Assembly: GCA_029936885.1 (NCBI GenBank)
Contig: JAPYRR010000002.1
Location: forward strand, 1 to 61,152
Reading direction: 5' to 3'
Source: Fidelibacterota bacterium
GTDB taxonomy: Bacteria > Fidelibacterota > Marinisomatia > Marinisomatales > UBA1611
DNA length: 61,152 bases
In this document: positions 1 through 61,152 of the stretch, piece after piece
How positions within the stretch are numbered: position 1 is the stretch's first letter
How the letters are laid out: each line of letters starts with the position of its first letter
The notes under the pieces: model-generated
The model's database searches: none
Told to the model about the DNA's origin: nothing
The model's input: the letters and a program-made list of their open reading frames with translations, nothing else
Program-made: the position numbers and the translations under genes

Positions 1-305
1 AAAGTATTCTTTTCATAAATAAGGGTGTTGAATGAATATAACCAGTCAAAAGACACAAAACGTCGACTAGTTTTTTGGCGGACTCGAATTTCTTGATTAT
101 CTTTAAAATAATGGCCATATATCCGTATATCTTGAAATGTATAAGAAGTGGTCCGTTTTAATCGGAGATAGGTTGCCACTCCCGGATTTTCCATCCCACT
201 GTTTACAATCCCTAATCGAGTATATTGTTTCCAGTCAGGCAGTTCTGCATTAGGGTTATGTGCAAATACTATTGAGCAAAACAAAATTGAAATAAAATAT
301 TTCAT
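1..305 (-). CDS. hypothetical exported protein, 3' end beyond window start (partial)
   Basis: The minus-strand frame is open from ATG 305-303 to the window edge with no stop. The N-terminus MKYFISILFCSIVFA looks like a signal peptide. The start overlaps the stop of the upstream permease gene (TAATG). It is absent from the ORF track because it has no stop in the window. Confidence 0.4.
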   Translation of the reverse strand, partial: MKYFISILFCSIVFAHNPNAELPDWKQYTRLGIVNSGMENPGVATYLRLKRTTSYTFQDIRIYGHYFKDNQEIRVRQKTSRRFVSFDWLYSFNTLIYEKNT

Positions 306-1066
306 TATTGTTTAATCTTTTTCCCACTTTGCATGAGTAGCATTGCAACGGTTGAAAAAAGGACCGTTAGGATTAATGCCATCCAAAAACTGACACTGAA
401 AGATGAGTCACTGACTCCCAAGATCGTATACCGAATTCCATTAATCATATAATAAATGGGATTGATAAAACTCAAACTTTGTGCCCATTCAGGTAACATT
501 GTAATGGAATAAAAAATACCACCCAAAAAACTCAGTGGGGTTAGAAAAAAATTCTGCATCATTGCCAATTGATCCCAACTTTCAGCTATTTGGCCTAAAA
601 TAAGCCCCATACTCGCAAATGCCCATGATACCAGGAAAATAAAAGCTATAGTTCCTACTGGATCAACAATTGTAAGGTCTGTAAGAAACATACCAAGCAT
701 CAAAACAAGAATACCATTTACCACACCTCGAACAGTTCCACCAATAATATAAGCTAATGAAATTTCAAACCCCGATAAAGGGGCAGTTAGGAGATCCGGC
801 AATTGTTGTAGCAATTTCATTTGGAGCATAGATGATGAAGTATTTGCCGTGGCATTCGTGAGCGTATTCATCATGATTAATCCGGGTAAAATGAATAAGG
901 TATAGGGAATGCCCTGTATTTCAGAAATTCGTTGCTCCAAGGTGAATCCAAAAATTACAATATACAACCCCGATGAGATGAGGCCGGGTAGAACTGTTTG
1001 CCGATACACCGAAAAGAACCTTCCTACTTCTCGATTAATTAATGTATTCAATCCCACCCAATTCAT
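305..1066 (-). CDS. ABC-2 type transporter permease
   Basis: 253 aa with about 6 hydrophobic helices and ABC-2 family appearance. There is a 4-nt overlap with the upstream ATPase gene. Confidence 0.8.
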   Translation of the reverse strand: MNWVGLNTLINREVGRFFSVYRQTVLPGLISSGLYIVIFGFTLEQRISEIQGIPYTLFILPGLIMMNTLTNATANTSSSMLQMKLLQQLPDLLTAPLSGFEISLAYIIGGTVRGVVNGILVLMLGMFLTDLTIVDPVGTIAFIFLVSWAFASMGLILGQIAESWDQLAMMQNFFLTPLSFLGGIFYSITMLPEWAQSLSFINPIYYMINGIRYTILGVSDSSFSVSFWMALILTVLFSTVAMLLMQSGKKIKQ

Positions 1067-1989
1067 TCGTTGATTCCCTTTCCAGTGAGATTTAGAAATA
1101 CATCTTCCAGAGATGATATATTCGTTTCAATACTCTGGATTTGAACGTTGGCTTTCGATAGTTGAAGTATGATTTCGGGCATTGCAGAATCAGGATTATT
1201 GACTAAAAAATGAATCCTGTTTTCTTTCCGAGTGAATGTGAATTTATCTAAAAATGACTCTATTTCATTTTCCATATTCCCCAATTGAACCGTAATGCCA
1301 GCGGTTCCTAATTCACGCGTTAAATCTTTGGGAGATCCCTCTTTTAAAATCTTCCCTTCATCAATTATTGCCACATTTTCACACAATAATTCTGCTTCTT
1401 CAATATAATGAGTTGTGAGCAGAATTGTCCTTCCCTGGCTATGTAAGTCGCGAAGGTATTGCCAAAGGCTCCTACGAAGTTCAACATCTACACCCGCGGT
1501 AGGTTCATCTAATATTATTATATCCGGATCATGAACTAAGGCCTTAGCGAGTTGAAATCGACGTTTCATTCCACCAGATAGTTGTCGTAAACGAGATTCC
1601 CGCTTTCCCGACAATCCTAAACGCTCCAGGAGATCATCGATCTTAGGCTTTGCTTTTTGGGTGGTAAGCCCATAGTACCCCGCTTGGAAATAAAGCAATT
1701 TTTCAATTGGAAAAAACCAGTCTACCGATAACTCCTGCGCAGCGATTCCAATTTTGGAACGAGTAAAGCGAAAATCTTTTACAGTGTCCTTTCCAAATAC
1801 TTCTGTAATGCCTTTATCTCGAAAAATAAGTCCGGTTAGAATGTTAATTATTGTGGTTTTTCCTGCACCATTCGGACCCAGTAATCCAAAGAATTCCCCC
1901 TGTTTAATGGTCATATCTACACCACGAAGGGCAGTAACATCCCCATAGGATTTTGTTAATCCTTTAATATGGATTGCTGGTTGTGACAT
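1063..1989 (-). CDS. ABC transporter ATP-binding protein
   Basis: Walker A GPNGAGKTT, ABC signature LSGGMKRR and Walker B IIILDEP are present. Confidence 0.9.
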   Translation of the reverse strand: MSQPAIHIKGLTKSYGDVTALRGVDMTIKQGEFFGLLGPNGAGKTTIINILTGLIFRDKGITEVFGKDTVKDFRFTRSKIGIAAQELSVDWFFPIEKLLYFQAGYYGLTTQKAKPKIDDLLERLGLSGKRESRLRQLSGGMKRRFQLAKALVHDPDIIILDEPTAGVDVELRRSLWQYLRDLHSQGRTILLTTHYIEEAELLCENVAIIDEGKILKEGSPKDLTRELGTAGITVQLGNMENEIESFLDKFTFTRKENRIHFLVNNPDSAMPEIILQLSKANVQIQSIETNISSLEDVFLNLTGKGINE

Positions 1990-1994
1990 TTAGA

Positions 1995-2318
1995 TTAATC
2001 GAATCCGATATGTTGGTCGAAGGGACTTGGGAAATCAAATCCTTCCGCACCGGGAAAGTGGGCTATGGATACAATAAATCCCCAAGGTATCATAATGGAT
2101 GCTTCCACTTTTTTAGTTTTAGCTTTTCCTTTCCCAGTTATATTGGGGACTGAAAATTTAGGATGCTTAATCCACATTCCGTGTTCGTCATATCCATCCA
2201 CATAAACGAATATTTTATCTTGATCGATACCAATTTTCTTTAAAGGTTCGTGACCTTCAAGGATAATTAATATTAAGTCGCCAACTACTTCTTCTATTTT
2301 CATCATATCTATTCTCAA
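1995..2318 (-). CDS. hypothetical protein
   Basis: 107-aa ORF tightly packed between neighbouring genes. I recognise no motif. Confidence 0.4.
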   Translation of the reverse strand: MRIDMMKIEEVVGDLILIILEGHEPLKKIGIDQDKIFVYVDGYDEHGMWIKHPKFSVPNITGKGKAKTKKVEASIMIPWGFIVSIAHFPGAEGFDFPSPFDQHIGFD

Positions 2319-2321
2319 TAA

Positions 2322-6017
<3,696 letters not shown>

Positions 6018-6087
6018 AATATATCGATGTAAATAAGATTGTTTAATTCGAATTGAACAGTAAGAATTAGTGGGAAAAATAGTCGCA

Positions 6088-6573
6088 TCATTTCCCCGCT
6101 GTTTTCATGCACTCAAACCAGGGACCTTTATGAAGGTCAGACAAAAATAATTCCTGATCTTTTTTATTTGCAACACCACTTCCAACTGATTTTGCTTTTA
6201 AAAAATTATAATTCATTTTTTCTGAATCACCTAAAGCGGCATAGGATCTAGCTAAAGCTTCATGGGCGTAGGCAAGGTCAAATCCGGATAAGTTCAATTG
6301 ACGCGTTAAGGTCCAACATTTCTTAGCATGAGTTAATGACCATTCTCCATTATTTAATATGGCATATACATGAGATATCATCCATTCACCTCGCTGTTCA
6401 TTAATAGGTTTAAATTCAGGTGACTTTTTCCAATGGTAAAGAGATGCATTTGCAAAAGCAATCATCCGGGAATTATCTTCTTCATTCCTATTTTCATTTT
6501 CTAGTAATGACCAAGTTTGTTGATTGAGTTCAATCCCCATAAAATGATGAATTTTACCAAATGATTTATTCAT
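6088..6573 (-). CDS. hypothetical protein (helical, TPR-like appearance)
   Basis: 161-aa ORF with no signal peptide, abutting the next ORF. Confidence 0.45.
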   Translation of the reverse strand: MNKSFGKIHHFMGIELNQQTWSLLENENRNEEDNSRMIAFANASLYHWKKSPEFKPINEQRGEWMISHVYAILNNGEWSLTHAKKCWTLTRQLNLSGFDLAYAHEALARSYAALGDSEKMNYNFLKAKSVGSGVANKKDQELFLSDLHKGPWFECMKTAGK

Positions 6574-6993
6574 TTATTGATCTGTGATAGTCAAACATTT
6601 TTTTCGCCATTGTGTTTCATCCATAACACCTTCAATAAAAAATGACCTAGAACAGTCTATTTCACTTTTTGCTACTATTGGAATATGTTTTCCTTCAAAA
6701 TGAATTATAAGAATGGAGTGTGTAAATGGTGACTTTGCCACATCGGCTAATTTGCTTATAGCTTTAAAACCAAATATTAATTCGTCATTGAAATCAATAT
6801 CTGAAGTTTCTATTTCTAATTGGAAAACATACTCCTGTTTATGATTATAAAAACGATGTCCAAATAAGGTGGGCGATTGTTTTATAGAATTAAAATACTC
6901 TTTTAAAATAATGACAATTTGTTCATCACCATATTTGGGTGATCCACCAAAGCAATATTGGATAATTACAAAAATAATAATAAGTTTTTTCAA
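6574..6993 (-). CDS. hypothetical exported protein
   Basis: 139 aa with signal-like N-terminus MKKLIIIFVIIQYCFG. Confidence 0.45.
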   Translation of the reverse strand: MKKLIIIFVIIQYCFGGSPKYGDEQIVIILKEYFNSIKQSPTLFGHRFYNHKQEYVFQLEIETSDIDFNDELIFGFKAISKLADVAKSPFTHSILIIHFEGKHIPIVAKSEIDCSRSFFIEGVMDETQWRKKCLTITDQ

Positions 6994-6998
6994 ATGAA

Positions 6999-8018
6999 TT
7001 ATAACCGCTTTTTAAAGAAAATTACCATAATTACTAGGAAAAATATCCCGACTGAAATTAAGGTTTTTTGAATCCGATCTGTAGAATAGATAACGGATTT
7101 TGCTTTTAATTCGAAAGAATGAGAGAGTAAAGAATCCAACCCAAAATTCCACAACAATGTATCGCCCAAAATCTCAGTAGCATTTGTAGATACAATTTGT
7201 CCTGGTAAAATGAATTTTACTTCGAAGGAATCATCATTCAGATCTAGGGACGTTTTAAGAATACTTTCATGTGCCTCCATAGACTTTCCAAGCATTTCAG
7301 GAAAAGAAGAGTCCACATTAAATGGTATAAATAAATCAGACAAATATGATACTCTATTTTTTTGAATTTTTTCAAGTTCTTCCATCGTTGTTACTCTTGC
7401 AAATGAATTTCTTAAATGATTGACTAATCGTTGATTCCATAATGTTTGATAGGGGGATAAAGAATCGTGAGAAATATCATTGAGACCTTTATGCATTAAA
7501 ACTGTTAACGCTTCTGGTAACCAATATAAAGAGTCAGATTTACCAGAAAGTATTGCCTCATAAAGTTTAGGAAAATCATTTTTAATTTTTCTTCCTTCAA
7601 ATTCGAATGAGACTGAAATTTTTGAACTAAAAAAGGTTTTTGTTATTGATCGATGGAATGAATATCCTAAAGGAATTGGATTATTTTTGGAAAATATTAA
7701 AATCGTATCCTCACTAATTCCTTCAGTATAATGCACCCAGTTTGTTTCATCTTCACCTTTATTGTCCAAAACCCGTGATGTTGATGTCCAACCTTGTTTA
7801 ATCTGCGGGTGAATGAAATCAGAATCAAATATATCCGTAGAATCACCTTTACTTTCGAACCTAAAATAAGTTTGTCCATCAGGATGCACTTGAATAAATA
7901 TTTTATTTTCTACACAAGAGAATAAAATAAGGATTAGAGCCAAAAAATTAATATTAATACGGGAAGCCATAGCAAGGAAGTTACTGAATGAATTTGTCTT
8001 TAGGGAGTTGCACTGCAA
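6999..8018 (-). CDS. hypothetical lipoprotein with C-terminal membrane anchor
   Basis: The internal start M17 (about 7970) gives MASRININFLALILILFSC with a lipobox-like LFSC. The C-terminal hydrophobic helix ISVGIFFLVIMVIFF is followed by KKRL. Confidence 0.45.
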   Translation of the reverse strand: MQCNSLKTNSFSNFLAMASRININFLALILILFSCVENKIFIQVHPDGQTYFRFESKGDSTDIFDSDFIHPQIKQGWTSTSRVLDNKGEDETNWVHYTEGISEDTILIFSKNNPIPLGYSFHRSITKTFFSSKISVSFEFEGRKIKNDFPKLYEAILSGKSDSLYWLPEALTVLMHKGLNDISHDSLSPYQTLWNQRLVNHLRNSFARVTTMEELEKIQKNRVSYLSDLFIPFNVDSSFPEMLGKSMEAHESILKTSLDLNDDSFEVKFILPGQIVSTNATEILGDTLLWNFGLDSLLSHSFELKAKSVIYSTDRIQKTLISVGIFFLVIMVIFFKKRL

Positions 8019-8060
8019 GTGTCAAATATGTTATTTTCAATAATATCTAGACAGACTTAA

Positions 8061-8906
8061 ATGGTCAAATATTCACTCACATATTTTATTATGCTTGGCA
8101 GCCTTCTCGCTGTTGACACCCACCCATCATCGATAATACGTAATGATTATGGATTCATTGATTATACAAATCGTATTATAGTCTGTATGGGGATTACAAA
8201 TATTTCGACACAAAATAACGGGGACGATTTTAAACTTGTTATTGAAAAAAGTTTAAAATTATCAAAGGGTGAAGCTAAAACTTATGCAAGAAAAAACCTC
8301 CTGGATCTGATTAAACTGGTCAACTTAGATGGGCGTACAGTTGGTGATATTATGCTTAGCGAACCTTTCATAGGGCGTCGTGTAGAATCATTGGTGGGTA
8401 GCGCATTCCAATATGGAGAAGTGAAATATCTAGAAAAGAATCAACTTGCAATTTCTTTGGCGGTTAAGATGTCTAGTCTAGCAGAAATTTTAATTGACAC
8501 AAATGGGTATATGAATAAAATGATCGCACAATCAACCTATCTAATGACACGTTCAACAATTCCCAAAAATGAGCGAATTTCAGGTATCGTTATTGATGCT
8601 AGGCATATTGATCAAATTCCAGTTTTAGTGCCAAAGATATACAATGAGGACAAAACACTTATTTATGGATCACGACATTATACACGTTCCCGCTCAGTTA
8701 ATCGCGGGACAATTGGCTATGCTTCATCCATGGAAGACAGTAATGTACAACGAAGAGTTGGGAATACTCCCATCTTGGTAGAAGCTATCGGTAGCAATAA
8801 TGAAGTAAATCTGATTGTATCTAATTTGGATGGAGAACGAATCCGAAATGCAGAAAAAAAGTTTGGATTACTTTCAAATTGTAAGGTTCTTGTTTTACTT
8901 AAATAA
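8061..8906 (+). CDS. hypothetical exported protein
   Basis: 281 aa with an N-terminal hydrophobic segment, diverging from the preceding cluster. Confidence 0.45.
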   Translation: MVKYSLTYFIMLGSLLAVDTHPSSIIRNDYGFIDYTNRIIVCMGITNISTQNNGDDFKLVIEKSLKLSKGEAKTYARKNLLDLIKLVNLDGRTVGDIMLSEPFIGRRVESLVGSAFQYGEVKYLEKNQLAISLAVKMSSLAEILIDTNGYMNKMIAQSTYLMTRSTIPKNERISGIVIDARHIDQIPVLVPKIYNEDKTLIYGSRHYTRSRSVNRGTIGYASSMEDSNVQRRVGNTPILVEAIGSNNEVNLIVSNLDGERIRNAEKKFGLLSNCKVLVLLK

Positions 8907-8964
8907 AATTAAAAATATACAGGAACAAGGTTTGGATTTCCAAAAATCCTTGTGAAATTCTAGT

Positions 8965-10080
8965 ATGGATAATTTAAAAACGGCCGTTCTTTTGTTGCAG
9001 GACGGTCGTTTTTTTAATGGTAAAATATTTGGATCAGAGGGTGAAACTATCGGCGAAGTCTGTTTTAACACAGGCATGTCTGGTTACCAGGAAATTCTGA
9101 CTGATCCATCTTATTGTCGTCAAATCGTAACCATGACATCTCCCCACATTGGCAATACCGGTGTTAATCCTGATGATATTGAATCTAATCGAATTCAGGT
9201 TGCGGGATTTGTCATCAAAGAAGAAACAATCATTCCGTCTAATTGGCGATCCACCCAATCCATTGGTGATTATTTAAAAGAACAAAAGATTGTTGGGATC
9301 CAAGGCGTGGATACGCGTGCAATCACGCGCCACATTCGGAATCATGGCGCCATGAATGGCATCATTTCTACAATTGATTCCGATCTTGAAAGTCTAAAGA
9401 AAAAATTGTCCCAAGCACCAAACATGACTGGATTTGATTTAGCGAAAGAAGTCACGTGTCAAAATCAATATTCATGGTCTTCGATCAACCAATCAACCAA
9501 TCAATCAATCAATTTTAAGGTTGCGGCATTAGACTATGGAATTAAATATAATATTTTAAGACTCTTGGAAAGGAATGGATGCGAAGTAACTGTTTTCCCT
9601 GCTCAAACTTCCGCAAGAAAAATTTTGGATTTTAATCCGGATGGGGTTTTTTTAAGCAATGGTCCAGGCGATCCGGCGGCTGTGTCTTATGGGATTAAAA
9701 CTGTTAAAGAAATACTAGGAAAGAAACCCATTTTCGGGATTTGCTTAGGTCATCAAATATTGGCCTTAGCCTTAGGTGCAAAAACGTTTAAACTAAAATT
9801 TGGGCACCGCGGCATTAACCATCCTGTAAAAAACTTGGAGACGGGTCAAGTAGAAATCACCAGCCAGAATCATGGCTTTGCGGTGGATTTGGATTCGCTT
9901 CCGGCAAATGTGGAACCGACTCATATGAATCTGAATGATAATACATCTGCAGGAATCCGGTGTGATGAATTAAAAGCATTCTCGGTCCAATATCATCCAG
10001 AGTCAAGCCCGGGACCCCATGACAGTCGATACCTTTTTCAACAATTTATTAATATGATGGAATATGCCCAGAAGAACTGA
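8965..10080 (+). CDS. carA: carbamoyl-phosphate synthase small (glutaminase) subunit
   Basis: GATase catalytic block GICLGHQ and C-terminal HPE are present. It overlaps carB by 17 nt. Confidence 0.95.
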
Positions 10081-13000
10081 CATAGAATCCATTTTAATCA
10101 TTGGTGCGGGGCCCATTATTATCGGGCAAGCCTGCGAATTTGATTATTCTGGTACACAAGCTATCCGAGCTTTGAAGGAAGAAGGTTATCGGGTGATTTT
10201 GGTGAATTCGAATCCTGCTACAATTATGACAGATCCTGATTTGGCAGATGCAACTTATATTGAACCTATCACTTCTGAATATGTCGAAGCTATTATTCAA
10301 AAAGAAAAGCCAGATGCAATTCTCCCAACCGTTGGAGGACAAACAGCGCTAAACCTTGTTATGGATCTACATAAACTGGGAATTTTAGAAAAATATAATT
10401 TACAACTCATTGGTGCTCAAGTGGACGCAATCGACAAAGCGGAAGACAGGGAACGGTTCAAAGAAGCTATGGATGCCATAGGAATTGAGACTGCTCAAGG
10501 TGGGTTTGTCCATTCTTGGCCAGAAGCCGAAATCCTATTGAAAGATATGGAATTCCCCATTATTATTAGGCCATCCTTCACGATGGGAGGAACCGGAGGG
10601 TCTGTTGCGTATAATTTTGATGAATTTCAGGACTTAATTGAAAATGGATTAAATGCCAGTCCAATAACTGAAGTTCTCATGGAAGAATCGTTATTGGGGT
10701 GGAAAGAATACGAATTGGAAGTTATTCGAGATTCGAATGATAATGTTATCATTATTTGTTCCATTGAAAATATTGATCCAATGGGTGTTCATACAGGCGA
10801 TTCTGTTACAGTCGCTCCAGCCATGACTTTAACAGATAAAGAATTCCAGAAAATGAGGAATTGGGCAATCCAATGTTTAAGAACCATTGGTGTTGAAACA
10901 GGCGGGTCCAATGTTCAATTTGCAGTGAATCCTAAAAATGGCCGAATGATTATAATTGAAATGAATCCCCGCGTGAGTCGTTCATCGGCTTTGGCATCCA
11001 AGGCCACCGGATTTCCTATTGCAAAAATAGCAGCAAAATTAGCAGTGGGTTATACTTTGGATGAACTCCCCAATGAAATCACAGGAAAGACTTTAGCAGC
11101 TTTTGAACCTACCATTGATTATATAGTTACAAAAGTTCCCAGATTTGATTTTGAAAAATTCCCATCTGCTTCCGGGCATTTGGGTGTACAAATGCAAAGT
11201 GTTGGAGAAGTAATGTCCATTGGGCGAACCTTCCGAGAGTCCCTGCAAAAGGCATTTCGTTCCTTGGAAGTAGGGTTGGATGGCTTGGAGCCTAAACCTC
11301 CCGCAGAAGGCGATCCAGACGTGAATCGGGCACGGTCGTTGGATATGTCCACACTTCGCTATGCAACATCTTTTAGATTATTAAAAGTGAGACAAGCATT
11401 TTTGGAAGGACAATCTATTGAAGATGTAAATAAGATTACGGGAATTGACCCGTGGTTTTTACGGCAAATAAAACAAATAACGGAAATGGCGAACACCTCG
11501 GAATCTGATTTAGATATAAACCATCTTCGAGCATTAAAACATAATGGTTTTTCTGATAAACAGATTGGCAGAATGATTGAAAAAACTGAATTAGCTATTC
11601 GAGAACTACGAAAAAAATGGGATGTAATACCAAATTATAAGGTAGTTGATACGTGTGCTGCAGAGTTTGAAGCAAAAACACCTTATTGCTATTCTACGTA
11701 TGAGGATGAAAATGAAATCGAACCTTTGGATGGGAAAAAGATTATCATTTTGGGAGGTGGCCCAAACCGTATAGGTCAGGGAATCGAATTTGATTATTGT
11801 TGTGTTCAAGCCGTCTTCGGATTAAAAGATCTCGGATTTAAAACAATAATGGTGAATTGCAATCCAGAAACAGTCAGTACAGATTTTGATTTAGTAGATC
11901 GTCTTTATTTTGAACCAGTGACATTTGAAGATGTTTTAAATATTGTTGAATTTGAAAAACCAGACGGAGTATTAATTCAGTTTGGCGGACAAACTCCATT
12001 AAAAATTGCAAACGCATTAGAGAAGGCAGGTGTACCCATAATTGGAACTACACCGGCGAATATAGACCTTGCAGAAGATCGGGAAAAATTTGGGAATATT
12101 TTAGAAAAGCTCAAAATTGTTTGTCCGGAATATGGAACAGGTCGTACTTTAGACGAAGTTGTCACGATAGCAGAGAGAATCGGATATCCAGTTTTGGCTC
12201 GCCCAAGTTATGTATTGGGTGGGAGGGCTATGGAAATTGTTTATACCAAAGAACAGTTAATCGATTATATCTCAAGAAATGCGGATGTTACAGAAGGGCA
12301 CCCAATCCTTATTGATGAATTTCTGGAAGATGCATTTGAATTTGATGTAGATGCATTATGCGATGGTGAGTCTGTCCACATTGGTGCAGTGATGCAACAT
12401 ATTGAAGAGGCCGGCATCCATTCCGGCGATTCAGCTTGTGTGTTACCACCCTATCGAATAACAACTGAGGCCATGGAGGTGATTATTTCTATAACGAAAT
12501 CTCTAGCTCTTGAATTAAAAGTAATGGGTCTTATCAACCTTCAGTTTGCCTATAAGGATGGGCAAGTTTATGTGTTAGAGGTAAACCCAAGAGCAAGCCG
12601 AACCGTTCCATTTGTAAGCAAAACAACTAATGTGCCATTGGCCCGCATTGCTGCAAAACTAGCAGCAGGAGCCACCCTCTCCGAATTTTCGTTGAAACCA
12701 TGGGATAGTCATCGTCATGTGGCAGTGAAAGAAGCAGTCCTCCCATTTAATAAATTTCCCGAAGAATCTATTTTTTTAAGTCCGGAAATGAAATCAACAG
12801 GCGAGGTGATGGGTATTTCAAATACACTTGGTGATTCTTTTCGTCGCGCTTCAATTAGCGCCGGAAATATAATTCCAAATTCAGGAACAGTTTTCTTGTC
12901 AGTAAATAATTCTGATAAACTAGATGTTATCCCCATTGCACGCGATCTACTGGAAATTGGTTTTAATCTCGTGGCAACATCTGGAACGGCAACGGAGTTG

Positions 13001-13273
13001 AATCGCAATGGTATTCATGCGAAATCTATATTCAAAGTAGGTGAAGGTCGCCCAAATATTGTTGATGGAATTAAGAATGGAGAAATTAATCTTGTAATAA
13101 ATACACCCATGGGAGCTCAAGCTCGTTATGATGAAGAATCCATTGGTCGGTCTTGTATTCAAAAGGGGATTGTTGTCATTACAACTTTATCCGGTGCAAA
13201 TGCTGCGGTAAGGGCAATTAGATTAGCTCATCAAAAGATAGATGTTCGGTCAATCCAAGAATTTCATTCATAA
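10064..13273 (+). CDS. carB: carbamoyl-phosphate synthase large subunit
   Basis: 1069 aa with duplicated ATP-grasp halves and a C-terminal MGS-like domain. Confidence 0.97.
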
Positions 13274-13363
13274 ACTTCCTATTTGCTTATTCTATTATAA
13301 TTCGATAGTATTTTTTATACTTTCTGTTCGATTTATGAGCATACACACACTGAATTGAAGAAA

Positions 13364-14764
13364 ATGACAGCAAATAATTCTGAAAATCAAAAACGTAAGA
13401 CTACCACATCTGAAATTGGATCGGACAAATCTATTCAATCTATGGATGAAAATATTGGTGAGTTAAATAAATTTTCTGATTTAGAAATCATTCAATCTAT
13501 TACAGATGATGAAGAGAATATTGGTAAGAGAGTAGGAACTCTTCCACTGAAAAAAATATTCTCAAAAGTAATTTCATTCTATAGGGAAAATGAGTTTTTC
13601 CGTTATGCCATCTGGTCTATTTTACTTATACTAGTATCCACAACTGCATTGACTATTGTCGAATATGATATGTTTAAAGAAAGCGTGACTGGCCATGTTG
13701 GTAAGACCTTTCTTTTCGGCGGTGAAAATCCAAATTGGTTAGATACATTTTTTCATACATTTTGGTGGTCAGTCGTAACCTTTACAACTGTTGGGTATGG
13801 AGATGTAAGCCCCGTAACTCATTTGGGGAAATTTCTTACCATTATTGTAATGTTATTGAACTTTGGCGTCGTCACAATGTTGGGCGGGGCTGTGGCATCC
13901 GTATTGGTTGCACAAAGATTAAAAGGAGATGATACATTGGAAGAAAGTAAATTTAAAGAACATTTGGTCATTGCAGGATGGAATAATTTTGTTCCTTCAA
14001 TTTTAAAAATTATTGATGCGAATCATGATTCAATATCCCAAGTCATTCTAGTGAATGAAATGGAATCAGAGCCAATGCAAAGATCTATAGCTGGGTTTGG
14101 ATTTGAAAGACTCGAGATTTCCCATATACCAGGGAATTTCACCCAAGAGCTTATTTTAAAAAAAGCGTTCCTTGAGAGGGCAACCACTTTGATGATCCTG
14201 CCGGATAATACAGGTTTGTTACCTCATGAAGAGCCAGATGAAGATAAAACAGTATTAACGTGTTTGACGGCAAAAGCTATAGCAGAATCATGTAATGTTA
14301 TTGCTCATGTAATTAATCCTGAGAATGTATCCCACCTACAACGAGCTAATGTAAATGAGATTGTGATCCCTGATGCCCATGTTCCACATTTATTGGCAAA
14401 ACACGTTACAGATCCCGGTGTCCCTCAATTTTTTGATGATTTAATCCTTCAGGAAGAAAAAGATAAGGGTTTACAAGAAGTGCCAATCCCAAGAAGCTTA
14501 ACGGGACAGACTCACGAAAAGATATCTGCTTTTTTCAAATTCAAACATAATTGGCTATTGGTTGGATACACAATTCAAAAAGCAGGATTTAGCTTAGAAG
14601 AACAAATGGGTGACAGCGGTACTCCATTGATTCGGAATATGATTAAAGAACAATTAGATGGTGCCGGCATTAATCTGACAAATGATGAGCATGTAAAAGT
14701 CGAAATAAATCCCGCTGATGATTACACCATTGATGAAAAACATAGAGCATTGGTACTGAGGTAA
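13364..14764 (+). CDS. 2TM potassium channel with C-terminal RCK/TrkA-like domain
   Basis: K+ selectivity filter TTVGYGD is flanked by two hydrophobic helices, followed by a Rossmann-like LVIAGWNNF segment. I prefer ATG 13364 over the track's TTG at 13355. Confidence 0.85.
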   Translation: MTANNSENQKRKTTTSEIGSDKSIQSMDENIGELNKFSDLEIIQSITDDEENIGKRVGTLPLKKIFSKVISFYRENEFFRYAIWSILLILVSTTALTIVEYDMFKESVTGHVGKTFLFGGENPNWLDTFFHTFWWSVVTFTTVGYGDVSPVTHLGKFLTIIVMLLNFGVVTMLGGAVASVLVAQRLKGDDTLEESKFKEHLVIAGWNNFVPSILKIIDANHDSISQVILVNEMESEPMQRSIAGFGFERLEISHIPGNFTQELILKKAFLERATTLMILPDNTGLLPHEEPDEDKTVLTCLTAKAIAESCNVIAHVINPENVSHLQRANVNEIVIPDAHVPHLLAKHVTDPGVPQFFDDLILQEEKDKGLQEVPIPRSLTGQTHEKISAFFKFKHNWLLVGYTIQKAGFSLEEQMGDSGTPLIRNMIKEQLDGAGINLTNDEHVKVEINPADDYTIDEKHRALVLR

Positions 14765-14767
14765 ATT

Positions 14768-15331
14768 ATGAATCCAACAGCAGAACAAATTCAAAAGATT
14801 AATTATTTTAGAAAAGTACCACTCAACATATGTGAGCAAATTGCATCAGTTGTTGAAATTCAAGATTGTGAACCAAGGGAACAATTATTGATGGAAGGCG
14901 GTACTGGAAATACGATGATATTAATTTTTCAAGGGCAAGTAGAGGTTTCCAAGAATATGATGGTTAAAACTGCATCGGGAATAACAACATCTCGAAAACC
15001 TATCATTCGGCTTGAAACAACGGATCCCCCTCCAACAACAGATCCTATAAATAAAGCTACTGTATCGGTGGTTCAATCCCCTGCTTTTGGAATTGGTGAG
15101 TTTTCATTAGTGTTAGATGATGCAATTAGAACTGCCAATGTACATGCAACAACATCTATTCAATATGGTATTCTAAAACTGGATGATTTTTCAAATATTG
15201 TAAAAGATAATCCTAAAGTGGGTGGCTCTGTTTATTTTGAAGTAGCAAAATCTGCCGTTCAAAACCTTGCAACAGCCAGCGCCGATATTTCTAATCTAAC
15301 TCAGGCTTTCTTTTTTGCTCTAACTCGCTAG
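14768..15331 (+). CDS. stand-alone cyclic-nucleotide-binding domain protein
   Basis: CAP-family CNBD signature FGIGEFSLVLDDAIRTANVHA (FGE...R[ST]A phosphate-binding cassette). The start lies 3 nt after the channel stop. Confidence 0.7.
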   Translation: MNPTAEQIQKINYFRKVPLNICEQIASVVEIQDCEPREQLLMEGGTGNTMILIFQGQVEVSKNMMVKTASGITTSRKPIIRLETTDPPPTTDPINKATVSVVQSPAFGIGEFSLVLDDAIRTANVHATTSIQYGILKLDDFSNIVKDNPKVGGSVYFEVAKSAVQNLATASADISNLTQAFFFALTR

Positions 15332-15386
15332 AAGGAATGTTTTGCAGGATGCTTTGCAACGCATCGATTCTTCTGATAATATTATT

Positions 15387-17639
15387 TTATTCTTGAATTT
15401 CTAGTCTATCACCTGATTTTGGTTTATTAATCTTTATATTCAAGTTCCACGTCGTTAATGCATTTTGAATCAGTAACACTTCATTATCATGAATAAATTC
15501 ATCTGCATTAGCAATATCAATGAATGCATGGATGAGTCTCAATAATTGATTTGAATCAGTTTCATCAGAATTTTTAATATTTATTAATGAAGTCACGTAC
15601 TGTTCTTGTCTAGACTTTTCATTTTTAAGGTCAATGAATTTTCGGGTTGCCAATCCAAAGTCAGAGTTAAAACTCTCATGGGTCACATCTTTCGAAAATT
15701 TTCCAAAACTCTCATAAATAACATCTTTTTCTAATTCATCAATTTCTTGATCCGCAAAAAAGGAAATACACAGAAGGGTGAAAAGAATATCATGATTGAT
15801 TGTCCAAGCCGTTGGTGAATCATCATCGGATATTTCACGAGCAGAAATTTTGCGTTGGAGGTCTTCCATCCGTTCCTTATCCGAATCATTCAAATACCCA
15901 TCCTGACGTTGTCGCTTTTGCATAAGTTTATCTGCCTCGAGGGTAAGGAATTGAACATCCCGTTCTAAGGCTTCCAAACGATTATCCATCAACTCAAATA
16001 AGAGTTCCTTAAAGGCTTCCAGTTGATCCTTTTCCGGTGCAAAATAAATATTGAGATTTCCGCGATCTGTATCTTCCCAAAAGGTAGGCCCAAAAATGGA
16101 CAGGAGAAAACATTGTGTATTGGCGTTTGCCTTGAAAGATTTTTCATCGAAGTATGCAAGGTCATCCAAATAGTCTTCAGCAATCGCTGTGGCAAAACCC
16201 TTTTTATCAACCGATAAATAAAATAAAGCTAATCCAATTTGGATTCTTCTTGTTCCGTTATTCCCACCTAAAATGCCTTTATCTACACCATCTTTTGAGT
16301 AGCCGGGTGGTTTATCCAACTGAAGGATTAATTTCAATAGTTCCATTTGATCCTCATCGCTCCATCCTTTTTCATAGATCAAAACTTGACATTTCCTTAA
16401 TTCAAAGGTTAACGTGTCCACAATAAAATAGAGAGATGGATTCCCCTCAGCATTTTTATAAATATCATTGGCGTAAAATTTAAATTTATCATAACAATAT
16501 TTTGCCATATCAACACGGTTTGCCTTTACATATTCCTGAATCATATTTGAATAATGAAATGATAAATTATATAAATTTCTTGGTTCATTATTTTTGTAGG
16601 CATGTTTCATAGCAAATCGGAAAAGGGTATTAAATCGGATATTTACATTATCTAAAATTGTATTATCATTCATATCCAAACATGTTTTCCCAACATCAAC
16701 TAATTCTGCCGGGATAAGAGATGCAATATCAAAGCGATCATTTTCAATCATTTTGATATAAGAATTTCCTAAAAGACGAAAAACTTTAATTTCATAAAAA
16801 GTAAAAGTTTTTGCCATTTCTTGATATTGTGATTCTGTATAAGTGCGAAAAGTTGCATTTGTCTTTATTGTGGGAGTTAAATTAAAAAACTTAGGATTAA
16901 ACTGAGACTTCTCACGGATATAAGCTTGGATAATTGTACTGATTTGTCTAATAATTTCTGTTTGAGTTTCCTTGAATTCTGTGAATGCCAGAAGATCATC
17001 TAACTGATCGAGTGATCCCATAATTTCTTTTTGATACTCTTCAACGACATCGAGACTATTATTCATAGCGGATCGAATTGATGGTTTTTTTAATTTAAAA
17101 ATAAACGATTTAATAATTCCGGAAATAGTCGCAACAACATTGCTCGTCTTGGAATATAACAGAATATAAAAAATATAGGGAAGCGTGAAGATAGAACCGA
17201 TGAATAGATAAACGTACGTATTAAGTACAATGCTGGAAACCCTATTCAACGGCTCAACATAAAACATGATAATGGTTGCATGTAGGGACGCTAGGATTAA
17301 AAACCATACATAAATCAAACTCAACCAATCTTTCACAAATAAATCCATAAGTTTTGGAGAAGATTCTGCAGCAATTGCCACGACAATAATCAGGGTTCCC
17401 AATACCATGGCCAAGACTCCACCCCAAATTTCAGGTGCAAATCCTAAATCAATACTCTCATGATCTGATAATACAATACTGAATTGACTCTCAAGAAAAT
17501 TAACAATAGATGGAAAATAAATATGAAATAGAATATCTGAAACCAAGACACCAATTAGCACCAATAAGAAAGTTATAGATGTACGGTATTTGAATTGGAG
17601 ACTATTAAATTTTACGAGTGTTGAATAAAATGTTTCCAT
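15387..17639 (-). CDS. multi-pass membrane protein with helical cytoplasmic domain, coiled coil and C-terminal TerB-like domain
   Basis: About 5 N-terminal TM helices (residues about 20-170). A charged coiled-coil LEALERDVQFLTLEADKLMQKRQRQ is present. The C-terminal 120 aa carry ADxE[IV]DExEK and ADxFIHxNE half-motifs typical of TerB. Confidence 0.6.
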   Translation of the reverse strand: METFYSTLVKFNSLQFKYRTSITFLLVLIGVLVSDILFHIYFPSIVNFLESQFSIVLSDHESIDLGFAPEIWGGVLAMVLGTLIIVVAIAAESSPKLMDLFVKDWLSLIYVWFLILASLHATIIMFYVEPLNRVSSIVLNTYVYLFIGSIFTLPYIFYILLYSKTSNVVATISGIIKSFIFKLKKPSIRSAMNNSLDVVEEYQKEIMGSLDQLDDLLAFTEFKETQTEIIRQISTIIQAYIREKSQFNPKFFNLTPTIKTNATFRTYTESQYQEMAKTFTFYEIKVFRLLGNSYIKMIENDRFDIASLIPAELVDVGKTCLDMNDNTILDNVNIRFNTLFRFAMKHAYKNNEPRNLYNLSFHYSNMIQEYVKANRVDMAKYCYDKFKFYANDIYKNAEGNPSLYFIVDTLTFELRKCQVLIYEKGWSDEDQMELLKLILQLDKPPGYSKDGVDKGILGGNNGTRRIQIGLALFYLSVDKKGFATAIAEDYLDDLAYFDEKSFKANANTQCFLLSIFGPTFWEDTDRGNLNIYFAPEKDQLEAFKELLFELMDNRLEALERDVQFLTLEADKLMQKRQRQDGYLNDSDKERMEDLQRKISAREISDDDSPTAWTINHDILFTLLCISFFADQEIDELEKDVIYESFGKFSKDVTHESFNSDFGLATRKFIDLKNEKSRQEQYVTSLINIKNSDETDSNQLLRLIHAFIDIANADEFIHDNEVLLIQNALTTWNLNIKINKPKSGDRLEIQE

Positions 17640-17943
17640 AGAGTACTTTATTTATTTAGAAATTTAAATTTAATAAATCATTATTGGAGACAAAATTGTA
17701 TGTATAGAATGAAATAAGACTCATTTTAGTTAATATTATCCTCTGATTGGAAAAGAAAAACTACAATGGGGATGGTATTGAAACAATAAACCATCTCAAA
17801 AATAAAGTGAATGATTTTTACTCACAAATCTTGAATTTCTATCCAACATGCCATAATTTTTCGCAATACCTAGGCGGTGTCTAAGAGGTATTTGTTTACA
17901 TCGGCTAAAACAATACAAGTAATAAATAACAGAAGAGGGTTTT

Positions 17944-18375
17944 ATGGCAGATTGGAGCCAACATCACGATTTAGTATACGCATTCGTTTGTGTATCTTTC
18001 TTAGCAGACGGTGAAGTAGATGAATCTGAAAAACAAGCCATGCGTGGCAATGTGAAAGTAATGTTACCAGAAATTTCTGATGATCAATATTATTCGATTG
18101 AAGCAGAGGTCATCGATAAATTTATTGATCTGGGAAATGAATCATCCAGAAGTGCTCAATATGGAACGTCACTCACAGCACTGAAAGAATTATTTCCTAC
18201 GGATGAGGATCGATATAAGGTGGTAAAAAATCTGGCTTATATTGCTCGTGCAGATGCGTTTATCCATAAAAATGAAATGGCAATGATTGAACAAGCTGTA
18301 AGTGCATTAGATATGACAGATAAAGTTAATCTTGTCAAAACAGAATCCACACTTTTTGTGGATTTTAAAGGTTAA
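17944..18375 (+). CDS. TerB-like domain protein (paralogue of the C-terminus of 15387..17639)
   Basis: 143 aa that aligns over its full length to the C-terminal module of the divergent 750-aa protein (shared W...HD, C[IV]SF.AD.E[IV]DE.EK, KFIDL.NE.SR..QY.TSL, A.AD.FIH.NE). An AGAGGG element lies upstream of the ATG. Confidence 0.65.
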   Translation: MADWSQHHDLVYAFVCVSFLADGEVDESEKQAMRGNVKVMLPEISDDQYYSIEAEVIDKFIDLGNESSRSAQYGTSLTALKELFPTDEDRYKVVKNLAYIARADAFIHKNEMAMIEQAVSALDMTDKVNLVKTESTLFVDFKG

Positions 18376-18439
18376 TTTGAACTACCCATTTATTTTTAGC
18401 TCTTGCCAATGCTAGAGTTTAATTATTTAGAATATTATT

Positions 18440-18622
18440 TTGACTAGTCAGCAAAGAGGTGATGAACAGCGAGGAAATGATCGTCGCGAAGTCGGTAGAA
18501 GAAAAAAGGATCGACGAAGACATAAACTTTTAGTCAAAATTGATCTTAGGCGTTCAAATAGTAGAAATAATGAAGACCGTCGTGAATCAAACCGCCGATT
18601 CAATAAAGACAGAAGAGTCTAA
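18440..18622 (+). CDS. possible arginine-rich small protein with (D/N)RR repeats
   Basis: 60 codons with a TTG start and no in-frame ATG. Five [DN]RR[ERFV] repeats occur. Coding status is uncertain. Confidence 0.25.
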   Translation: MTSQQRGDEQRGNDRREVGRRKKDRRRHKLLVKIDLRRSNSRNNEDRRESNRRFNKDRRV

Positions 18623-18642
18623 CTAAAGAAATAGCTTTTCTT

Positions 18643-19071
18643 TTATATATAATTAGTTAATGCTTTAAGGGCTTCGAGATACCCTAATTTTCCTAATCCA
18701 CAAATTTGACCTATACATTTATCCTTAATAACGGATATTTTTCTAAACCCTTCTCTTTGATTTATATCGGAAAGATGAATTTCAATCGTTGGAATGGGGA
18801 TTGATGCAACAGCATCTCTTAGCGCGTAGGAATAATGAGTATATGCTCCTGGGTTAAAAATTATACCATCAAATTTTCCAATTGAATTATGTAACTGGTC
18901 GATTAGCTCACCCTCATGGTTTGATTGGATCCAATTAATTTCATGGCTCGATGCTTCAGACTGATTGTCTAACCAGTTTTCAATATCTTCTAGGGTATCT
19001 GTCCCGTAAACATCCGGCTCCCGTATTCCCAATAAATTCAAATTTGGTCCATTAATAACAAGGATTTTCAT
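18643..19071 (-). CDS. aroQ: type II 3-dehydroquinate dehydratase
   Basis: 142 aa with the typical N-terminus ILVINGPNLNLLGIREPDVYG. Confidence 0.93.
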   Translation of the reverse strand: MKILVINGPNLNLLGIREPDVYGTDTLEDIENWLDNQSEASSHEINWIQSNHEGELIDQLHNSIGKFDGIIFNPGAYTHYSYALRDAVASIPIPTIEIHLSDINQREGFRKISVIKDKCIGQICGLGKLGYLEALKALTNYI

Positions 19072-20138
19072 CGGATCACCTTGAGTGAATTCATAATCAA
19101 TGTTTCAGAAACTAGTTCACTCGTATTCCCTTTTCCCAATGCATCCAAAACAACAAAGTGAAGAATCCCATTTCTTACCTTCTTATCCTTTTTTACAAAA
19201 GAAAGAATTGTGTTTGGATCTACTTTTGATACGTTTGGCAATGTGAGCTTATCAATAATTTTATTAAGCGATTTATTTTCAAGAGGGCTTAAGAAACCCA
19301 ATTGTTCAGAAATCCATCCTGCACATTTCATACCAAGTAAAACGGCCTCTCCATGACGAATTCGGCCAAACCCTAAGTGAGCTTCTAAAGCATGACCCAC
19401 TGTATGGCCGAAATTCAAAAGTTTGCGAAGCCCATCTTCACGTTCATCTAATGATACTATTTCTGCTTTAATTTCACATGCGCGCTGCACAGCTTTTTCG
19501 AAAGGGAAGGAATCAATATCGTCTAACCATTCGGAAATATTATTTAAAAATTCAACATCACGAATGGCACCATATTTTATGACTTCACCTAATCCTGAAA
19601 TCACTTCTTCTCGGGGTAATGATTCTAAAATAGCGGGATCAATTAAAACACCTTGTGGCTGATAAATTGAGCCAACCAGGTTTTTCCCCTCAGCAATATT
19701 AATACCAGTTTTACCGCCAATGGAAGAATCTACCATCGCTAGCAGAGTTGTGGGAATTTGATAATATTCGATGCCGCGCATAAAAGAGGAAGCAACAAAC
19801 CCAGCCACATCGCCAACAACGCCACCACCCAATGCTAAAATAGTTGTTGAACGATCACATTTCATTTCAATCATTTGACTTATGGCACGACTGAATTCAT
19901 TCATGCTTTTTGCCGCTTCGCCAATAGGAAGTGTGATATAATCGCACTCAAATCCTTCCTTTTTTAGTTTTGACATTAAATCAAACCCAAACAACTCCAT
20001 CAAGTTGTATTGGGAAATAATAATCCATTTTTGCCCATGATTTTGATCCGCTAATATTGAAGGGATTTTTTTCAATAAGCCGGATTCTACATGGATGTCG
20101 TAGGATCGTTCTCCCAATTTTAATTCTATTGTTTTCAT
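19068..20138 (-). CDS. aroB: 3-dehydroquinate synthase
   Basis: 356 aa with GGGVVGDVAGF and metal-binding HTVGHALE..H motifs. Confidence 0.93.
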   Translation of the reverse strand: MKTIELKLGERSYDIHVESGLLKKIPSILADQNHGQKWIIISQYNLMELFGFDLMSKLKKEGFECDYITLPIGEAAKSMNEFSRAISQMIEMKCDRSTTILALGGGVVGDVAGFVASSFMRGIEYYQIPTTLLAMVDSSIGGKTGINIAEGKNLVGSIYQPQGVLIDPAILESLPREEVISGLGEVIKYGAIRDVEFLNNISEWLDDIDSFPFEKAVQRACEIKAEIVSLDEREDGLRKLLNFGHTVGHALEAHLGFGRIRHGEAVLLGMKCAGWISEQLGFLSPLENKSLNKIIDKLTLPNVSKVDPNTILSFVKKDKKVRNGILHFVVLDALGKGNTSELVSETLIMNSLKVIR

Positions 20139-20632
20139 AATGTTAAGTTTGTCAAAATATTATTTGTTATTTGTTCGGGATTTTTACCATCAGTTTCGAT
20201 GGTTAAATCTGCCGTACTTAAGTAATACAATTGTCTCTCTAACCAAATTTTAGTTAGAGTTTCTTCTGTTGTATCTTTCGCTAAAAGGGGGCGTTTTTTT
20301 GATTTAGATAAACGTTTGGATAACTCAGAAATTGAAGCTGTCAATAAAATGGCAGTGCCATTGTTTGAAATGAATTCACAGTTTTCATTTTTTAAAATGA
20401 TACCTCCACCACAAGCAATGATAGATTCATTAAAGTGTTTTAATTGTTTTGATTCTTCATCTCTAAATTTTTCTTCTCCATCATTTTCAAATATTTCAGT
20501 AATTGTTTTTCCTGTACTTTTTTCAATTTCTAAATCTAAGTCCACAAAATTTTTATTCATTTTTTCAGACAATATTTTCCCCACAGTCGATTTTCCTGTC
20601 CCCATCATTCCGATTAAATAAATATTATTCAT
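20135..20632 (-). CDS. aroK: shikimate kinase
   Basis: 165 aa with P-loop GMMGTGKST. Confidence 0.9.
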   Translation of the reverse strand: MNNIYLIGMMGTGKSTVGKILSEKMNKNFVDLDLEIEKSTGKTITEIFENDGEEKFRDEESKQLKHFNESIIACGGGIILKNENCEFISNNGTAILLTASISELSKRLSKSKKRPLLAKDTTEETLTKIWLERQLYYLSTADLTIETDGKNPEQITNNILTNLTL

Positions 20633-20704
20633 GTGTTAAAATGTTGCAGTCATGATTTTTTCCAAACTAACATGAACGCCCTCATACTTCAACTCACACA
20701 TTTT

Positions 20705-21865
20705 TTAATATTTCGCAGTTGCTTTCATGTGTGCATTGAGTTGCTCCATCGAATCGCCCCCAAATTTTTCGAGAAGCGCATCGGCGAGTACAAAGCACAA
20801 CATACTTTCGGCAATGATAGATGCGGCTGGAACTGCACATGAATCGGTTCGTTCTTTGTGGGCATCTTTTGCTTCTTTGGAATGAATATCCACAGACCGA
20901 AGCGGTTTGATTAATGTTGGAATCGGTTTCATTGCCATCCGTAAAACGATGGGCTGGGCATTACTCATGCCTCCTTCAATTCCCCCTGCATTATTTGTAT
21001 AGCGGAAATATTTTTCTCCATCATGGCCAATTTCATCATGGACTTCACTCCCAAACTTTTCAGCACCATTAAATCCACCACCAATTTCGATACCTTTGAA
21101 TGCATTAACGCTCATCATTAAAGCAGTAATTCGGGCATGAAGTTTCCGATCCCATTGGGTGTGAGCACCAAGACCGTAGGGGAGCCCCGTGGCGATTACT
21201 TCAAAAATACCGCCCACTGAATCACCGGAATTTTTGGCATCGTCAATAGTTTGCATCATAGCCGCTGCCGCATTTTTGTCTAGACAGCGTACAGGAGAAT
21301 CGTCAGCAATTTTACTTAATTCGTTTGGTGAAACATTATTGGGGAAAGGGCTATTATCCTTTACATCATGAATTTCAACGACGCGGCTGCCCACTTCAAT
21401 TCCAACATCTCCCAGTAGTTTTCGGCAGACGGAACCCAAGGCCACGCGCATAGTCGTTTCTCTTGCGCTAGAGCGCTCCAATACATTGCGGATATCATCA
21501 AATCCATATTTTTGGACACCGGCTAAATCTGCATGCCCGGGCCTGGGGAGAGTCACTTTTCGGATCTCATCTTCCACCGGTGATACGGACATTTTCTTTG
21601 TCCAGTTTTCCCAATCTTTATTACGGACAATGAGTCCAACAGGCGCACCTTGCGTTTGTCCGTGGCGAACACCGCACCAGATTTCTGCATAGTCTTTTTC
21701 AATTTTCATTCGTCCACCGCGGCCGTGGCCCAATTGCCTGCGGGCGAGATGAACGCCAATATATTCTTCGGATATTTTTAATCCTGCTGGCATGCCATCT
21801 AAAATACCGAGAAGGCCCTGACCGTGGGATTCACCTGCTGTGAGAAATTTGAGTCGTGTTAACAT
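20705..21865 (-). CDS. aroC: chorismate synthase
   Basis: 386 aa with N-terminal TAGESHG and RPGHAD motifs. Confidence 0.95.
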   Translation of the reverse strand: MLTRLKFLTAGESHGQGLLGILDGMPAGLKISEEYIGVHLARRQLGHGRGGRMKIEKDYAEIWCGVRHGQTQGAPVGLIVRNKDWENWTKKMSVSPVEDEIRKVTLPRPGHADLAGVQKYGFDDIRNVLERSSARETTMRVALGSVCRKLLGDVGIEVGSRVVEIHDVKDNSPFPNNVSPNELSKIADDSPVRCLDKNAAAAMMQTIDDAKNSGDSVGGIFEVIATGLPYGLGAHTQWDRKLHARITALMMSVNAFKGIEIGGGFNGAEKFGSEVHDEIGHDGEKYFRYTNNAGGIEGGMSNAQPIVLRMAMKPIPTLIKPLRSVDIHSKEAKDAHKERTDSCAVPAASIIAESMLCFVLADALLEKFGGDSMEQLNAHMKATAKY

Positions 21866-21878
21866 AATTAAACCTGTA

Positions 21879-22220
21879 TTATTCTAAAATAAGATGGGTA
21901 AGATTGCTTAAAATTTGGAGTTTATGATTGTGTTGGATTTCACCGAGTTTATTAATAAATCTTCGATTATCAATGGTTCGAACTTGATCGATAAGAATAT
22001 CAGAATTTTGTTTCAACCCAGCTTCACCTTTTTTCAAATGAACCCGTAATAACTTTGAATTTTGAATTACATTGCTTGTAATCGGACAAACAACAGTACT
22101 TGGATGAATATTATTCAAAAAGTTGGTTTGAACCACTACCACCGGACGGACTTTTCCTGGCTCCGTACCTTTCTTCGGATTTAAATCTGCCGTATAAACA
22201 TTGAATTTTTGGATATTCAT
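21879..22220 (-). CDS. MazF/PemK-family type II toxin (mRNA interferase)
   Basis: 113 aa with GTEPGKVRPVVVVQ and a [ILV]DQ[ILV]RT[ILV]D-like IDQVRTID block characteristic of PemK/MazF. There is a 4-nt overlap with the upstream small gene. Confidence 0.8.
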   Translation of the reverse strand: MNIQKFNVYTADLNPKKGTEPGKVRPVVVVQTNFLNNIHPSTVVCPITSNVIQNSKLLRVHLKKGEAGLKQNSDILIDQVRTIDNRRFINKLGEIQHNHKLQILSNLTHLILE

Positions 22221-22456
22221 TCAGTAAATGATTCTTCGAATTGTTCAAATTCTTCTAGAATCTCAAGTGAATTTTTACTCACCATTTTTGATTCTTTTCT
22301 GTAGGTCTCTTTTAGAAACTTTTGACGATTCATAAGATTAAAATATTCCAATGCTTTATTAATGTATGCATTGCGGGGGGTATTTAGTTTATGAATAATT
22401 TCTTCAACTTCATCAAAGATTTCATCGCGTATTTTTAATGAGAGAGCTTTTGACAT
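22217..22456 (-). CDS. putative antitoxin (ribbon-helix-helix-like)
   Basis: Small acidic protein just upstream of and overlapping the toxin gene, with an N-terminal KALSLKIRDE beta-strand-like segment. I prefer ATG 22456; the track's TTG 22468 would lie inside the operator repeat. Confidence 0.6.
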   Translation of the reverse strand: MSKALSLKIRDEIFDEVEEIIHKLNTPRNAYINKALEYFNLMNRQKFLKETYRKESKMVSKNSLEILEEFEQFEESFTE

Positions 22457-22466
22457 TATTTTCTCC

Positions 22467-22491
22467 AAAGTATATACTGAAAGTATATACT
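22467..22491 (-). promoter_or_regulatory. tandem palindromic operator-like repeat upstream of the TA module
   Basis: AAAGTATATACT occurs twice with a 13-nt period (22467-22478 and 22480-22491). Each copy contains the perfect 10-bp palindrome AGTATATACT. Confidence 0.5.
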
Positions 22492-22516
22492 ATTTTGATA
22501 TGTGAACCAATTCATT

Positions 22517-23323
22517 TTAATTTTTTAATTCTCCAATTAGTCGATTAGAAATAAGAGAAATATTAATTTTTTCTGATATTTTTTCATCGAACCAAATGTC
22601 CGCTGATGCCAATCCCTGGGCGATGAACATATCCAATCCGCCAATAGTTTTTGCACCTTTTTCTTTTCCAGTTTTGAGCCATGCGGTTTCTAATGGATTG
22701 TAAATAGTATCTGCTAAAATTTGTCCATTTTGGATTTCCACATTTGGCATGGATTCAGTATCTGGCCACATTCCTAATGGTGTGCAATTTATAATAAGTG
22801 TTTGAGTGTTCGAGCGTTTATGTGTTTGCGTATTAACTGGAATACCTGAAATTGATTTTATCCATTGAGCTAAATCGTCGGCTTTTTTCTTTGTGCGATT
22901 TACAATCGAAATGGAATTAACATTTGATTGAATTAAGGCATAAGCGATAGCTCGTGCAGCGCCGCCAGCTCCCAATATCAAACAATCCTTTTCCTTTAGA
23001 TTGATATTGTTTCCTTCCATTGCCATGGTGAATCCAATCCAATCCGTATTATATCCTTTTCCATTATGGACGCAATTTACAGCACCAATGGATTGTGCCG
23101 AATCATCCAACTCATCTAAAAATGGAATGACCGATTGTTTATGGGGAATTGTCACATTGTATCCATCCAATTTATTTGATTCCACAAAAGAACGAAGAGA
23201 ATGTGGCATTACATGTACTTTTTCAAAGGATCCATCAATTCCAAGTTGTCCATATATCTCTTCATGAAGAACTGGACTCATACTGTGGGCGATGGGATCA
23301 CCGATAACAGCGAATCGTTTCAT
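22517..23323 (-). CDS. aroE: shikimate dehydrogenase
   Basis: 268 aa with SMSP and NVTIPHK motifs and NADP-binding GAGGAARA. Confidence 0.92.
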   Translation of the reverse strand: MKRFAVIGDPIAHSMSPVLHEEIYGQLGIDGSFEKVHVMPHSLRSFVESNKLDGYNVTIPHKQSVIPFLDELDDSAQSIGAVNCVHNGKGYNTDWIGFTMAMEGNNINLKEKDCLILGAGGAARAIAYALIQSNVNSISIVNRTKKKADDLAQWIKSISGIPVNTQTHKRSNTQTLIINCTPLGMWPDTESMPNVEIQNGQILADTIYNPLETAWLKTGKEKGAKTIGGLDMFIAQGLASADIWFDEKISEKINISLISNRLIGELKN

Positions 23324-24564
23324 TGATTCAATCGCTCCAATTCATCATAGAATTCAGGATAAGAAATGGATGCACATTCGGGATAATCCAAAATAATATC
23401 TCCATCTGAAACGAGTCCCGCAATGGTAAAAGCCATGGCGATGCGATGGTCATGAAATGTTTCAATCTCTCCACCTTTCAATTGTGTTGGACCATGAATA
23501 ATAAATCCATCTTCAAGTTCTTCAATGTTCGCACCTATTATTTTTAGATTTTTACAAATCGCATGGATTCGGTCGCATTCCTTCACCCGTAATTCTTCGG
23601 CACCCCGGACTTCCGTTTTACCTTTCGCTTGTGTCGCCAAAATAGCAATAATAGGCAATTCATCTACAAGACCGGGAACATCATCTTTTGTAATTGTAAT
23701 TGCATTGAGTGGTTGCTGAAAAACTTTCAGGTTACCAATGGTTTCGCCAGCATCTTCCCATTGTTCTTGGCAGTCCATTCCAGCGCCCATTTTTTGAAGA
23801 GCGCCATAAAATCCAATTCTTGTGGGATTTCTTAAAACGCGGTTTAATATAATTTCGGAATTAGGAACAATGCTTGAGGCTGCGGCAAAAAATGCTGCCG
23901 TAGATGGATCACCGGGGACCGTCAAATCAAAGGATAAAAGGGGGGATGTTAATGGCGAAATAGTCGTTGTAAGTCCATGAGTTGAAATGTTTCCCCCAAG
24001 TCCTTTTAGCATTTTTTCTGTATGGTCACGAGATAAAATTGGTTCAGTAACTGACGTTTCGCCACTTGCCCCAAATCCAGCCAAGAGTACAGCCGATTTT
24101 ACTTGAGCGCTAGCAACTGGGGAATCATATTCAATTCCGGTTAAATCACTTTTATAAATTGTGATGGGAAGTTTTCCATTATTACTTTTGGACTTCAGTC
24201 CCATTTGAGAAAGTGGATCTAAAATACGATTCATGGGACGGGAAGAAAGTGATTCGTCTCCGATGAAAGTAGCATTGACACCTTGTCCGGCTAAAAGTCC
24301 CAAGAGTAATCTTGTGCTGGTGCCGGAGTTGCCGCAGTCCAAGGGCTGTTTCGGATCGGCGAATTTGCCACCCGTAACGACCACATCATCACCGTCATCT
24401 CGAATATCTATTCCGCACGCTTCCAGACATTCTCGGGTGGATTGCACATCGGTACCAGTGGAAAGGTTGGATATCCGTGATTCACCCTCTGCCAATGCTG
24501 CAAACATGAGCGAACGATGGGAGATGGATTTATCGCCCGGAAATGTTATTTTGCCTTTAATCAT
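23320..24564 (-). CDS. aroA: 3-phosphoshikimate 1-carboxyvinyltransferase (EPSP synthase)
   Basis: 414 aa with PGDKSISHR, GNSGTSTRLL and ELRVKECDR motifs. Confidence 0.95.
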   Translation of the reverse strand: MIKGKITFPGDKSISHRSLMFAALAEGESRISNLSTGTDVQSTRECLEACGIDIRDDGDDVVVTGGKFADPKQPLDCGNSGTSTRLLLGLLAGQGVNATFIGDESLSSRPMNRILDPLSQMGLKSKSNNGKLPITIYKSDLTGIEYDSPVASAQVKSAVLLAGFGASGETSVTEPILSRDHTEKMLKGLGGNISTHGLTTTISPLTSPLLSFDLTVPGDPSTAAFFAAASSIVPNSEIILNRVLRNPTRIGFYGALQKMGAGMDCQEQWEDAGETIGNLKVFQQPLNAITITKDDVPGLVDELPIIAILATQAKGKTEVRGAEELRVKECDRIHAICKNLKIIGANIEELEDGFIIHGPTQLKGGEIETFHDHRIAMAFTIAGLVSDGDIILDYPECASISYPEFYDELERLNQ

Positions 24565-24642
24565 AAATAAAATCTATTTTCATTACATGTGTAAATAATT
24601 ATAAAATTTGGACACGTTCATTCTAGTGGTATTCTATTACTT

Positions 24643-24677
24643 TCTCCCCTGTAATAGGAGAGAATAAAAGTGGGGTC
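24643..24677 (-). repeat. intergenic hairpin repeat, copy A (TCTCCCCTGTAATAGGAGAGAATAAAAGTGGGGTC)
   Basis: Matches 37212-37270 except for 3 substitutions and a 24-nt indel. It sits in the same orientation in an intercistronic gap of the same minus-strand array. Confidence 0.6.
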
Positions 24678-24732
24678 TATTAATATTAGAACTATGTTTA
24701 ATATCATATGATTTTCCACTTTTATTTTATTT

Positions 24733-26076
24733 TTAATGCCCATTCGCCTTCAATTCATCTGCGATTAAAAAAGCCATTTCAATGGCTTGATTTGCATTCA
24801 GTCTTGGATCACAATGGGTTCGGTATCTATCAGTCAAATCTGCTTCAGAAATTTCATCGAGTCCACCAGTACATTCGGTTACATTTTGTCCCGTCATTTC
24901 CAAATGGATTCCCCCAATTCGAGAGCCTTCCGATTTATGGATTTGGATATTCTGTTTCACTTCATCAATAATTCTATCGAAGGGTCTCGTCTTAATTCCG
25001 TTGCTACTTTTGATTGTATTTCCGTGCATGGGGTCGCAAGACCAAACAACAGTTCGACCTTCCGTCTGAATCTTCCGAATCAATTTAGGCAGGTAGGATT
25101 CCACTTTATCATGGCCAAATCTGGCAATGAGCGTAATTCGTCCACCTTCATCATTGGGATTCAAAATATCCAACAATTCAATAAGTTCATCCGGATCCAA
25201 AGATGGACCGCACTTAATACCAATTGGGTTTTTAATCCCACGACAAAACTCCACATGTGCACTACCTTTGAAGCGGGTACGATCCCCGATCCAGACAAAA
25301 TGAGCCGATGTATTATAAATGTCTCCAGATGTAGAATCCACGCGGGTGAGCGCTTCTTCATAAGGGAGCAAAAGTGCTTCGTGACTTGTGTAATAATGGA
25401 CTCGCCGAAGTTGGGGCGTGTTGGTGGAATTGATCCCCAGCGCTTCCATGAAATTTAGACTTTCCTGAATCTGGTGTGCTAGATGTCGATACCGTTCACC
25501 CTGGGGACCGCTTTTTACAAAACCCATATTCCAGGAATTCACATGTCGCAGATCGGCGTAACCACCATCGGCAAAAGCGCGGAGCAAATTCAGTGTAGAA
25601 GCTGCTTGGGAATACGCTTTCAGCATCCGTTCCGGATTGGGCTGGCGCTTCTCCGGATCGAAACGAATATCATTAATAATATCACCGGTATAACTGGGAA
25701 GTTCAACGCCGTCAATGGTTTCTGTTTTGCTGGATCGGGGTTTGGCGAACTGGCCTGCCATACGTCCCAGTTTGACCACGGGCAGATTCGCTCCGGATGT
25801 CAGGATTACTGCCATTTGAAGGATTACCCGAAATGTGTCCCGGATATTATCTGCGTGAAATTCAGAAAAACTTTCGGCACAATCTCCGCCTTGAAGCAAA
25901 AATCCATTTCCTTCCGCCACATCCGACAATGACCGTTTTAAGGAACGAACTTCTCCGGCAAATACGAGTGGTGGAAAATTCCCCAGCGTCTTTTCAACTT
26001 CTGATAAATGGTCCTGATCCGGGTAATCGGGAATATGTTTGGCATTAAAATTTCGCCAGCTATCAGCCTTCCACAT
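24733..26076 (-). CDS. class II (plant/actinobacterial type) 3-deoxy-7-phosphoheptulonate (DAHP) synthase
   Basis: 447 aa with N-terminal WR....A.Q.P.YPD pattern, GGDCAESF and KPRS motifs of class II DAHPS. Confidence 0.9.
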
Positions 26077-26800
26077 TTTGTAATTCCTTTAGGCGATTAT
26101 CTAAAGATGCTGTCGCCATTTTAAGTTTATTAATCATTTCGTCCGTGTACGGATTGTAAAGTTGCAAATCTGTATAGAGTTCCCATGTGTCGTTACATGT
26201 TTGATCGACCAAATCCAATAAATCTCTAAATCCCTGTGTGTCTATGGTTGTTTTGCGGATACCATATTCCTTCAACATTCGTCCCAAAAAGTGAGTGACG
26301 CCTTGGGTTTGGGACGCCATGCGATCGTGTTGATCCGGTGACATTTCCATCACGTGGATGCCTTGATCCGTGAAAAATTGCCGCCAAAAATTAAATTGAT
26401 CATGCGTGTCTCTAGTATTGTTCATCATCATTTTCAGCCGATTATTGGATATGAATGAATCAGGTCCAAACATAGGGTGTGTTGCAATAATGCCTATATT
26501 TTCAGGAAGATTATTTTCCATTATTTCTGCAGGATGCGTTTTTACAGAGCATACATCAATGATAGTTGTCTCTTTCGAAAGATATGGAGAAATTTCTTTG
26601 ACTATAGATTCAAAGTGCCGAATCGGCACAGCAATAAAAATAACTTTTTCTTTCAATACAGATTCCAGATTCGCGAATTCAACTCCGGGGAAAGCACCAA
26701 TGGGTTTTGGATCGTACGCTTTGATAGCGAATCCTTTTTGCAATATATTGGCCAATACCTTTCCAAATCGACCAAATCCGATAATACCGATACTGTTCAT
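26063..26800 (-). CDS. tyrA: prephenate (or arogenate) dehydrogenase
   Basis: 245 aa with N-terminal GIIGFGRFG dinucleotide fold and a TyrA-like HP.FGP block. Confidence 0.8.
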
Positions 26801-27366
26801 GAATCTCCCAATTTTTTGATGCCAAGGAATAGAGTTAAATTGTGTTTCAGGTCATGAATACTTTCTTGGAGAATTTCTAATCCATACAAATCAGCACACG
26901 CTTTATTGGCAATCACCCCTGAAGTTTTGGGCAGCTTTCCTTCAGATAATCTCCGAGCGGCTTCAGCTGTGTCATCGTCTTCAATCAAGGGTCGCGTCCA
27001 AAAATGTTCACTTAAATAATCTTTACATTGTCGTAATGCTTGCGGGTGAGAATGGATTTCGGTTATATCCCCCACATGCATTCCTGCAAGGCCAAGTAGG
27101 TTTTGGATAATAGGAATATGAAACATTTCAATAATGTCGCAACGGTATTTTGCCAGCGCTTCCACACTTTCGATTACCACGCCCCCTTGTGCATTTTCCA
27201 TGGCAAATATACCGTAATTTGTTTCGCCATTTTCAACACCGGCCAATACATGCTCCGATGAAATTTGGTAAACAATTTCGGCCCCTTCTAGCCCGTGATT
27301 ATTAGAAAATTCGTGAGCAGCTTGTTCCGAAAAACTACCTTTCCCGCCTTGGATTCCAATTGTCAT
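26797..27366 (-). CDS. pheA: prephenate dehydratase, catalytic domain only (no ACT domain)
   Basis: 189 aa with PDT-domain features (GGKGSFSEQAA, ENAQGGVV, SHPQALRQC). It ends before any ACT regulatory domain. Confidence 0.8.
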   Translation of the reverse strand: MTIGIQGGKGSFSEQAAHEFSNNHGLEGAEIVYQISSEHVLAGVENGETNYGIFAMENAQGGVVIESVEALAKYRCDIIEMFHIPIIQNLLGLAGMHVGDITEIHSHPQALRQCKDYLSEHFWTRPLIEDDDTAEAARRLSEGKLPKTSGVIANKACADLYGLEILQESIHDLKHNLTLFLGIKKLGDS

Positions 27367-28136
27367 TATATATTTCCTTTCAAAATTTTTATTAATAATT
27401 CAGTCGCATTTACAGGGTCGGATTTACCTACCATATTTTTAATAATTGATGATCCGACCACGGCACCATCTGAATGTTTATTGAACCAAACCACATCGTC
27501 TCTAGAGCTAATTCCAAACCCCACTACAAATGGGGTTACACTATTTGCGCGAACACGATTCAAATAATCGGCCAAGGCATCCTTGGATGCTAAATTATTT
27601 CCGGTAATACCCAAAATGCTCACAGCATAAATGAGATCGCCCGCCAATCCTGATATTTTTTTAATGCGTTCATTGGGCGAATTAGGCGCCACCAATAAAA
27701 TAGGAGAGACACCTTTGGCTTTGGCCAATTCACAAAATGGCGTTGCTTCTTCTAAGGGCAAATCGGGGAGAATCACTCCATTGACACCGACGGAAACACA
27801 GCGATTTAAAAAAGTTTCATGTCCCATTTTCAAGATTGGGTTGTAATACCCCATGAGTGATATGGGGACGTCCGTTCTTTTCCGAATCTGTATCACTTGT
27901 TCAAATATTTTGTTTAGCGTCATCCCATTGTCCAACGCTTGTTGACTGGATTTCTGGATGACGGGACCATCCGCTTGTGGATCAGAAAATGGGATTCCAA
28001 TTTCAACCATATCAGCGCCACTTTCTGCCGCGGCGCAAACTAATTCAACTGTACTCTCTAATTTCGGATAACCGGCAGTAAGAAATGGAATCAATTTTTC
28101 TTTCGGTTCCCTAAATAATTTTTGGATGCGATTCAT
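27366..28136 (-). CDS. trpA: tryptophan synthase alpha chain
   Basis: 256 aa with [26 protein letters not shown] and GFGIS motifs. Confidence 0.95.
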
Positions 28137-29341
28137 AAGTTGATCCCTAATGCGTCTGCAACAGTATGAACGTCTTTATCACCGCGTCCTGAAAGGCAAA
28201 CGACTACATGTTCATCAGGTTCAATTCCGTTATTTTCCTGACGTAAATATGCCAAAGCATGTGCCGATTCTAATGCCGGTAAAATACCTTCTTTTTCGGA
28301 TAACCATTGGAAGGCATCTAACGCTTCTTCGTCTGTAGCTGAAAAATATTTTACTCGTCCAGATTCATTCAAATAGCTATGCTCCGGACCAATTCCGGGA
28401 TAATCTAAACCTGCGGAAATAGAATGGGGGAGCGTCACTTGCCCGTCTTCATTTTGGAGTAATGTACTTGCAGCGCCGTGCAAAACCCCGAAGTCACCCT
28501 TGGTTAAAGTTGCGGCATGTTCACCTGACTCTAATCCTTTGCCAGCGGCTTCAACGCCAACAATTTTTACATCATCTTTCAAAAAGGGATAAAAAAGGCC
28601 CATGGCATTTGACCCACCGCCGATGCATGCCACCAATCTATCCGGCAATTCTCTATTGGACTGATTTGCAAATTGCTGTTTGGTCTCTATGCCAATAACG
28701 GATTGAAAATCTCGAACCAACATTGGATATGGATGGGGTCCAACGGTAGAGCCGATTAAATAATAAGTGGATTCCACATTGGTGACCCAATCACGAATTG
28801 CTTCGTTGGTGGCATCTTTCAGGGTCATGCTCCCGGAAGAAACGGGCCGAACTTCTGCGCCTAGCAAATTCATGCGGAATACATTTAATTTTTGTCGGCG
28901 AATATCTTCTTTGCCTATGTATACAATACATTCTAACCCGAAACGCGCCGCCACAGTTGCGGTTGCTACACCATGCTGACCGGCGCCGGTTTCAGCAATA
29001 ATCCGTTTTTTACCCATGCGATTTGCGAGCAGAATCTGTCCCAATGCATTGTTGATTTTATGGGCACCGGTGTGGTTTAGATCTTCTCGCTTGAGCCACA
29101 CATTAAATCCCAATTCTTTCGAGATGCGATCGGCAAAATACAAGGCTGTTTTTCGTCCGGAATAATGTTTTAAAAGATGATTTAATTCCTGTTGAAATGC
29201 GTTATCAGTTTTTGCTTCATCGTAATAACGTTCCAATTCTTCCAGCGCTGGGATGAGTGTCTCAGGAACGAACTTGCCACCGAATTTCTCAAAATGACCC
29301 CGGGCGTCTGGTAGGTTGTAGTCTTTAAATTTATTTTTCAT
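28133..29341 (-). CDS. trpB: tryptophan synthase beta chain
   Basis: 402 aa with [16 protein letters not shown] (PLP lysine) and GGGSNAMG motifs. Confidence 0.97.
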
Positions 29342-29353
29342 AGTAAATACGTG

Positions 29354-30034
29354 TTAGTGTGTTCCTGTATTAATGTGTTCGTGAACACCCGAGCACTTAA
29401 ACACATTAACACTTCCTAAATTATTTCCTGTGTTTTTAACTTGGTTGAAAAGTTGTTCAATTTTTGAATGATCTTTTATTCCCGGCGATGATTCCACACC
29501 GCTGTTTACGTCCACCGCTGATGGATTCACTGCTGCGATCGCAGCTAAAATATTATCGGGATTGAGTCCACCAGACAAAATGATTGGCATGTCCGTTTTA
29601 TCTTTTAATAAGGTCCAGTCAAATGTCACACCCGTGCCGCCATATTCATCATTTGAATAGGTGTCCAGAAGGAATCCATCCACATCATAATCAATCATGA
29701 TTGATAGACTTTTTTCATTTTTGATTCGGATTGCTTTAAGAATAGGGACATTAAACTGATCGCAGAATTCAGGTGTTTCATCACCATGAAGTTGAATCAT
29801 ATCTAATGGAATTTCAGAAATGGCATCGTCGATAAATTCTTTTTTATGATTCACAAAAACGCCCACCCGAGAAACAGATTTCGATAATTGGTCTGAAATG
29901 GATTTTGCATTTTTGATAGATATGGCTCTTGGACTTTTATCATAAAAAATAAACCCAAGCGCTGAAGCGCCATTTTTTACAGCAACTTTTGCATCTGCCA
30001 AGTTTGTGATACCGCAAATCTTGGTTGGAATCAT
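29354..30034 (-). CDS. trpF: phosphoribosylanthranilate isomerase
   Basis: 226 aa with KICGIT and QLHG motifs. The last roughly 20 codons (..GSVNVFKCSGVHEHINTGTH) are encoded by an intergenic hairpin repeat and are probably not ancestral. Confidence 0.88.
   Translation of the reverse strand: MIPTKICGITNLADAKVAVKNGASALGFIFYDKSPRAISIKNAKSISDQLSKSVSRVGVFVNHKKEFIDDAISEIPLDMIQLHGDETPEFCDQFNVPILKAIRIKNEKSLSIMIDYDVDGFLLDTYSNDEYGGTGVTFDWTLLKDKTDMPIILSGGLNPDNILAAIAAVNPSAVDVNSGVESSPGIKDHSKIEQLFNQVKNTGNNLGSVNVFKCSGVHEHINTGTH
29367..29412 (-). repeat. ACAC/GTGT-rich 13-bp-stem hairpin at the trpF-trpB junction
   Basis: GTATTAATGTGTT (29367-29379) and AACACATTAACAC (29400-29412) are inverted copies. The match is 12/13 on DNA and fully paired with one G-U on the minus-strand RNA. 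Confidence 0.55.
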
Positions 30035-30792
30035 AAGAGTCTCCCAAGCAATGTCTCCAATGCTTTTCCCGGATTTCCGGTCTTCATGAGCGATGTGCCA
30101 ATGAGTGCTGCATCATAGCCAAGGTCAGAAATATATTTTAAATCATCGGATGTAGAAATGCCGCTTTCGGCCACTTTCACAGAATCGGATGGAAGCGACG
30201 AAATCATTTTTTCAAAATAAGAAATATCGGTAGTCATTGTTTTTAAATTACGACAATTCACTCCCACAATGTCCGGCACAAGTTGTGCGACAATTTCTGC
30301 ATGTTCTTCGCCGTGGAATTCTACCAGCGATTCTAATCCAATCTTGTTTCCATATTCAATTAAGGATTTTAATTCGTTAGCATTCAATGCTTCAGCAATC
30401 AATAAAAATGCGTCTGCCCCAATAGCCCCGGCTTCCACAATTTGATGGTCGCTAATGATAAAATCTTTCCGCAGGACGGGGATGGAAACAGCCTTTTTAA
30501 CCGCTTTCAAAATATCGACATGTCCACCGAAGAATTGTTCATCCGTCAAAACAGATATTGCTGCGGCTCCGGCCGATTCGTAATCTTTTGCAATTTGAAC
30601 CGGATCAGCATTGGGTAGGATTTCGCCTTCACTTGGGGACTTCATTTTGATTTCGGCGATAATGGAAATTCCCGGTACTGATAAAGCATCTTTTAAACTA
30701 TGCGTTTCAAAATGGTCAATATCGCTTAAACATGGAATCATTCGTTCCATTTCTTTGTGCTTCACTTCTAATATTTGTTTGAGAATATTCAT
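30031..30792 (-). CDS. trpC: indole-3-glycerol-phosphate synthase
   Basis: 253 aa with IAEIKMKSPS, LRKDFI and NCRNL motifs. Confidence 0.93.
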   Translation of the reverse strand: MNILKQILEVKHKEMERMIPCLSDIDHFETHSLKDALSVPGISIIAEIKMKSPSEGEILPNADPVQIAKDYESAGAAAISVLTDEQFFGGHVDILKAVKKAVSIPVLRKDFIISDHQIVEAGAIGADAFLLIAEALNANELKSLIEYGNKIGLESLVEFHGEEHAEIVAQLVPDIVGVNCRNLKTMTTDISYFEKMISSLPSDSVKVAESGISTSDDLKYISDLGYDAALIGTSLMKTGNPGKALETLLGRLL

Positions 30793-31784
30793 TTTGCCAA
30801 TTGGTTTAATACGTTAAGTGCCGCGCCTGAATCCACCGCTTCTGTAGCTTTCGCTAATCCTTCTTTTAAGTTTTCCGCTTTACCGCCCACTACAATTCCT
30901 GCCGCAGCATTGAGTAAAACTATGTCCCGCTTTGGCCCCTTTGCGCCATTCAAAATTTCTCGAATAATTTCTGCGTTTTCGTTTGGCTTGCCACCCTTTA
31001 AGTCATTTAGAGAAACCCGTTCTATTTCCAATTCAGTGGCATCAAATTCAAATGTATTTACATCACTACCCCCTTGAATTTGGCTGATCTTAGTAGTAGT
31101 GGTGGTGGAAATCTCGTCCAATCCATCTCTGCCGTGAAAAATCATTACATCCGTGGAGCCTAATGCTCTCAAAACATTTGCTTGAACTTCTGTCAAATCC
31201 GGATGAAAGATACCCATGACTTGAGCCTTCACATCAGCAGGGTTGCATAAGGGTCCTAAAATATTAAATACGGTTCGCGTGGCCAATGCTTTCCGGGCGC
31301 CAATGGCGTGTTTCATGGCGGGGTGGTAAGCGGGGGCGAACATGAATCCCAGTCCAATCTCTTCTATCTCTTTAGTTGATTCTTCCACCAATTTATCAAT
31401 AGAAATTCCCAATGCTTGGAGCACATCGGCCGAACCCGATTTTGATGTCATGGAGCGATTTCCGTGTTTTGCTACATGAACGCCTGCGCCGGCCACCACA
31501 AATGTAGCAGCTGTAGTAATATTGAATGTGCCAAGCGCATCGCCACCGGTTCCGCACATATCAATTGCTGGAGAACCTAGTGGAACTGTAACCATTTTTT
31601 CCCGCATGGCTTGGGCGAATCCGGTGATTTCATCCACCGTTTCACCTTTTGCCCGGAGCGCCATTAAGAATCCGGCGATTTGTGCATCGTCATATTTTCC
31701 CGACATGATAGAAAGCATCACATTGAAGGATTCTTCTCGCGTGAGATTTTGTTTATTGAGTAATTGTTCTAATATTTGTTTCAT
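30789..31784 (-). CDS. trpD: anthranilate phosphoribosyltransferase
   Basis: CGTGGD, KHGNRS and SGSADVL motifs are present. I start it at ATG 31784 (MKQILEQLL). The track's 18 extra N-terminal codons (MCYENLFRVFCVFRGRKQ, to 31838) are read-through of an inverted repeat and overlap the GxxExxY gene. Confidence 0.9.
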   Translation of the reverse strand: MKQILEQLLNKQNLTREESFNVMLSIMSGKYDDAQIAGFLMALRAKGETVDEITGFAQAMREKMVTVPLGSPAIDMCGTGGDALGTFNITTAATFVVAGAGVHVAKHGNRSMTSKSGSADVLQALGISIDKLVEESTKEIEEIGLGFMFAPAYHPAMKHAIGARKALATRTVFNILGPLCNPADVKAQVMGIFHPDLTEVQANVLRALGSTDVMIFHGRDGLDEISTTTTTKISQIQGGSDVNTFEFDATELEIERVSLNDLKGGKPNENAEIIREILNGAKGPKRDIVLLNAAAGIVVGGKAENLKEGLAKATEAVDSGAALNVLNQLAK

Positions 31785-31793
31785 TTGTTTTCT

Positions 31794-32250
31794 ACCACGG
31801 AATACACAAAAAACACGGAATAAATTTTCATAACACATACCTTTCGTGTTCTATCTTTGGGAAATACCCAAAATTGATTAATAAGCCTAATCTCATGTTT
31901 GTTGCATTAAGATAATTAATGATTTGGTCGCGAAATTCATTATTTAATTTTGATACAGCTTTAATTTCTATAATGATTTTTTCAAAACACAAAAAGTCAG
32001 GTTTGTAAATTTTATCTAATTTTTGACCCTTGTAATTAAGTTCAACGATTTTTTGTGCATCAAAAGGAATCCCTTGAAGAGTTAATTCTTTCTCTAAACA
32101 TTCTTGATAAACTGGTTCTAAAAATCTACAACCCATTTCTTTATAGACTTCAAAACAGGCCCCGATAATTTTATAGCTTTCTTCTTTGTAGATTAGTTCA
32201 GTCATTTTAGAGCCCTTTTTTCATTTCGTGTTTTCCGTGTGTTTTGTGGT
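31794..32250. mobile_element. 457-bp insertion bounded by 27-bp imperfect inverted repeats and carrying only a GxxExxY gene
   Basis: ACCACGGAATACACAAAAAACACGGAA (31794-31820) is compared with the reverse complement of 32224-32250 (ACCACAAAACACACGGAAAACACGAAA). Identity is 21/27 in inverted orientation, exactly flanking ORF 31828..32205 inside the trp operon. Confidence 0.55.
31828..32205 (-). CDS. GxxExxY family protein (PD-(D/E)XK-like fold family)
   Basis: 125 aa with N-terminal IIGACFEVYKEMG (GxxExxY motif), D..(x)..EIKA core and C-terminal GLLINFG, all typical of this family. Confidence 0.8.
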   Translation of the reverse strand: MTELIYKEESYKIIGACFEVYKEMGCRFLEPVYQECLEKELTLQGIPFDAQKIVELNYKGQKLDKIYKPDFLCFEKIIIEIKAVSKLNNEFRDQIINYLNATNMRLGLLINFGYFPKIEHERYVL

Positions 32251-32814
32251 CTCAATATTTAAAAAGTTTTGAATAATCTGTATTCCATTTTCTGTTGCAA
32301 TAGATTCTGGATGAAACTGCACCCCAAAAACCGGATTAGTTTCGTGTTCAATCCCCATGATGAGCTCATTTTCTAGTTCGGCTGTAATTATTAATTCTTT
32401 CGGTAAACTATCCCGTTCTGCTACTAAGGAATGATATCGCGTTGCTGTAAAGGAGCTATCTAACTTATTAAATAACGTGGATCCATTGTGTTGAATCATT
32501 GCTGTTTTACCATGAACAATTTCTGATGAATGGACGACTGTTCCACCGTAAGCCACGGTGATTGCTTGATGACCAAGACAAACCCCAAGGATTGGAATTG
32601 ATGCACCATATTTTTGTATGACCATTACAGAATTCCCCGCATCTTCCGGGCGTCCCGGTCCGGGGGAAATAACAATGTGCGATGGATTCCAATTATCAAT
32701 TTCTTCCAAGTTAAATTGGTCGTTCCGCACCACTTTTACATTTGGATTGATTGTCCCAATATATTGCACCAGGTTGTAGGTAAACGAATCGTAGTTGTCG
32801 ATAACCAAAATCAT
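32221..32814 (-). CDS. trpG: anthranilate synthase component II (glutamine amidotransferase)
   Basis: 197 aa with GVCLGHQ and FHPES motifs. The last 9 codons (TTKHTENTK) and the stop are supplied by the inverted repeat of the inserted element. Confidence 0.92.
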   Translation of the reverse strand: MILVIDNYDSFTYNLVQYIGTINPNVKVVRNDQFNLEEIDNWNPSHIVISPGPGRPEDAGNSVMVIQKYGASIPILGVCLGHQAITVAYGGTVVHSSEIVHGKTAMIQHNGSTLFNKLDSSFTATRYHSLVAERDSLPKELIITAELENELIMGIEHETNPVFGVQFHPESIATENGIQIIQNFLNIETTKHTENTK

Positions 32815-32899
32815 TATTTATGACCCCAGAAAAACCTTGCGACGGTTTCAAACCTTCGAAAGGATGAACTCAAAATATTCCCAGTAAAAATAAATAAAC

Positions 32900-34384
32900 T
32901 CATGCCACTAACCCATTCTCAGCAAAATCAATCGCTGCCATAATGGCTTTTGCCTTATTTACTGTTTCTTCAAATTCTTTTGTGGGGTCTGAATCATGAA
33001 CAATGCCGGCGCCAGATTGAAAATGGACCGTGCCATTTTTCATAATCATGGTTCGGATCGCAATGCACGTATTTACATTCCCGGTAAAATCAAAAAATCC
33101 CACGGCGCCGGAATAAATATCTCGGCGATCAGGTTCAAGGTCATGGATGATTTCCATGGCTCTAATTTTTGGTGCACCTGTAACAGTCCCTGCAGGAAAC
33201 CCGCTCATAAGCGCATCGAAGGGATCTTTATCCTTTGCCAATATTCCCTTCACATCAGAAACGATATGCATCACGTGGGAATAATTTTCAATCACCATAT
33301 TTTCAGGAATAGTGACCGAACCAAATTCGGCAACTCGTCCCACATCATTTCGCCCCAAATCCAAAAGCATCAAATGTTCGGCACATTCCTTTTCATCATT
33401 GATGAGATCATCAGCCAGGGCTCTGTCTTCTTCGTCAGTAAGTCCCCGTTGCCGTGTGCCGGCGATTGGGCGAATTTCCACGATCCCATCTTCCACTTTT
33501 ACCAATAATTCTGGGGACGCGCCAATAATATCAAAATCTTTAATTTTTAAATGGAACATGTAGGGTGATGGGTTGATGGTTCGTAATGCTCGATAAAGTG
33601 TTGTTGGCTCTACAGAAGTTTGTCGTTCAAATCGCTGGCTCAAGACCAATTGAAAAACGTCGCCATCCACAATATGTTCTTTTGCTTTTAGTACAGCTGA
33701 TTCGAATGTATCCTGATTAAAATTGGAAGACACTTCACTTTTTTCCACTCGGACCGGCGTTTGGTAATCCACATCAGAATGTAGAGATTCGCCAATGATA
33801 TCAATCCTGGAATGGGCTGCATCAAATTGTACTTTCAAATCTAGGTTTGAATCCACCTTTACATTGGAGATTACCAACGCCGAACCTTTCAGATGGTCAA
33901 AGGCAATCATATCTTCAAAAAGCATAAAAACTGCTTCGGGGACATCCATGGCAGAATCTGTGTGTGTAGGAATATCTTCTATCCAAGCAATGGTTTCGTA
34001 ACCGAGATAGCCCACCAACCCACCAGTGAAAGAAGGAATTTCCGGGAGTTTCACCATATTATATTGGGATTGTGTTTCCCGAAGTAAATCCAGAAAGGGC
34101 TTATCTATTTCAATGGATTTCCCATTTTCGGTGATACATGTTTGTCCGTCTTTATGAGATAATATCTTTTGCGGATTGATTCCCACATAAGAGTACCGCG
34201 CATATTGATTCCCTTTTTCTACCGACTCCAGCAAAAAGGCATATTCCGCTTTCTTGGAAAGATGAACCCACGCCGCTACCGGTGTAAGCAAATCAGCTAA
34301 TATCCGCTTATAGACGGGTACAGTCTTGGATCCGTGGGAAACCAAGTGCTTAAATTCGTCGAATGTGAGTTGTGTTTTATCCAT
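32900..34384 (-). CDS. trpE: anthranilate synthase component I
   Basis: About 494 aa with LLESV, GAPK and GAGIV motifs. I prefer ATG 34384 (MDKTQ); the track's TTG 34393 lies in the U-tract of the attenuator terminator. Confidence 0.93.
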   Translation of the reverse strand: MDKTQLTFDEFKHLVSHGSKTVPVYKRILADLLTPVAAWVHLSKKAEYAFLLESVEKGNQYARYSYVGINPQKILSHKDGQTCITENGKSIEIDKPFLDLLRETQSQYNMVKLPEIPSFTGGLVGYLGYETIAWIEDIPTHTDSAMDVPEAVFMLFEDMIAFDHLKGSALVISNVKVDSNLDLKVQFDAAHSRIDIIGESLHSDVDYQTPVRVEKSEVSSNFNQDTFESAVLKAKEHIVDGDVFQLVLSQRFERQTSVEPTTLYRALRTINPSPYMFHLKIKDFDIIGASPELLVKVEDGIVEIRPIAGTRQRGLTDEEDRALADDLINDEKECAEHLMLLDLGRNDVGRVAEFGSVTIPENMVIENYSHVMHIVSDVKGILAKDKDPFDALMSGFPAGTVTGAPKIRAMEIIHDLEPDRRDIYSGAVGFFDFTGNVNTCIAIRTMIMKNGTVHFQSGAGIVHDSDPTKEFEETVNKAKAIMAAIDFAENGLVA

Positions 34385-34391
34385 TTTGAGC

Positions 34392-34420
34392 AAAAAAAAA
34401 CCCCGAAATTATCAGGGTTT
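34392..34420 (-). terminator. attenuator terminator upstream of trpE
   Basis: The minus-strand RNA reads AAACCC(U) GAUAAUUUC (G)GGGUUU followed by a run of 9 U (34400-34392), ending 8 nt before the trpE ATG. The stem is short: 3 GC, 3 AU and a possible G-U. Confidence 0.55.
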
Positions 34421-34453
34421 AAGCATAGTCAGCATGTACAGGTATTCCTGGGA

Positions 34454-34522
34454 CTATGAAACCCCTTCGTGGCTAAAAAACCAATACCAGCTGTAATAAT
34501 TATTTGTGTTTATGTCAATCAT
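34454..34522 (-). CDS. aromatic-rich leader peptide MIDINTNNYYSWYWFFSHEGVS (trp/aromatic attenuator)
   Basis: A 22-codon ORF found by hand between chorismate mutase and trpE. Codons 9-16 are UAU UAC AGC UGG UAU UGG UUU UUU. Its last codons and stop form the 5' arm of an antiterminator that competes with the downstream terminator. Confidence 0.6.
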   Translation of the reverse strand: MIDINTNNYYSWYWFFSHEGVS

Positions 34523-34567
34523 GAGCGGGAATATTAAGGACAGGAATGAACGGGAACCAACCTTATT

Positions 34568-34837
34568 TTACTTTATCTGCAATTTTTTTGAAATATGGTA
34601 AATGGGTCCAAAAATGGCTGCGATGTCGTCTTTATCCAATTTCCCTTTAAGTTTATTAGCCAGACGATCAATGATTTCCTGTTCGCGGTTTGGGTCCCCA
34701 ACATTGATACTACCGGACGCCTTGATCTCCCCAATTTCTTTGGACACAGCGAATCGCTTTACAAGCAGATCCAACATTTGGTCATCATAATAATCAATTT
34801 TTTGGCGCAATTCTTTAATTTTGTCTTTTGGTTCCAT
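34568..34837 (-). CDS. chorismate mutase (monofunctional AroQ class)
   Basis: 89 aa with the LRQKIDYYDDQMLDLLVKRFAVSKEIGEIK pattern of AroQ-class chorismate mutases. Confidence 0.85.
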   Translation of the reverse strand: MEPKDKIKELRQKIDYYDDQMLDLLVKRFAVSKEIGEIKASGSINVGDPNREQEIIDRLANKLKGKLDKDDIAAIFGPIYHISKKLQIK

Positions 34838-34932
34838 GAAAAAAAGTACGGAAGGCTATCTATGAGTAAAAAGGATTTTATTATTCATTCTTGTGGAGAA
34901 AAAAGAAGGTGAGAAAGAATTTATTGTAAACA

Positions 34933-36225
34933 TCATTTTGGAAGCAAATAATCCTTTAAGTCAGAAAATTTCTTAGACATTTTGATGGAAATTTTTTCCT
35001 TTTTCATGGCAATTTGTAATGAATCTGTTAAGGGTATATTCTCCCCGATAATAGGTTCAATCACATCTGCGAATTTCCCCGGATGTGCCGTGGAAAGTAC
35101 AATCCCCTTTGTTCGAGAATTTGTTTTTTCTCTATATTCATTTAATCCCAAAACACCGATTGCTGTGTGCGGGTCGATTAGATAGTCAAAGTTATTATGG
35201 ATATTTTGGATGCAGTCTTTCGTCTCGTCATCTGAAAAACTCCAACTGGAAATATCCTTCTTTATCAGGTTTATATCATCATCAAACAAGGTTTGAATTC
35301 GATCTAAATTACTGGGGACACCCACATCCATAGCATTGGATATTGTTTGGATAGCGTCCTGATCTTGAAGGGTGCCACTGTTTAAAAAGTATGGAAAAGT
35401 ATCATTGGCATTTGTTGCAGCAATAAATATTTCCACAGGAATTCCCATGCGATTTGCAAACAATCCAGCGGTCAAATTCCCGAAATTCCCACAGGGAACA
35501 CTAAAAATAATAGGATTGTTTTCACCACATTGTTTCCAAGCCCAGGCATAATAAACAGATTGGGGGAGAAGCCGGGCCACATTGATAGAATTAGCTGAAC
35601 TCAAGGTGAATCGGCTCCGTAATTCAGCATCTTGAAAAGCAGATTTAACCATGCGCTGACAATCATCAAAAGTGCCGTTAATTTCTAAAGCAGTAATATT
35701 TCCACCCAAGGTGGTAAGTTGTTTTTCCTGAATTGCACTAACGCGATTGGATGGATAAAGAATAATAACCTTAATGCCTTCAATATTGAAAAAACCGTTA
35801 GCGACTGCGCTGCCCGTATCACCGGAAGTGGCCACCAAAATGGTGATTTCCTTATTTTCATTTTCAAGAAAATGCAACATAGTACGGGCCATGAAGCGAG
35901 CGGCAAAATCTTTGAAAGCTAATGTGGGTCCATGGAATAATTCCAATACAGAATCGGTCTCATTTAATTTTTTTATTGGGATTGGGAAATCAAAGGCTAA
36001 TTCACAAATATCAGATAATTGAGCCAGCGTTAAATCATCTTTTGTAAATGGGTGAATCATGCCAACAGCACATTCGGAATAGGATAAATTTGATTGGAAA
36101 AAGTCAGTCCCTAAATGTGGAATAGTTTCAGGCATATAAAGACCACCATCTTCAGCTAATCCTTGGAATAATGCATCCTTAAATCCAACAGATACAGCGT
36201 TATTTTTTGTGCTAAAAAAGCGCAA
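34933..36225 (-). CDS. thrC: threonine synthase
   Basis: 430 aa with the PLP-lysine region HGPTLAFKDFA and SGDTGSA. Confidence 0.92.
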   Translation of the reverse strand: MRFFSTKNNAVSVGFKDALFQGLAEDGGLYMPETIPHLGTDFFQSNLSYSECAVGMIHPFTKDDLTLAQLSDICELAFDFPIPIKKLNETDSVLELFHGPTLAFKDFAARFMARTMLHFLENENKEITILVATSGDTGSAVANGFFNIEGIKVIILYPSNRVSAIQEKQLTTLGGNITALEINGTFDDCQRMVKSAFQDAELRSRFTLSSANSINVARLLPQSVYYAWAWKQCGENNPIIFSVPCGNFGNLTAGLFANRMGIPVEIFIAATNANDTFPYFLNSGTLQDQDAIQTISNAMDVGVPSNLDRIQTLFDDDINLIKKDISSWSFSDDETKDCIQNIHNNFDYLIDPHTAIGVLGLNEYREKTNSRTKGIVLSTAHPGKFADVIEPIIGENIPLTDSLQIAMKKEKISIKMSKKFSDLKDYLLPK

Positions 36226-36228
36226 GAA

Positions 36229-37188
36229 TCAGTCCAGTATTTCTGGTGGTTTCGTGTGAATAGGTGAGCAATATGCTTTGCTTTCTAATCCTGAATTTTG
36301 AAAAGCATTCACCATGGCTCTTCCAATTTCTTCGGCTTTTTCTAAAGAGTCCGATAAGGAAAAAACAGCAGGGCCAGATCCGGAAATTCCACAACCAATT
36401 GCACCCGAATCCAGAGCGGATTGCCGTACTTTATTATATCCGGGAATGAGCTTGGCGCGATGGGGTTCTGCAAAATGATCTACCATGGATCTTCCCAATA
36501 ATTCAAAGTCTGATTCATGAAGCCCCAGAGTAAAACCAGCCAGGTTTCCCGCTTGTTGCACTGCTGTATTCAAGGGAATATTTTTCGGAAGAATTTCTCG
36601 CGCTTCTTTTGTATTAATCGTCATTTCGGGTAAAACAGCGGTACTGAATAAGTTTTTTGGTACTGGCAAATTCAGGATATCCAAAGGGTCATAACTGCGG
36701 ATTAGGATGATACCACCAAAAAGTGTAGGTGCAATATTGTCCGCATGGAATCCGCCGGATGCTACTGCTTCGCCCGCCAAACCATGAATCAATAAATCAT
36801 TCAAAGATACTGAATTGCCTAATAATTCATTTGCCCCAAATACAGCCGCCGCTGCACTGGCAGAACTGGAGCCAATTCCACTTCCCGGAGGAATCCCTTT
36901 TTCAATATGAACCTTAAATCCTTGTTTGCTTCCCACAGCATCCAAGAGCGATAAGATTGCTTTTCCTGCCGTATTCTTTTCAGGATCAAGAGGGATCGAT
37001 TCATGTTTTATTCCGGACATAGCAATTTTTATCCCCGGTGATTCTTGTATTTCAATCTTTACAATATCGCCGGGATCGGAAATAGCATATCCGATACAAT
37101 CAAACCCGCAGGAAACATTGGCCACCGAAGCTGTTGCCCGGATTCGAATTGAATTATTTACCATGGATATTCCACCAATAAGGGTCAA
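36229..37188 (-). CDS. thrB: homoserine kinase
   Basis: GHMP kinase motif PPGSGIGSSSASAAA is present. The true start may be the internal ATG near 37164 (MVNNSIRIRA). Confidence 0.9.
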   Translation of the reverse strand: MTLIGGISMVNNSIRIRATASVANVSCGFDCIGYAISDPGDIVKIEIQESPGIKIAMSGIKHESIPLDPEKNTAGKAILSLLDAVGSKQGFKVHIEKGIPPGSGIGSSSASAAAAVFGANELLGNSVSLNDLLIHGLAGEAVASGGFHADNIAPTLFGGIILIRSYDPLDILNLPVPKNLFSTAVLPEMTINTKEAREILPKNIPLNTAVQQAGNLAGFTLGLHESDFELLGRSMVDHFAEPHRAKLIPGYNKVRQSALDSGAIGCGISGSGPAVFSLSDSLEKAEEIGRAMVNAFQNSGLESKAYCSPIHTKPPEILD

Positions 37189-37211
37189 TAAAATTTATTA
37201 ATCCTATTTTG

Positions 37212-37270
37212 TCTCCCCTATAATAGGGGAGAATTAAAGCCTGTCCAGAGCGAAGCCGAAGGGTGGGGTC
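37212..37270 (-). repeat. intergenic hairpin repeat, copy B (TCTCCCCTATAATAGGGGAGAATTAAAG + 24-nt insert + TGGGGTC)
   Basis: Perfect 9-bp palindrome TCTCCCCTA/TAGGGGAGA. It is homologous to 24643-24677, with an extra CCTGTCCAGAGCGAAGCCGAAGGG at 37240-37263. Confidence 0.6.
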
Positions 37271-37309
37271 AGAGAAAATGTAATAAATGTTGATAATCAT
37301 TATACTGCC

Positions 37310-38419
37310 CTATATCCGTTTAATATATCCTTTTTTAACCAGAAGTTCCGCCATAAGAATTGCACCGCCGGCAGCACCACGAACCGTATTATGAGAAAGG
37401 GCGACATATCGAATATCAAAAAATTTATCTTCTGCTAAACGCCCCACACTCACCGCCATCCCTTTTTCTAAATTTCGATCTAGTTTTGGTTGGGGACGAT
37501 TTTCTTCTTCAAAATAAATGATGGGTTGTTTTGGTGCCATGGGAAAGTTTTGATCCTGGGGGATTCCCTTAAAATCAGTCCAAATTGATTTTATTTGGTC
37601 AAGAGTTGGGATATTTTCTTTAAATGTTACATGAACCACGGCAGTGTGCCCGTCAATAACTGGAACTCGCGTACAAATGACTGAAATCTCAATTCTATCT
37701 ATATTTTGAATTCCGGATTCTGTTATCCTTCCCAAAATTTTCAAAGGCTCTTTTTCTGTTTTTTCTTCTTCACCGTCAATAAAGGGTATCACATTATCCT
37801 GCATCTCTAGAGATGAGATGGTTGCCTGTCCACCACCGGAAAGTGCCTGCAATGTGGTTACTTGAACTTTGGCCACGGGGAATCCTGCTTCTTCCAGAGC
37901 GGTTAGAGTGACTAAATAAGATTGGATTGAACAATTGGGTTTCACTGCCACAAATCCGCTTGATGGCAAATTCCGATTGGATTGTTGCATGGGAATAATG
38001 TCTGAATGATCCGGATTAATTTCAGGTATAATCATGGGAACATCATCCGTCCAACGATTGGCAGAACTATTGCTGATTAGGGGATAGCCAGCTTTGGCAT
38101 ATTCAAATTCTATATCACGGGTGGCTGCTTTTTCAGGAAGATCCATGGCGGAAAAAACACAAGCTACGTTTTCGGGAATAGCGTCAAAATTTCGGACATC
38201 TCGAACAATCCTATTTTTAATTGAATTTGGAATATTTGTGGACATGAGCCAGTTCCCATCCACTGCATCCACATATTTTTTTCCAGCTGAACGGGGGGAT
38301 GCAGCTACATCTACCACTTGAAACCAAGGATGATTTTCCAGGATGCGTAGGTAATTTTGGCCCACCATTCCAGTGGCGCCTAATACACTAACAGCAATTT
38401 TTTCTTTTACATTTTGCAT
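37310..38419 (-). CDS. asd: aspartate-semialdehyde dehydrogenase
   Basis: 369 aa with N-terminal VLGATGMVGQ and the active-site region KPNCSIQ. Confidence 0.92.
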   Translation of the reverse strand: MQNVKEKIAVSVLGATGMVGQNYLRILENHPWFQVVDVAASPRSAGKKYVDAVDGNWLMSTNIPNSIKNRIVRDVRNFDAIPENVACVFSAMDLPEKAATRDIEFEYAKAGYPLISNSSANRWTDDVPMIIPEINPDHSDIIPMQQSNRNLPSSGFVAVKPNCSIQSYLVTLTALEEAGFPVAKVQVTTLQALSGGGQATISSLEMQDNVIPFIDGEEEKTEKEPLKILGRITESGIQNIDRIEISVICTRVPVIDGHTAVVHVTFKENIPTLDQIKSIWTDFKGIPQDQNFPMAPKQPIIYFEEENRPQPKLDRNLEKGMAVSVGRLAEDKFFDIRYVALSHNTVRGAAGGAILMAELLVKKGYIKRI

Positions 38420-40812
38420 TTTAATATATCTCCCAAAACCCCAGCAGCTGTGACTTCTGCACCTGCGCCATGTCCTTTAATAACCATGGGTGTATCGTGA
38501 TATCTTCGGGTTGTAAACACAAGAAAATTTTCTCGTCCATTTTGGTGAAAAAATGGATTGTTTTCTCCCACAGTATTTAATCCTACAATTGCTTTTTCTC
38601 CTTCCCAAGTTGCGATATATCTTAAAACTTTTTTTTCTTTTTTCACTGATTCATATCGATCTAGAAAATAAGAATCAAATTTGGCTATTTGATCTAAAAA
38701 TTCATCCACGGATAAATTTGGGTCCATTTCAGATGGAATTAGATTTTCCACGCTTACATCAGATAATTCGAGTTGTACACCGGTTTCTCTGGCCAATATG
38801 AGAATTTTCCGGGCAACATCCATTCCATTTAAATCGTCTCTTGGATCCGGCTCTGTGAATCCATTTTTCCGGGATTTTTTCACCAATTGACTAAAAGGAA
38901 TCGACCCATCAAATTGACTAAATAAGTAACTCAAAGTTCCCGACATAACACCTTCAATTTTTTCAATCGTATCGCCAGTATCTATCAGTGTTTGTAAAGT
39001 TTCGATGATGGGAAGTCCGGCGCCCACATTTGTCTCATATTTAAATTGTGCGCCACTCGTTTTTGAATTCTCTCGAATTGAATCATAATAATTCTGATTC
39101 ATAGAATTGGCGAGTTTACTGGCGGAAACAACCGATACTCCTTTTTCAATTAAGAATGCTGTTTGTTCCGCAACAACCGGTGAAGATGTTACATCTACAA
39201 AAATAGAATTTGGCGCGTCTATTGCCTTTGAAATAAATTGGTCAAGATTTGCAATTTCACCCCCATCCAAATCATCCATAACCGTGTCAAGATTAACCCC
39301 GTTTTGATTAAGAATCATTTTTCGGCTATTGGAAATACCGCACACACATAAATCTTTTTTCTCATGTAATAGTTTTATGAGTTCCGTCCCGACTAATCCT
39401 GTACCAATTATGAAAATATTTCCTGTATTTTGCGCTGAAAATAAGTAAGAATGTAAAGAACGAATTGCGGGTTTAACATCCTCGTTATTGATGATAAATG
39501 AAATATTTCTTTCCGATGATCCTTGAGCAATAGCAATGATATTTACATTTTTGTTTCCCAAAACACTAAATAGTTGACCCGAGATTCCCGGTGTGTGTCG
39601 CATGCCTTCTCCAACAGCTGCGATGAGGGATAAATTTTCTTCTATTTTTATGGAATCGATAAAATGTTTTTTCAATTCGAAGGCAAATTCATTTTTCAAA
39701 AGGGATTCTGCAACTTCCACTGCTTCTGGTTGAATGGCAAAACAGATTGAATGTTCACTGAAGACTTGTGATACTAGAATAATATTTATTTTTTCCGTTG
39801 CCAATGCATCAAAAACACGACCTATTACACCATAGCGCCCAATCATTCCAGCTCCTTGAAACCGAATTAAGGTGATATCGTATAGAGATGAAATTCCTAC
39901 GGCAAAATGCTCATCTAATTCTCTATTTTGTGTTATGATGGTTCCGGGGTTATTCGGCTCAAATGTATTCTTAATCTGAATCGGAATCGATTTGTAAAGC
40001 GCAGGAATCATGGTGGGAGGGAAAATGACTTTTGCGCCGGCATGGGCTAATTCCATGGCTTCTTCATACGTAATATGAAAAATTGTTTTTGCTTCCGGAA
40101 CAATATTTGGGTCGGCGGAAAGAATTCCATTTACATCGGTCCAAATCTCGATGGAAGAAGCATTGAGTGCTGCACCAAAAATAGATGCGGTATAATCTGA
40201 ACCACTTCGACCTAAAGTGGTGGTTTGTCCTTCATCCGTTGCGCCTATAAATCCTGTAATGATTTGCATTTTATCCCGATTCTTACAATAAGCTCGAATC
40301 TGGTCGTAAGACCGTTGGTAATAGACGTAGGCATTCCCGAAATGGTTATCAGTTAAAATAACATTTCGTGCATCCAATTGCTCTGCTGGAATATTATTCT
40401 GGGTTAATAAATGAGATAGTATTGCAGAAGAAAGGCGCTCACCATAAGATAGGATTTTATCTTGTGTTTGACTTGTAATTTGTTTTTTATTGCTTACAGA
40501 ACGGAGATCAGTTTTTAGTTCATTTAGATAATTTTCAACCTGATTCTTGATTTCTGAGACTCCTGCTGGAAAAAGTTCATCGATGATTTCAAAATGATGA
40601 TTCGAGAAATCTTGAAATCCAGTTTGGATAGAATCACCTTTCGCAGCAGACTTGGATAGATCTAATAATTTGTTTGTTACTCCACCAAAAGCAGAGAGAA
40701 CCACAGCGATTTTTGTATCATTATTTTGATTCAGAATAATATCTGTGATCGTGTTGATTCGCGTAACATTGGCAATAGATGATCCGCCAAATTTTAGTAT
40801 TTTAATTTTCAT
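38407..40812 (-). CDS. thrA: bifunctional aspartokinase / homoserine dehydrogenase
   Basis: 801 aa with N-terminal KFGGSS aspartokinase, ACT-like middle region and C-terminal homoserine dehydrogenase (GTGLVG...GAGAEVTA). Confidence 0.93.
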   Translation of the reverse strand: MKIKILKFGGSSIANVTRINTITDIILNQNNDTKIAVVLSAFGGVTNKLLDLSKSAAKGDSIQTGFQDFSNHHFEIIDELFPAGVSEIKNQVENYLNELKTDLRSVSNKKQITSQTQDKILSYGERLSSAILSHLLTQNNIPAEQLDARNVILTDNHFGNAYVYYQRSYDQIRAYCKNRDKMQIITGFIGATDEGQTTTLGRSGSDYTASIFGAALNASSIEIWTDVNGILSADPNIVPEAKTIFHITYEEAMELAHAGAKVIFPPTMIPALYKSIPIQIKNTFEPNNPGTIITQNRELDEHFAVGISSLYDITLIRFQGAGMIGRYGVIGRVFDALATEKINIILVSQVFSEHSICFAIQPEAVEVAESLLKNEFAFELKKHFIDSIKIEENLSLIAAVGEGMRHTPGISGQLFSVLGNKNVNIIAIAQGSSERNISFIINNEDVKPAIRSLHSYLFSAQNTGNIFIIGTGLVGTELIKLLHEKKDLCVCGISNSRKMILNQNGVNLDTVMDDLDGGEIANLDQFISKAIDAPNSIFVDVTSSPVVAEQTAFLIEKGVSVVSASKLANSMNQNYYDSIRENSKTSGAQFKYETNVGAGLPIIETLQTLIDTGDTIEKIEGVMSGTLSYLFSQFDGSIPFSQLVKKSRKNGFTEPDPRDDLNGMDVARKILILARETGVQLELSDVSVENLIPSEMDPNLSVDEFLDQIAKFDSYFLDRYESVKKEKKVLRYIATWEGEKAIVGLNTVGENNPFFHQNGRENFLVFTTRRYHDTPMVIKGHGAGAEVTAAGVLGDILKCKM

Positions 40813-40991
40813 GTTGAATTAAAAAAGCAATAAATAGTGCATTTGATTGGTAGGAAAATTACGAGTCTTTTTTGATTGGATTCGATTGATTAATTCCCAA
40901 TTATGACTTAAATAGAATGTCAATCTACCGTAAATTTTATACGTTTAATTGGTGAATTAAAATCAATTAGATTAAATAAATGGATTAAAAA

Positions 40992-41773
40992 GTGGAATCA
41001 AACAGTCATAAAAATATTGCCATTGTTGGTGCGGGAAATCTTGGGCAGGCACTTGCAAATGGTCTGGTTAAATCAGGCGTCTTTTCTGCCGAAAATATTA
41101 CATTAAGTCGGCGGACGACTTCAGAATTATCATCTTTCGAAGAAAATAATTTTAGAGTTACCAATCATAATTCAAAAGCCGTGGATGATAGTGATTTAAT
41201 TATTATTGCAGTTGGACCACAGGACGCAACACCCGTTTTGAATTCTATTAAGAAAAATCTGAAACCGGAAAAACAAATTCTTATTTCTACTATGACTGGT
41301 GTTTCCATAACGTCGATTCAAAAAGTTGTTGGTCAGCACATTCCAATTGTTCGGATTATGCCTAACACACTGTCTCTATTTGCGAGTCTATGACGTGCAT
41401 TGCTGCAAATGACGAACATTCCGATTCACTGGAAATTGTAAAGAATGTATTTGATAAATTGGGCAAAACATTAATTGTTAAAGAGAATTTGATTGCGCCT
41501 GCTACGGCTCTTTGTGGTTCCGGATTAGCTTTCTTTCTTCGCGCAGTTCGGGCAGCGTCTCAAGGAGGGACAGAAATTGGTTTCCATGCAGAAGAAGCAA
41601 TCTTGCTTGCAGCCCAAACAGCTCGGGGTGCTGCATCTTTGACCCTTCAATCTGAAATGCACCCGGAATCAGAAATTGATAAAGTGACCACGCCGAAAGG
41701 CATTACCATTTCCGGTTTGAATGAAATGGAGCATCAGGGATTTAGTTCAGCAATGATTCGGGCGATTGTTTGA
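40992..41773 (+). pseudogene. proC: pyrroline-5-carboxylate reductase, interrupted by a 1-nt frameshift near 41370
   Basis: Two adjacent ORFs (40992..41393 and 41390..41773) together give a full-length ProC. Frame 1 reads ..RIMPNT then nonsense; frame 2 continues VSICESMTCIAAN. Restoring one C after ACA C (41370) would give the conserved MPNTPVSI... block. Confidence 0.75.
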
Positions 41774-41906
41774 TCAGCCAATAAAATTGATACGCTTATT
41801 AAGGAATCTTAAAAAATGCAATTCTCGGTATTGGCATCCATAATATTTATGCATAAGATTGGTCATGGAATTACAAAATATCTTTCGGTGGAAGCAGTCC
41901 TATAAC

Positions 41907-41966
41907 ATGAATCAGTTAAACACTTTCGTAAATAATAATAATTTAAGTGGGGGCGAAGCTTTGTAA
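41907..41966 (+). CDS. Asn-rich leader peptide MNQLNTFVNNNNLSGGEAL (asnB attenuator)
   Basis: A 19-codon ORF found by hand, with 6 Asn codons including AAT x4 at 41931-41942. It is followed by a competing antiterminator and terminator directly upstream of asnB. The sequence is cross-checked against the antisense track ORF 41912..42112. Confidence 0.6.
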   Translation: MNQLNTFVNNNNLSGGEAL

Positions 41967-41986
41967 CCGGAAGGAGAAGCTTTAGT

Positions 41987-42026
41987 AAAAACCCCCAAGG
42001 ATTTTAATTCTTGGGGGTTTTTTTTT
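41987..42026 (+). terminator. intrinsic terminator of the asnB leader
   Basis: AAAAACCCCCAAG - GATTTTAATT - CTTGGGGGTTTTTTTTT has an 8-bp GC-rich stem extendable by A/U pairs and a T9 tract. It ends 21 nt before the asnB ATG. Confidence 0.8.
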
Positions 42027-42047
42027 ACATTAATAAGGAAAAGAATT

Positions 42048-43637
42048 ATGTGCGGTATATTTTTATACAAAGGACAAAAACTAAATTGGGAGTCGTTGGA
42101 AGGTGATATCAATCTGATACGCTACCGAGGTCCTGATAATACACACCATGAAATGATTGGGAATGATGTGCTATTTTCCTTTCACCGCTTGGCAATTATG
42201 GGGACGACAGAAAGGGGTGACCAACCCATGAAGCATCCTAATGATGATTCACTTACTCTGATCTGTAATGGAGAAATTTATAATTATAAAGATCTGGCTA
42301 AAAAATACAATTTTAATTTGGTAACCGGTTCTGACTGTGAAATTATTTTACTTTTATTTAAAAAATTTGGTATTGAAAAAACAGTCCAAGAATTGGACGG
42401 TGTTTTTATGTTTGTGATTCTTGATGATGGTACAGGCCAACTTTTCGCGGGCCGGGATCCCATGGGCGTTCGACCCGGATTTATGGGTCGTGATGGAGAA
42501 GAAATCATGATAGCTTCAGAAGCAAAACCACTCATAAAATATTGCAAGGAAATTTCTCCTTTCCCTCCTGGGACTTGGTGGCATTCCGAAAAACCAAATC
42601 ACTTTAATTCATTTTTTCTATATAATGGAATTCAGATTCAAGAGAAAACTGAAGAAGACATTTGTGTTAAAATTAGATCTTTATTAATAGAGTCTGTTAA
42701 AAAGCGGCTCATGGCAGAACGGGAAATTGGATGTCTCCTATCCGGCGGATTGGATTCAAGTTTGATCTCTGCTTTGGTGAATAAATATTATGAGGGACCA
42801 AAACTCAATACGTTTACCATTGGACTTCCAGGGAGTACTGATCTTGAATATGCACAAACTGTTGCGGATCATTTGGAGACGAACCATCACCAAATCGAAG
42901 TGTCAGAGTCGGATTTCCTGAATGCCATTGAAACAGTGATTTACAATATTGAATCTTATGATACAACCACTGTTAGAGCCAGTGTGGGCAATTATCTCGT
43001 CTCCAAATACATTTCAGAAAATTCGGATTGCAAGGTAATCTTTAATGGCGATGGCGCCGATGAAGCGTGTTGCGGGTACGTTTATTTAAAGAATGCACCC
43101 ACAGCGGATGCGCTCCAAAAAGAAAGTGAAAAACTGGTGAAAGAAATTCATTACTTTGATGTCCTTCGATCGGATCGGAGTATTAGTTCAAATGGATTGG
43201 AAGCGCGAACGCCTTTTTTAGATAAAGCATTTGTGAAATATTATCTTTCAATTCCTGCTGAATTAAAATCATTTAATGGCATTAACCGATTAGAAAAACA
43301 TCTTTTAAGAAAAGCATTCGAGAGTCAAAATCTTTTGCCAGACGAAGTATTATGGCGTAGGAAATGTGCCTTCTCTGATGGTGTCAGTGCCAAAAAGAAA
43401 TCTTGGCACCATATTATACAAACATTTGTTGATGCAAAAATATCGGATGATGAATTTGAACAAGAGCAAAAAAAGATTAATCATTGTATGCCAATCTTAA
43501 AAGAGAGCTATTATTACCGAAAAGTGTTTGAGTCTCATTTTGGTGGACATGAAGAATTAATTCCCCATTTTTGGATGCCAAATTGGACAGATGTAATTGA
43601 TCCATCAGCACGAGAATTAGATAATTATCAGGAATAA
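42048..43637 (+). CDS. asnB: asparagine synthase (glutamine-hydrolysing)
   Basis: 529 aa with N-terminal MCGI (Ntn catalytic Cys2) and the PP-loop LLSGGLDSS. Confidence 0.93.
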   Translation: MCGIFLYKGQKLNWESLEGDINLIRYRGPDNTHHEMIGNDVLFSFHRLAIMGTTERGDQPMKHPNDDSLTLICNGEIYNYKDLAKKYNFNLVTGSDCEIILLLFKKFGIEKTVQELDGVFMFVILDDGTGQLFAGRDPMGVRPGFMGRDGEEIMIASEAKPLIKYCKEISPFPPGTWWHSEKPNHFNSFFLYNGIQIQEKTEEDICVKIRSLLIESVKKRLMAEREIGCLLSGGLDSSLISALVNKYYEGPKLNTFTIGLPGSTDLEYAQTVADHLETNHHQIEVSESDFLNAIETVIYNIESYDTTTVRASVGNYLVSKYISENSDCKVIFNGDGADEACCGYVYLKNAPTADALQKESEKLVKEIHYFDVLRSDRSISSNGLEARTPFLDKAFVKYYLSIPAELKSFNGINRLEKHLLRKAFESQNLLPDEVLWRRKCAFSDGVSAKKKSWHHIIQTFVDAKISDDEFEQEQKKINHCMPILKESYYYRKVFESHFGGHEELIPHFWMPNWTDVIDPSARELDNYQE

Positions 43638-43800
43638 ATTTTTGTGTTTTAAGGGTTTGGGACCGTTGAGTTAGATAAAACAAATTCAATTTTAAGTCTT
43701 AATTTCCGCTCCGAATTTCCTAGGTCTTAAAGTTAAAATGTGTTCGTTTGTAAACGTTACAAGATCACTTACGCACTTTAATATTTGGGCACTTAAAAAC

Positions 43801-45093
43801 ATGAGTACACAAACTAAACGCGTGGCATTCCATACTTTGGGATGCAAACTAAATTTCTCAGAGACGGCAACAATCTCCCGCGATTTTATTCGCCATGGAT
43901 ATGAAAAAGTTGATTACCGAGATGAAGCGGATATTTATGTCCTGAATACCTGTTCTGTGACTGAAAATGCGGATCGGGAAGCGCGAAAACTTATACGTCA
44001 AGCCAAGCGCCGAAATCCTAATTCATCCGTGGTAGTAATTGGGTGCTATGCCCAACTTAAGCCTAACGATATTGCCGCCATTGATGGTGTGGATATTGTT
44101 TTGGGCGCAGAAGAAAAATTCAATTTATTAAATCATTTGGATGGCATTGATCTCAATAGTGGGACGAAAGTATTTCACTCCGAAATTGACCATGTACATG
44201 GATTTACGTCTTCATATTCTACCGGTGAAAGAACGCGATCTTTCTTGAAAATCCAAGACGGTTGCGATTACACGTGTTCATTTTGTACAATTCCATTGGC
44301 GCGGGGAGAAAGCCGAAGTGACACAATAGAGAATACCTTAAAAACCGCCAAAGACGTGGCTGCAACCGACGCAAAAGAGATTGTTCTTACAGGTGTGAAT
44401 ATTGGAGATTTCGGGAAAGGGACATCGGAATCATTCTTTGATCTTATACAGCAATTAGATTGTTTGGATGGGATTGACCGTATTCGGATTTCATCCATTG
44501 AACCGAATCTTCTCACCAATGAGATTATTGAATTTTGTGCATCTTCTAAAAAATTTATGCCCCATTTTCACATTCCTTTGCAATCCGGTTCAGATAAAAT
44601 ATTAAGCGCAATGCGCCGAAGATATAAACGTGATTTGTATGAAGATCGTGTTGATAAAATTAAATCATTAATGCCGGATTGCTGTATTGGCGTAGATGTG
44701 ATTGTGGGCTTCCCAGGTGAAACAAATGACGAATTTCTGGATACGTACAATTTTCTAAATGAGTTGGATATTTCGTATCTCCACGTATTTACCTATTCAG
44801 AGCGTTCCAACACAGATGCTGTTGAAATGGGTGAGGTGGTTCCCAAAGATGTTCGAGCAGAACGAAGTAAAATGCTGCATATTCTGTCGGATAAAAAGCG
44901 TCGTTTTTTCCATGAACAATTCATGGATCAAAGGCGTCATGTCTTATTTGAAAATATGAGAAATGGGAAATTGTTCGGGCATACTGATAATTATATCCAA
45001 ATCCAAATGGATGGGGAGCCGGAGATGGTCAATACAATCCACCCTGTGAAACTTACCTTGAATCATGGTGCTGTTGTTGATGCCCAACTGTAA
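43801..45093 (+). CDS. mtaB: radical SAM methylthiotransferase, MtaB-like
   Basis: N-terminal TLGCKLN, radical SAM CDYTCSFCTIP and a TRAM-like C-terminus. I prefer ATG 43801 over the track start 43738. Confidence 0.8.
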   Translation: MSTQTKRVAFHTLGCKLNFSETATISRDFIRHGYEKVDYRDEADIYVLNTCSVTENADREARKLIRQAKRRNPNSSVVVIGCYAQLKPNDIAAIDGVDIVLGAEEKFNLLNHLDGIDLNSGTKVFHSEIDHVHGFTSSYSTGERTRSFLKIQDGCDYTCSFCTIPLARGESRSDTIENTLKTAKDVAATDAKEIVLTGVNIGDFGKGTSESFFDLIQQLDCLDGIDRIRISSIEPNLLTNEIIEFCASSKKFMPHFHIPLQSGSDKILSAMRRRYKRDLYEDRVDKIKSLMPDCCIGVDVIVGFPGETNDEFLDTYNFLNELDISYLHVFTYSERSNTDAVEMGEVVPKDVRAERSKMLHILSDKKRRFFHEQFMDQRRHVLFENMRNGKLFGHTDNYIQIQMDGEPEMVNTIHPVKLTLNHGAVVDAQL

Positions 45094-45165
45094 TTATTTA
45101 CAACGTAATTATGTAATGCAGCGTTTTTTTTATTACACTTTAAATAATTACGTTTTACTCTTCTT

Positions 45166-47037
45166 ATGATCCGTCTTGAAAACCTGTCCAAATCCTTCCC
45201 GGACGGCGACCTATTTAATAATGTAAATATATCTATTAAACGTGGGATGCGTATCGGGCTCGTTGGTCCTAACGGTTCCGGGAAAACCACATTACTCCGA
45301 ATTATGTTGGGGAAAGATTCAGCTGATTCAGGGAATGTACAGATTGATAAATCCACTACCATTGGATATTTAGCACAAGATATAGTTGCCGGCACAGGAC
45401 GATCCATTTTAGAAGAAGTGCTGGTTGCCTACCCGGAAGTACGTGAATTGGAAGGAAAAATTCTTGCCCTATCTGAAGCTATTTCCAAAGATCATGAAAA
45501 TATGGATTTAGTGAATAAATTGGGCGATGCTCAACATCGATTTGAAGCTTTGGGCGGTTGGAATCTTGAAGATAAGGCAAAAAAGATTTTGAGCGGACTT
45601 GGGTTTGCTGATGAAAAATTCATTGAACCCATGGATGTATTCTCAGGTGGTTGGCGAATGCGTGTTGCCTTGGCATCTATTCTGCTGCAAGAACCGGATA
45701 TTCTATTTTTGGATGAACCCACAAACCATTTAGATCTGGAAGCAACCATTTGGCTAGAATCATTTTTGTCTAGTTGGAAGGGTGGCATGCTTATGATTAG
45801 TCATGATAGAGCCTTTTTAGATCGTTCCATAAATAACATCCTTGAAATTGATCTGAAAAAGATCACACTGTATCGTGGGAATTATACACAATACACAGAA
45901 GAAAAGGCGTTGCGTTTGGAGCAGCATAGGAACGCCTTCAGGAACCAGCAAAAACAAATTAAAGATACAGAGCGCTTTATAGAACGATTTCGATCAAAGA
46001 ATACAAAAGCGACCCAGGTACAAAGTCGTGTAAAAATGTTGGATAAATTAGAGAAAATCGAAGCGCCTACGGAACAAAATCATGCCATGAATTTGAGATT
46101 GCCTCAGCCGAACCGATCGCCTTTGAATGTGGCAGCCTGTCGGAATGTGACCAAACACTATGGGGAAATCGAAGTATTCAATGCTATGGACATGATGGTG
46201 GAACGGGGACAAAAAATTGGACTGGTCGGACATAATGGCGCAGGGAAATCAACTCTTTTGAAAATGTTGGCAGGTGTGGAATCGGTTACATCCGGCGCAG
46301 TGCGTATTGGCTCAAGCGTGGAAAGCGCCTACTATGCTCAACATCAATTAGAAATTTTAAATCCGGGTGAAACGGTGTTTGAATCGATTCAAAAGGTGAG
46401 TCCCGGTTGGAGTGAAAATGAAATGAGAACCTATCTAGGCAGTTTCATGTTTTCAGGCGATGAGATTGAAAAATTTGTAAAGGTGCTTTCCGGTGGTGAA
46501 AAAGCGCGGGTAGCCTTGGCAAGAATGCTGGTAAAACCATCTCATTTACTGCTATTGGATGAGCCAACAAATCATTTGGATATGGTTACCCGAAATGTGG
46601 TGGAACGAGCGCTCATTCAATTTTCAGGTTCTATTGTTTGTATTTCTCATGATCGACACTTTTTAAATAGTGTCACCAATCTCACCTGTGAAGTGGGCGG
46701 TGGTGGCATCCGATTGTTTGAAGGGAATTACGAATATTACGAGTGGAAAAAACAGGAAGAAAAATCTGCTGAATCTCCAAAGTCAAAAATAAAAAGTGAG
46801 TCAAAAGGAAAGTCCGATTATAAAAAACGGAAAAAGGTTCGAAATCGTTTAGCGTGGATCGAAAAGCGATTCAAGTCCATCGAAACAGAATTAAAAAATC
46901 AGCGATTCATTACCCAAGATCCAGCCAATGGTGACGATTATGAATTGCTCCAAAAATCCATGGAATTAATGTCTACCTTGGAAAACGAATATTTAGTATT
47001 GATGGAAGAGCAGGAAGAGCTAACTAACCACGTGTAA
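45166..47037 (+). CDS. ABC-F family ATPase (two ABC domains, no TM domain)
   Basis: Two Walker A sites (GPNGSGKTT, GHNGAGKST) and two signatures (FSGGWRMR, LSGGEKAR). A charged linker and a basic C-terminal tail are present. Confidence 0.9.
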   Translation: MIRLENLSKSFPDGDLFNNVNISIKRGMRIGLVGPNGSGKTTLLRIMLGKDSADSGNVQIDKSTTIGYLAQDIVAGTGRSILEEVLVAYPEVRELEGKILALSEAISKDHENMDLVNKLGDAQHRFEALGGWNLEDKAKKILSGLGFADEKFIEPMDVFSGGWRMRVALASILLQEPDILFLDEPTNHLDLEATIWLESFLSSWKGGMLMISHDRAFLDRSINNILEIDLKKITLYRGNYTQYTEEKALRLEQHRNAFRNQQKQIKDTERFIERFRSKNTKATQVQSRVKMLDKLEKIEAPTEQNHAMNLRLPQPNRSPLNVAACRNVTKHYGEIEVFNAMDMMVERGQKIGLVGHNGAGKSTLLKMLAGVESVTSGAVRIGSSVESAYYAQHQLEILNPGETVFESIQKVSPGWSENEMRTYLGSFMFSGDEIEKFVKVLSGGEKARVALARMLVKPSHLLLLDEPTNHLDMVTRNVVERALIQFSGSIVCISHDRHFLNSVTNLTCEVGGGGIRLFEGNYEYYEWKKQEEKSAESPKSKIKSESKGKSDYKKRKKVRNRLAWIEKRFKSIETELKNQRFITQDPANGDDYELLQKSMELMSTLENEYLVLMEEQEELTNHV

Positions 47038-47776
47038 AAACCCAGTTGAACTCCTGTGAGAGTAATGGATTGAATTTGTATCCATCTTGATTGAAATTCT
47101 TTAATAATTCAGGTTGATTTATTCCATGAGTGATTAAATAGTGAACCATGGCTCCCCGAGCCTGTTTCGCAAAAAACCCAATCACTTTAAATGCATTATT
47201 TTTCTTTTCTTTAAATTGGATAGTTATGATTTTTGATTTTAGTTTTTTTTGATTGATTGTTTTAAAATATTCATTCGATGCCAAATTGATTATGATTTTA
47301 TTTTCAGCCTGGTTCAAGAGATTCGTTATCTCATTTTTCCAAAAGATATTCAGATTGTTTCCGGATTCAGTCGAAAGATTAGTTGCCATGGGCAAACGAT
47401 AAGGCTGGATTAAATCAAGAGGATGTAATACACCATATAAGCCAGAAAGTATTCGTAAATGAGCATGTGAAAACTCAAGTTGTTTAGGATTAAATGATTT
47501 TGGTTTTAAGCATTTAAAGACTTCACCGGAATAGGTAAATAATGCTTGTTTAGAAATTCTAGGAGAAGACATCAAATCAAAATTTTGAATATCCGCAAAG
47601 GTGGATTCGGATAATTTTTGACTAATTGACATTAACTTGCCAAGGTCTTCTACCGATTTATTTTTTAATAAATTAATTAGTAGATGTGATTGTTTTATTG
47701 CATTGGGGATGGATGACGGAACCCCGTTTATAGGTGAAAAATCTTGTGATTTAGAAGGTGAAAGTAATACAATCAT
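47024..47776 (-). CDS. yaaA: YaaA-family (UPF0246) peroxide stress protein
   Basis: 250 aa with N-terminal MIVLLSPSKSQDF, typical of YaaA. Confidence 0.8.
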   Translation of the reverse strand: MIVLLSPSKSQDFSPINGVPSSIPNAIKQSHLLINLLKNKSVEDLGKLMSISQKLSESTFADIQNFDLMSSPRISKQALFTYSGEVFKCLKPKSFNPKQLEFSHAHLRILSGLYGVLHPLDLIQPYRLPMATNLSTESGNNLNIFWKNEITNLLNQAENKIIINLASNEYFKTINQKKLKSKIITIQFKEKKNNAFKVIGFFAKQARGAMVHYLITHGINQPELLKNFNQDGYKFNPLLSQEFNWVFTRG

Positions 47777-47817
47777 TTTAGGGCTGAACTAAAAGGTGGG
47801 AATTGCTTGGCTAAGAT

Positions 47818-50631
47818 TTACTCCTCATACTCTTGAATGGGAGGGCAGGTGCAAATCAGGTTTCTATCACCGAATGCATTATCGACCCGTCCAACAGTTG
47901 GCCAGTATTTATGCTCTTTTAACCATGGGGCAGGATAGGCAGCGGTTTGCCTAGAGTAAGTGTAAGGCCATTCATCTGCCGTTACAACTCCGGTCGTATG
48001 GGGTGCATTTTTTAAAGGATTATCATTCGCATCTAATATTCCATCCACGACATCCTGAATTTCTTGTCGAATAGAAATCATGGCATGGCAGAAGCGATCC
48101 ATCTCTGTTTTAGATTCACTTTCTGTGGGTTCAATCATAAGCGTTCCAGGAACAGGAAAGGACATGGTGGGTGCATGGAATCCATAATCCATGAGTCGTT
48201 TAGCCACATCTTCATCAGAAATGCCGGATTCTTTTTTCAAATCCCGTAAATCAATAATGAATTCGTGGGCGTTATAACCACTGATACCTCGGTAAAGAAT
48301 AGGAAAATGTTCTACCAGTTTTTTTGCCATATAATTTGCATTCAGAATGGCAACTTGAGTTGCCCTTTTTAGTCCATCTCCGCCCATCATGGCTATATAA
48401 GCCCATGAGATTGGTAAAATGCTACTGCTTCCAAAAGGCGCTGCTGAGACAGCATGAATGGCTTTTTCTCCCCCTGTTTTAATTTGGGAATGTCCGGGCA
48501 AAAAAGGAGCCAAGTGATCTTTGCAAACGATGGGTCCCATACCGGGGCCACCGCCACCATGGGGAATACAAAAAGTTTTATGAAGATTAATATGCATCAC
48601 ATCTCCACCGAATTCTCCGGGCTTACAAAGCCCCACCATTGCATTCAAATTGGCGCCATCTAAATAAACTTGGCCGCCATGGGAATGAACAATATCGCAA
48701 ATTTCTTTAATGGTGTGTTCAAATACACCGTGAGTAGAAGGGTAAGTAACCATGATCGCAGATAGGTTTTCAGAATGGAGTTTAGCTTTTTCTACTAAAT
48801 CATCTTTGGAGATATTACCGTGTTTATCACATTGCACCACCACCACTTTCATTCCAGCCATCACTGCCGAAGCAGGATTGGTTCCGTGTGCGGATGCTGG
48901 AATTAAACAAATATTTCGGTGGTTATTCCCATTGGAATTATGAAAAGCGCGAATAACCATTAGCCCTGCATACTCTCCTTGAGCACCAGAGTTGGGTTGC
49001 ATAGAAATGTCATCGAAACCTGTGGCTTCCACCAGCCAGTCGCCCAGTTCGCCAATGAGTTCACGATATCCTGTGGTTTGGTCATCAGGAGCAAATGGAT
49101 GGATATTTGAAAATTCCGGCCAAGTAACTGCTTCCATTTCTGTGGTGGCATTCAGTTTCATGGTACAAGATCCTAAGGGAATCATGCTTGTATTCAGGGA
49201 TAAATCTTTTGTTTCCAATCGGTGGAGGTAGCGAAGCATTTCTGTTTCTGACCGGTGCGAATGAAAAACTGGATGATCCAAATAGGAAGAAGTTCTGATT
49301 AAATCCGATGGAATGGTGGTTATAGTTTTATCGGTTTTGGGAACATTGAAAATAGAAAGTAATTCTTCAATGTGGACTGCAGTCGTTGTTTCATCAATGG
49401 AAACACCAACGGTTCCATCGCCAAAATCCCGTACATTCAATTCTAATTTTTTCGCTTTCTCATGCCAATTACTGGCTTTAAACCGAACCGTATCAAAGAA
49501 AGAATTATGGATAAGTTTAATCCTCGAACCCTCCAATGAGTAGGCCAATTTTGCTGTTAAAGAATTAACGCGTTCTGCAATCTCTTTTAACCCTTTTGGT
49601 CCATGATAAACGGCGTACATCCCTGACATGATTGCTAACAGAACTTGAGCCGTACAAATATTGGATGTGGCTTTTTCCCGCCGAATATGTTGTTCGCGAG
49701 TTTGGAGCGCCATTCGAAGTGCTGAATTACCATGTATGTCTTTGGAAACGCCAATAATTCTTCCTGGGATTTTTCGTTTAAACCCGTCTGAAGCCGCAAA
49801 AAAACCTGCATGAGGTCCACCATATCCCATAGGGACGCCAAATCGCTGAGCATTGCCAATGGCTGCATCTGCACCCATTTCTCCCGGTGTTTTAAGTAGG
49901 GTTAATGCTAAAAGATCTGTAGCCATGCATATGTATGATTTATTTTCATGTGCGGAATCGCACAGATCAGAAAAATCATAGATATACCCTTCCGTATCCG
50001 GATATTGTACCAATGCACCGAAGACGGATTCATCAAAATAGAATTGGTCATAATCTTGAATTTTAAGAATAATGCCCAGTGGTTCAGACCTTGTTTTTAA
50101 AACATCAATCGTTTGAGGATGACATTTATTTGAAATGAGAAATGTATTCTTATTTGGATCTCTGGTTGAATTGAAAAACATCAACATTGCTTCAGCTGCA
50201 GCCGTCCCCTCATCCAATAAGGATGAATTTGCTAAAGGCAATCCTGTCAAGTCTGACACCATCGTTTGAAAATTAAGTAAAGCTTCCAGCCGTCCTTGGC
50301 TAATCTCTGCTTGGTAGGGTGTGTATTGTGTATACCAACCGGGATTCTCTAAAATATTCCGTTTTATAACGCCGGGTACGACAGTACCATAATATCCCAT
50401 ACCAATATAAGAACGAAAAACAAAATTCTTTCCAGCCAATTCCTGAAGGCGTTTGATAGTTTCAGGTTCAGATTTTTTAGGTGGAAGATCTGGATATGAT
50501 TTGGTAATAATATTATCTGGGACCACAATAGAAGAAAGTTCATCTAAAGATGTGAGCCCCAGTTCGGAAAGCATTTCCCGAATATGGATTTCCCGGGGGC
50601 CAAGGTGACGTTTGACAAAAGAATCAGGCAT
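47818..50631 (-). CDS. gcvP: glycine dehydrogenase (aminomethyl-transferring), single-chain P protein
   Basis: 937 aa with a FxxRHLGP-like N-terminus and the PLP-lysine region [16 protein letters not shown]. Confidence 0.96.
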
Positions 50632-50757
50632 AGTTCAAAAAGAAGAAAAATAGTTCGAAATGACTATACGAGATTAAAGAAATTCAACCTTTTAGCCTAT
50701 TCTGAATTTAAATAGAGTCTCTTGTTTTTTGAATTTATTTAAGCCACATTGTAACCC

Positions 50758-50967
50758 ATGAGAGATACAATTAAACACCCTTCTAATGAGAAAAGCTTAG
50801 TTAAAATCAGAGACCGAGTTCTGATAAATGATATTGAATGGAGAGTGGCTGAAATAAATAATGCAACTTCAACTCTTTATCGTGAAGGTGTTGGAGGAAA
50901 TAGTCATACAATCCATAAATCGCTAGAAGAAGTAGAAAACATTATTATGGAACTAAGAGAATATTGA
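50758..50967 (+). CDS. hypothetical small protein
   Basis: 69-aa ORF with no recognisable motif. Confidence 0.3.
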   Translation: MRDTIKHPSNEKSLVKIRDRVLINDIEWRVAEINNATSTLYREGVGGNSHTIHKSLEEVENIIMELREY

Positions 50968-51029
50968 GATAAAATAGTCTTTTAAATATTCGGTTTTTGA
51001 AATTATATCGGTAAATTTATTGGCTTGAA

Positions 51030-51128
51030 ATGAATAGATTAATTCCAAAAAGAGCCATGGGACCAATTCCCATGGTAAACTGTGGGGCTCCAATATATCA
51101 AACAGGAACCCAAAATAAATTTATATAA
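51030..51128 (+). CDS. possible 32-aa small ORF (MNRLIPKRAMGPIPMVNCGAPIYQTGTQNKFI)
   Basis: An ATG-to-TAA frame found by hand that ends 2 nt before a strong terminator. Nothing else supports coding, and the region could instead be a small RNA. Confidence 0.15.
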   Translation: MNRLIPKRAMGPIPMVNCGAPIYQTGTQNKFI

Positions 51129-51156
51129 TATGCACCGTTAGCGGTGCATTTTTTTT
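51129..51156 (+). terminator. intrinsic terminator
   Basis: ATGCACCG TTAG CGGTGCAT is a perfect 8-bp stem with a tetraloop, followed by a T tract to 51156. Confidence 0.8.
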
Positions 51157-51170
51157 ACACTGAGGTAACT

Positions 51171-51881
51171 ATGTCTATGGAAAAACTAATCAACTTGCAG
51201 GGAATTGATACAAAACTGAAAGATTTAAATGATCTTTTAGGTGATTTACCATCAAGGGTAAATGAATTAAATCAACAAGAAGAATCAATAAAAAATTCTA
51301 TCATTGAGGACAAGGAACGTTTGAAGGTCCTTGAAGTAGAATCACACAAAGGAGAAGTTCGAATTGCTGAAATCAATGGAAAGATAAATAAATTGAAAGA
51401 TCAGCTTTTTTTGGTAACAAACAATAAGCAATACGATGCATTGATGAATGAAATGGATCATATGAAAGACGAACGGTCTACAATTGAATTGCAAACTCTT
51501 TCATATATGGAAGAAAAAGAAACTTTAGCAGAATCTGTTGAAACAATGGAATCTGATTTGGGATCCCTATCGAACGATTTATCGGGTAGAAGAGAAAAAC
51601 TTGAAAAAGTAATATCAAATTCAGCTAATGAAAAATCATCTTTAGAAAAAAACCGTGCTATAGAATTAGATGGAATAGATTTAAATATTATTTCAATTTA
51701 TAACAGAGTATTTGATGCACGAGATGGATTAGCAGTTGTGAATCTTTCTGGAAATGGGTGCGGGGGGTGTGGCGCTCATGTGCCCATGCAAAAAGTGACG
51801 GAAATTCGTTCTCTTTCTGCTATTCATCGATGTGATGTATGCGGAAGGTTTCTATATAGTGAAAATAATTCTGTAAATTAA
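51171..51881 (+). CDS. coiled-coil protein with C-terminal C4 zinc ribbon (COG1579/DUF164-like)
   Basis: Long coiled coil followed by CGGCG....CDVCGR. I prefer ATG 51171 (MSMEKLINLQ); the track's GTG 51144 lies inside the terminator hairpin. Confidence 0.75.
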   Translation: MSMEKLINLQGIDTKLKDLNDLLGDLPSRVNELNQQEESIKNSIIEDKERLKVLEVESHKGEVRIAEINGKINKLKDQLFLVTNNKQYDALMNEMDHMKDERSTIELQTLSYMEEKETLAESVETMESDLGSLSNDLSGRREKLEKVISNSANEKSSLEKNRAIELDGIDLNIISIYNRVFDARDGLAVVNLSGNGCGGCGAHVPMQKVTEIRSLSAIHRCDVCGRFLYSENNSVN

Positions 51882-51898
51882 ATTGTGAAATTAACATT

Positions 51899-52305
51899 GA
51901 GTTGGTCGGATGGTTACTCCTGGCCTGCGTAAGCAGTCTAGGGGAGGAAAGTCCGGGCACCGCAGAACGGGATGCCCCATAATGAGGGGAGATTCGCATT
52001 AGCGAATCATGGAAAGTGCAACAGAAAGTAAACCGCTCTAGATGAGTTATGGGCTTGCCCAGAGTTTGTCGAAGAGTAAGGGTGAAAAGGTAGTGTAAGA
52101 GACTACCAGATTCTGAATAAATTCAGAATGCTTGTAAACCCCATCCGGTGCAAGATCGAATAGTCTCCGAGATGTTGTTCGCATCGTTGAAGGAGCGGGT
52201 AGATTGCTTGACTACAATGGTAACATTGTAGCTAGATGAATGACCATCCCTTTAGTTTTGAATTATTAAACTAAAGGACAGAACTCGGCTTATAGATCGA
52301 CTCAA
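51899..52305 (+). ncRNA. rnpB: RNase P RNA, bacterial type A
   Basis: Universally conserved GGAGGAAAGUCCGGGC (CR I) and ACAGAACUCGGCUUAUAG (CR V) are present. AGGGUGAAAAGGUAGUGUAAGAGACUACC is also present, and P1 pairing joins 51899-51907 to 52295-52303. Confidence 0.93.
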
Positions 52306-52319
52306 TTTTATAATATATT

Positions 52320-54029
52320 ATGCGTTGGATACTCCCAAATATTCAGTCTGATCAAGTCAGAAAAACAATGGACCAAAATCAGGTACCAGAATCAATTGCG
52401 AAAGTGATGGTTGCTCGCAAATTAACTGATATTCATCAAACCAAAGAATTTTTCTCACCAAACATCGCTCATCTTCATGACCCTTTTTTAATGAAGGGAA
52501 TGGAAAAGGCCGTAAATCGAATTATACAAAATATCGAGTCTAAAACTCCAATATTTATTTTTGGAGATTATGATGTGGACGGTACAACAGCCGCATCCTT
52601 GCTTTTTGTAGGACTCACTAATTTGGGTGCAAAAGCAAAAACCTATATTCCAAATAGGGAAAAAGAAGGGTATGGCGTCTCTGAAATGGGAATTGACAAA
52701 GCTGGGAAATTTGGAGCGAACTTATTCATTACCTGTGATTGTGGTATAAATGCCTTAAATCGCATCAATTATGCAAATGAAAAAGGGATTGACGTGATCA
52801 TTACGGATCATCATATTCCCGGGAAAATCCTCCCGAATGCATTTTCTATCCTAAACCCAAAACAAGTTGATTGTGATTATCCATTTAAGGAATTGTGTGG
52901 AGGAGGAGTTGCATTAAAACTCATCACAGGTCTTGTAAATAAGATGGGGTATTCATTTGATATAATTACTGATCTAATGGATTTGGTTGCCTTAGGAACA
53001 TCAGCAGATTTGGTGCCCATGAAAAATGAAAACCGAGTGTTTGTACACTATGGATTAAAAACACTAAGGACTACGCGCCGTCTAGGGCTTCGAGAATTAC
53101 TGAAAGTTGCGAAAGTCGATATTGAACGAGACCTTTCTGTAACTCAAGTGGTATTTCATGTTGCGCCAAGAATTAATGCCGCTGGGCGATTGGGTGATGC
53201 AAATCGGTCTGTAGAATTATTAACAACGACAGATTCAAATATAGCCTATAAATTAGCTCAAGAATTAGATCAGGAAAATTTATCTAGACGAGCAATTCAG
53301 CAAGGCGTGGTGGATGATGCATTATTTCTCGTGAATTCTGAAGTTGATTTAGAAAATGATAAAGCTATTGTGTTGGGGTCAAGAGGATGGCACCAGGGAG
53401 TAGTTGGAATTGTTGCATCAAAGATTAAAGAAGAATTTAATCGACCATCAATTATCATTTCATTTGATGAAGAAGGGAATGGGAAAGGATCTGCCCGAAG
53501 TATAAAAGGATTGGATCTTTACAGTGCGTTAGCAGCAACTAGCCAGCATCTTGAAAATTATGGCGGCCATGCTATGGCGGCAGGGTTGGCAATACATGAA
53601 TCAAAATTTAATGATTTCAGGAAAGCTTTTTTATCCTATTCCGATTCTGTGTTAAATGAAAATCACCTTGAACCCAAATTATATTTAGATTCAGAAATAA
53701 AGTTATCTGATTTAAACCACAGATTTATGGATTTTCTAAATAAATTGAGTCCATTCGGACCGGGGAATATGCGACCTAAATTTGCGGTAACGAATGCTGC
53801 AGTAATTGGTAACCCAAAGGTGATTGGAAACGGTGATCATATTCGGTTTCAAATAAAACAAAAACACACCGCCATTGATGTAGTTGGGTTCGGTTTAGCA
53901 AATCATTATCAAGATCTTATTTTAGGAAGCCCCGTAGATATTGCCTGCGTTGTAGAAACCAATGTTTGGAGAGGCAGGGAATCAATTCAACTAAATGCAC
54001 GAGATATTCGATTGTCTTCAACTACATAA
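52320..54029 (+). CDS. recJ: single-stranded-DNA-specific exonuclease RecJ
   Basis: 569 aa with DHH family motifs (FGDYDVDGTT, ITCDCG, ITDHH) and a DHHA1 GGH block. Confidence 0.93.
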   Translation: MRWILPNIQSDQVRKTMDQNQVPESIAKVMVARKLTDIHQTKEFFSPNIAHLHDPFLMKGMEKAVNRIIQNIESKTPIFIFGDYDVDGTTAASLLFVGLTNLGAKAKTYIPNREKEGYGVSEMGIDKAGKFGANLFITCDCGINALNRINYANEKGIDVIITDHHIPGKILPNAFSILNPKQVDCDYPFKELCGGGVALKLITGLVNKMGYSFDIITDLMDLVALGTSADLVPMKNENRVFVHYGLKTLRTTRRLGLRELLKVAKVDIERDLSVTQVVFHVAPRINAAGRLGDANRSVELLTTTDSNIAYKLAQELDQENLSRRAIQQGVVDDALFLVNSEVDLENDKAIVLGSRGWHQGVVGIVASKIKEEFNRPSIIISFDEEGNGKGSARSIKGLDLYSALAATSQHLENYGGHAMAAGLAIHESKFNDFRKAFLSYSDSVLNENHLEPKLYLDSEIKLSDLNHRFMDFLNKLSPFGPGNMRPKFAVTNAAVIGNPKVIGNGDHIRFQIKQKHTAIDVVGFGLANHYQDLILGSPVDIACVVETNVWRGRESIQLNARDIRLSSTT

Positions 54030-54079
54030 CTCTTGTTGTAAATTCAAACTTAAACCCTTTAAAGTAGAACGACTTTTTG

Positions 54080-55234
54080 ATGGATAATTTATTTTTTAGT
54101 GATGAACATATTATGATTCGTGACATGGTTCGCGAATTTGCAGATTCTGAGATTACACCCGTAGCTCAAGAATTAGATGAACTTGGAAAATTTCCAAGAA
54201 AGCTCGTAGATAAAATGGGCGAATTGGGACTTATGGGTATTATGATACCGGAAGAATATGGTGGTGCTGGCTTGGATATGGTTGCCTTTGCAACGGCAAT
54301 TATGGAATTGGGAAGAGCGGATGCATCGGTGGCAATTACCATGGCTGCTCATTCATCTTTGGGGTCGCTTCCTATTCTAATGTTTGGGTCAGACGAGCAA
54401 AAAAATACTTATCTCCCCAAATTGGCAACTGGTGAAATGTTGGGGGCATTTGGCCTTACAGAACCGGATGCTGGGAGTGACGCTGGAGCAACAAAAACAA
54501 AAGCGGTTCGTGATGGAGATGAGTATATTGTGAATGGTGGAAAAATCTTTATTACAAATGTGGGCGAAGCGGGCGTCTTATCTTTCACATCCCTCGTGGT
54601 GGAGAATGGTAAAAATCTTGGTATCGCTGCATTTACGATTCCCACAGATACTCCGGGACTTGAAATTGGCCCAAAAGAGAAAAAAATGGGATGGAGAGCC
54701 AGCGATACGCGACAATTATTTTTCAAGGATATGTGCATTCCAACATCCTCTATTTTGGGGACACCAGGAGACGGGTTTAAAACATTTATGAAAACGCTGA
54801 CTTCCGGTCGAGTCTCAATCGGTGCATTATCTGTGGGGACAGCCGTGGGGGCTTATGAACGTGCATTAGCTTATTCAGCTGAACGGGTTGCGTTTGGAAA
54901 GCCCATTAATAAATTCCAATCTGTGGGATTTAAATTGGCCGACATGGCTACCAAAATTGAAGCATCAAAATTATTGGTTTTCCATGCTGCATGGATGAAG
55001 GACCAAGGTTTAGATATTACAAAAGAAGCAGCCATGGCAAAATTATTTGCCAGTGAAACGGCTATGGAAGTCACCACCGAAGCGATTCAAGTTCATGGTG
55101 GGTATGGCTATGTGAGGGAATATGATGTTGAACGCTTTTTCCGGGATGCAAAAATCCTTGAGATTGGCGAAGGAACCAGCGAAATCCAACGACTCATTAT
55201 ATCGAGAGAAATCCTTAAAGATATTCAGATCTAA
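54080..55234 (+). CDS. acyl-CoA dehydrogenase
   Basis: About 384 aa with the GLTEPDAGSDA motif and the C-terminal catalytic region EIGEGTSEIQR. Confidence 0.9.
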   Translation: MDNLFFSDEHIMIRDMVREFADSEITPVAQELDELGKFPRKLVDKMGELGLMGIMIPEEYGGAGLDMVAFATAIMELGRADASVAITMAAHSSLGSLPILMFGSDEQKNTYLPKLATGEMLGAFGLTEPDAGSDAGATKTKAVRDGDEYIVNGGKIFITNVGEAGVLSFTSLVVENGKNLGIAAFTIPTDTPGLEIGPKEKKMGWRASDTRQLFFKDMCIPTSSILGTPGDGFKTFMKTLTSGRVSIGALSVGTAVGAYERALAYSAERVAFGKPINKFQSVGFKLADMATKIEASKLLVFHAAWMKDQGLDITKEAAMAKLFASETAMEVTTEAIQVHGGYGYVREYDVERFFRDAKILEIGEGTSEIQRLIISREILKDIQI

Positions 55235-57555
55235 TGGCGGACGACCAAAAACCCAATCCTCTTGTCCAGTATTTTTTACTGGATAGATATTGGAAACAGT
55301 ATCTGATTATTTTTAGTTTAATTTTGGCGATTTCTTTCCTTTTCCCTAGTGGAAAGGCTTTAAAATATTCCTATCAAGTTAATGATATAACTCAAGAACC
55401 AATCATTGCACCCTTTACCTACTCAATTCTAAAAACTGAACCAAAACTCCAGAATGATCTGGATGAAAAGAATAAATCCGTTCCATTTATGTTTAACCGA
55501 AGTGATGAAATTGTTTCAAATCAAAAAGATGCGTTAAGTGAATTCTTTGCTATGACAAACGAATTGCGGCATGCCATTTGGCGACTTGAAGAATCAAAAC
55601 GATTGGTTTATGAAAGACGGTACCACAAACAATACGAAAAAGCTCGCTCCGAATTTGTTTCTGATAGTGCAAATCTTTCCATTCTCACAAATGAATTTCA
55701 CAAAATTTATTCGTTTACAGTGGATAAATCAGACTGGCTATCCTATATAACACCTTTGCAAGATCCAATATTTATGAAGGACTTAGATCGGAACTCCGAC
55801 CATGTGATTCAAATCTGCAAAAATAGATGGACGGAGGGAATTTATGATATTACAATTGGTGATATAACCAGTCATCAGGTGATGGTGAATCAAAGCGATG
55901 TTCCAGATCTTGCCTCACCTACAAGTTTTAATGATCTTCAATCCGCCTGGACAAAAGCGCGCAAAGAATTGCTTTCGGTCTTTTCGGATGGAGATTTATT
56001 CCGTGACCTGGGTTATGATCTCATCGTTGAATTTATGAAACCCAATTTGCTATTTGATCGGGAGATTACTGAACGTCGACAAATTGAAAGTTTAAATAAA
56101 GTCCCCCGTAGTCAAGGTGTAGTTTTAAAAAATGAATTGATTGTAGATGCGAATATAAGAATTACGGATGATGTTCTCCAAAAATTAAACTCACTTTCAG
56201 TGGCAGTCACAAAACAAGAAACCAATTCTGGTTGGACGAAAATTGCATTGAGCTTTCTGGGGAGAATAATGATGCTTTCCGTTGTGGTTTCACTGTTTTT
56301 CGCTTTTTTGGTGGTGTACCGAGTCGCTATTTTCAGAGATTGGAAATTAGTTTTATTAATCTCCATTGTCTTCTTACTTCAATTGGGTTTAGCTCATACA
56401 TTTGTGATTCGGTTAGAATGGTCAGAATACTTGATTCCTGTAACTGTCGGTGCCATGACCCTTACTATTTTATTTGATGCGCGAATCGGGTTTATGGCAA
56501 CTACATCCATGGCAATCTTAATGGGACTTATGATGGGTCAGAATATCGATCTTGTGATTGTTTCCCTATTTACAGCAACAATTGCAGTTTATAATATCCG
56601 GGAATTAAGAAAAAGATCTCAATTATTCGTCACGATGTTTGCCCTCATTGCTGCCAGTATTTTCGTGATTGTAGGACTGGGACTATTTAAAGAGCATAAT
56701 TGGAGTACCATGTTAGATGATATTCAATTATTAACTATTAATAGTATTTTAGCACCAATTATAACTTATGGATTGATTGGTCTATTCGAGATTTTGTTTG
56801 AAGTAACCACCGATTTAACCTTAATTGAATTATTGGATTATGATCATCCTTTACTGAAACGCGCACAACAAGAAACCAATGGGACTTTTAATCACAGTAT
56901 TGTAGTTGGAAATCTTGCAGAATCCTGCGCCAATGCAATTGGTGCCCATTCATTACTCTGTCGCGTGGGTGCTTATTATCATGATATTGGAAAAATGGCA
57001 AAGTCTGAATATTTTATTGAAAATCAATTCAGTGGTGAAAACAAACACGACAATCTTACCCATACTATGAGTGCGCGTATTATTCGTGCACATGTGAAGG
57101 AAGGATTAAACCTTGCCCGGGAATATGCACTTCCAAAAGTTGTTTCAGATTTTATTCCAATGCACCATGGAACAACTCGCGTAGAATATTTTTATCGTAT
57201 GGCACTCAAAGATGCAGAAGAGTCTGGCGATAAAGTGGATGAAAGTTCTTTTCGATATCCTGGCCCAAAACCCAATACAAAAGAAACGGGTATCCTCATG
57301 ATTTGTGAAGCGGTAGAAGCGGCCGTTCGATCCATTAAACAACCCGATATTTTTAAAATTGAAGCCATGATTGATAAAATAATTAAAGGTAGGATTGATG
57401 ATGGTCAATTGAATGAGTGTCCGCTAACTCTAGATGAATTGAATAGAATTAAAGGCACCGTAGATGGCACAACCGGAATGCTTCCCGTCTTACGTGGCAT
57501 ATATCATATTCGGATTGAATACCCTGATGATCCTAAAAGTCCTGCTTCTGCATGA
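55234..57555 (+). CDS. 7TM receptor with intracellular HD-domain hydrolase (PgpH-like)
   Basis: 773 aa with an extracytoplasmic N-terminal domain, about 7 TM helices, and an HD domain with YYHDIGK. Confidence 0.85.
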   Translation: MADDQKPNPLVQYFLLDRYWKQYLIIFSLILAISFLFPSGKALKYSYQVNDITQEPIIAPFTYSILKTEPKLQNDLDEKNKSVPFMFNRSDEIVSNQKDALSEFFAMTNELRHAIWRLEESKRLVYERRYHKQYEKARSEFVSDSANLSILTNEFHKIYSFTVDKSDWLSYITPLQDPIFMKDLDRNSDHVIQICKNRWTEGIYDITIGDITSHQVMVNQSDVPDLASPTSFNDLQSAWTKARKELLSVFSDGDLFRDLGYDLIVEFMKPNLLFDREITERRQIESLNKVPRSQGVVLKNELIVDANIRITDDVLQKLNSLSVAVTKQETNSGWTKIALSFLGRIMMLSVVVSLFFAFLVVYRVAIFRDWKLVLLISIVFLLQLGLAHTFVIRLEWSEYLIPVTVGAMTLTILFDARIGFMATTSMAILMGLMMGQNIDLVIVSLFTATIAVYNIRELRKRSQLFVTMFALIAASIFVIVGLGLFKEHNWSTMLDDIQLLTINSILAPIITYGLIGLFEILFEVTTDLTLIELLDYDHPLLKRAQQETNGTFNHSIVVGNLAESCANAIGAHSLLCRVGAYYHDIGKMAKSEYFIENQFSGENKHDNLTHTMSARIIRAHVKEGLNLAREYALPKVVSDFIPMHHGTTRVEYFYRMALKDAEESGDKVDESSFRYPGPKPNTKETGILMICEAVEAAVRSIKQPDIFKIEAMIDKIIKGRIDDGQLNECPLTLDELNRIKGTVDGTTGMLPVLRGIYHIRIEYPDDPKSPASA

Positions 57556-57995
57556 TGATTATTTCTGTTGATTGCGATCCCCAATTAACATCACCAAATG
57601 TATCCCTTGTTGAAGAAATAGCTCATAGAGTGATAGAGCTAAATAAGATCGCTTCGGGAGAAGTTTCAATCATATTTGGATCTGACCAATTATTGTCATC
57701 ACTCAAAAAAGAATTCTTTCATAAAGATCAATGGACAGATGTTATTGCATTTCGTTTAAATGATTATGACGAAAAAGAATTGGACGGAGAAATCTATATT
57801 AGCTTGCCGAGAGCGAAGGAAAATGCCACGTCATTTAATGAACCTTACGAAAAAGAAGTGACACGGTTAATCATTCATGGATTCCTTCATTTGTTAGGAT
57901 TTGATGATGAATCAGATGAAGAAAAAAAAGAAATGACAAAATTAGAAAATGAATTTTTAAACCAGACTAACTGGCAAAACCTTTTTGAGACTTAA
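57552..57995 (+). CDS. ybeY: rRNA maturation endoribonuclease YbeY
   Basis: 147 aa with zinc motif HGFLHLLGFDD. There is a 4-nt overlap with the upstream gene. Confidence 0.9.
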   Translation: MMIISVDCDPQLTSPNVSLVEEIAHRVIELNKIASGEVSIIFGSDQLLSSLKKEFFHKDQWTDVIAFRLNDYDEKELDGEIYISLPRAKENATSFNEPYEKEVTRLIIHGFLHLLGFDDESDEEKKEMTKLENEFLNQTNWQNLFET

Positions 57996-58778
57996 ATGAA
58001 TAAACAACTCGCTGCAGAAAAATTTGTAAAACTTTTAGATATTGTTGAAAAACTCCGTGGACCTGATGGGTGTCCTTGGGATAAAGAACAAACACACACT
58101 TCCCTACTGCCCTATTTTATTGAGGAAGCATATGAAGTGATGGAAAGTGTTGATGAAGGCGATTTTGAGACATTTCAAGAAGAATTGGGTGACATTATGC
58201 TCCATGTGGCGCTACAAACACAAATTGCATCAGAAGATTCAAAATTTACCATTGCTGATTCTTTAGATACAGTGAATGAAAAATTAGTTCGGCGCCACCC
58301 TCATGTTTTTGGCGATAAAAAAGCAGATGCTGCTTTTGAAGCAAAACAGAATTGGGAAGCTACAAAACATGAAGAGAAAAATCGTAAATCAAGATTAGAT
58401 GGTGTTCCTTTAGCATTGCCTGCACTTATCCGAGCCCAAAGGCTCCAACAAAAAGCTGCCTATGCAGGATTTGATTGGGATAAAGTGGATGACGTATGGG
58501 CAAAGCTCCATGAAGAAATTAATGAATTGAAATCTGCCCATGAAAAGGGAGACCTAGAAAATATTAAGGAAGAAATTGGGGATGTCCTTTTTTCAGTGGT
58601 AAATCTTTCTCGTTTTTTTGAAATTCCGGCCGAAGATATGCTACGGGCCACTAATAAGAAATTTATTTTTCGTTTTCAAAAAATTGAAGAAGAATTGGCT
58701 GCAAAAGGGAAAAAACTTGAAGAATCGACCTTAGAAGAAATGGATGAAATTTGGGAAAGAGCGAAGGGAGTTTCGTAG
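57996..58778 (+). CDS. mazG: nucleoside triphosphate pyrophosphohydrolase MazG
   Basis: 260 aa with two MazG repeats carrying EExxE..ELGD motifs. Confidence 0.9.
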   Translation: MNKQLAAEKFVKLLDIVEKLRGPDGCPWDKEQTHTSLLPYFIEEAYEVMESVDEGDFETFQEELGDIMLHVALQTQIASEDSKFTIADSLDTVNEKLVRRHPHVFGDKKADAAFEAKQNWEATKHEEKNRKSRLDGVPLALPALIRAQRLQQKAAYAGFDWDKVDDVWAKLHEEINELKSAHEKGDLENIKEEIGDVLFSVVNLSRFFEIPAEDMLRATNKKFIFRFQKIEEELAAKGKKLEESTLEEMDEIWERAKGVS

Positions 58779-58848
58779 TACGTAATTATGTAAAACGTAA
58801 TTCTTTCAATCTGAGATTTGGTTTTGAAATAATTACTACATACCATAT

Positions 58849-59235
58849 TTACGAGATTCCCAATCTTTCTCTTAATTCAACTGGAATTAAGGGGCAGCTT
58901 TTTTCAACATCCAATTCCCAGCGTTTTCGGTTGTTGGCAATAAATCTATAAGCTTGATCTAATACCACCAAAGGGATCAGGTTTAAACATGTGCCCAGGA
59001 ATCTCCATCCCCAACTCAACTTTTTCAGAATCTCAAGAACAGCTTTTCCTTCAACAAAATACTCATTATTCATTTTTAACACCAAACTGTCTGGAAGATT
59101 TATTAAAGTCTCTGGTGGTAATTGGGACAAGGGTGAAAAGTGGAATACACCTTTTTGATCCGTTCTTAAAATGAATCGAACAGCGCTGTGACAAAGGGCA
59201 CAGTTGGAATCGTAATAGATGATTGGTGAATTCAT
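58849..59235 (-). CDS. DCC-family thiol-disulfide oxidoreductase (DUF393)
   Basis: N-terminal YYDSNCALCH (DxxCxxC-type motif), 128 aa. Confidence 0.75.
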   Translation of the reverse strand: MNSPIIYYDSNCALCHSAVRFILRTDQKGVFHFSPLSQLPPETLINLPDSLVLKMNNEYFVEGKAVLEILKKLSWGWRFLGTCLNLIPLVVLDQAYRFIANNRKRWELDVEKSCPLIPVELRERLGIS

Positions 59236-59456
59236 CCTTTTATCCCTTTTAAATATTCATCCACCATTTCTTGTGCTTTATCAAAATATTTATCATTTAA
59301 TATCCATAGTTCCGCCATACAATGTCCCGGAGACATGATGCCCGCAAGCGCGGATAGGTTTTCCTGTTTTATTATGGAATCAATCCCCTCTCGCTCCAAT
59401 GTATCTTTCAGCATGGAAAGTTCCACAGTATTCAAAGATGAATGAATTCGTATCAT
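59232..59456 (-). CDS. DUF2007-like small protein
   Basis: 74 aa with a pattern similar to the putative signal-transducing DUF2007 family. It overlaps the downstream gene by 4 nt. Confidence 0.5.
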   Translation of the reverse strand: MIRIHSSLNTVELSMLKDTLEREGIDSIIKQENLSALAGIMSPGHCMAELWILNDKYFDKAQEMVDEYLKGIKG

Positions 59457-59472
59457 TTTATAAATCTAATTA

Positions 59473-59787
59473 TTACTTTAATTTGACTGCTGTCCCGTAA
59501 GCCAGCATTTCGGACATGGTTTGTGCAATCATGCTTGTAACAAATCGTACATTGAGAATTGCATCCGCACCCAATTCTTCAGCATCTGAAATCATTCGCC
59601 TATAAGACTCTTCTCGGGAATCCGCTAACAATTCTGTGTAACCAGAAATTTCGCCACCCACAATGCCCTTGAGTCCTGCCATAATGTCGCGTCCAATATG
59701 TTTTGCCCGTACACTATTGCCCCGCACAACGCCCAATATTTCGGCCACTTCCCTCTCCGGGACTGAATCTGTATTTGTAATGATCAT
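59473..59787 (-). CDS. YbjQ/UPF0145 family protein
   Basis: 104 aa with full-length resemblance to YbjQ (GVVRGNSVRAKHIGRD..GGEI..YTELL..R). Confidence 0.8.
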   Translation of the reverse strand: MIITNTDSVPEREVAEILGVVRGNSVRAKHIGRDIMAGLKGIVGGEISGYTELLADSREESYRRMISDAEELGADAILNVRFVTSMIAQTMSEMLAYGTAVKLK

Positions 59788-59829
59788 ATTATCCTCTTAA
59801 TTTAAAATTATTATTTCTTGAAAAACTAC

Positions 59830-60027
59830 TTAGGCATCTTCTTCATACCAAACCGAAATTAGATGTTGTCCCGGCTCCATACTCCCTCCACAAGAAGATT
59901 GTTTTATTTCAATAACCTTTAATCCGGGATGATTTTCCATCCATGAATTTATCTCGTCTTCTAGGAGATCAGCCGTGTTGGATTTACCAAAGTATTTCCC
60001 GCCTTTAGAAAACATTTTTACTTTCAT
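59830..60027 (-). CDS. small Cse60-like (DUF2758-like) protein
   Basis: 65 aa with the pattern MKVKMF...LEDEINSW...IEIKQS...V.Y reminiscent of Cse60. Confidence 0.4.
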   Translation of the reverse strand: MKVKMFSKGGKYFGKSNTADLLEDEINSWMENHPGLKVIEIKQSSCGGSMEPGQHLISVWYEEDA

Positions 60028-60093
60028 TTTTATTTCCTTTGTTTTTGTGAACTAAATCTATGGTTTTTATTTTTATTTTTCGTCTTTTTAAAA

Positions 60094-61152
60094 TTACTTT
60101 AACAAAATCATTTTACTGGTTTGGGTGAAATCTCCGGTTTGAATTTGGAACAGGTAAATTCCTGCACTAACTGGATTACCAAAGTCATCGGCCCCATCCC
60201 AAACGATTGACTTGATTCCAGGGTTTTCTTCACCACGGTCAAAAGTCCTGACCTGTTTTCCCATGATATCATAAACTGTGAGGAGGACATTTGCCCTTTG
60301 CGCCAGGTCATATCTCAATGTTGTCACAGGATTGAAAGGATTTGGATAATTTTGATAGAGTTCAACCTGATTCGGCAATGATATATTTATCAAACTTAAA
60401 TTTTGAATATCAAAATAATGGACGCCTATTTCGGTGGCTCCTTTGTCATCCATTGACATTAATTGAACGGAATCTAGTCCACTAAACCCTGGAGCAGGTG
60501 TATAAATAAAATTATTCTGATAACCACCAAACGTTGTAAAAGTACCATTCTGGGGTGGAATGGTAGCATTATTCCAGATAATAGTTCCATCCTCATCGTC
60601 ACTATTAATCGCAGCAGTGATGGTTCCATCGGCCATCACTTCAATAATAGCAGGATGAACATTAGGTGATTCGTTGGGAATACTATCGCAGACATACGCC
60701 AGTGAATCAATGAGCTCACTATTGATGTAGAATTTTTCTGTCCAATCGCCATAACAGTCATCTCCCCATGGAAAAGTCGCCTCCTGATACCAGTCGCTCC
60801 TGGGGTATATTTCTAACCATTCCGGCCAGAGGTTGGCGTTATCTCCCGGAACGAAAGAAATTTGATAATCATAAACTCCATTTTTATAAAACATCCATTT
60901 CAGAGTATCCGTTTTATGGAGGCTCATCACCAGCAGGTAGGACCACCAAGTTTCACCGGGATTAATATGTTTCCTAAAGGGTGCATTTTCTGATATTGCA
61001 GTTCTCAATTCCGCCAACGATGTGATGGGGTAAGATGACGAAAGGAAATTCTTTACCTGGGTAGGATGTTCATCAAGAAAAGGATATTGGTTAATCCATT
61101 GACTTGCAGCCGAATTACATTCTCCATGCCAAGGATCAATCATGTTCAAATC
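60094..61152 (-). CDS. secreted protein with T9SS type A C-terminal sorting domain, 5' end beyond window (partial)
   Basis: The C-terminal roughly 80 aa (YPNPFNPVTTLRYDL...VYDIMGKQV...WDG.D..G..V.AGIYLFQIQ) match the T9SS CTD pattern. The frame stays open to the window edge and the visible N-terminus has no signal peptide. Confidence 0.75.
   Translation of the reverse strand, partial: DLNMIDPWHGECNSAASQWINQYPFLDEHPTQVKNFLSSSYPITSLAELRTAISENAPFRKHINPGETWWSYLLVMSLHKTDTLKWMFYKNGVYDYQISFVPGDNANLWPEWLEIYPRSDWYQEATFPWGDDCYGDWTEKFYINSELIDSLAYVCDSIPNESPNVHPAIIEVMADGTITAAINSDDEDGTIIWNNATIPPQNGTFTTFGGYQNNFIYTPAPGFSGLDSVQLMSMDDKGATEIGVHYFDIQNLSLINISLPNQVELYQNYPNPFNPVTTLRYDLAQRANVLLTVYDIMGKQVRTFDRGEENPGIKSIVWDGADDFGNPVSAGIYLFQIQTGDFTQTSKMILLK

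Follow-up and report, generated by a model that had tools for sequence, protein, structure and literature searches.

The DNA directly upstream of trpE in this Marinimicrobia genome very probably encodes a ribosome-mediated (leader-peptide) transcription attenuator of an aromatic amino-acid supraoperon. The prediction is drawn from the sequence of the window (the whole stretch of 61,152 nucleotides that was analysed), from its conservation at related loci, and from RNA folding. The components are a short ORF rich in aromatic codons, an intrinsic terminator, and two alternative RNA helices (Table 1). The mechanism is of a known kind, and the version observed here is unusual in that it appears to read all three aromatic amino acids.

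Table 1. Positions of the leader elements and of the first gene of the controlled operon
Feature	Position	Strand	Basis
-35-like box TTGGTT	34555..34560	-	sequence and conservation
-10-like box TAATAT, 8 nt before the leader AUG	34531..34536	-	sequence and conservation
Leader ORF MIDINTNNYYSWYWFFSHEGVS, 22 sense codons and UAG	34454..34522	-	ATG 34522, TAG 34456-34454; sequence read and conservation
Aromatic block YYSWYWFF, codons 9-16, proposed sensor	34475..34498	-	82-100% aromatic; footprint-model window
Segment 1 CAGCUGGUAU, codons 10-13, 5' strand of the anti-antiterminator	34484..34493	-	RNAalifold helix
Segment 2 GGGGUUUCAUAGUC, last three sense codons, UAG and 2 nt, 5' strand of the antiterminator	34452..34465	-	
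Apical hairpin CAGG-AAUA-CCUG within the antiterminator loop	34439..34450	-	folds
Linker CCUGUACAUGCUG, 3' strand of the anti-antiterminator	34430..34442	-	folds
Segment 3 GACUAUG-CUU-AAACCCU, 3' strand of the antiterminator, holding the terminator 5' arm	34414..34430	-	
Intrinsic terminator, 9-bp stem AAACCCUGA/UCGGGGUUU, 5-nt loop, U9 tract	34392..34420	-	terminator scan, folds, covariation
trpE, first gene of the controlled operon	32900..34384	-	Pfam; operon continues to ~18643

The leader is flanked upstream by a chorismate mutase gene (CM_2, 34568-34837) and downstream by trpE. Pfam assignments gave the gene order trpE, trpG, (PDDEXK_3), trpD, trpC, trpF, trpB, and trpA, followed by prephenate dehydratase, prephenate dehydrogenase, class-II DAHP synthase, aroA, and aroE, and finally (MazF), aroC, aroK, aroB, and aroQ. 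These ~20 genes cover each of the seven shikimate steps and the branches to Trp, Phe, and Tyr, which confirmed the operon content named in an earlier, sequence-only reading of this DNA. The order from trpE through aroE was kept down to 60% TrpE identity. The leader element stayed with trpE at loci with a different upstream gene (L012, L018, L019, and L026).

Of 111 related loci, 91 had the leader ORF; their peptides fell into 52 unique sequences, and 49 unique ORFs had a length of 22 codons. Codons 9-16 (34498-34475) read UAU UAC AGC UGG UAU UGG UUU UUU, so seven of eight consecutive codons specify Tyr, Trp, or Phe. The sequence-only reading had described both the 22-codon minus-strand ORF and its aromatic run; the sequence is as described, and length, frame, and aromatic content were retained at the 91 loci. 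In the reading frame, the leaders held a mean of 7.13 aromatic codons, compared with 2.08 and 2.79 in the other two frames. Codons 9, 10, and 12-16 were 82-100% aromatic in the 49 unique ORFs, and the block varied among them by Tyr/Phe swaps and by synonymous TAT/TAC and TTT/TTC changes. Codon 20 (GGG) and the TAG stop were invariant in 49/49 of these ORFs. The sensor block and the 3' end of the ORF are therefore under different types of constraint, as GGG20 and UAG are fixed in their nucleotides and the block only in its aromatic character. The ORF, the frame-specific aromatics, and the stop position were kept down to ~50% TrpE identity. At outgroup trpE loci from other phyla (37-42% identity), no comparable leader or terminator was found.

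Within the window, the 7-of-8 aromatic run was unique among ~81,000 stop-free 8-codon windows in six frames, and the operon's own usage (W+Y+F = 6.9%) gave a per-window probability of 6e-8. As such a run occurred somewhere in the 61 kb in 17% of composition-preserving shuffles, composition by itself is weak evidence. The leader ORF is considered non-random because of its placement in the 183-nt gap directly before trpE and its conservation at the related loci. The six-frame scan of the window also gave two other aromatic-rich stretches, which were dropped as further leaders: 60013-60088 (+) is a T-rich spacer between two minus-strand genes and without gene context, and 32898-32866 (-), in the trpE-trpG gap, had no start codon in that frame. 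A Thr leader was sought upstream of thrA in the same genome, and none was found.

The terminator stem contains 4 G-C, 1 G.U, and 4 A-U pairs with an energy of about -12 kcal/mol; AAACCC lies at 34420-34415 and the U9 tract at 34400-34392. It was the top-ranked terminator-like site of the minus strand between 18 and 37.5 kb. Energies across 28 loci ranged from -11.7 to -15.3 kcal/mol, the helix was 92.1% paired with 2 compensatory pairs, and the naked-RNA MFE included the terminator in 15/16 lineages. The sequence-only reading had placed a terminator with a U9 tract 8 nt before the trpE ATG and had feared that, with 3 GC pairs, it might be weak. The terminator and tract are present, the spacing between the U-tract and the ATG (34384) is 7 nt, and the 9-bp stem is stronger than feared.

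The segment 2:3 helix uses the same AAACCC(U), so the antiterminator and the terminator are mutually exclusive. That the end of the ORF and its stop pair with GACUAUG (34430-34424) and AAACCC had been noticed on the window sequence, and this helix was recovered in every lineage, with compensatory changes. The antiterminator was seen in independent folds of 28/28 sequences and of 14 more from divergent or other lineages. Every fold used the stop-codon segment and the terminator 5' arm through at least five different helix sequences, and the stop codon lay inside segment 2 in every lineage examined. In L025, L077-L079, L085, and L022 the helix sequence was wholly replaced. In 48 aligned sequences, 87.9% of cells in this helix were paired, compared with 32-46% in slid controls. 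The helix showed 8 compensatory pairs and 34 double-change cells against 14.2 +/- 3.1 in shuffles, a value reached by 0/500; this covariation is modest, as the sequences are mostly closely related, and the shuffles do not account for phylogeny. Compensatory columns were 66:100 (G-C 16, A-U 9) and 67:99 (U-A 14, U-G 14). The MAFFT alignment set divergent sequences off by one column and thereby over-counted unpaired cells; per-sequence folds and a covariance-model alignment were added beside it. The antiterminator segment alone was more stable than shuffles (z = -2.6), and the whole-leader MFE fold of the window sequence was not (z = -0.83). The apical hairpin was paired in ~84% of cells with one compensatory pair (C-G to U-A), and it may serve as an RNA polymerase pause hairpin. 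An alignment of upstream regions, which the sequence-only reading had proposed, thus gave both a conserved aromatic cluster and helices with compensatory changes.

A further helix, the anti-antiterminator, joins codons 10-13 to the linker, which shares nucleotides with the 3' half of the apical hairpin and one base, the first, with segment 3. Its cells were 92.9% paired, compared with 25-55% when slid. It had 10 double-change cells against 3.1 +/- 1.5 (0/500 shuffles), although this test used the alignment that had yielded the helix, and not all lineages have the same pairing partner. Folding at successive transcript lengths gave the anti-antiterminator as MFE at 93-100 nt, the antiterminator at 109 nt, and the anti-antiterminator together with the terminator at full length. 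Segment 1, the linker, and segments 2 and 3 are, in these folding models, a four-segment, trpL-like switch. The fourth element at codons 10-13 was absent from the sequence-only reading.

Ribosome footprints were modelled by masking. Only codons 8-16 both blocked the anti-antiterminator (P < 0.01) and permitted the antiterminator (P > 0.96), and this sensing window coincides with the aromatic block (codons 9-16). With the ribosome masked at codons 17-23, the antiterminator was abolished. The model thus agrees with both halves of the switch as first drawn, in which a ribosome reaching the UAG covers the antiterminator arm and a ribosome stalled at the UGG or UAU codons leaves it free. Full-length equilibrium folding with a masked ribosome lowered the terminator probability only to ~0.6, and only for codons 11-13. 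It was rejected as the wrong model, and length-staged folding was used instead. Because equilibrium full-length folding barely shifts the terminator, the attenuation model rests on kinetic, co-transcriptional folding.

In the proposed mechanism, the kinetics of which we infer throughout, a ribosome would work through the 22 codons of the leader as RNA polymerase moves on across the following 60 nt. An ample supply of charged tRNA-Trp, -Tyr, and -Phe would let the ribosome reach the UAG and cover segment 2, so that the 9-bp/U9 terminator would form and end transcription 7 nt short of trpE. On an RNA without a ribosome, codons 10-13 would pair with the linker, codon 20 (GGG) would also be sequestered, and segment 3 would be left free, so the terminator would form again. 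A stall with any of codons 8-16 in the A site would cover segment 1 and leave segment 2 free. The free segment 2 would then pair with segment 3, which holds the terminator 5' arm, and would allow read-through into trpEGDCFBA, pheA, tyrA, the DAHP synthase gene, and the aro genes. As codons 9, 10, and 12-16 are Tyr, Tyr, Trp, Tyr, Trp, Phe, and Phe, a shortage of any aromatic aminoacyl-tRNA should raise expression. That Tyr and Phe are sensed in addition to Trp is the reading that we somewhat favour. More tentatively, one leaderless 22-codon peptide might integrate the charging of tRNA-Trp, -Tyr, and -Phe and act as master control of the ~20 genes, with a codon ratio tuned to demand; we regard this full version as possible rather than probable. 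Functions in trans are also conceivable for the terminated leader RNA (~131 nt) and for the strongly hydrophobic peptide, by analogy with rnTrpL and peTrpL in Sinorhizobium (PMC7968998).

Promoter-like boxes precede the leader. A -35 box was present in most unique upstream regions as TTGGTT, TTGGTA, TTAGTA, or TTTGCA, and its spacing to the -10 box was 16-19 nt, mostly 17-18. In 42 of the 51 unique upstream regions that were scored, the -10 box (TAATAT; TAATTT in one subgroup) ended 7-8 nt ahead of the start codon. Transcription probably starts from this sigma70-like promoter at, or no more than 2 nt from, the leader AUG, which would make the leader leaderless. The sequence-only reading had flagged a leaderless start as speculative, and the conserved boxes with their distance to the AUG now support it. 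The leader may also, or instead, be translated from a longer transcript, since no terminator was found between chorismate mutase and the leader in the minus-strand terminator scan and since in L085, L097, and L109 the chorismate mutase stop runs straight into the leader AUG (UAAAUG), with no good promoter seen there. We consider it rather doubtful, but the strongest of the competing readings, that the attenuator is not leaderless and depends on such thrC/chorismate mutase read-through, which the missing terminator makes possible. The boxes would then serve otherwise, for example, as an A/U-rich ribosome landing site in a Shine-Dalgarno-poor genome. The chorismate mutase stop lies 7 nt upstream of the -35 box, and the first start codon is GUG in L010, L011, L053, L054, and L107, a poor fit to leaderless initiation. 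The missing Shine-Dalgarno motif is uninformative, as such motifs are sparse in this genome. Against this reading, conservation covers the hexamers, their spacing, and the distance to the AUG but not the sequences of spacer and discriminator, and the boxes persist where the upstream gene is not chorismate mutase (L012, L018, L026, and L078). A strong -10 box 6-9 nt from the ATG was found at just 1 of 53 other long ORFs in the window, which also leaves a genome-wide leaderless habit unsupported. The pyrimidine-rich discriminator followed by A would moreover fit start-site selection at the AUG if the rules of E. coli RNA polymerase apply.

A second alternative concerns what is sensed. If UGG alone were the sensor, the Tyr and Phe codons would be passengers kept for segment 1 pairing or for U-rich unstructured RNA. 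The two UGG codons are indeed the most invariant positions in the main clade, and the nucleotides of codons 10-13 are constrained by RNA pairing because these codons double as a strand of the anti-antiterminator. Of the three aromatics, Trp is the least common (0.6% of residues), so its tRNA is the likeliest to become limiting. Codon presence does not prove sensing either, as Corynebacterium glutamicum AroR has a Tyr codon and yet responds experimentally to Phe and not to Tyr, with attenuation unaffected by Tyr availability (PMC11802643). However, divergent relatives carry blocks such as KYFFYFWYY, IFFFFFWYY, IWGFYFYFGY, and EFWYYY, including leaders with a single Trp among 6-8 Phe/Tyr codons, unrelated nucleotides, and different RNA partners. 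The block stays aromatic despite free Tyr/Phe swaps and synonymous variation, and the enrichment is frame-specific. Codons 15-16 (FF) lie outside segment 1 and are still 96-100% aromatic. In addition, every Tyr and Phe codon falls inside the footprint-model sensing window, and the genes under control include those for the Phe and Tyr branches and for DAHP synthase. Trp-only sensing is therefore unlikely, and the multi-aromatic reading, which the sequence-only reading had also preferred, is favoured by the divergent leaders and by the position of all aromatic codons inside the sensing window.

It is highly improbable that the element is a mere terminator of the upstream thr/chorismate mutase unit, with the small ORF as a chance frame in a T-rich spacer. 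This is the only strong terminator downstream of thrA-asd-thrB-thrC-chorismate mutase, and the shuffles mentioned above show that an aromatic run can arise by chance somewhere in a sequence of this size. Nevertheless, the ORF, its 22-codon length, the in-frame aromatics, and the stop position are shared by 91 loci, the element is retained at loci with another upstream gene, and the alternative helix shows covariation. As the promoter-like element lies upstream of the terminator, transcripts from this promoter must pass through it. A terminator that also serves the upstream unit would not contradict attenuation. Equally improbable is a switch governed by a trans factor (a TRAP-like protein, a T-box with uncharged tRNA, or a riboswitch) in place of a translating ribosome: alternative hairpins by themselves do not reveal the agent behind the switch, and the Bacillus aro-trp supraoperon is under TRAP, but a trans factor would leave the conserved 22-codon ORF, the frame-specific aromatics, and the stop fixed in the antiterminator strand unexplained, an Rfam search at E <= 10 gave no T-box or riboswitch match, and the leader has no array of 9-11 (G/U)AG triplets.

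The attenuator with a translated leader, which we prefer, was compared with known systems. The Rfam search of 34300-34650 gave no family at gathering score, and Trp_leader (RF00513) was not matched even at E <= 10. Matches to PrrF and to Phe_leader (RF01859; 18.8 bits vs threshold 55, E = 0.98) were rejected, as they were driven by the terminator and far below threshold.

A close likeness in design is to E. coli trpL in the Yanofsky model, with a short ORF with regulatory Trp codons directly before trpE and four RNA segments that form an anti-antiterminator, an antiterminator, and an intrinsic terminator. In both, a ribosome at the stop would mask the antiterminator strand and a stall at the regulatory codons would free it. 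The two leaders have no sequence or covariance-model similarity. E. coli trpL has 14 codons with two adjacent Trp, whereas the Marinimicrobia leader has 22 codons with 2 Trp, 3 Tyr, and 2 Phe; the partner of its segment 1 is the loop/linker enclosed by the antiterminator rather than segment 2. In E. coli, trpL follows a 5' UTR that includes a Shine-Dalgarno sequence, and it controls 5 trp genes; the Marinimicrobia leader is probably leaderless and precedes ~20 genes of all aromatic branches. The E. coli ilvGMEDA/ilvBN and thr leaders hold codons for several end products (Ile/Val/Leu and Thr/Ile, respectively) and give multivalent attenuation. They resemble the present case in that one leader serves several end products of a branched pathway, with other amino acids and operons. 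In the B. subtilis aro-trp supraoperon, the switch is set by Trp-activated TRAP binding to (G/U)AG repeats. There, too, the trp genes are part of a wider aromatic supraoperon, and trpE is preceded by a terminator/antiterminator switch, but the Marinimicrobia leader lacks the repeats and has a translated leader instead.

In C. glutamicum, aroF, which codes for DAHP synthase, is preceded by the AroR leader (Phe-Tyr-Phe; Neshat et al. 2014, summarised in PMC11802643). AroR has mixed aromatic codons, like the present leader, and controls a DAHP synthase operon by ribosome stalling, as is proposed here. The resemblance is functional only, as AroR belongs to a different phylum, has no Trp codons, and controls aroF and not a trp-phe-tyr-aro supraoperon. 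The leaderless leader peptide trpL1 (MFAHSTRNWWWTAHPAAH) of Streptomyces lividans, from the Actinobacteria, starts at the TSS, and hairpins and a U-rich tract lie between it and trpE (PMC8079986). Its TSS was mapped by RNA-seq, whereas the Marinimicrobia start is deduced from the conserved -10 box 7-8 nt before the AUG; it carries WWW with no Tyr/Phe block and controls a monocistronic trpE. In the literature, we found no mixed-aromatic attenuator other than aroR, no description of a multivalent leader for all three aromatic amino acids, and no attenuator in Marinimicrobia.

Leader-peptide attenuation was long thought to be limited to Proteobacteria and Actinobacteria (PMC2965389). If the present reading is correct, it would add a case in Marinimicrobia/SAR406 and a leaderless design outside Actinobacteria. 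It would also be the first leader apparently reading all three aromatics, matched to an operon that makes all three; the aromatic leaders known so far read one amino acid each, or Phe/Tyr in AroR. Attenuators have reportedly been predicted in Bacteroidetes/Chlorobi as well, by Vitreschak et al. in 2004. Marinimicrobia/SAR406 is an abundant and streamlined ocean phylum that, to our knowledge, has no cultured members, and essentially nothing is known of how its genes are regulated. For SAR406 in situ, the short leader RNA could provide a metatranscriptomic read-out of aromatic amino-acid limitation. The Trp:Tyr:Phe codon ratio is 2:3:2 in the window leader and 1:4:4 and 1:2:5 in sister lineages, so the clade would offer a natural series of ratios on a constant scaffold for relating codon composition to attenuator sensitivity. 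At one locus (L095), the leader has fewer Tyr/Phe codons, and pheA and tyrA are gone from the operon.

The content of the gap between chorismate mutase and trpE, re-read from the sequence, agreed with the sequence-only reading, which had placed a 22-codon leader ORF there with an aromatic block (YYSWYWFF, codons 9–16) and a U-tract close to the trpE ATG. Two points had to be changed: the distance of this U-tract, from 8 nt to 7 nt, and the form of the terminator stem, given below. Among ~81,000 8-codon windows free of stops, taken from six frames, the 7-of-8 aromatic run was the only one; at the W+Y+F usage of the operon itself (6.9%), its per-window probability was 6e-8. Such a run appeared somewhere in 17% of shuffled windows, so composition by itself proves little. 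Comparison among relatives is decisive for considering the putative leader as more than a chance ORF. A scan of genomes and another of metagenomes together yielded 110 related trpE loci (numbered with the prefix L), which place the source organism in Marinimicrobia/SAR406. With the window itself included, 91 of 111 sequences had a leader ORF and, after it, a terminator; those without were truncated contigs, outgroups whose TrpE is ~40% identical, and a small number of loci where the U-tract is interrupted.

The ORF was 22 codons long in 49 unique sequences. The mean number of aromatic codons was 7.13 in the ORF's frame, compared with 2.08 and 2.79 in the two alternative frames. Codons 9, 10, and 12–16 were 82–100% aromatic. 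Inside the block Tyr and Phe swapped freely and synonymous changes were common (codon 10: TAT 16, TAC 20), which indicates that the block is constrained by what gets decoded. No nucleotide varied in codon 20 (GGG) or in the UAG stop (49/49), so the 3′ positions of the ORF are constrained as RNA; the amino acid of codon 22 varied (L, S, T, I, M).

The antiterminator of the sequence-only reading, formed by the last sense codons and UAG (segment 2) with the strand holding the terminator 5′ arm (segment 3), was found in the MFE fold of the window leader and in all sequences folded singly, and it showed covariation; the centroid included the terminator. The same architecture was observed in 28/28 genome-derived sequences folded singly and in 14 more from divergent or other lineages. 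The last 3–4 sense codons, the stop codon, and a few next bases pair with segment 3, and the paired sense codons always include a Gly GGG/GGN codon, the source of the G-run. The stop-codon helix occurred in at least five sequence versions, and in each the partner strand matched (CAUAGUC:GACUAUG; UGUAGUC:GACUGC; GGGGAAAAUC:GAUUUUACCCC in L025; UAGUGU:ACAUUA in L077/L079; UUGUUAGAUUC:GAAUCAACAA in L085). When 48 distinct sequences were aligned to a covariance model, the paired share of antiterminator cells was 87.9%, against 32–46% with partner columns slid, and compensatory change was observed at eight pairs. Double-change cells numbered 34 versus 14.2 ± 3.1 in shuffles (0/500 as high). The terminator, read earlier as a helix with 3 GC pairs, has a stem of 9 bp, a loop of 5 nt, and a U9 tract; it was 92.1% paired with two compensatory pairs.

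RNAalifold suggested that codons 10–13 (segment 1, CAGC..GUAU) pair with GUAC..GCUG in the linker that immediately precedes segment 3, and the codon 20 GGG with CCU. This predicted anti-antiterminator is a fourth element, absent from the sequence-only reading. It was 92.9% paired, against 25–55% when slid (0/500 shuffles), in the same alignment that yielded the helix. When the ribosome-free window leader was folded at growing lengths, the anti-antiterminator formed at 93–100 nt and the antiterminator at 109 nt, and the full-length fold held the anti-antiterminator and terminator (−29.8 kcal/mol). For naked full-length RNA the terminator was in the MFE in 15/16 lineages. Sequestration of segment 2 differed among lineages: it went via the linker, or the segment paired directly with the aromatic codons. 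From these folds, the four-segment logic is that of E. coli trpL, with an implementation drifting between lineages.

The codons able to sense were assessed by stepping an assumed 28-nt ribosome footprint (A site −15 to +12) codon by codon along the leader, with the covered bases masked in thermodynamic folding. Masking at codons 1–6 left the anti-antiterminator intact and masking at codons 17–23 destroyed the antiterminator. Only codons 8–16, within which the aromatic block falls, blocked the anti-antiterminator (P < 0.01) and permitted the antiterminator (P > 0.96). In this model, Tyr and Phe codons are predicted to be as well placed as Trp codons for sensing. Equilibrium folding of the complete RNA with masking did not reproduce the codon 8–16 result, so the sensing model is kinetic.

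Whether the leader senses Trp only or several aromatic amino acids was judged from its make-up. Within the main clade, no positions were more invariant than the two UGG codons. Lineages at 50–75% TrpE identity kept an aromatic block of very different make-up (KYFFYFWYY in L085 and L097, IFFFFFWYY in L109, IWGFYFYFGY in L022, IWKFYFYF in L074, EFWYYY in L079, RFWGYYWYFSFLW in L078, NFFAKYWYF in L068, and KYFWWY in L025), and several of these had a single Trp codon amid 6–8 Tyr/Phe codons. The natural leader of L085 carries 1 Trp, 4 Tyr, and 4 Phe codons, and that of L095 carries 2 Trp, 2 Tyr, and 1 Phe. L095/L019 was the only lineage without prephenate dehydratase (PDT) and prephenate dehydrogenase (PDH) in the operon, trpA being followed directly by DAHP synthase. 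In its leader (MNSMNKKNYYNWNWCFNNIGVT, block NYYNWNWCF) Asn and Cys replaced Tyr/Phe and two Tyr/Phe positions were lost; this single case is suggestive, as the change would go in the direction predicted by the multi-aromatic model. In C. glutamicum, attenuation at AroR (Phe-Tyr-Phe) responds to Phe and not to Tyr (PMC11802643), which is a caution against over-reading the make-up of divergent leaders. On balance, multi-aromatic sensing is moderately favored.

The pattern TTGGTT-N18-TAATAT-N8-AUG was conserved before the leader, also where the upstream gene is other than chorismate mutase, and as a promoter it looks compatible with sigma70. The −10 box ended 7–8 nt before the AUG in 42/51 unique regions, and the −35 box was 16–19 nt (mostly 17–18) upstream of it, with variable spacer and discriminator. 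Such a −10/ATG arrangement was seen at only 1/53 other ORFs in the window, and Streptomyces offers documented examples of leaderless trpL transcripts (PMC8079986). Three results count against a leaderless start. No terminator was found between chorismate mutase and the leader, and the first start codon is GUG in five loci. Third, in the most divergent sub-clade (L085, L097, L109, L086, and L087; 49–60% TrpE identity), chorismate mutase ends right at the leader AUG (UAAAUG) with no clear −10 box before it, which suggests translation of the leader by coupling to chorismate mutase on a longer polycistronic mRNA. On balance, a leaderless start is moderately favored.

Coordinates of features in the window and in related trpE loci
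Feature	Locus	Position	Strand	Remarks
thrA-asd-thrB-thrC	window		−	upstream of chorismate mutase
CM_2 chorismate mutase	window	34568-34837	−	89 aa
Gap, chorismate mutase to trpE	window		−	183 nt; holds leader
Leader ORF	window	34522-34454	−	22 codons + UAG
trpE	window	ATG 34384	−	
Genes after trpE	window		−	trpG, PDDEXK_3 gene, trpD, trpC, trpF, trpB, trpA, prephenate dehydratase, prephenate dehydrogenase, class-II DAHP synthase, aroA, aroE, MazF gene, aroC, aroK, aroB, aroQ
ORF in trpE-trpG gap	window	32815-32903	−	29 codons (MSLFIFTGNILSSSFRRFETVARFFWGHK, then stop); gap 85 nt
PDDEXK_3 nuclease-superfamily gene	window	31828-32205	−	125 aa; between trpG and trpD
MazF/PemK toxin gene	window	21879-22220	−	between aroE and aroC; ~300-nt gap up to 22517
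thrA upstream region	window	40813-41000	−	
Bacterial RNase P class A RNA	window	51898-52308	+	259.7 bits; only above-threshold Rfam match in the window
Chorismate mutase stop abutting leader AUG	L085	3718-3870		
trpA followed directly by DAHP synthase	L095	16392-16400		
Insertion after U-tract	L003	2927-3000		
Insertion after U-tract	L032	9955-10000		
Insertion after U-tract	L039	749-857		
Insertion after U-tract	L047	9883-10000		
Insertion after U-tract	L068	9853-10000		

Every structural feature of leader-peptide attenuators that was looked for was found, and strong comparative evidence bears out the attenuator interpretation. The element is very likely a leader-peptide attenuator of trpL type, judged from sequence and its conservation. 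The mechanism itself is well known and what is new is a variant of it. The leader belongs to none of the leader families in Rfam, and literature searches found no description of this attenuator. Compared with known aromatic leaders, it mixes all three aromatic codon types, controls an operon of different size and scope, has a nested segment 1 topology and a probably leaderless start, and occurs in a different phylum. In the outgroup loci L028 and L029 (Burkholderiales), a small ORF (VNHKD.FSGAECGLPARRWRRWRPSLAR) with two Trp codons in RRWRRW context lies ~118 nt upstream of trpE, with no U-tract detected near it; it may be an unrelated Trp leader.

The operon was correctly described as encoding Trp, Phe, Tyr, and common shikimate pathway enzymes, and all seven shikimate steps are present. 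The trpEGDCFBA-PDT-PDH-DAHPS-aroA-aroE order was kept in every locus with enough flank except L095/L019. The region before thrA, which encodes a bifunctional aspartokinase-homoserine dehydrogenase, showed neither a leader ORF nor a terminator, so leader-peptide attenuation does not govern the neighboring thr operon. This thr unit appears to end with chorismate mutase, which is outside attenuator control.

Several insertions were also observed. Unrelated 45–150 nt insertions share one position, after the attenuator U-tract (GCTCAAAAT) and before the trpE ATG, leaving the attenuator intact; in L003, AAAATGGAT is duplicated and there is an inverted repeat inside. The position may be an insertion hotspot of small mobile elements. 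The ORF in the trpE-trpG gap overlaps the trpE stop with its ATG (ATGA) and the trpG start with its stop (TAATG), and another frame reads FIYFYWEYFEF without a start codon; trpE and trpG abut or overlap in most relatives, so the gap is lineage-specific. The PDDEXK_3 gene was carried by only some relatives (L018, L031, L033, and L096) and most lacked it, so within the operon it resembles an insertion that is mobile or dispensable. As aroE and aroC directly adjoin in L095, the MazF/PemK gene is a lineage-specific toxin-antitoxin insertion, and the gap beside it is the presumed site of the antitoxin.

Follow-up and report, generated by a model that had tools for sequence, protein, structure and literature searches.

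A probable asparagine-sensing leader-peptide attenuator upstream of asnB in the Fidelibacterota (Marinimicrobia)

Introduction

The region between proC and asnB in a 61,152-nucleotide stretch of Fidelibacterota DNA (the whole of which is referred to here as the window) poses the question of how an asparagine synthase gene might be made to respond to the supply of its own product. Leader-peptide attenuation is the textbook solution for the Trp, His, Phe, Leu, Thr and Ile/Val pathways, and the original prediction for this locus was of an attenuator of the same general type, in which a short open reading frame carrying a run of asparagine codons precedes a terminator and a competing antiterminator. 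We have examined the parts of this region, their distribution among related genomes and metagenomic contigs, and the structures that the RNA could form. Judging from the sequence and its conservation, we consider it very probable that the element is an Asn-sensing, ribosome-mediated transcription attenuator controlling asnB.

Results

Organization of the asnB leader region

The features of the leader region are as follows.

41831 to 41859, forward strand: predicted sigma-70-type promoter-like site (TTGGCA at 41831-36, a 17-nt spacer, and TAAGAT at 41854-59)
41865 to 41966, forward strand: leader ORF, long form, 33 aa, MELQNIFRWKQSYNMNQLNTFVNNNNLSGGEAL, with eight Asn
41907 to 41966, forward strand: leader ORF, short form from an alternative internal start, 19 aa, MNQLNTFVNNNNLSGGEAL, with six Asn
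41931 to 41942, forward strand: regulatory codons, four AAT (Asn)
41948 to 41953, forward strand: region 2, UGGGGG inside the ORF, the proposed 5′ strand of the antiterminator
41955 to 41983, forward strand: hairpin B, GAAGCUUU/GAAGCUUU (AAGCUU/AAGCUU) with a CC-GGAA-GG tip, holding the UAA
41964 to 41966, forward strand: leader stop codon, UAA
41987 to 42026, forward strand: intrinsic terminator, with a 16-bp stem (41987-42022) and T9 (42018-42026)
41992 to 41999 with 42010 to 42017, forward strand: core pairing of the terminator, CCCCCAAG with CTTGGGGG
41992 to 41997, forward strand: region 3, CCCCCA, in the 5′ arm of the terminator
42012 to 42017, forward strand: region 4, UGGGGG, in the 3′ arm of the terminator
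42035 to 42039, forward strand: Shine-Dalgarno-like AAGGA for asnB, recognized from the sequence
42048 to 43637, forward strand: asnB, glutamine-hydrolysing asparagine synthase B, 529 aa, the regulated gene in the proposal

A reading of the sequence bears out the positions originally given for the ORF, the four AAT codons, the UGGGGG, the stop-codon hairpin, and the terminator with its T9, which leaves 21 nt to the ATG of asnB (42048). Both the terminator and the stop-codon hairpin of that prediction were recovered, in the terminator scan and in the folds: the scan identifies a 16-pair stem at 41987-42022 that includes six G-C pairs, with a stem energy of -22.6 kcal/mol, and the minimum free energy structure of the 161-nt region contains both hairpins and has a z-score of -2.7 relative to dinucleotide shuffles. 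AAGGA-like sequences are present upstream of asnB in most relatives, and no gene has been called between proC and asnB in any of the public contigs.

The product of asnB scores above the cut-offs of two curated AsnB models in profile searches, with 501 bits against NF006949 (cut-off 499) and 364 bits against TIGR01536 (cut-off 267), and matches the NF033535 lasso cyclase model weakly, with 137 bits against a cut-off of 525. Identical AsnB proteins are encoded on nine metagenomic or metagenome-assembled genome (MAG) contigs. The nearest named homologues come from Candidatus Marinimicrobia, Neomarinimicrobiota and Fidelibacterota, which are names for one phylum of the FCB group, and a second protein search, started from a record whose label of Caldithrix abyssi is doubtful, returned only the same Marinimicrobia AsnB set.

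Promoter and start of the leader ORF

Scanning of positions 41770 to 42060 for promoters yields TTGGCA-17-TAAGAT, ending at 41859, as the sole promoter-like site, and no such site was found in this interval to the 3′ side of the terminator. The leader ORF was originally described as having 19 codons and starting at 41907. Its stop codon and its Asn run stand, but the start is probably not at 41907: the frame is open further upstream as far as an in-frame ATG at 41865, giving 33 aa; an ATG occupies the position of 41865 in all close-clade variants and the long frame is open in 18 of 18; and the codon at 41907 is GTG in two sub-lineages (the L006 and L065 groups), both of which retain the upstream ATG. 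These comparisons suggest that 41865 is probably the start, with initiation at the internal ATG or GTG 42 nt downstream being possible. The 14 N-terminal codons of the long ORF show no third-position bias (variable sites 8, 7 and 10), and a second frame is also almost always open among the close-clade variants across this segment. The choice between the two starts has no effect on the stop codon, the G-run or the Asn run.

The ATG at 41865 lies 5 nt after the -10 box, and this layout (TTGnnn-17-TAnnAT-5-ATG) is kept in all 19 of the distinct close-clade upstream variants. Because a gap of this length puts the ATG at the expected start of transcription, the leader mRNA may be leaderless; no clear Shine-Dalgarno sequence was found for the leader ORF.

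Conservation and genomic context in the Marinimicrobia

Twenty-one asnB loci of the Marinimicrobia (Fidelibacterota), made up of 10 full-length genome loci and 11 AsnB clusters, were chosen irrespective of whether a leader was present. The element occurs in 16 of them and is absent from the other five sampled lineages. It is found in seven of the genome loci, where AsnB is 77-85% identical, and is lacking from three in which the identity is 63-64%; among the AsnB clusters, nine of 11 have the leader, reaching down to 66-70% AsnB identity, by which point the primary sequence of the leader has largely changed. The order of the parts is common to the 16 loci (Asn-rich ORF, G-run within the ORF, stop-codon hairpin, C-run terminator, asnB), such that the conservation anticipated among asnB orthologues extends for each of these elements down to 66-70% AsnB identity. 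The spacing is also constrained, with 48-54 nt from the leader stop to the start of the T-tract and 11-28 nt from the T-tract to the asnB ATG in the 16 representative lineages, and a G-run whose final G is 8-11 nt from the stop codon in every lineage. The codon phase of the G-run varies, being AGU GGG GGC in the window and GUG GGG GCU in lineage L101, which argues that the constraint is on the RNA and not on the peptide.

Three features by which attenuators of this class are recognized can thus be found at these loci: a short ORF in the 5′ leader, flanked by the promoter-like site and the first structural gene, a layout seen in 16 lineages; an excess, within that ORF, of codons specifying the amino acid that the downstream enzyme produces; and an intrinsic terminator between the ORF and the gene, with no promoter after it.

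A covariance model (R1) based solely on the close clade recovers each of the distant-clade leaders at full length, with E-values, which are rough, of 4e-6 to 5e-3. It reports one true copy in the window and no convincing match at asnB loci without the leader, the best of these being a minus-strand match in L106 with E = 0.44. A scan of metagenomes with a pattern that left the G-run unconstrained recovered 30 true copies, all of which have both the G-run and the terminator, and asnB is the next gene in 29 of the 30. The exception (L067) is on a contig of 1.5x coverage that diverges directly after the terminator and is without asnB; this contig is probably chimeric.

The same comparisons bear on the simplest alternative, that the hairpin and T-tract are merely the terminator of the upstream proC gene and the Asn-run ORF a chance AAT microsatellite. 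The proC gene does end at 41773 on the same strand, and trinucleotide slippage alone could give rise to runs that vary in steps of three nucleotides. However, the upstream neighbours vary among the lineages and include proC, a divergent thrA, a divergent sulfatase, PPDK and cytochrome c, which argues that the terminator is not that of proC; the unit of leader, terminator and asnB persists when another gene lies upstream or when the upstream gene has the opposite orientation. In the window, 214 nt including the conserved promoter-like site and the ORF separate proC from the terminator, and the 11-28 nt between the T-tract and the asnB ATG provide no room for a promoter. The concern that this might be a proC terminator followed by an asnB promoter is therefore not borne out, the promoter-like site being upstream only, and we regard such an explanation as extremely improbable.

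Asparagine enrichment of the leader peptides

Asn makes up 22-33% of the leader peptides as compared to 5.6% in the long ORFs of the window, an enrichment of 4- to 6-fold for which the P values of the individual peptides range from 1e-5 to 8e-3. The run of codons is not by itself significant, since (AAY)4 occurs once in the 61-kb window against an expectation of 0.63, the one match being the leader run; this is within chance, and the case rests instead on the context of the run and its conservation in relatives. In the close clade the run has three to six codons that are exclusively AAT or AAC, and across lineages the runs extend from two to seven codons. The enrichment is maintained in lineages whose peptides are otherwise unrelated and whose Asn codons are interspersed, and the leader peptides are both Asn-rich and different from one another (...NNNNLSGGEAL, ...NNNNNPKGVKAL, MIKNNFKINNFNNANQFGMGFLI, MILFTDNSNRNNINANNIGAGESV, MRYMIALNNNNNNNANGFGVGAPV and MNHLNYINTLINNNANNICVGNVV, and further ...FVNNNNLSGGEAL, ...FINNNNNPKGVKAL and MRQNILFNNNINNANKFGTGCLT). 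The C-terminal part of the peptide recurs as SGGEAL, or as G-x-G in the distant lineages.

The recurrence of these C-terminal residues, together with the conservation of the ORF, could be taken to indicate a functional small peptide, such as a precursor for an AsnB-like amidotransferase, with the terminator doing nothing more than ending its transcript. Enzymes resembling Asn synthase do have peptide substrates in lasso-peptide pathways, and the weak match to NF033535 is in keeping with this idea. Against it, the enzyme scores above the curated AsnB cut-offs and well under those of the cyclases, no protease or exporter genes accompany the locus and its neighbours vary, and asnB is left to the 3′ side of the terminator without a promoter of its own. 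Moreover, apart from their Asn richness the peptide sequences diverge almost completely, and the G-run is conserved in differing codon phases. A role for the peptide itself is thus very unlikely, only slightly less so than a proC terminator.

Alternative structures of the leader RNA

An alignment of the 16 lineages by MAFFT with the clades mixed was out of structural register, RNAalifold keeping only four pairs, and the clades and lineages were therefore analysed separately. In the distant clade, five pairs of the terminator stem have double compensatory changes. An additional hairpin of this clade (hairpin A), located after the Asn codons and before the G-run, likewise has double compensatory changes (CG to UA and CG to AU), and one of them links the synonymous third position of an Asn codon with a non-synonymous site. 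The close-clade alignment contains no double compensatory changes, its sequences being too similar. A hairpin on or around the stop codon is predicted in most lineages and is built from unrelated sequences, including GAAGCUUU in the window and UGUCUCA/UGAGAUA, UCCUGU/ACGGGA and GUGUAA/UUACAC elsewhere.

Several observations point to a specific antiterminator between the G-run of the ORF and the C-run of the terminator. The minimum free energy fold of the nascent RNA pairs these two segments in all 16 lineages, and the duplex energies, which range from -7.8 to -16.2 kcal/mol, are better than those of every upstream control window. GCGGGGG or UGCGUAGGG serves as region 2 in those lineages that have CCCUCGC(A) in the terminator arm, and cognate duplexes have a mean energy of -12.6 kcal/mol as compared to -11.5 kcal/mol for non-cognate ones (permutation p about 0.02). 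The helix is short, with 5-8 bp. An anchored, ungapped alignment gives 66.7% of cells paired, against 66.3% in shuffles, and because the core G:C pairs are invariant these covariation statistics neither support nor reject the helix. The covarying stems that were expected for the element are thus found for the terminator and hairpin A, in the distant clade, but not for the antiterminator, which is indistinguishable from the shuffles. Taking these findings together, we think it likely, with less assurance than we have for the attenuator as a whole, that the specific pairing of G-run and C-run is real.

The predicted effect of ribosome position was examined by folding the window's leader with segments masked. 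When the ribosome occupies the first or second AAT and the polymerase has passed the terminator loop, the minimum free energy structure is the UGGGGG:CCCCCA helix enclosing hairpin B, at -17.0 kcal/mol; when the ribosome is placed at the stop codon, no structure but the terminator is available. A stall at the third AAT masks part of the G-run, and one at the fourth masks most of it. The proposed geometry, in which stalling frees the G-run and termination of translation masks it, is therefore upheld in the predicted folds for the first two AAT codons and for the stop codon, and less so for the third and fourth AAT. The terminator begins 21 nt to the 3′ side of the leader stop; judged by standard footprint sizes, the G-run but not the terminator would lie within the footprint of a ribosome whose A site is occupied by the stop codon.

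At -30.4 kcal/mol, the terminator conformation is favored by 13 kcal/mol over that of the antiterminator (-17.0 kcal/mol). With so large a difference the choice between the two would have to be kinetic, as is likewise the case in the classical attenuators.

A trpE leader of similar design

A second unannotated leader is present in the window, upstream of trpE on the minus strand, with trpG and trpD following trpE. Its features are as follows.

34522 to 34454, minus strand: Trp leader ORF, MIDINTNNYYSWYWFFSHEGVS, with two Trp codons
34420 to 34392, minus strand: terminator of the trpE leader, ending 7 nt before trpE

A GGGGUUU within this ORF, 7 nt before the stop, pairs with AAACCC of the terminator and encloses a stop-codon hairpin. 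The trpE leader serves as an internal control for the asnB proposal. Because it is of like design, the organism appears to use the same scaffold for the textbook attenuated trp pathway as well. The promoter scan does not support a leaderless geometry for the trp leader, and a Thr-type leader was looked for before thrA and none was found. A terminator-like hairpin near position 9009 was dismissed as it lies inside the carA coding sequence.

These two cases raise the possibility that the Fidelibacterota share a modular attenuator scaffold whose specificity is set by swapping codons. Its parts would be an ORF that starts at or within a few nt of the 5′ end, a G-run located within the ORF some 10 nt ahead of the stop, and a stop-codon hairpin bridging to the C-run of the terminator, with a fixed distance of about 50 nt from the stop to the T-tract. 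The scaffold is seen for Asn (asnB) and Trp (trpE) and may serve other pathways too, and the asnB version would be the first asparagine-specific leader-peptide attenuator. We offer this broader reading tentatively, and put its chances at somewhat below even.

Discussion

The arrangement of the asnB leader suggests the following mechanism. The transcript would arise from a promoter situated immediately 5′ of the leader ORF, its start probably coinciding with the ATG at 41865 or adjoining it, and we infer that the ORF is translated while the RNA polymerase advances. When Asn-tRNA(Asn) is plentiful the ribosome would reach the UAA at 41964, cover the G-run (41948-53) and melt the stop-codon hairpin; with the G-run covered, the terminator (41987-42026) would fold and transcription would end 21 nt before asnB. 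When Asn-tRNA(Asn) is scarce the ribosome would come to a halt early in the Asn run. The G-run, left uncovered, would pair with CCCCCA in the terminator's 5′ arm, and the hairpin between them would draw the two strands together. The terminator could then not form in time and the polymerase would read into asnB.

An alternative that retains the leader and the terminator is that they constitute an attenuator with no asparagine signal, which sets a constitutive low level of expression or responds to a protein, a small RNA or general translation stress, the Asn richness being a by-product of AT-rich DNA. The much greater stability of the terminator relative to the proposed antiterminator, the lack of covariation support for the latter, and the occurrence of a single (AAY)4 match at a frequency within chance are all compatible with this. 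It does not readily account for the 4- to 6-fold enrichment in Asn, which is seen in every lineage, even those with unrelated peptides and interspersed Asn codons, nor for a close-clade run that varies between AAT and AAC alone, the linkage to asnB in 29 of 30 metagenomic copies, or the presence of Trp codons in their place in the like-designed trpE leader. We consider it unlikely, if less so than either of the alternatives discussed above, and favor attenuation in response to the charging of tRNA-Asn.

If this is correct, then the element adds a new amino-acid specificity, Asn, to textbook leader-peptide attenuation, and the mechanism operates in an abundant and uncultured marine phylum in which gene regulation is essentially unstudied. 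The cells would monitor the charging of tRNA-Asn, and hence use AsnRS, an enzyme that must be present if Asn-tRNA charging is to reflect free Asn, and would tune de novo synthesis of asparagine to its supply. The R1 covariance model provides a search model with which these leaders can be annotated in metagenomes, and the ratio of terminated to read-through transcripts could report asparagine limitation from metatranscriptomes.

Comparison with known systems

No asparagine-codon attenuator and no asnB leader peptide were found in Rfam 15 or in the full-text literature searched, which takes in few of the subscription journals. In searches of the leader region with E-values up to 10, the best Rfam matches are His_leader with 26.4 bits (gathering score 49) and Phe_leader with 17.8 bits (gathering score 55), both of which rest on the terminator. 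Across the whole window the gathering score is reached by RNase P alone, and four distant loci gave no gathering-level match. Neither the Rfam leader families (His_leader, Phe_leader, Trp_leader, Thr_leader, Leu_leader and Bacteroid-trp) nor the T-box attain their gathering scores. The expectation of a new member of the class in a non-enterobacterial lineage is in agreement with the absence of Rfam and literature matches, and the element is phylum-wide rather than local.

The closest class is that of the enterobacterial leaders trpL, hisL, pheL, leuL, thrL and ilvL (RF00513, RF00514, RF01859, RF00512, RF00506). As in these, a short 5′ ORF carries many codons for the amino acid that the pathway makes, the first gene is immediately preceded by an intrinsic terminator, and an alternative pairing through the 5′ arm of the terminator is predicted that would be set by ribosome position; a codon run of three to seven is shared with the his and phe leaders. 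The Asn leader differs in its amino acid (Asn), gene (asnB) and phylum (Fidelibacterota, or Marinimicrobia), and no sequence or covariance-model match connects it to the enterobacterial leaders. It also differs in that region 2 falls within the ORF, 8-11 nt from its stop, that a stop-codon hairpin separates regions 2 and 3, that the close clade has no 1:2 anti-antiterminator, and that the leader ORF may be leaderless.

Within the FCB group, the Bacteroid-trp leader is an Rfam family derived from comparative genomics of the Bacteroidetes and is an attenuator of the leader-peptide type. Its functional counterpart in the window is the trpE leader (34522-34392, minus strand), whose design is shared with the Asn leader, the amino acid of Bacteroid-trp being different from that of the latter. 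No match to Bacteroid-trp was found around either the Asn or the trpE leader at E-values up to 10.

Control by asparagine supply is achieved by other means elsewhere. The Asn-specific T-box leaders of the Firmicutes (RF00230) sense uncharged tRNA directly, are about 200 nt or more in length, and involve no translation. The signal of tRNA-Asn charging, the read-through of a terminator and a target gene concerned with asparagine supply would be common to both systems; in contrast, the Asn leader is about 160 nt, has an ORF, and has no T-box match. In E. coli, asnA is subject to AsnC-dependent control, in which a protein transcription factor acts at the promoter. This too is asparagine-responsive control of an asparagine synthetase gene, as is proposed for the Asn leader, but it has no leader ORF or terminator and its target is asnA, not asnB.

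A further parallel is with the mycobacteria, in which leaderless polycysteine short ORFs are Cys-responsive attenuators (bioRxiv 10.1101/834739). An ORF rich in one amino acid, positioned at the 5′ end of the transcript and controlling the matching biosynthetic genes, is the design that the Asn leader appears to share with these. The Asn leader is distinguished from them by its phylum and its amino acid, by a leaderless start that is predicted, and by a canonical intrinsic terminator with its probable antiterminator.

Predicted start of the leader transcript and an extra hairpin in the distant clade

The promoter predicted ahead of the Asn-rich leader ORF that precedes asnB (41831-41867 in the window, and at the corresponding position in the close-clade loci) has its -10 box 5 nt upstream of the start codon (ATG) of that ORF. 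All 19 of the 19 sequence variants share this spacing, which suggests that the leader-peptide mRNA is leaderless.

The distant-clade loci (L091-L104) contain an additional hairpin, hairpin A, of the form (U/C)GCCAA...UUGG(C/U)(A/G), which is located downstream of the Asn codons and about 15-30 nt 5′ of the G-run (the proposed antiterminator strand). Compensatory changes are present in hairpin A among these loci; the window's own clade does not have it. The 3′ arm of hairpin A has a slight overlap with the antiterminator strand, so this hairpin may serve to block antitermination in part, as an anti-antiterminator, or to make the polymerase pause.

Doubtful records among the compared loci

The AsnB of L101 (GCA_017116675.1, labelled Caldithrix abyssi) has as its nearest relatives, at 77-87% identity, metagenomic proteins and proteins of Marinimicrobia MAGs, and the fliG and fliF genes flanking its asnB match those of locus L104; the taxonomic label may be wrong. 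L067 is a marine metagenome contig at 1.5x coverage with a complete copy of the leader and terminator. It departs from the other copies 14 nt past the T-tract, and where they have asnB it has an opposite-strand exonuclease-III-like ORF; the contig is probably a chimera produced during assembly.

The divided proC gene

Upstream of the Asn leader, proC (40992-41773) is present in the window as two ORFs (40992-41393 and 41390-41773) with an ATGA overlap, the break falling exactly between the NADP-binding and dimerisation domains. All five of the contigs shown for the window sequence have the two-ORF form, and the relatives L006, L009 and L014 have a single undivided ORF of 268-273 aa. The division may reflect a genuine frameshift, decay of proC to a pseudogene, or an enzyme made as two subunits.

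Other structured elements and a Trp leader before trpE

Two further structured elements lie on the plus strand:

51898-52308, plus: bacterial RNase P RNA class A (RF00010, 259.7 bits)
8970-9015, plus: terminator-like hairpin and T7 tract inside carA, within the 5′-terminal part of its coding region

The carA hairpin is probably coincidental, since the same sequence codes for a conserved LLQDGRFF motif.

A second leader region is found on the minus strand:

34522-34454, minus: unannotated Trp-codon leader ORF, MIDINTNNYYSWYWFFSHEGVS
34420-34392, minus: intrinsic terminator following the Trp leader ORF

The terminator ends 7 nt ahead of the trpE ATG (34384, minus strand), and trpE is followed by trpG, a gene for a GxxExxY protein, and trpD. 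Rfam gave no match for this leader and terminator (34522-34392, minus). GGGGUUU within the ORF is predicted to pair with AAACCC of the terminator, and the hairpin enclosed between them would contain the stop codon. The Trp leader before trpE and the Asn leader before asnB are thus of matching design.
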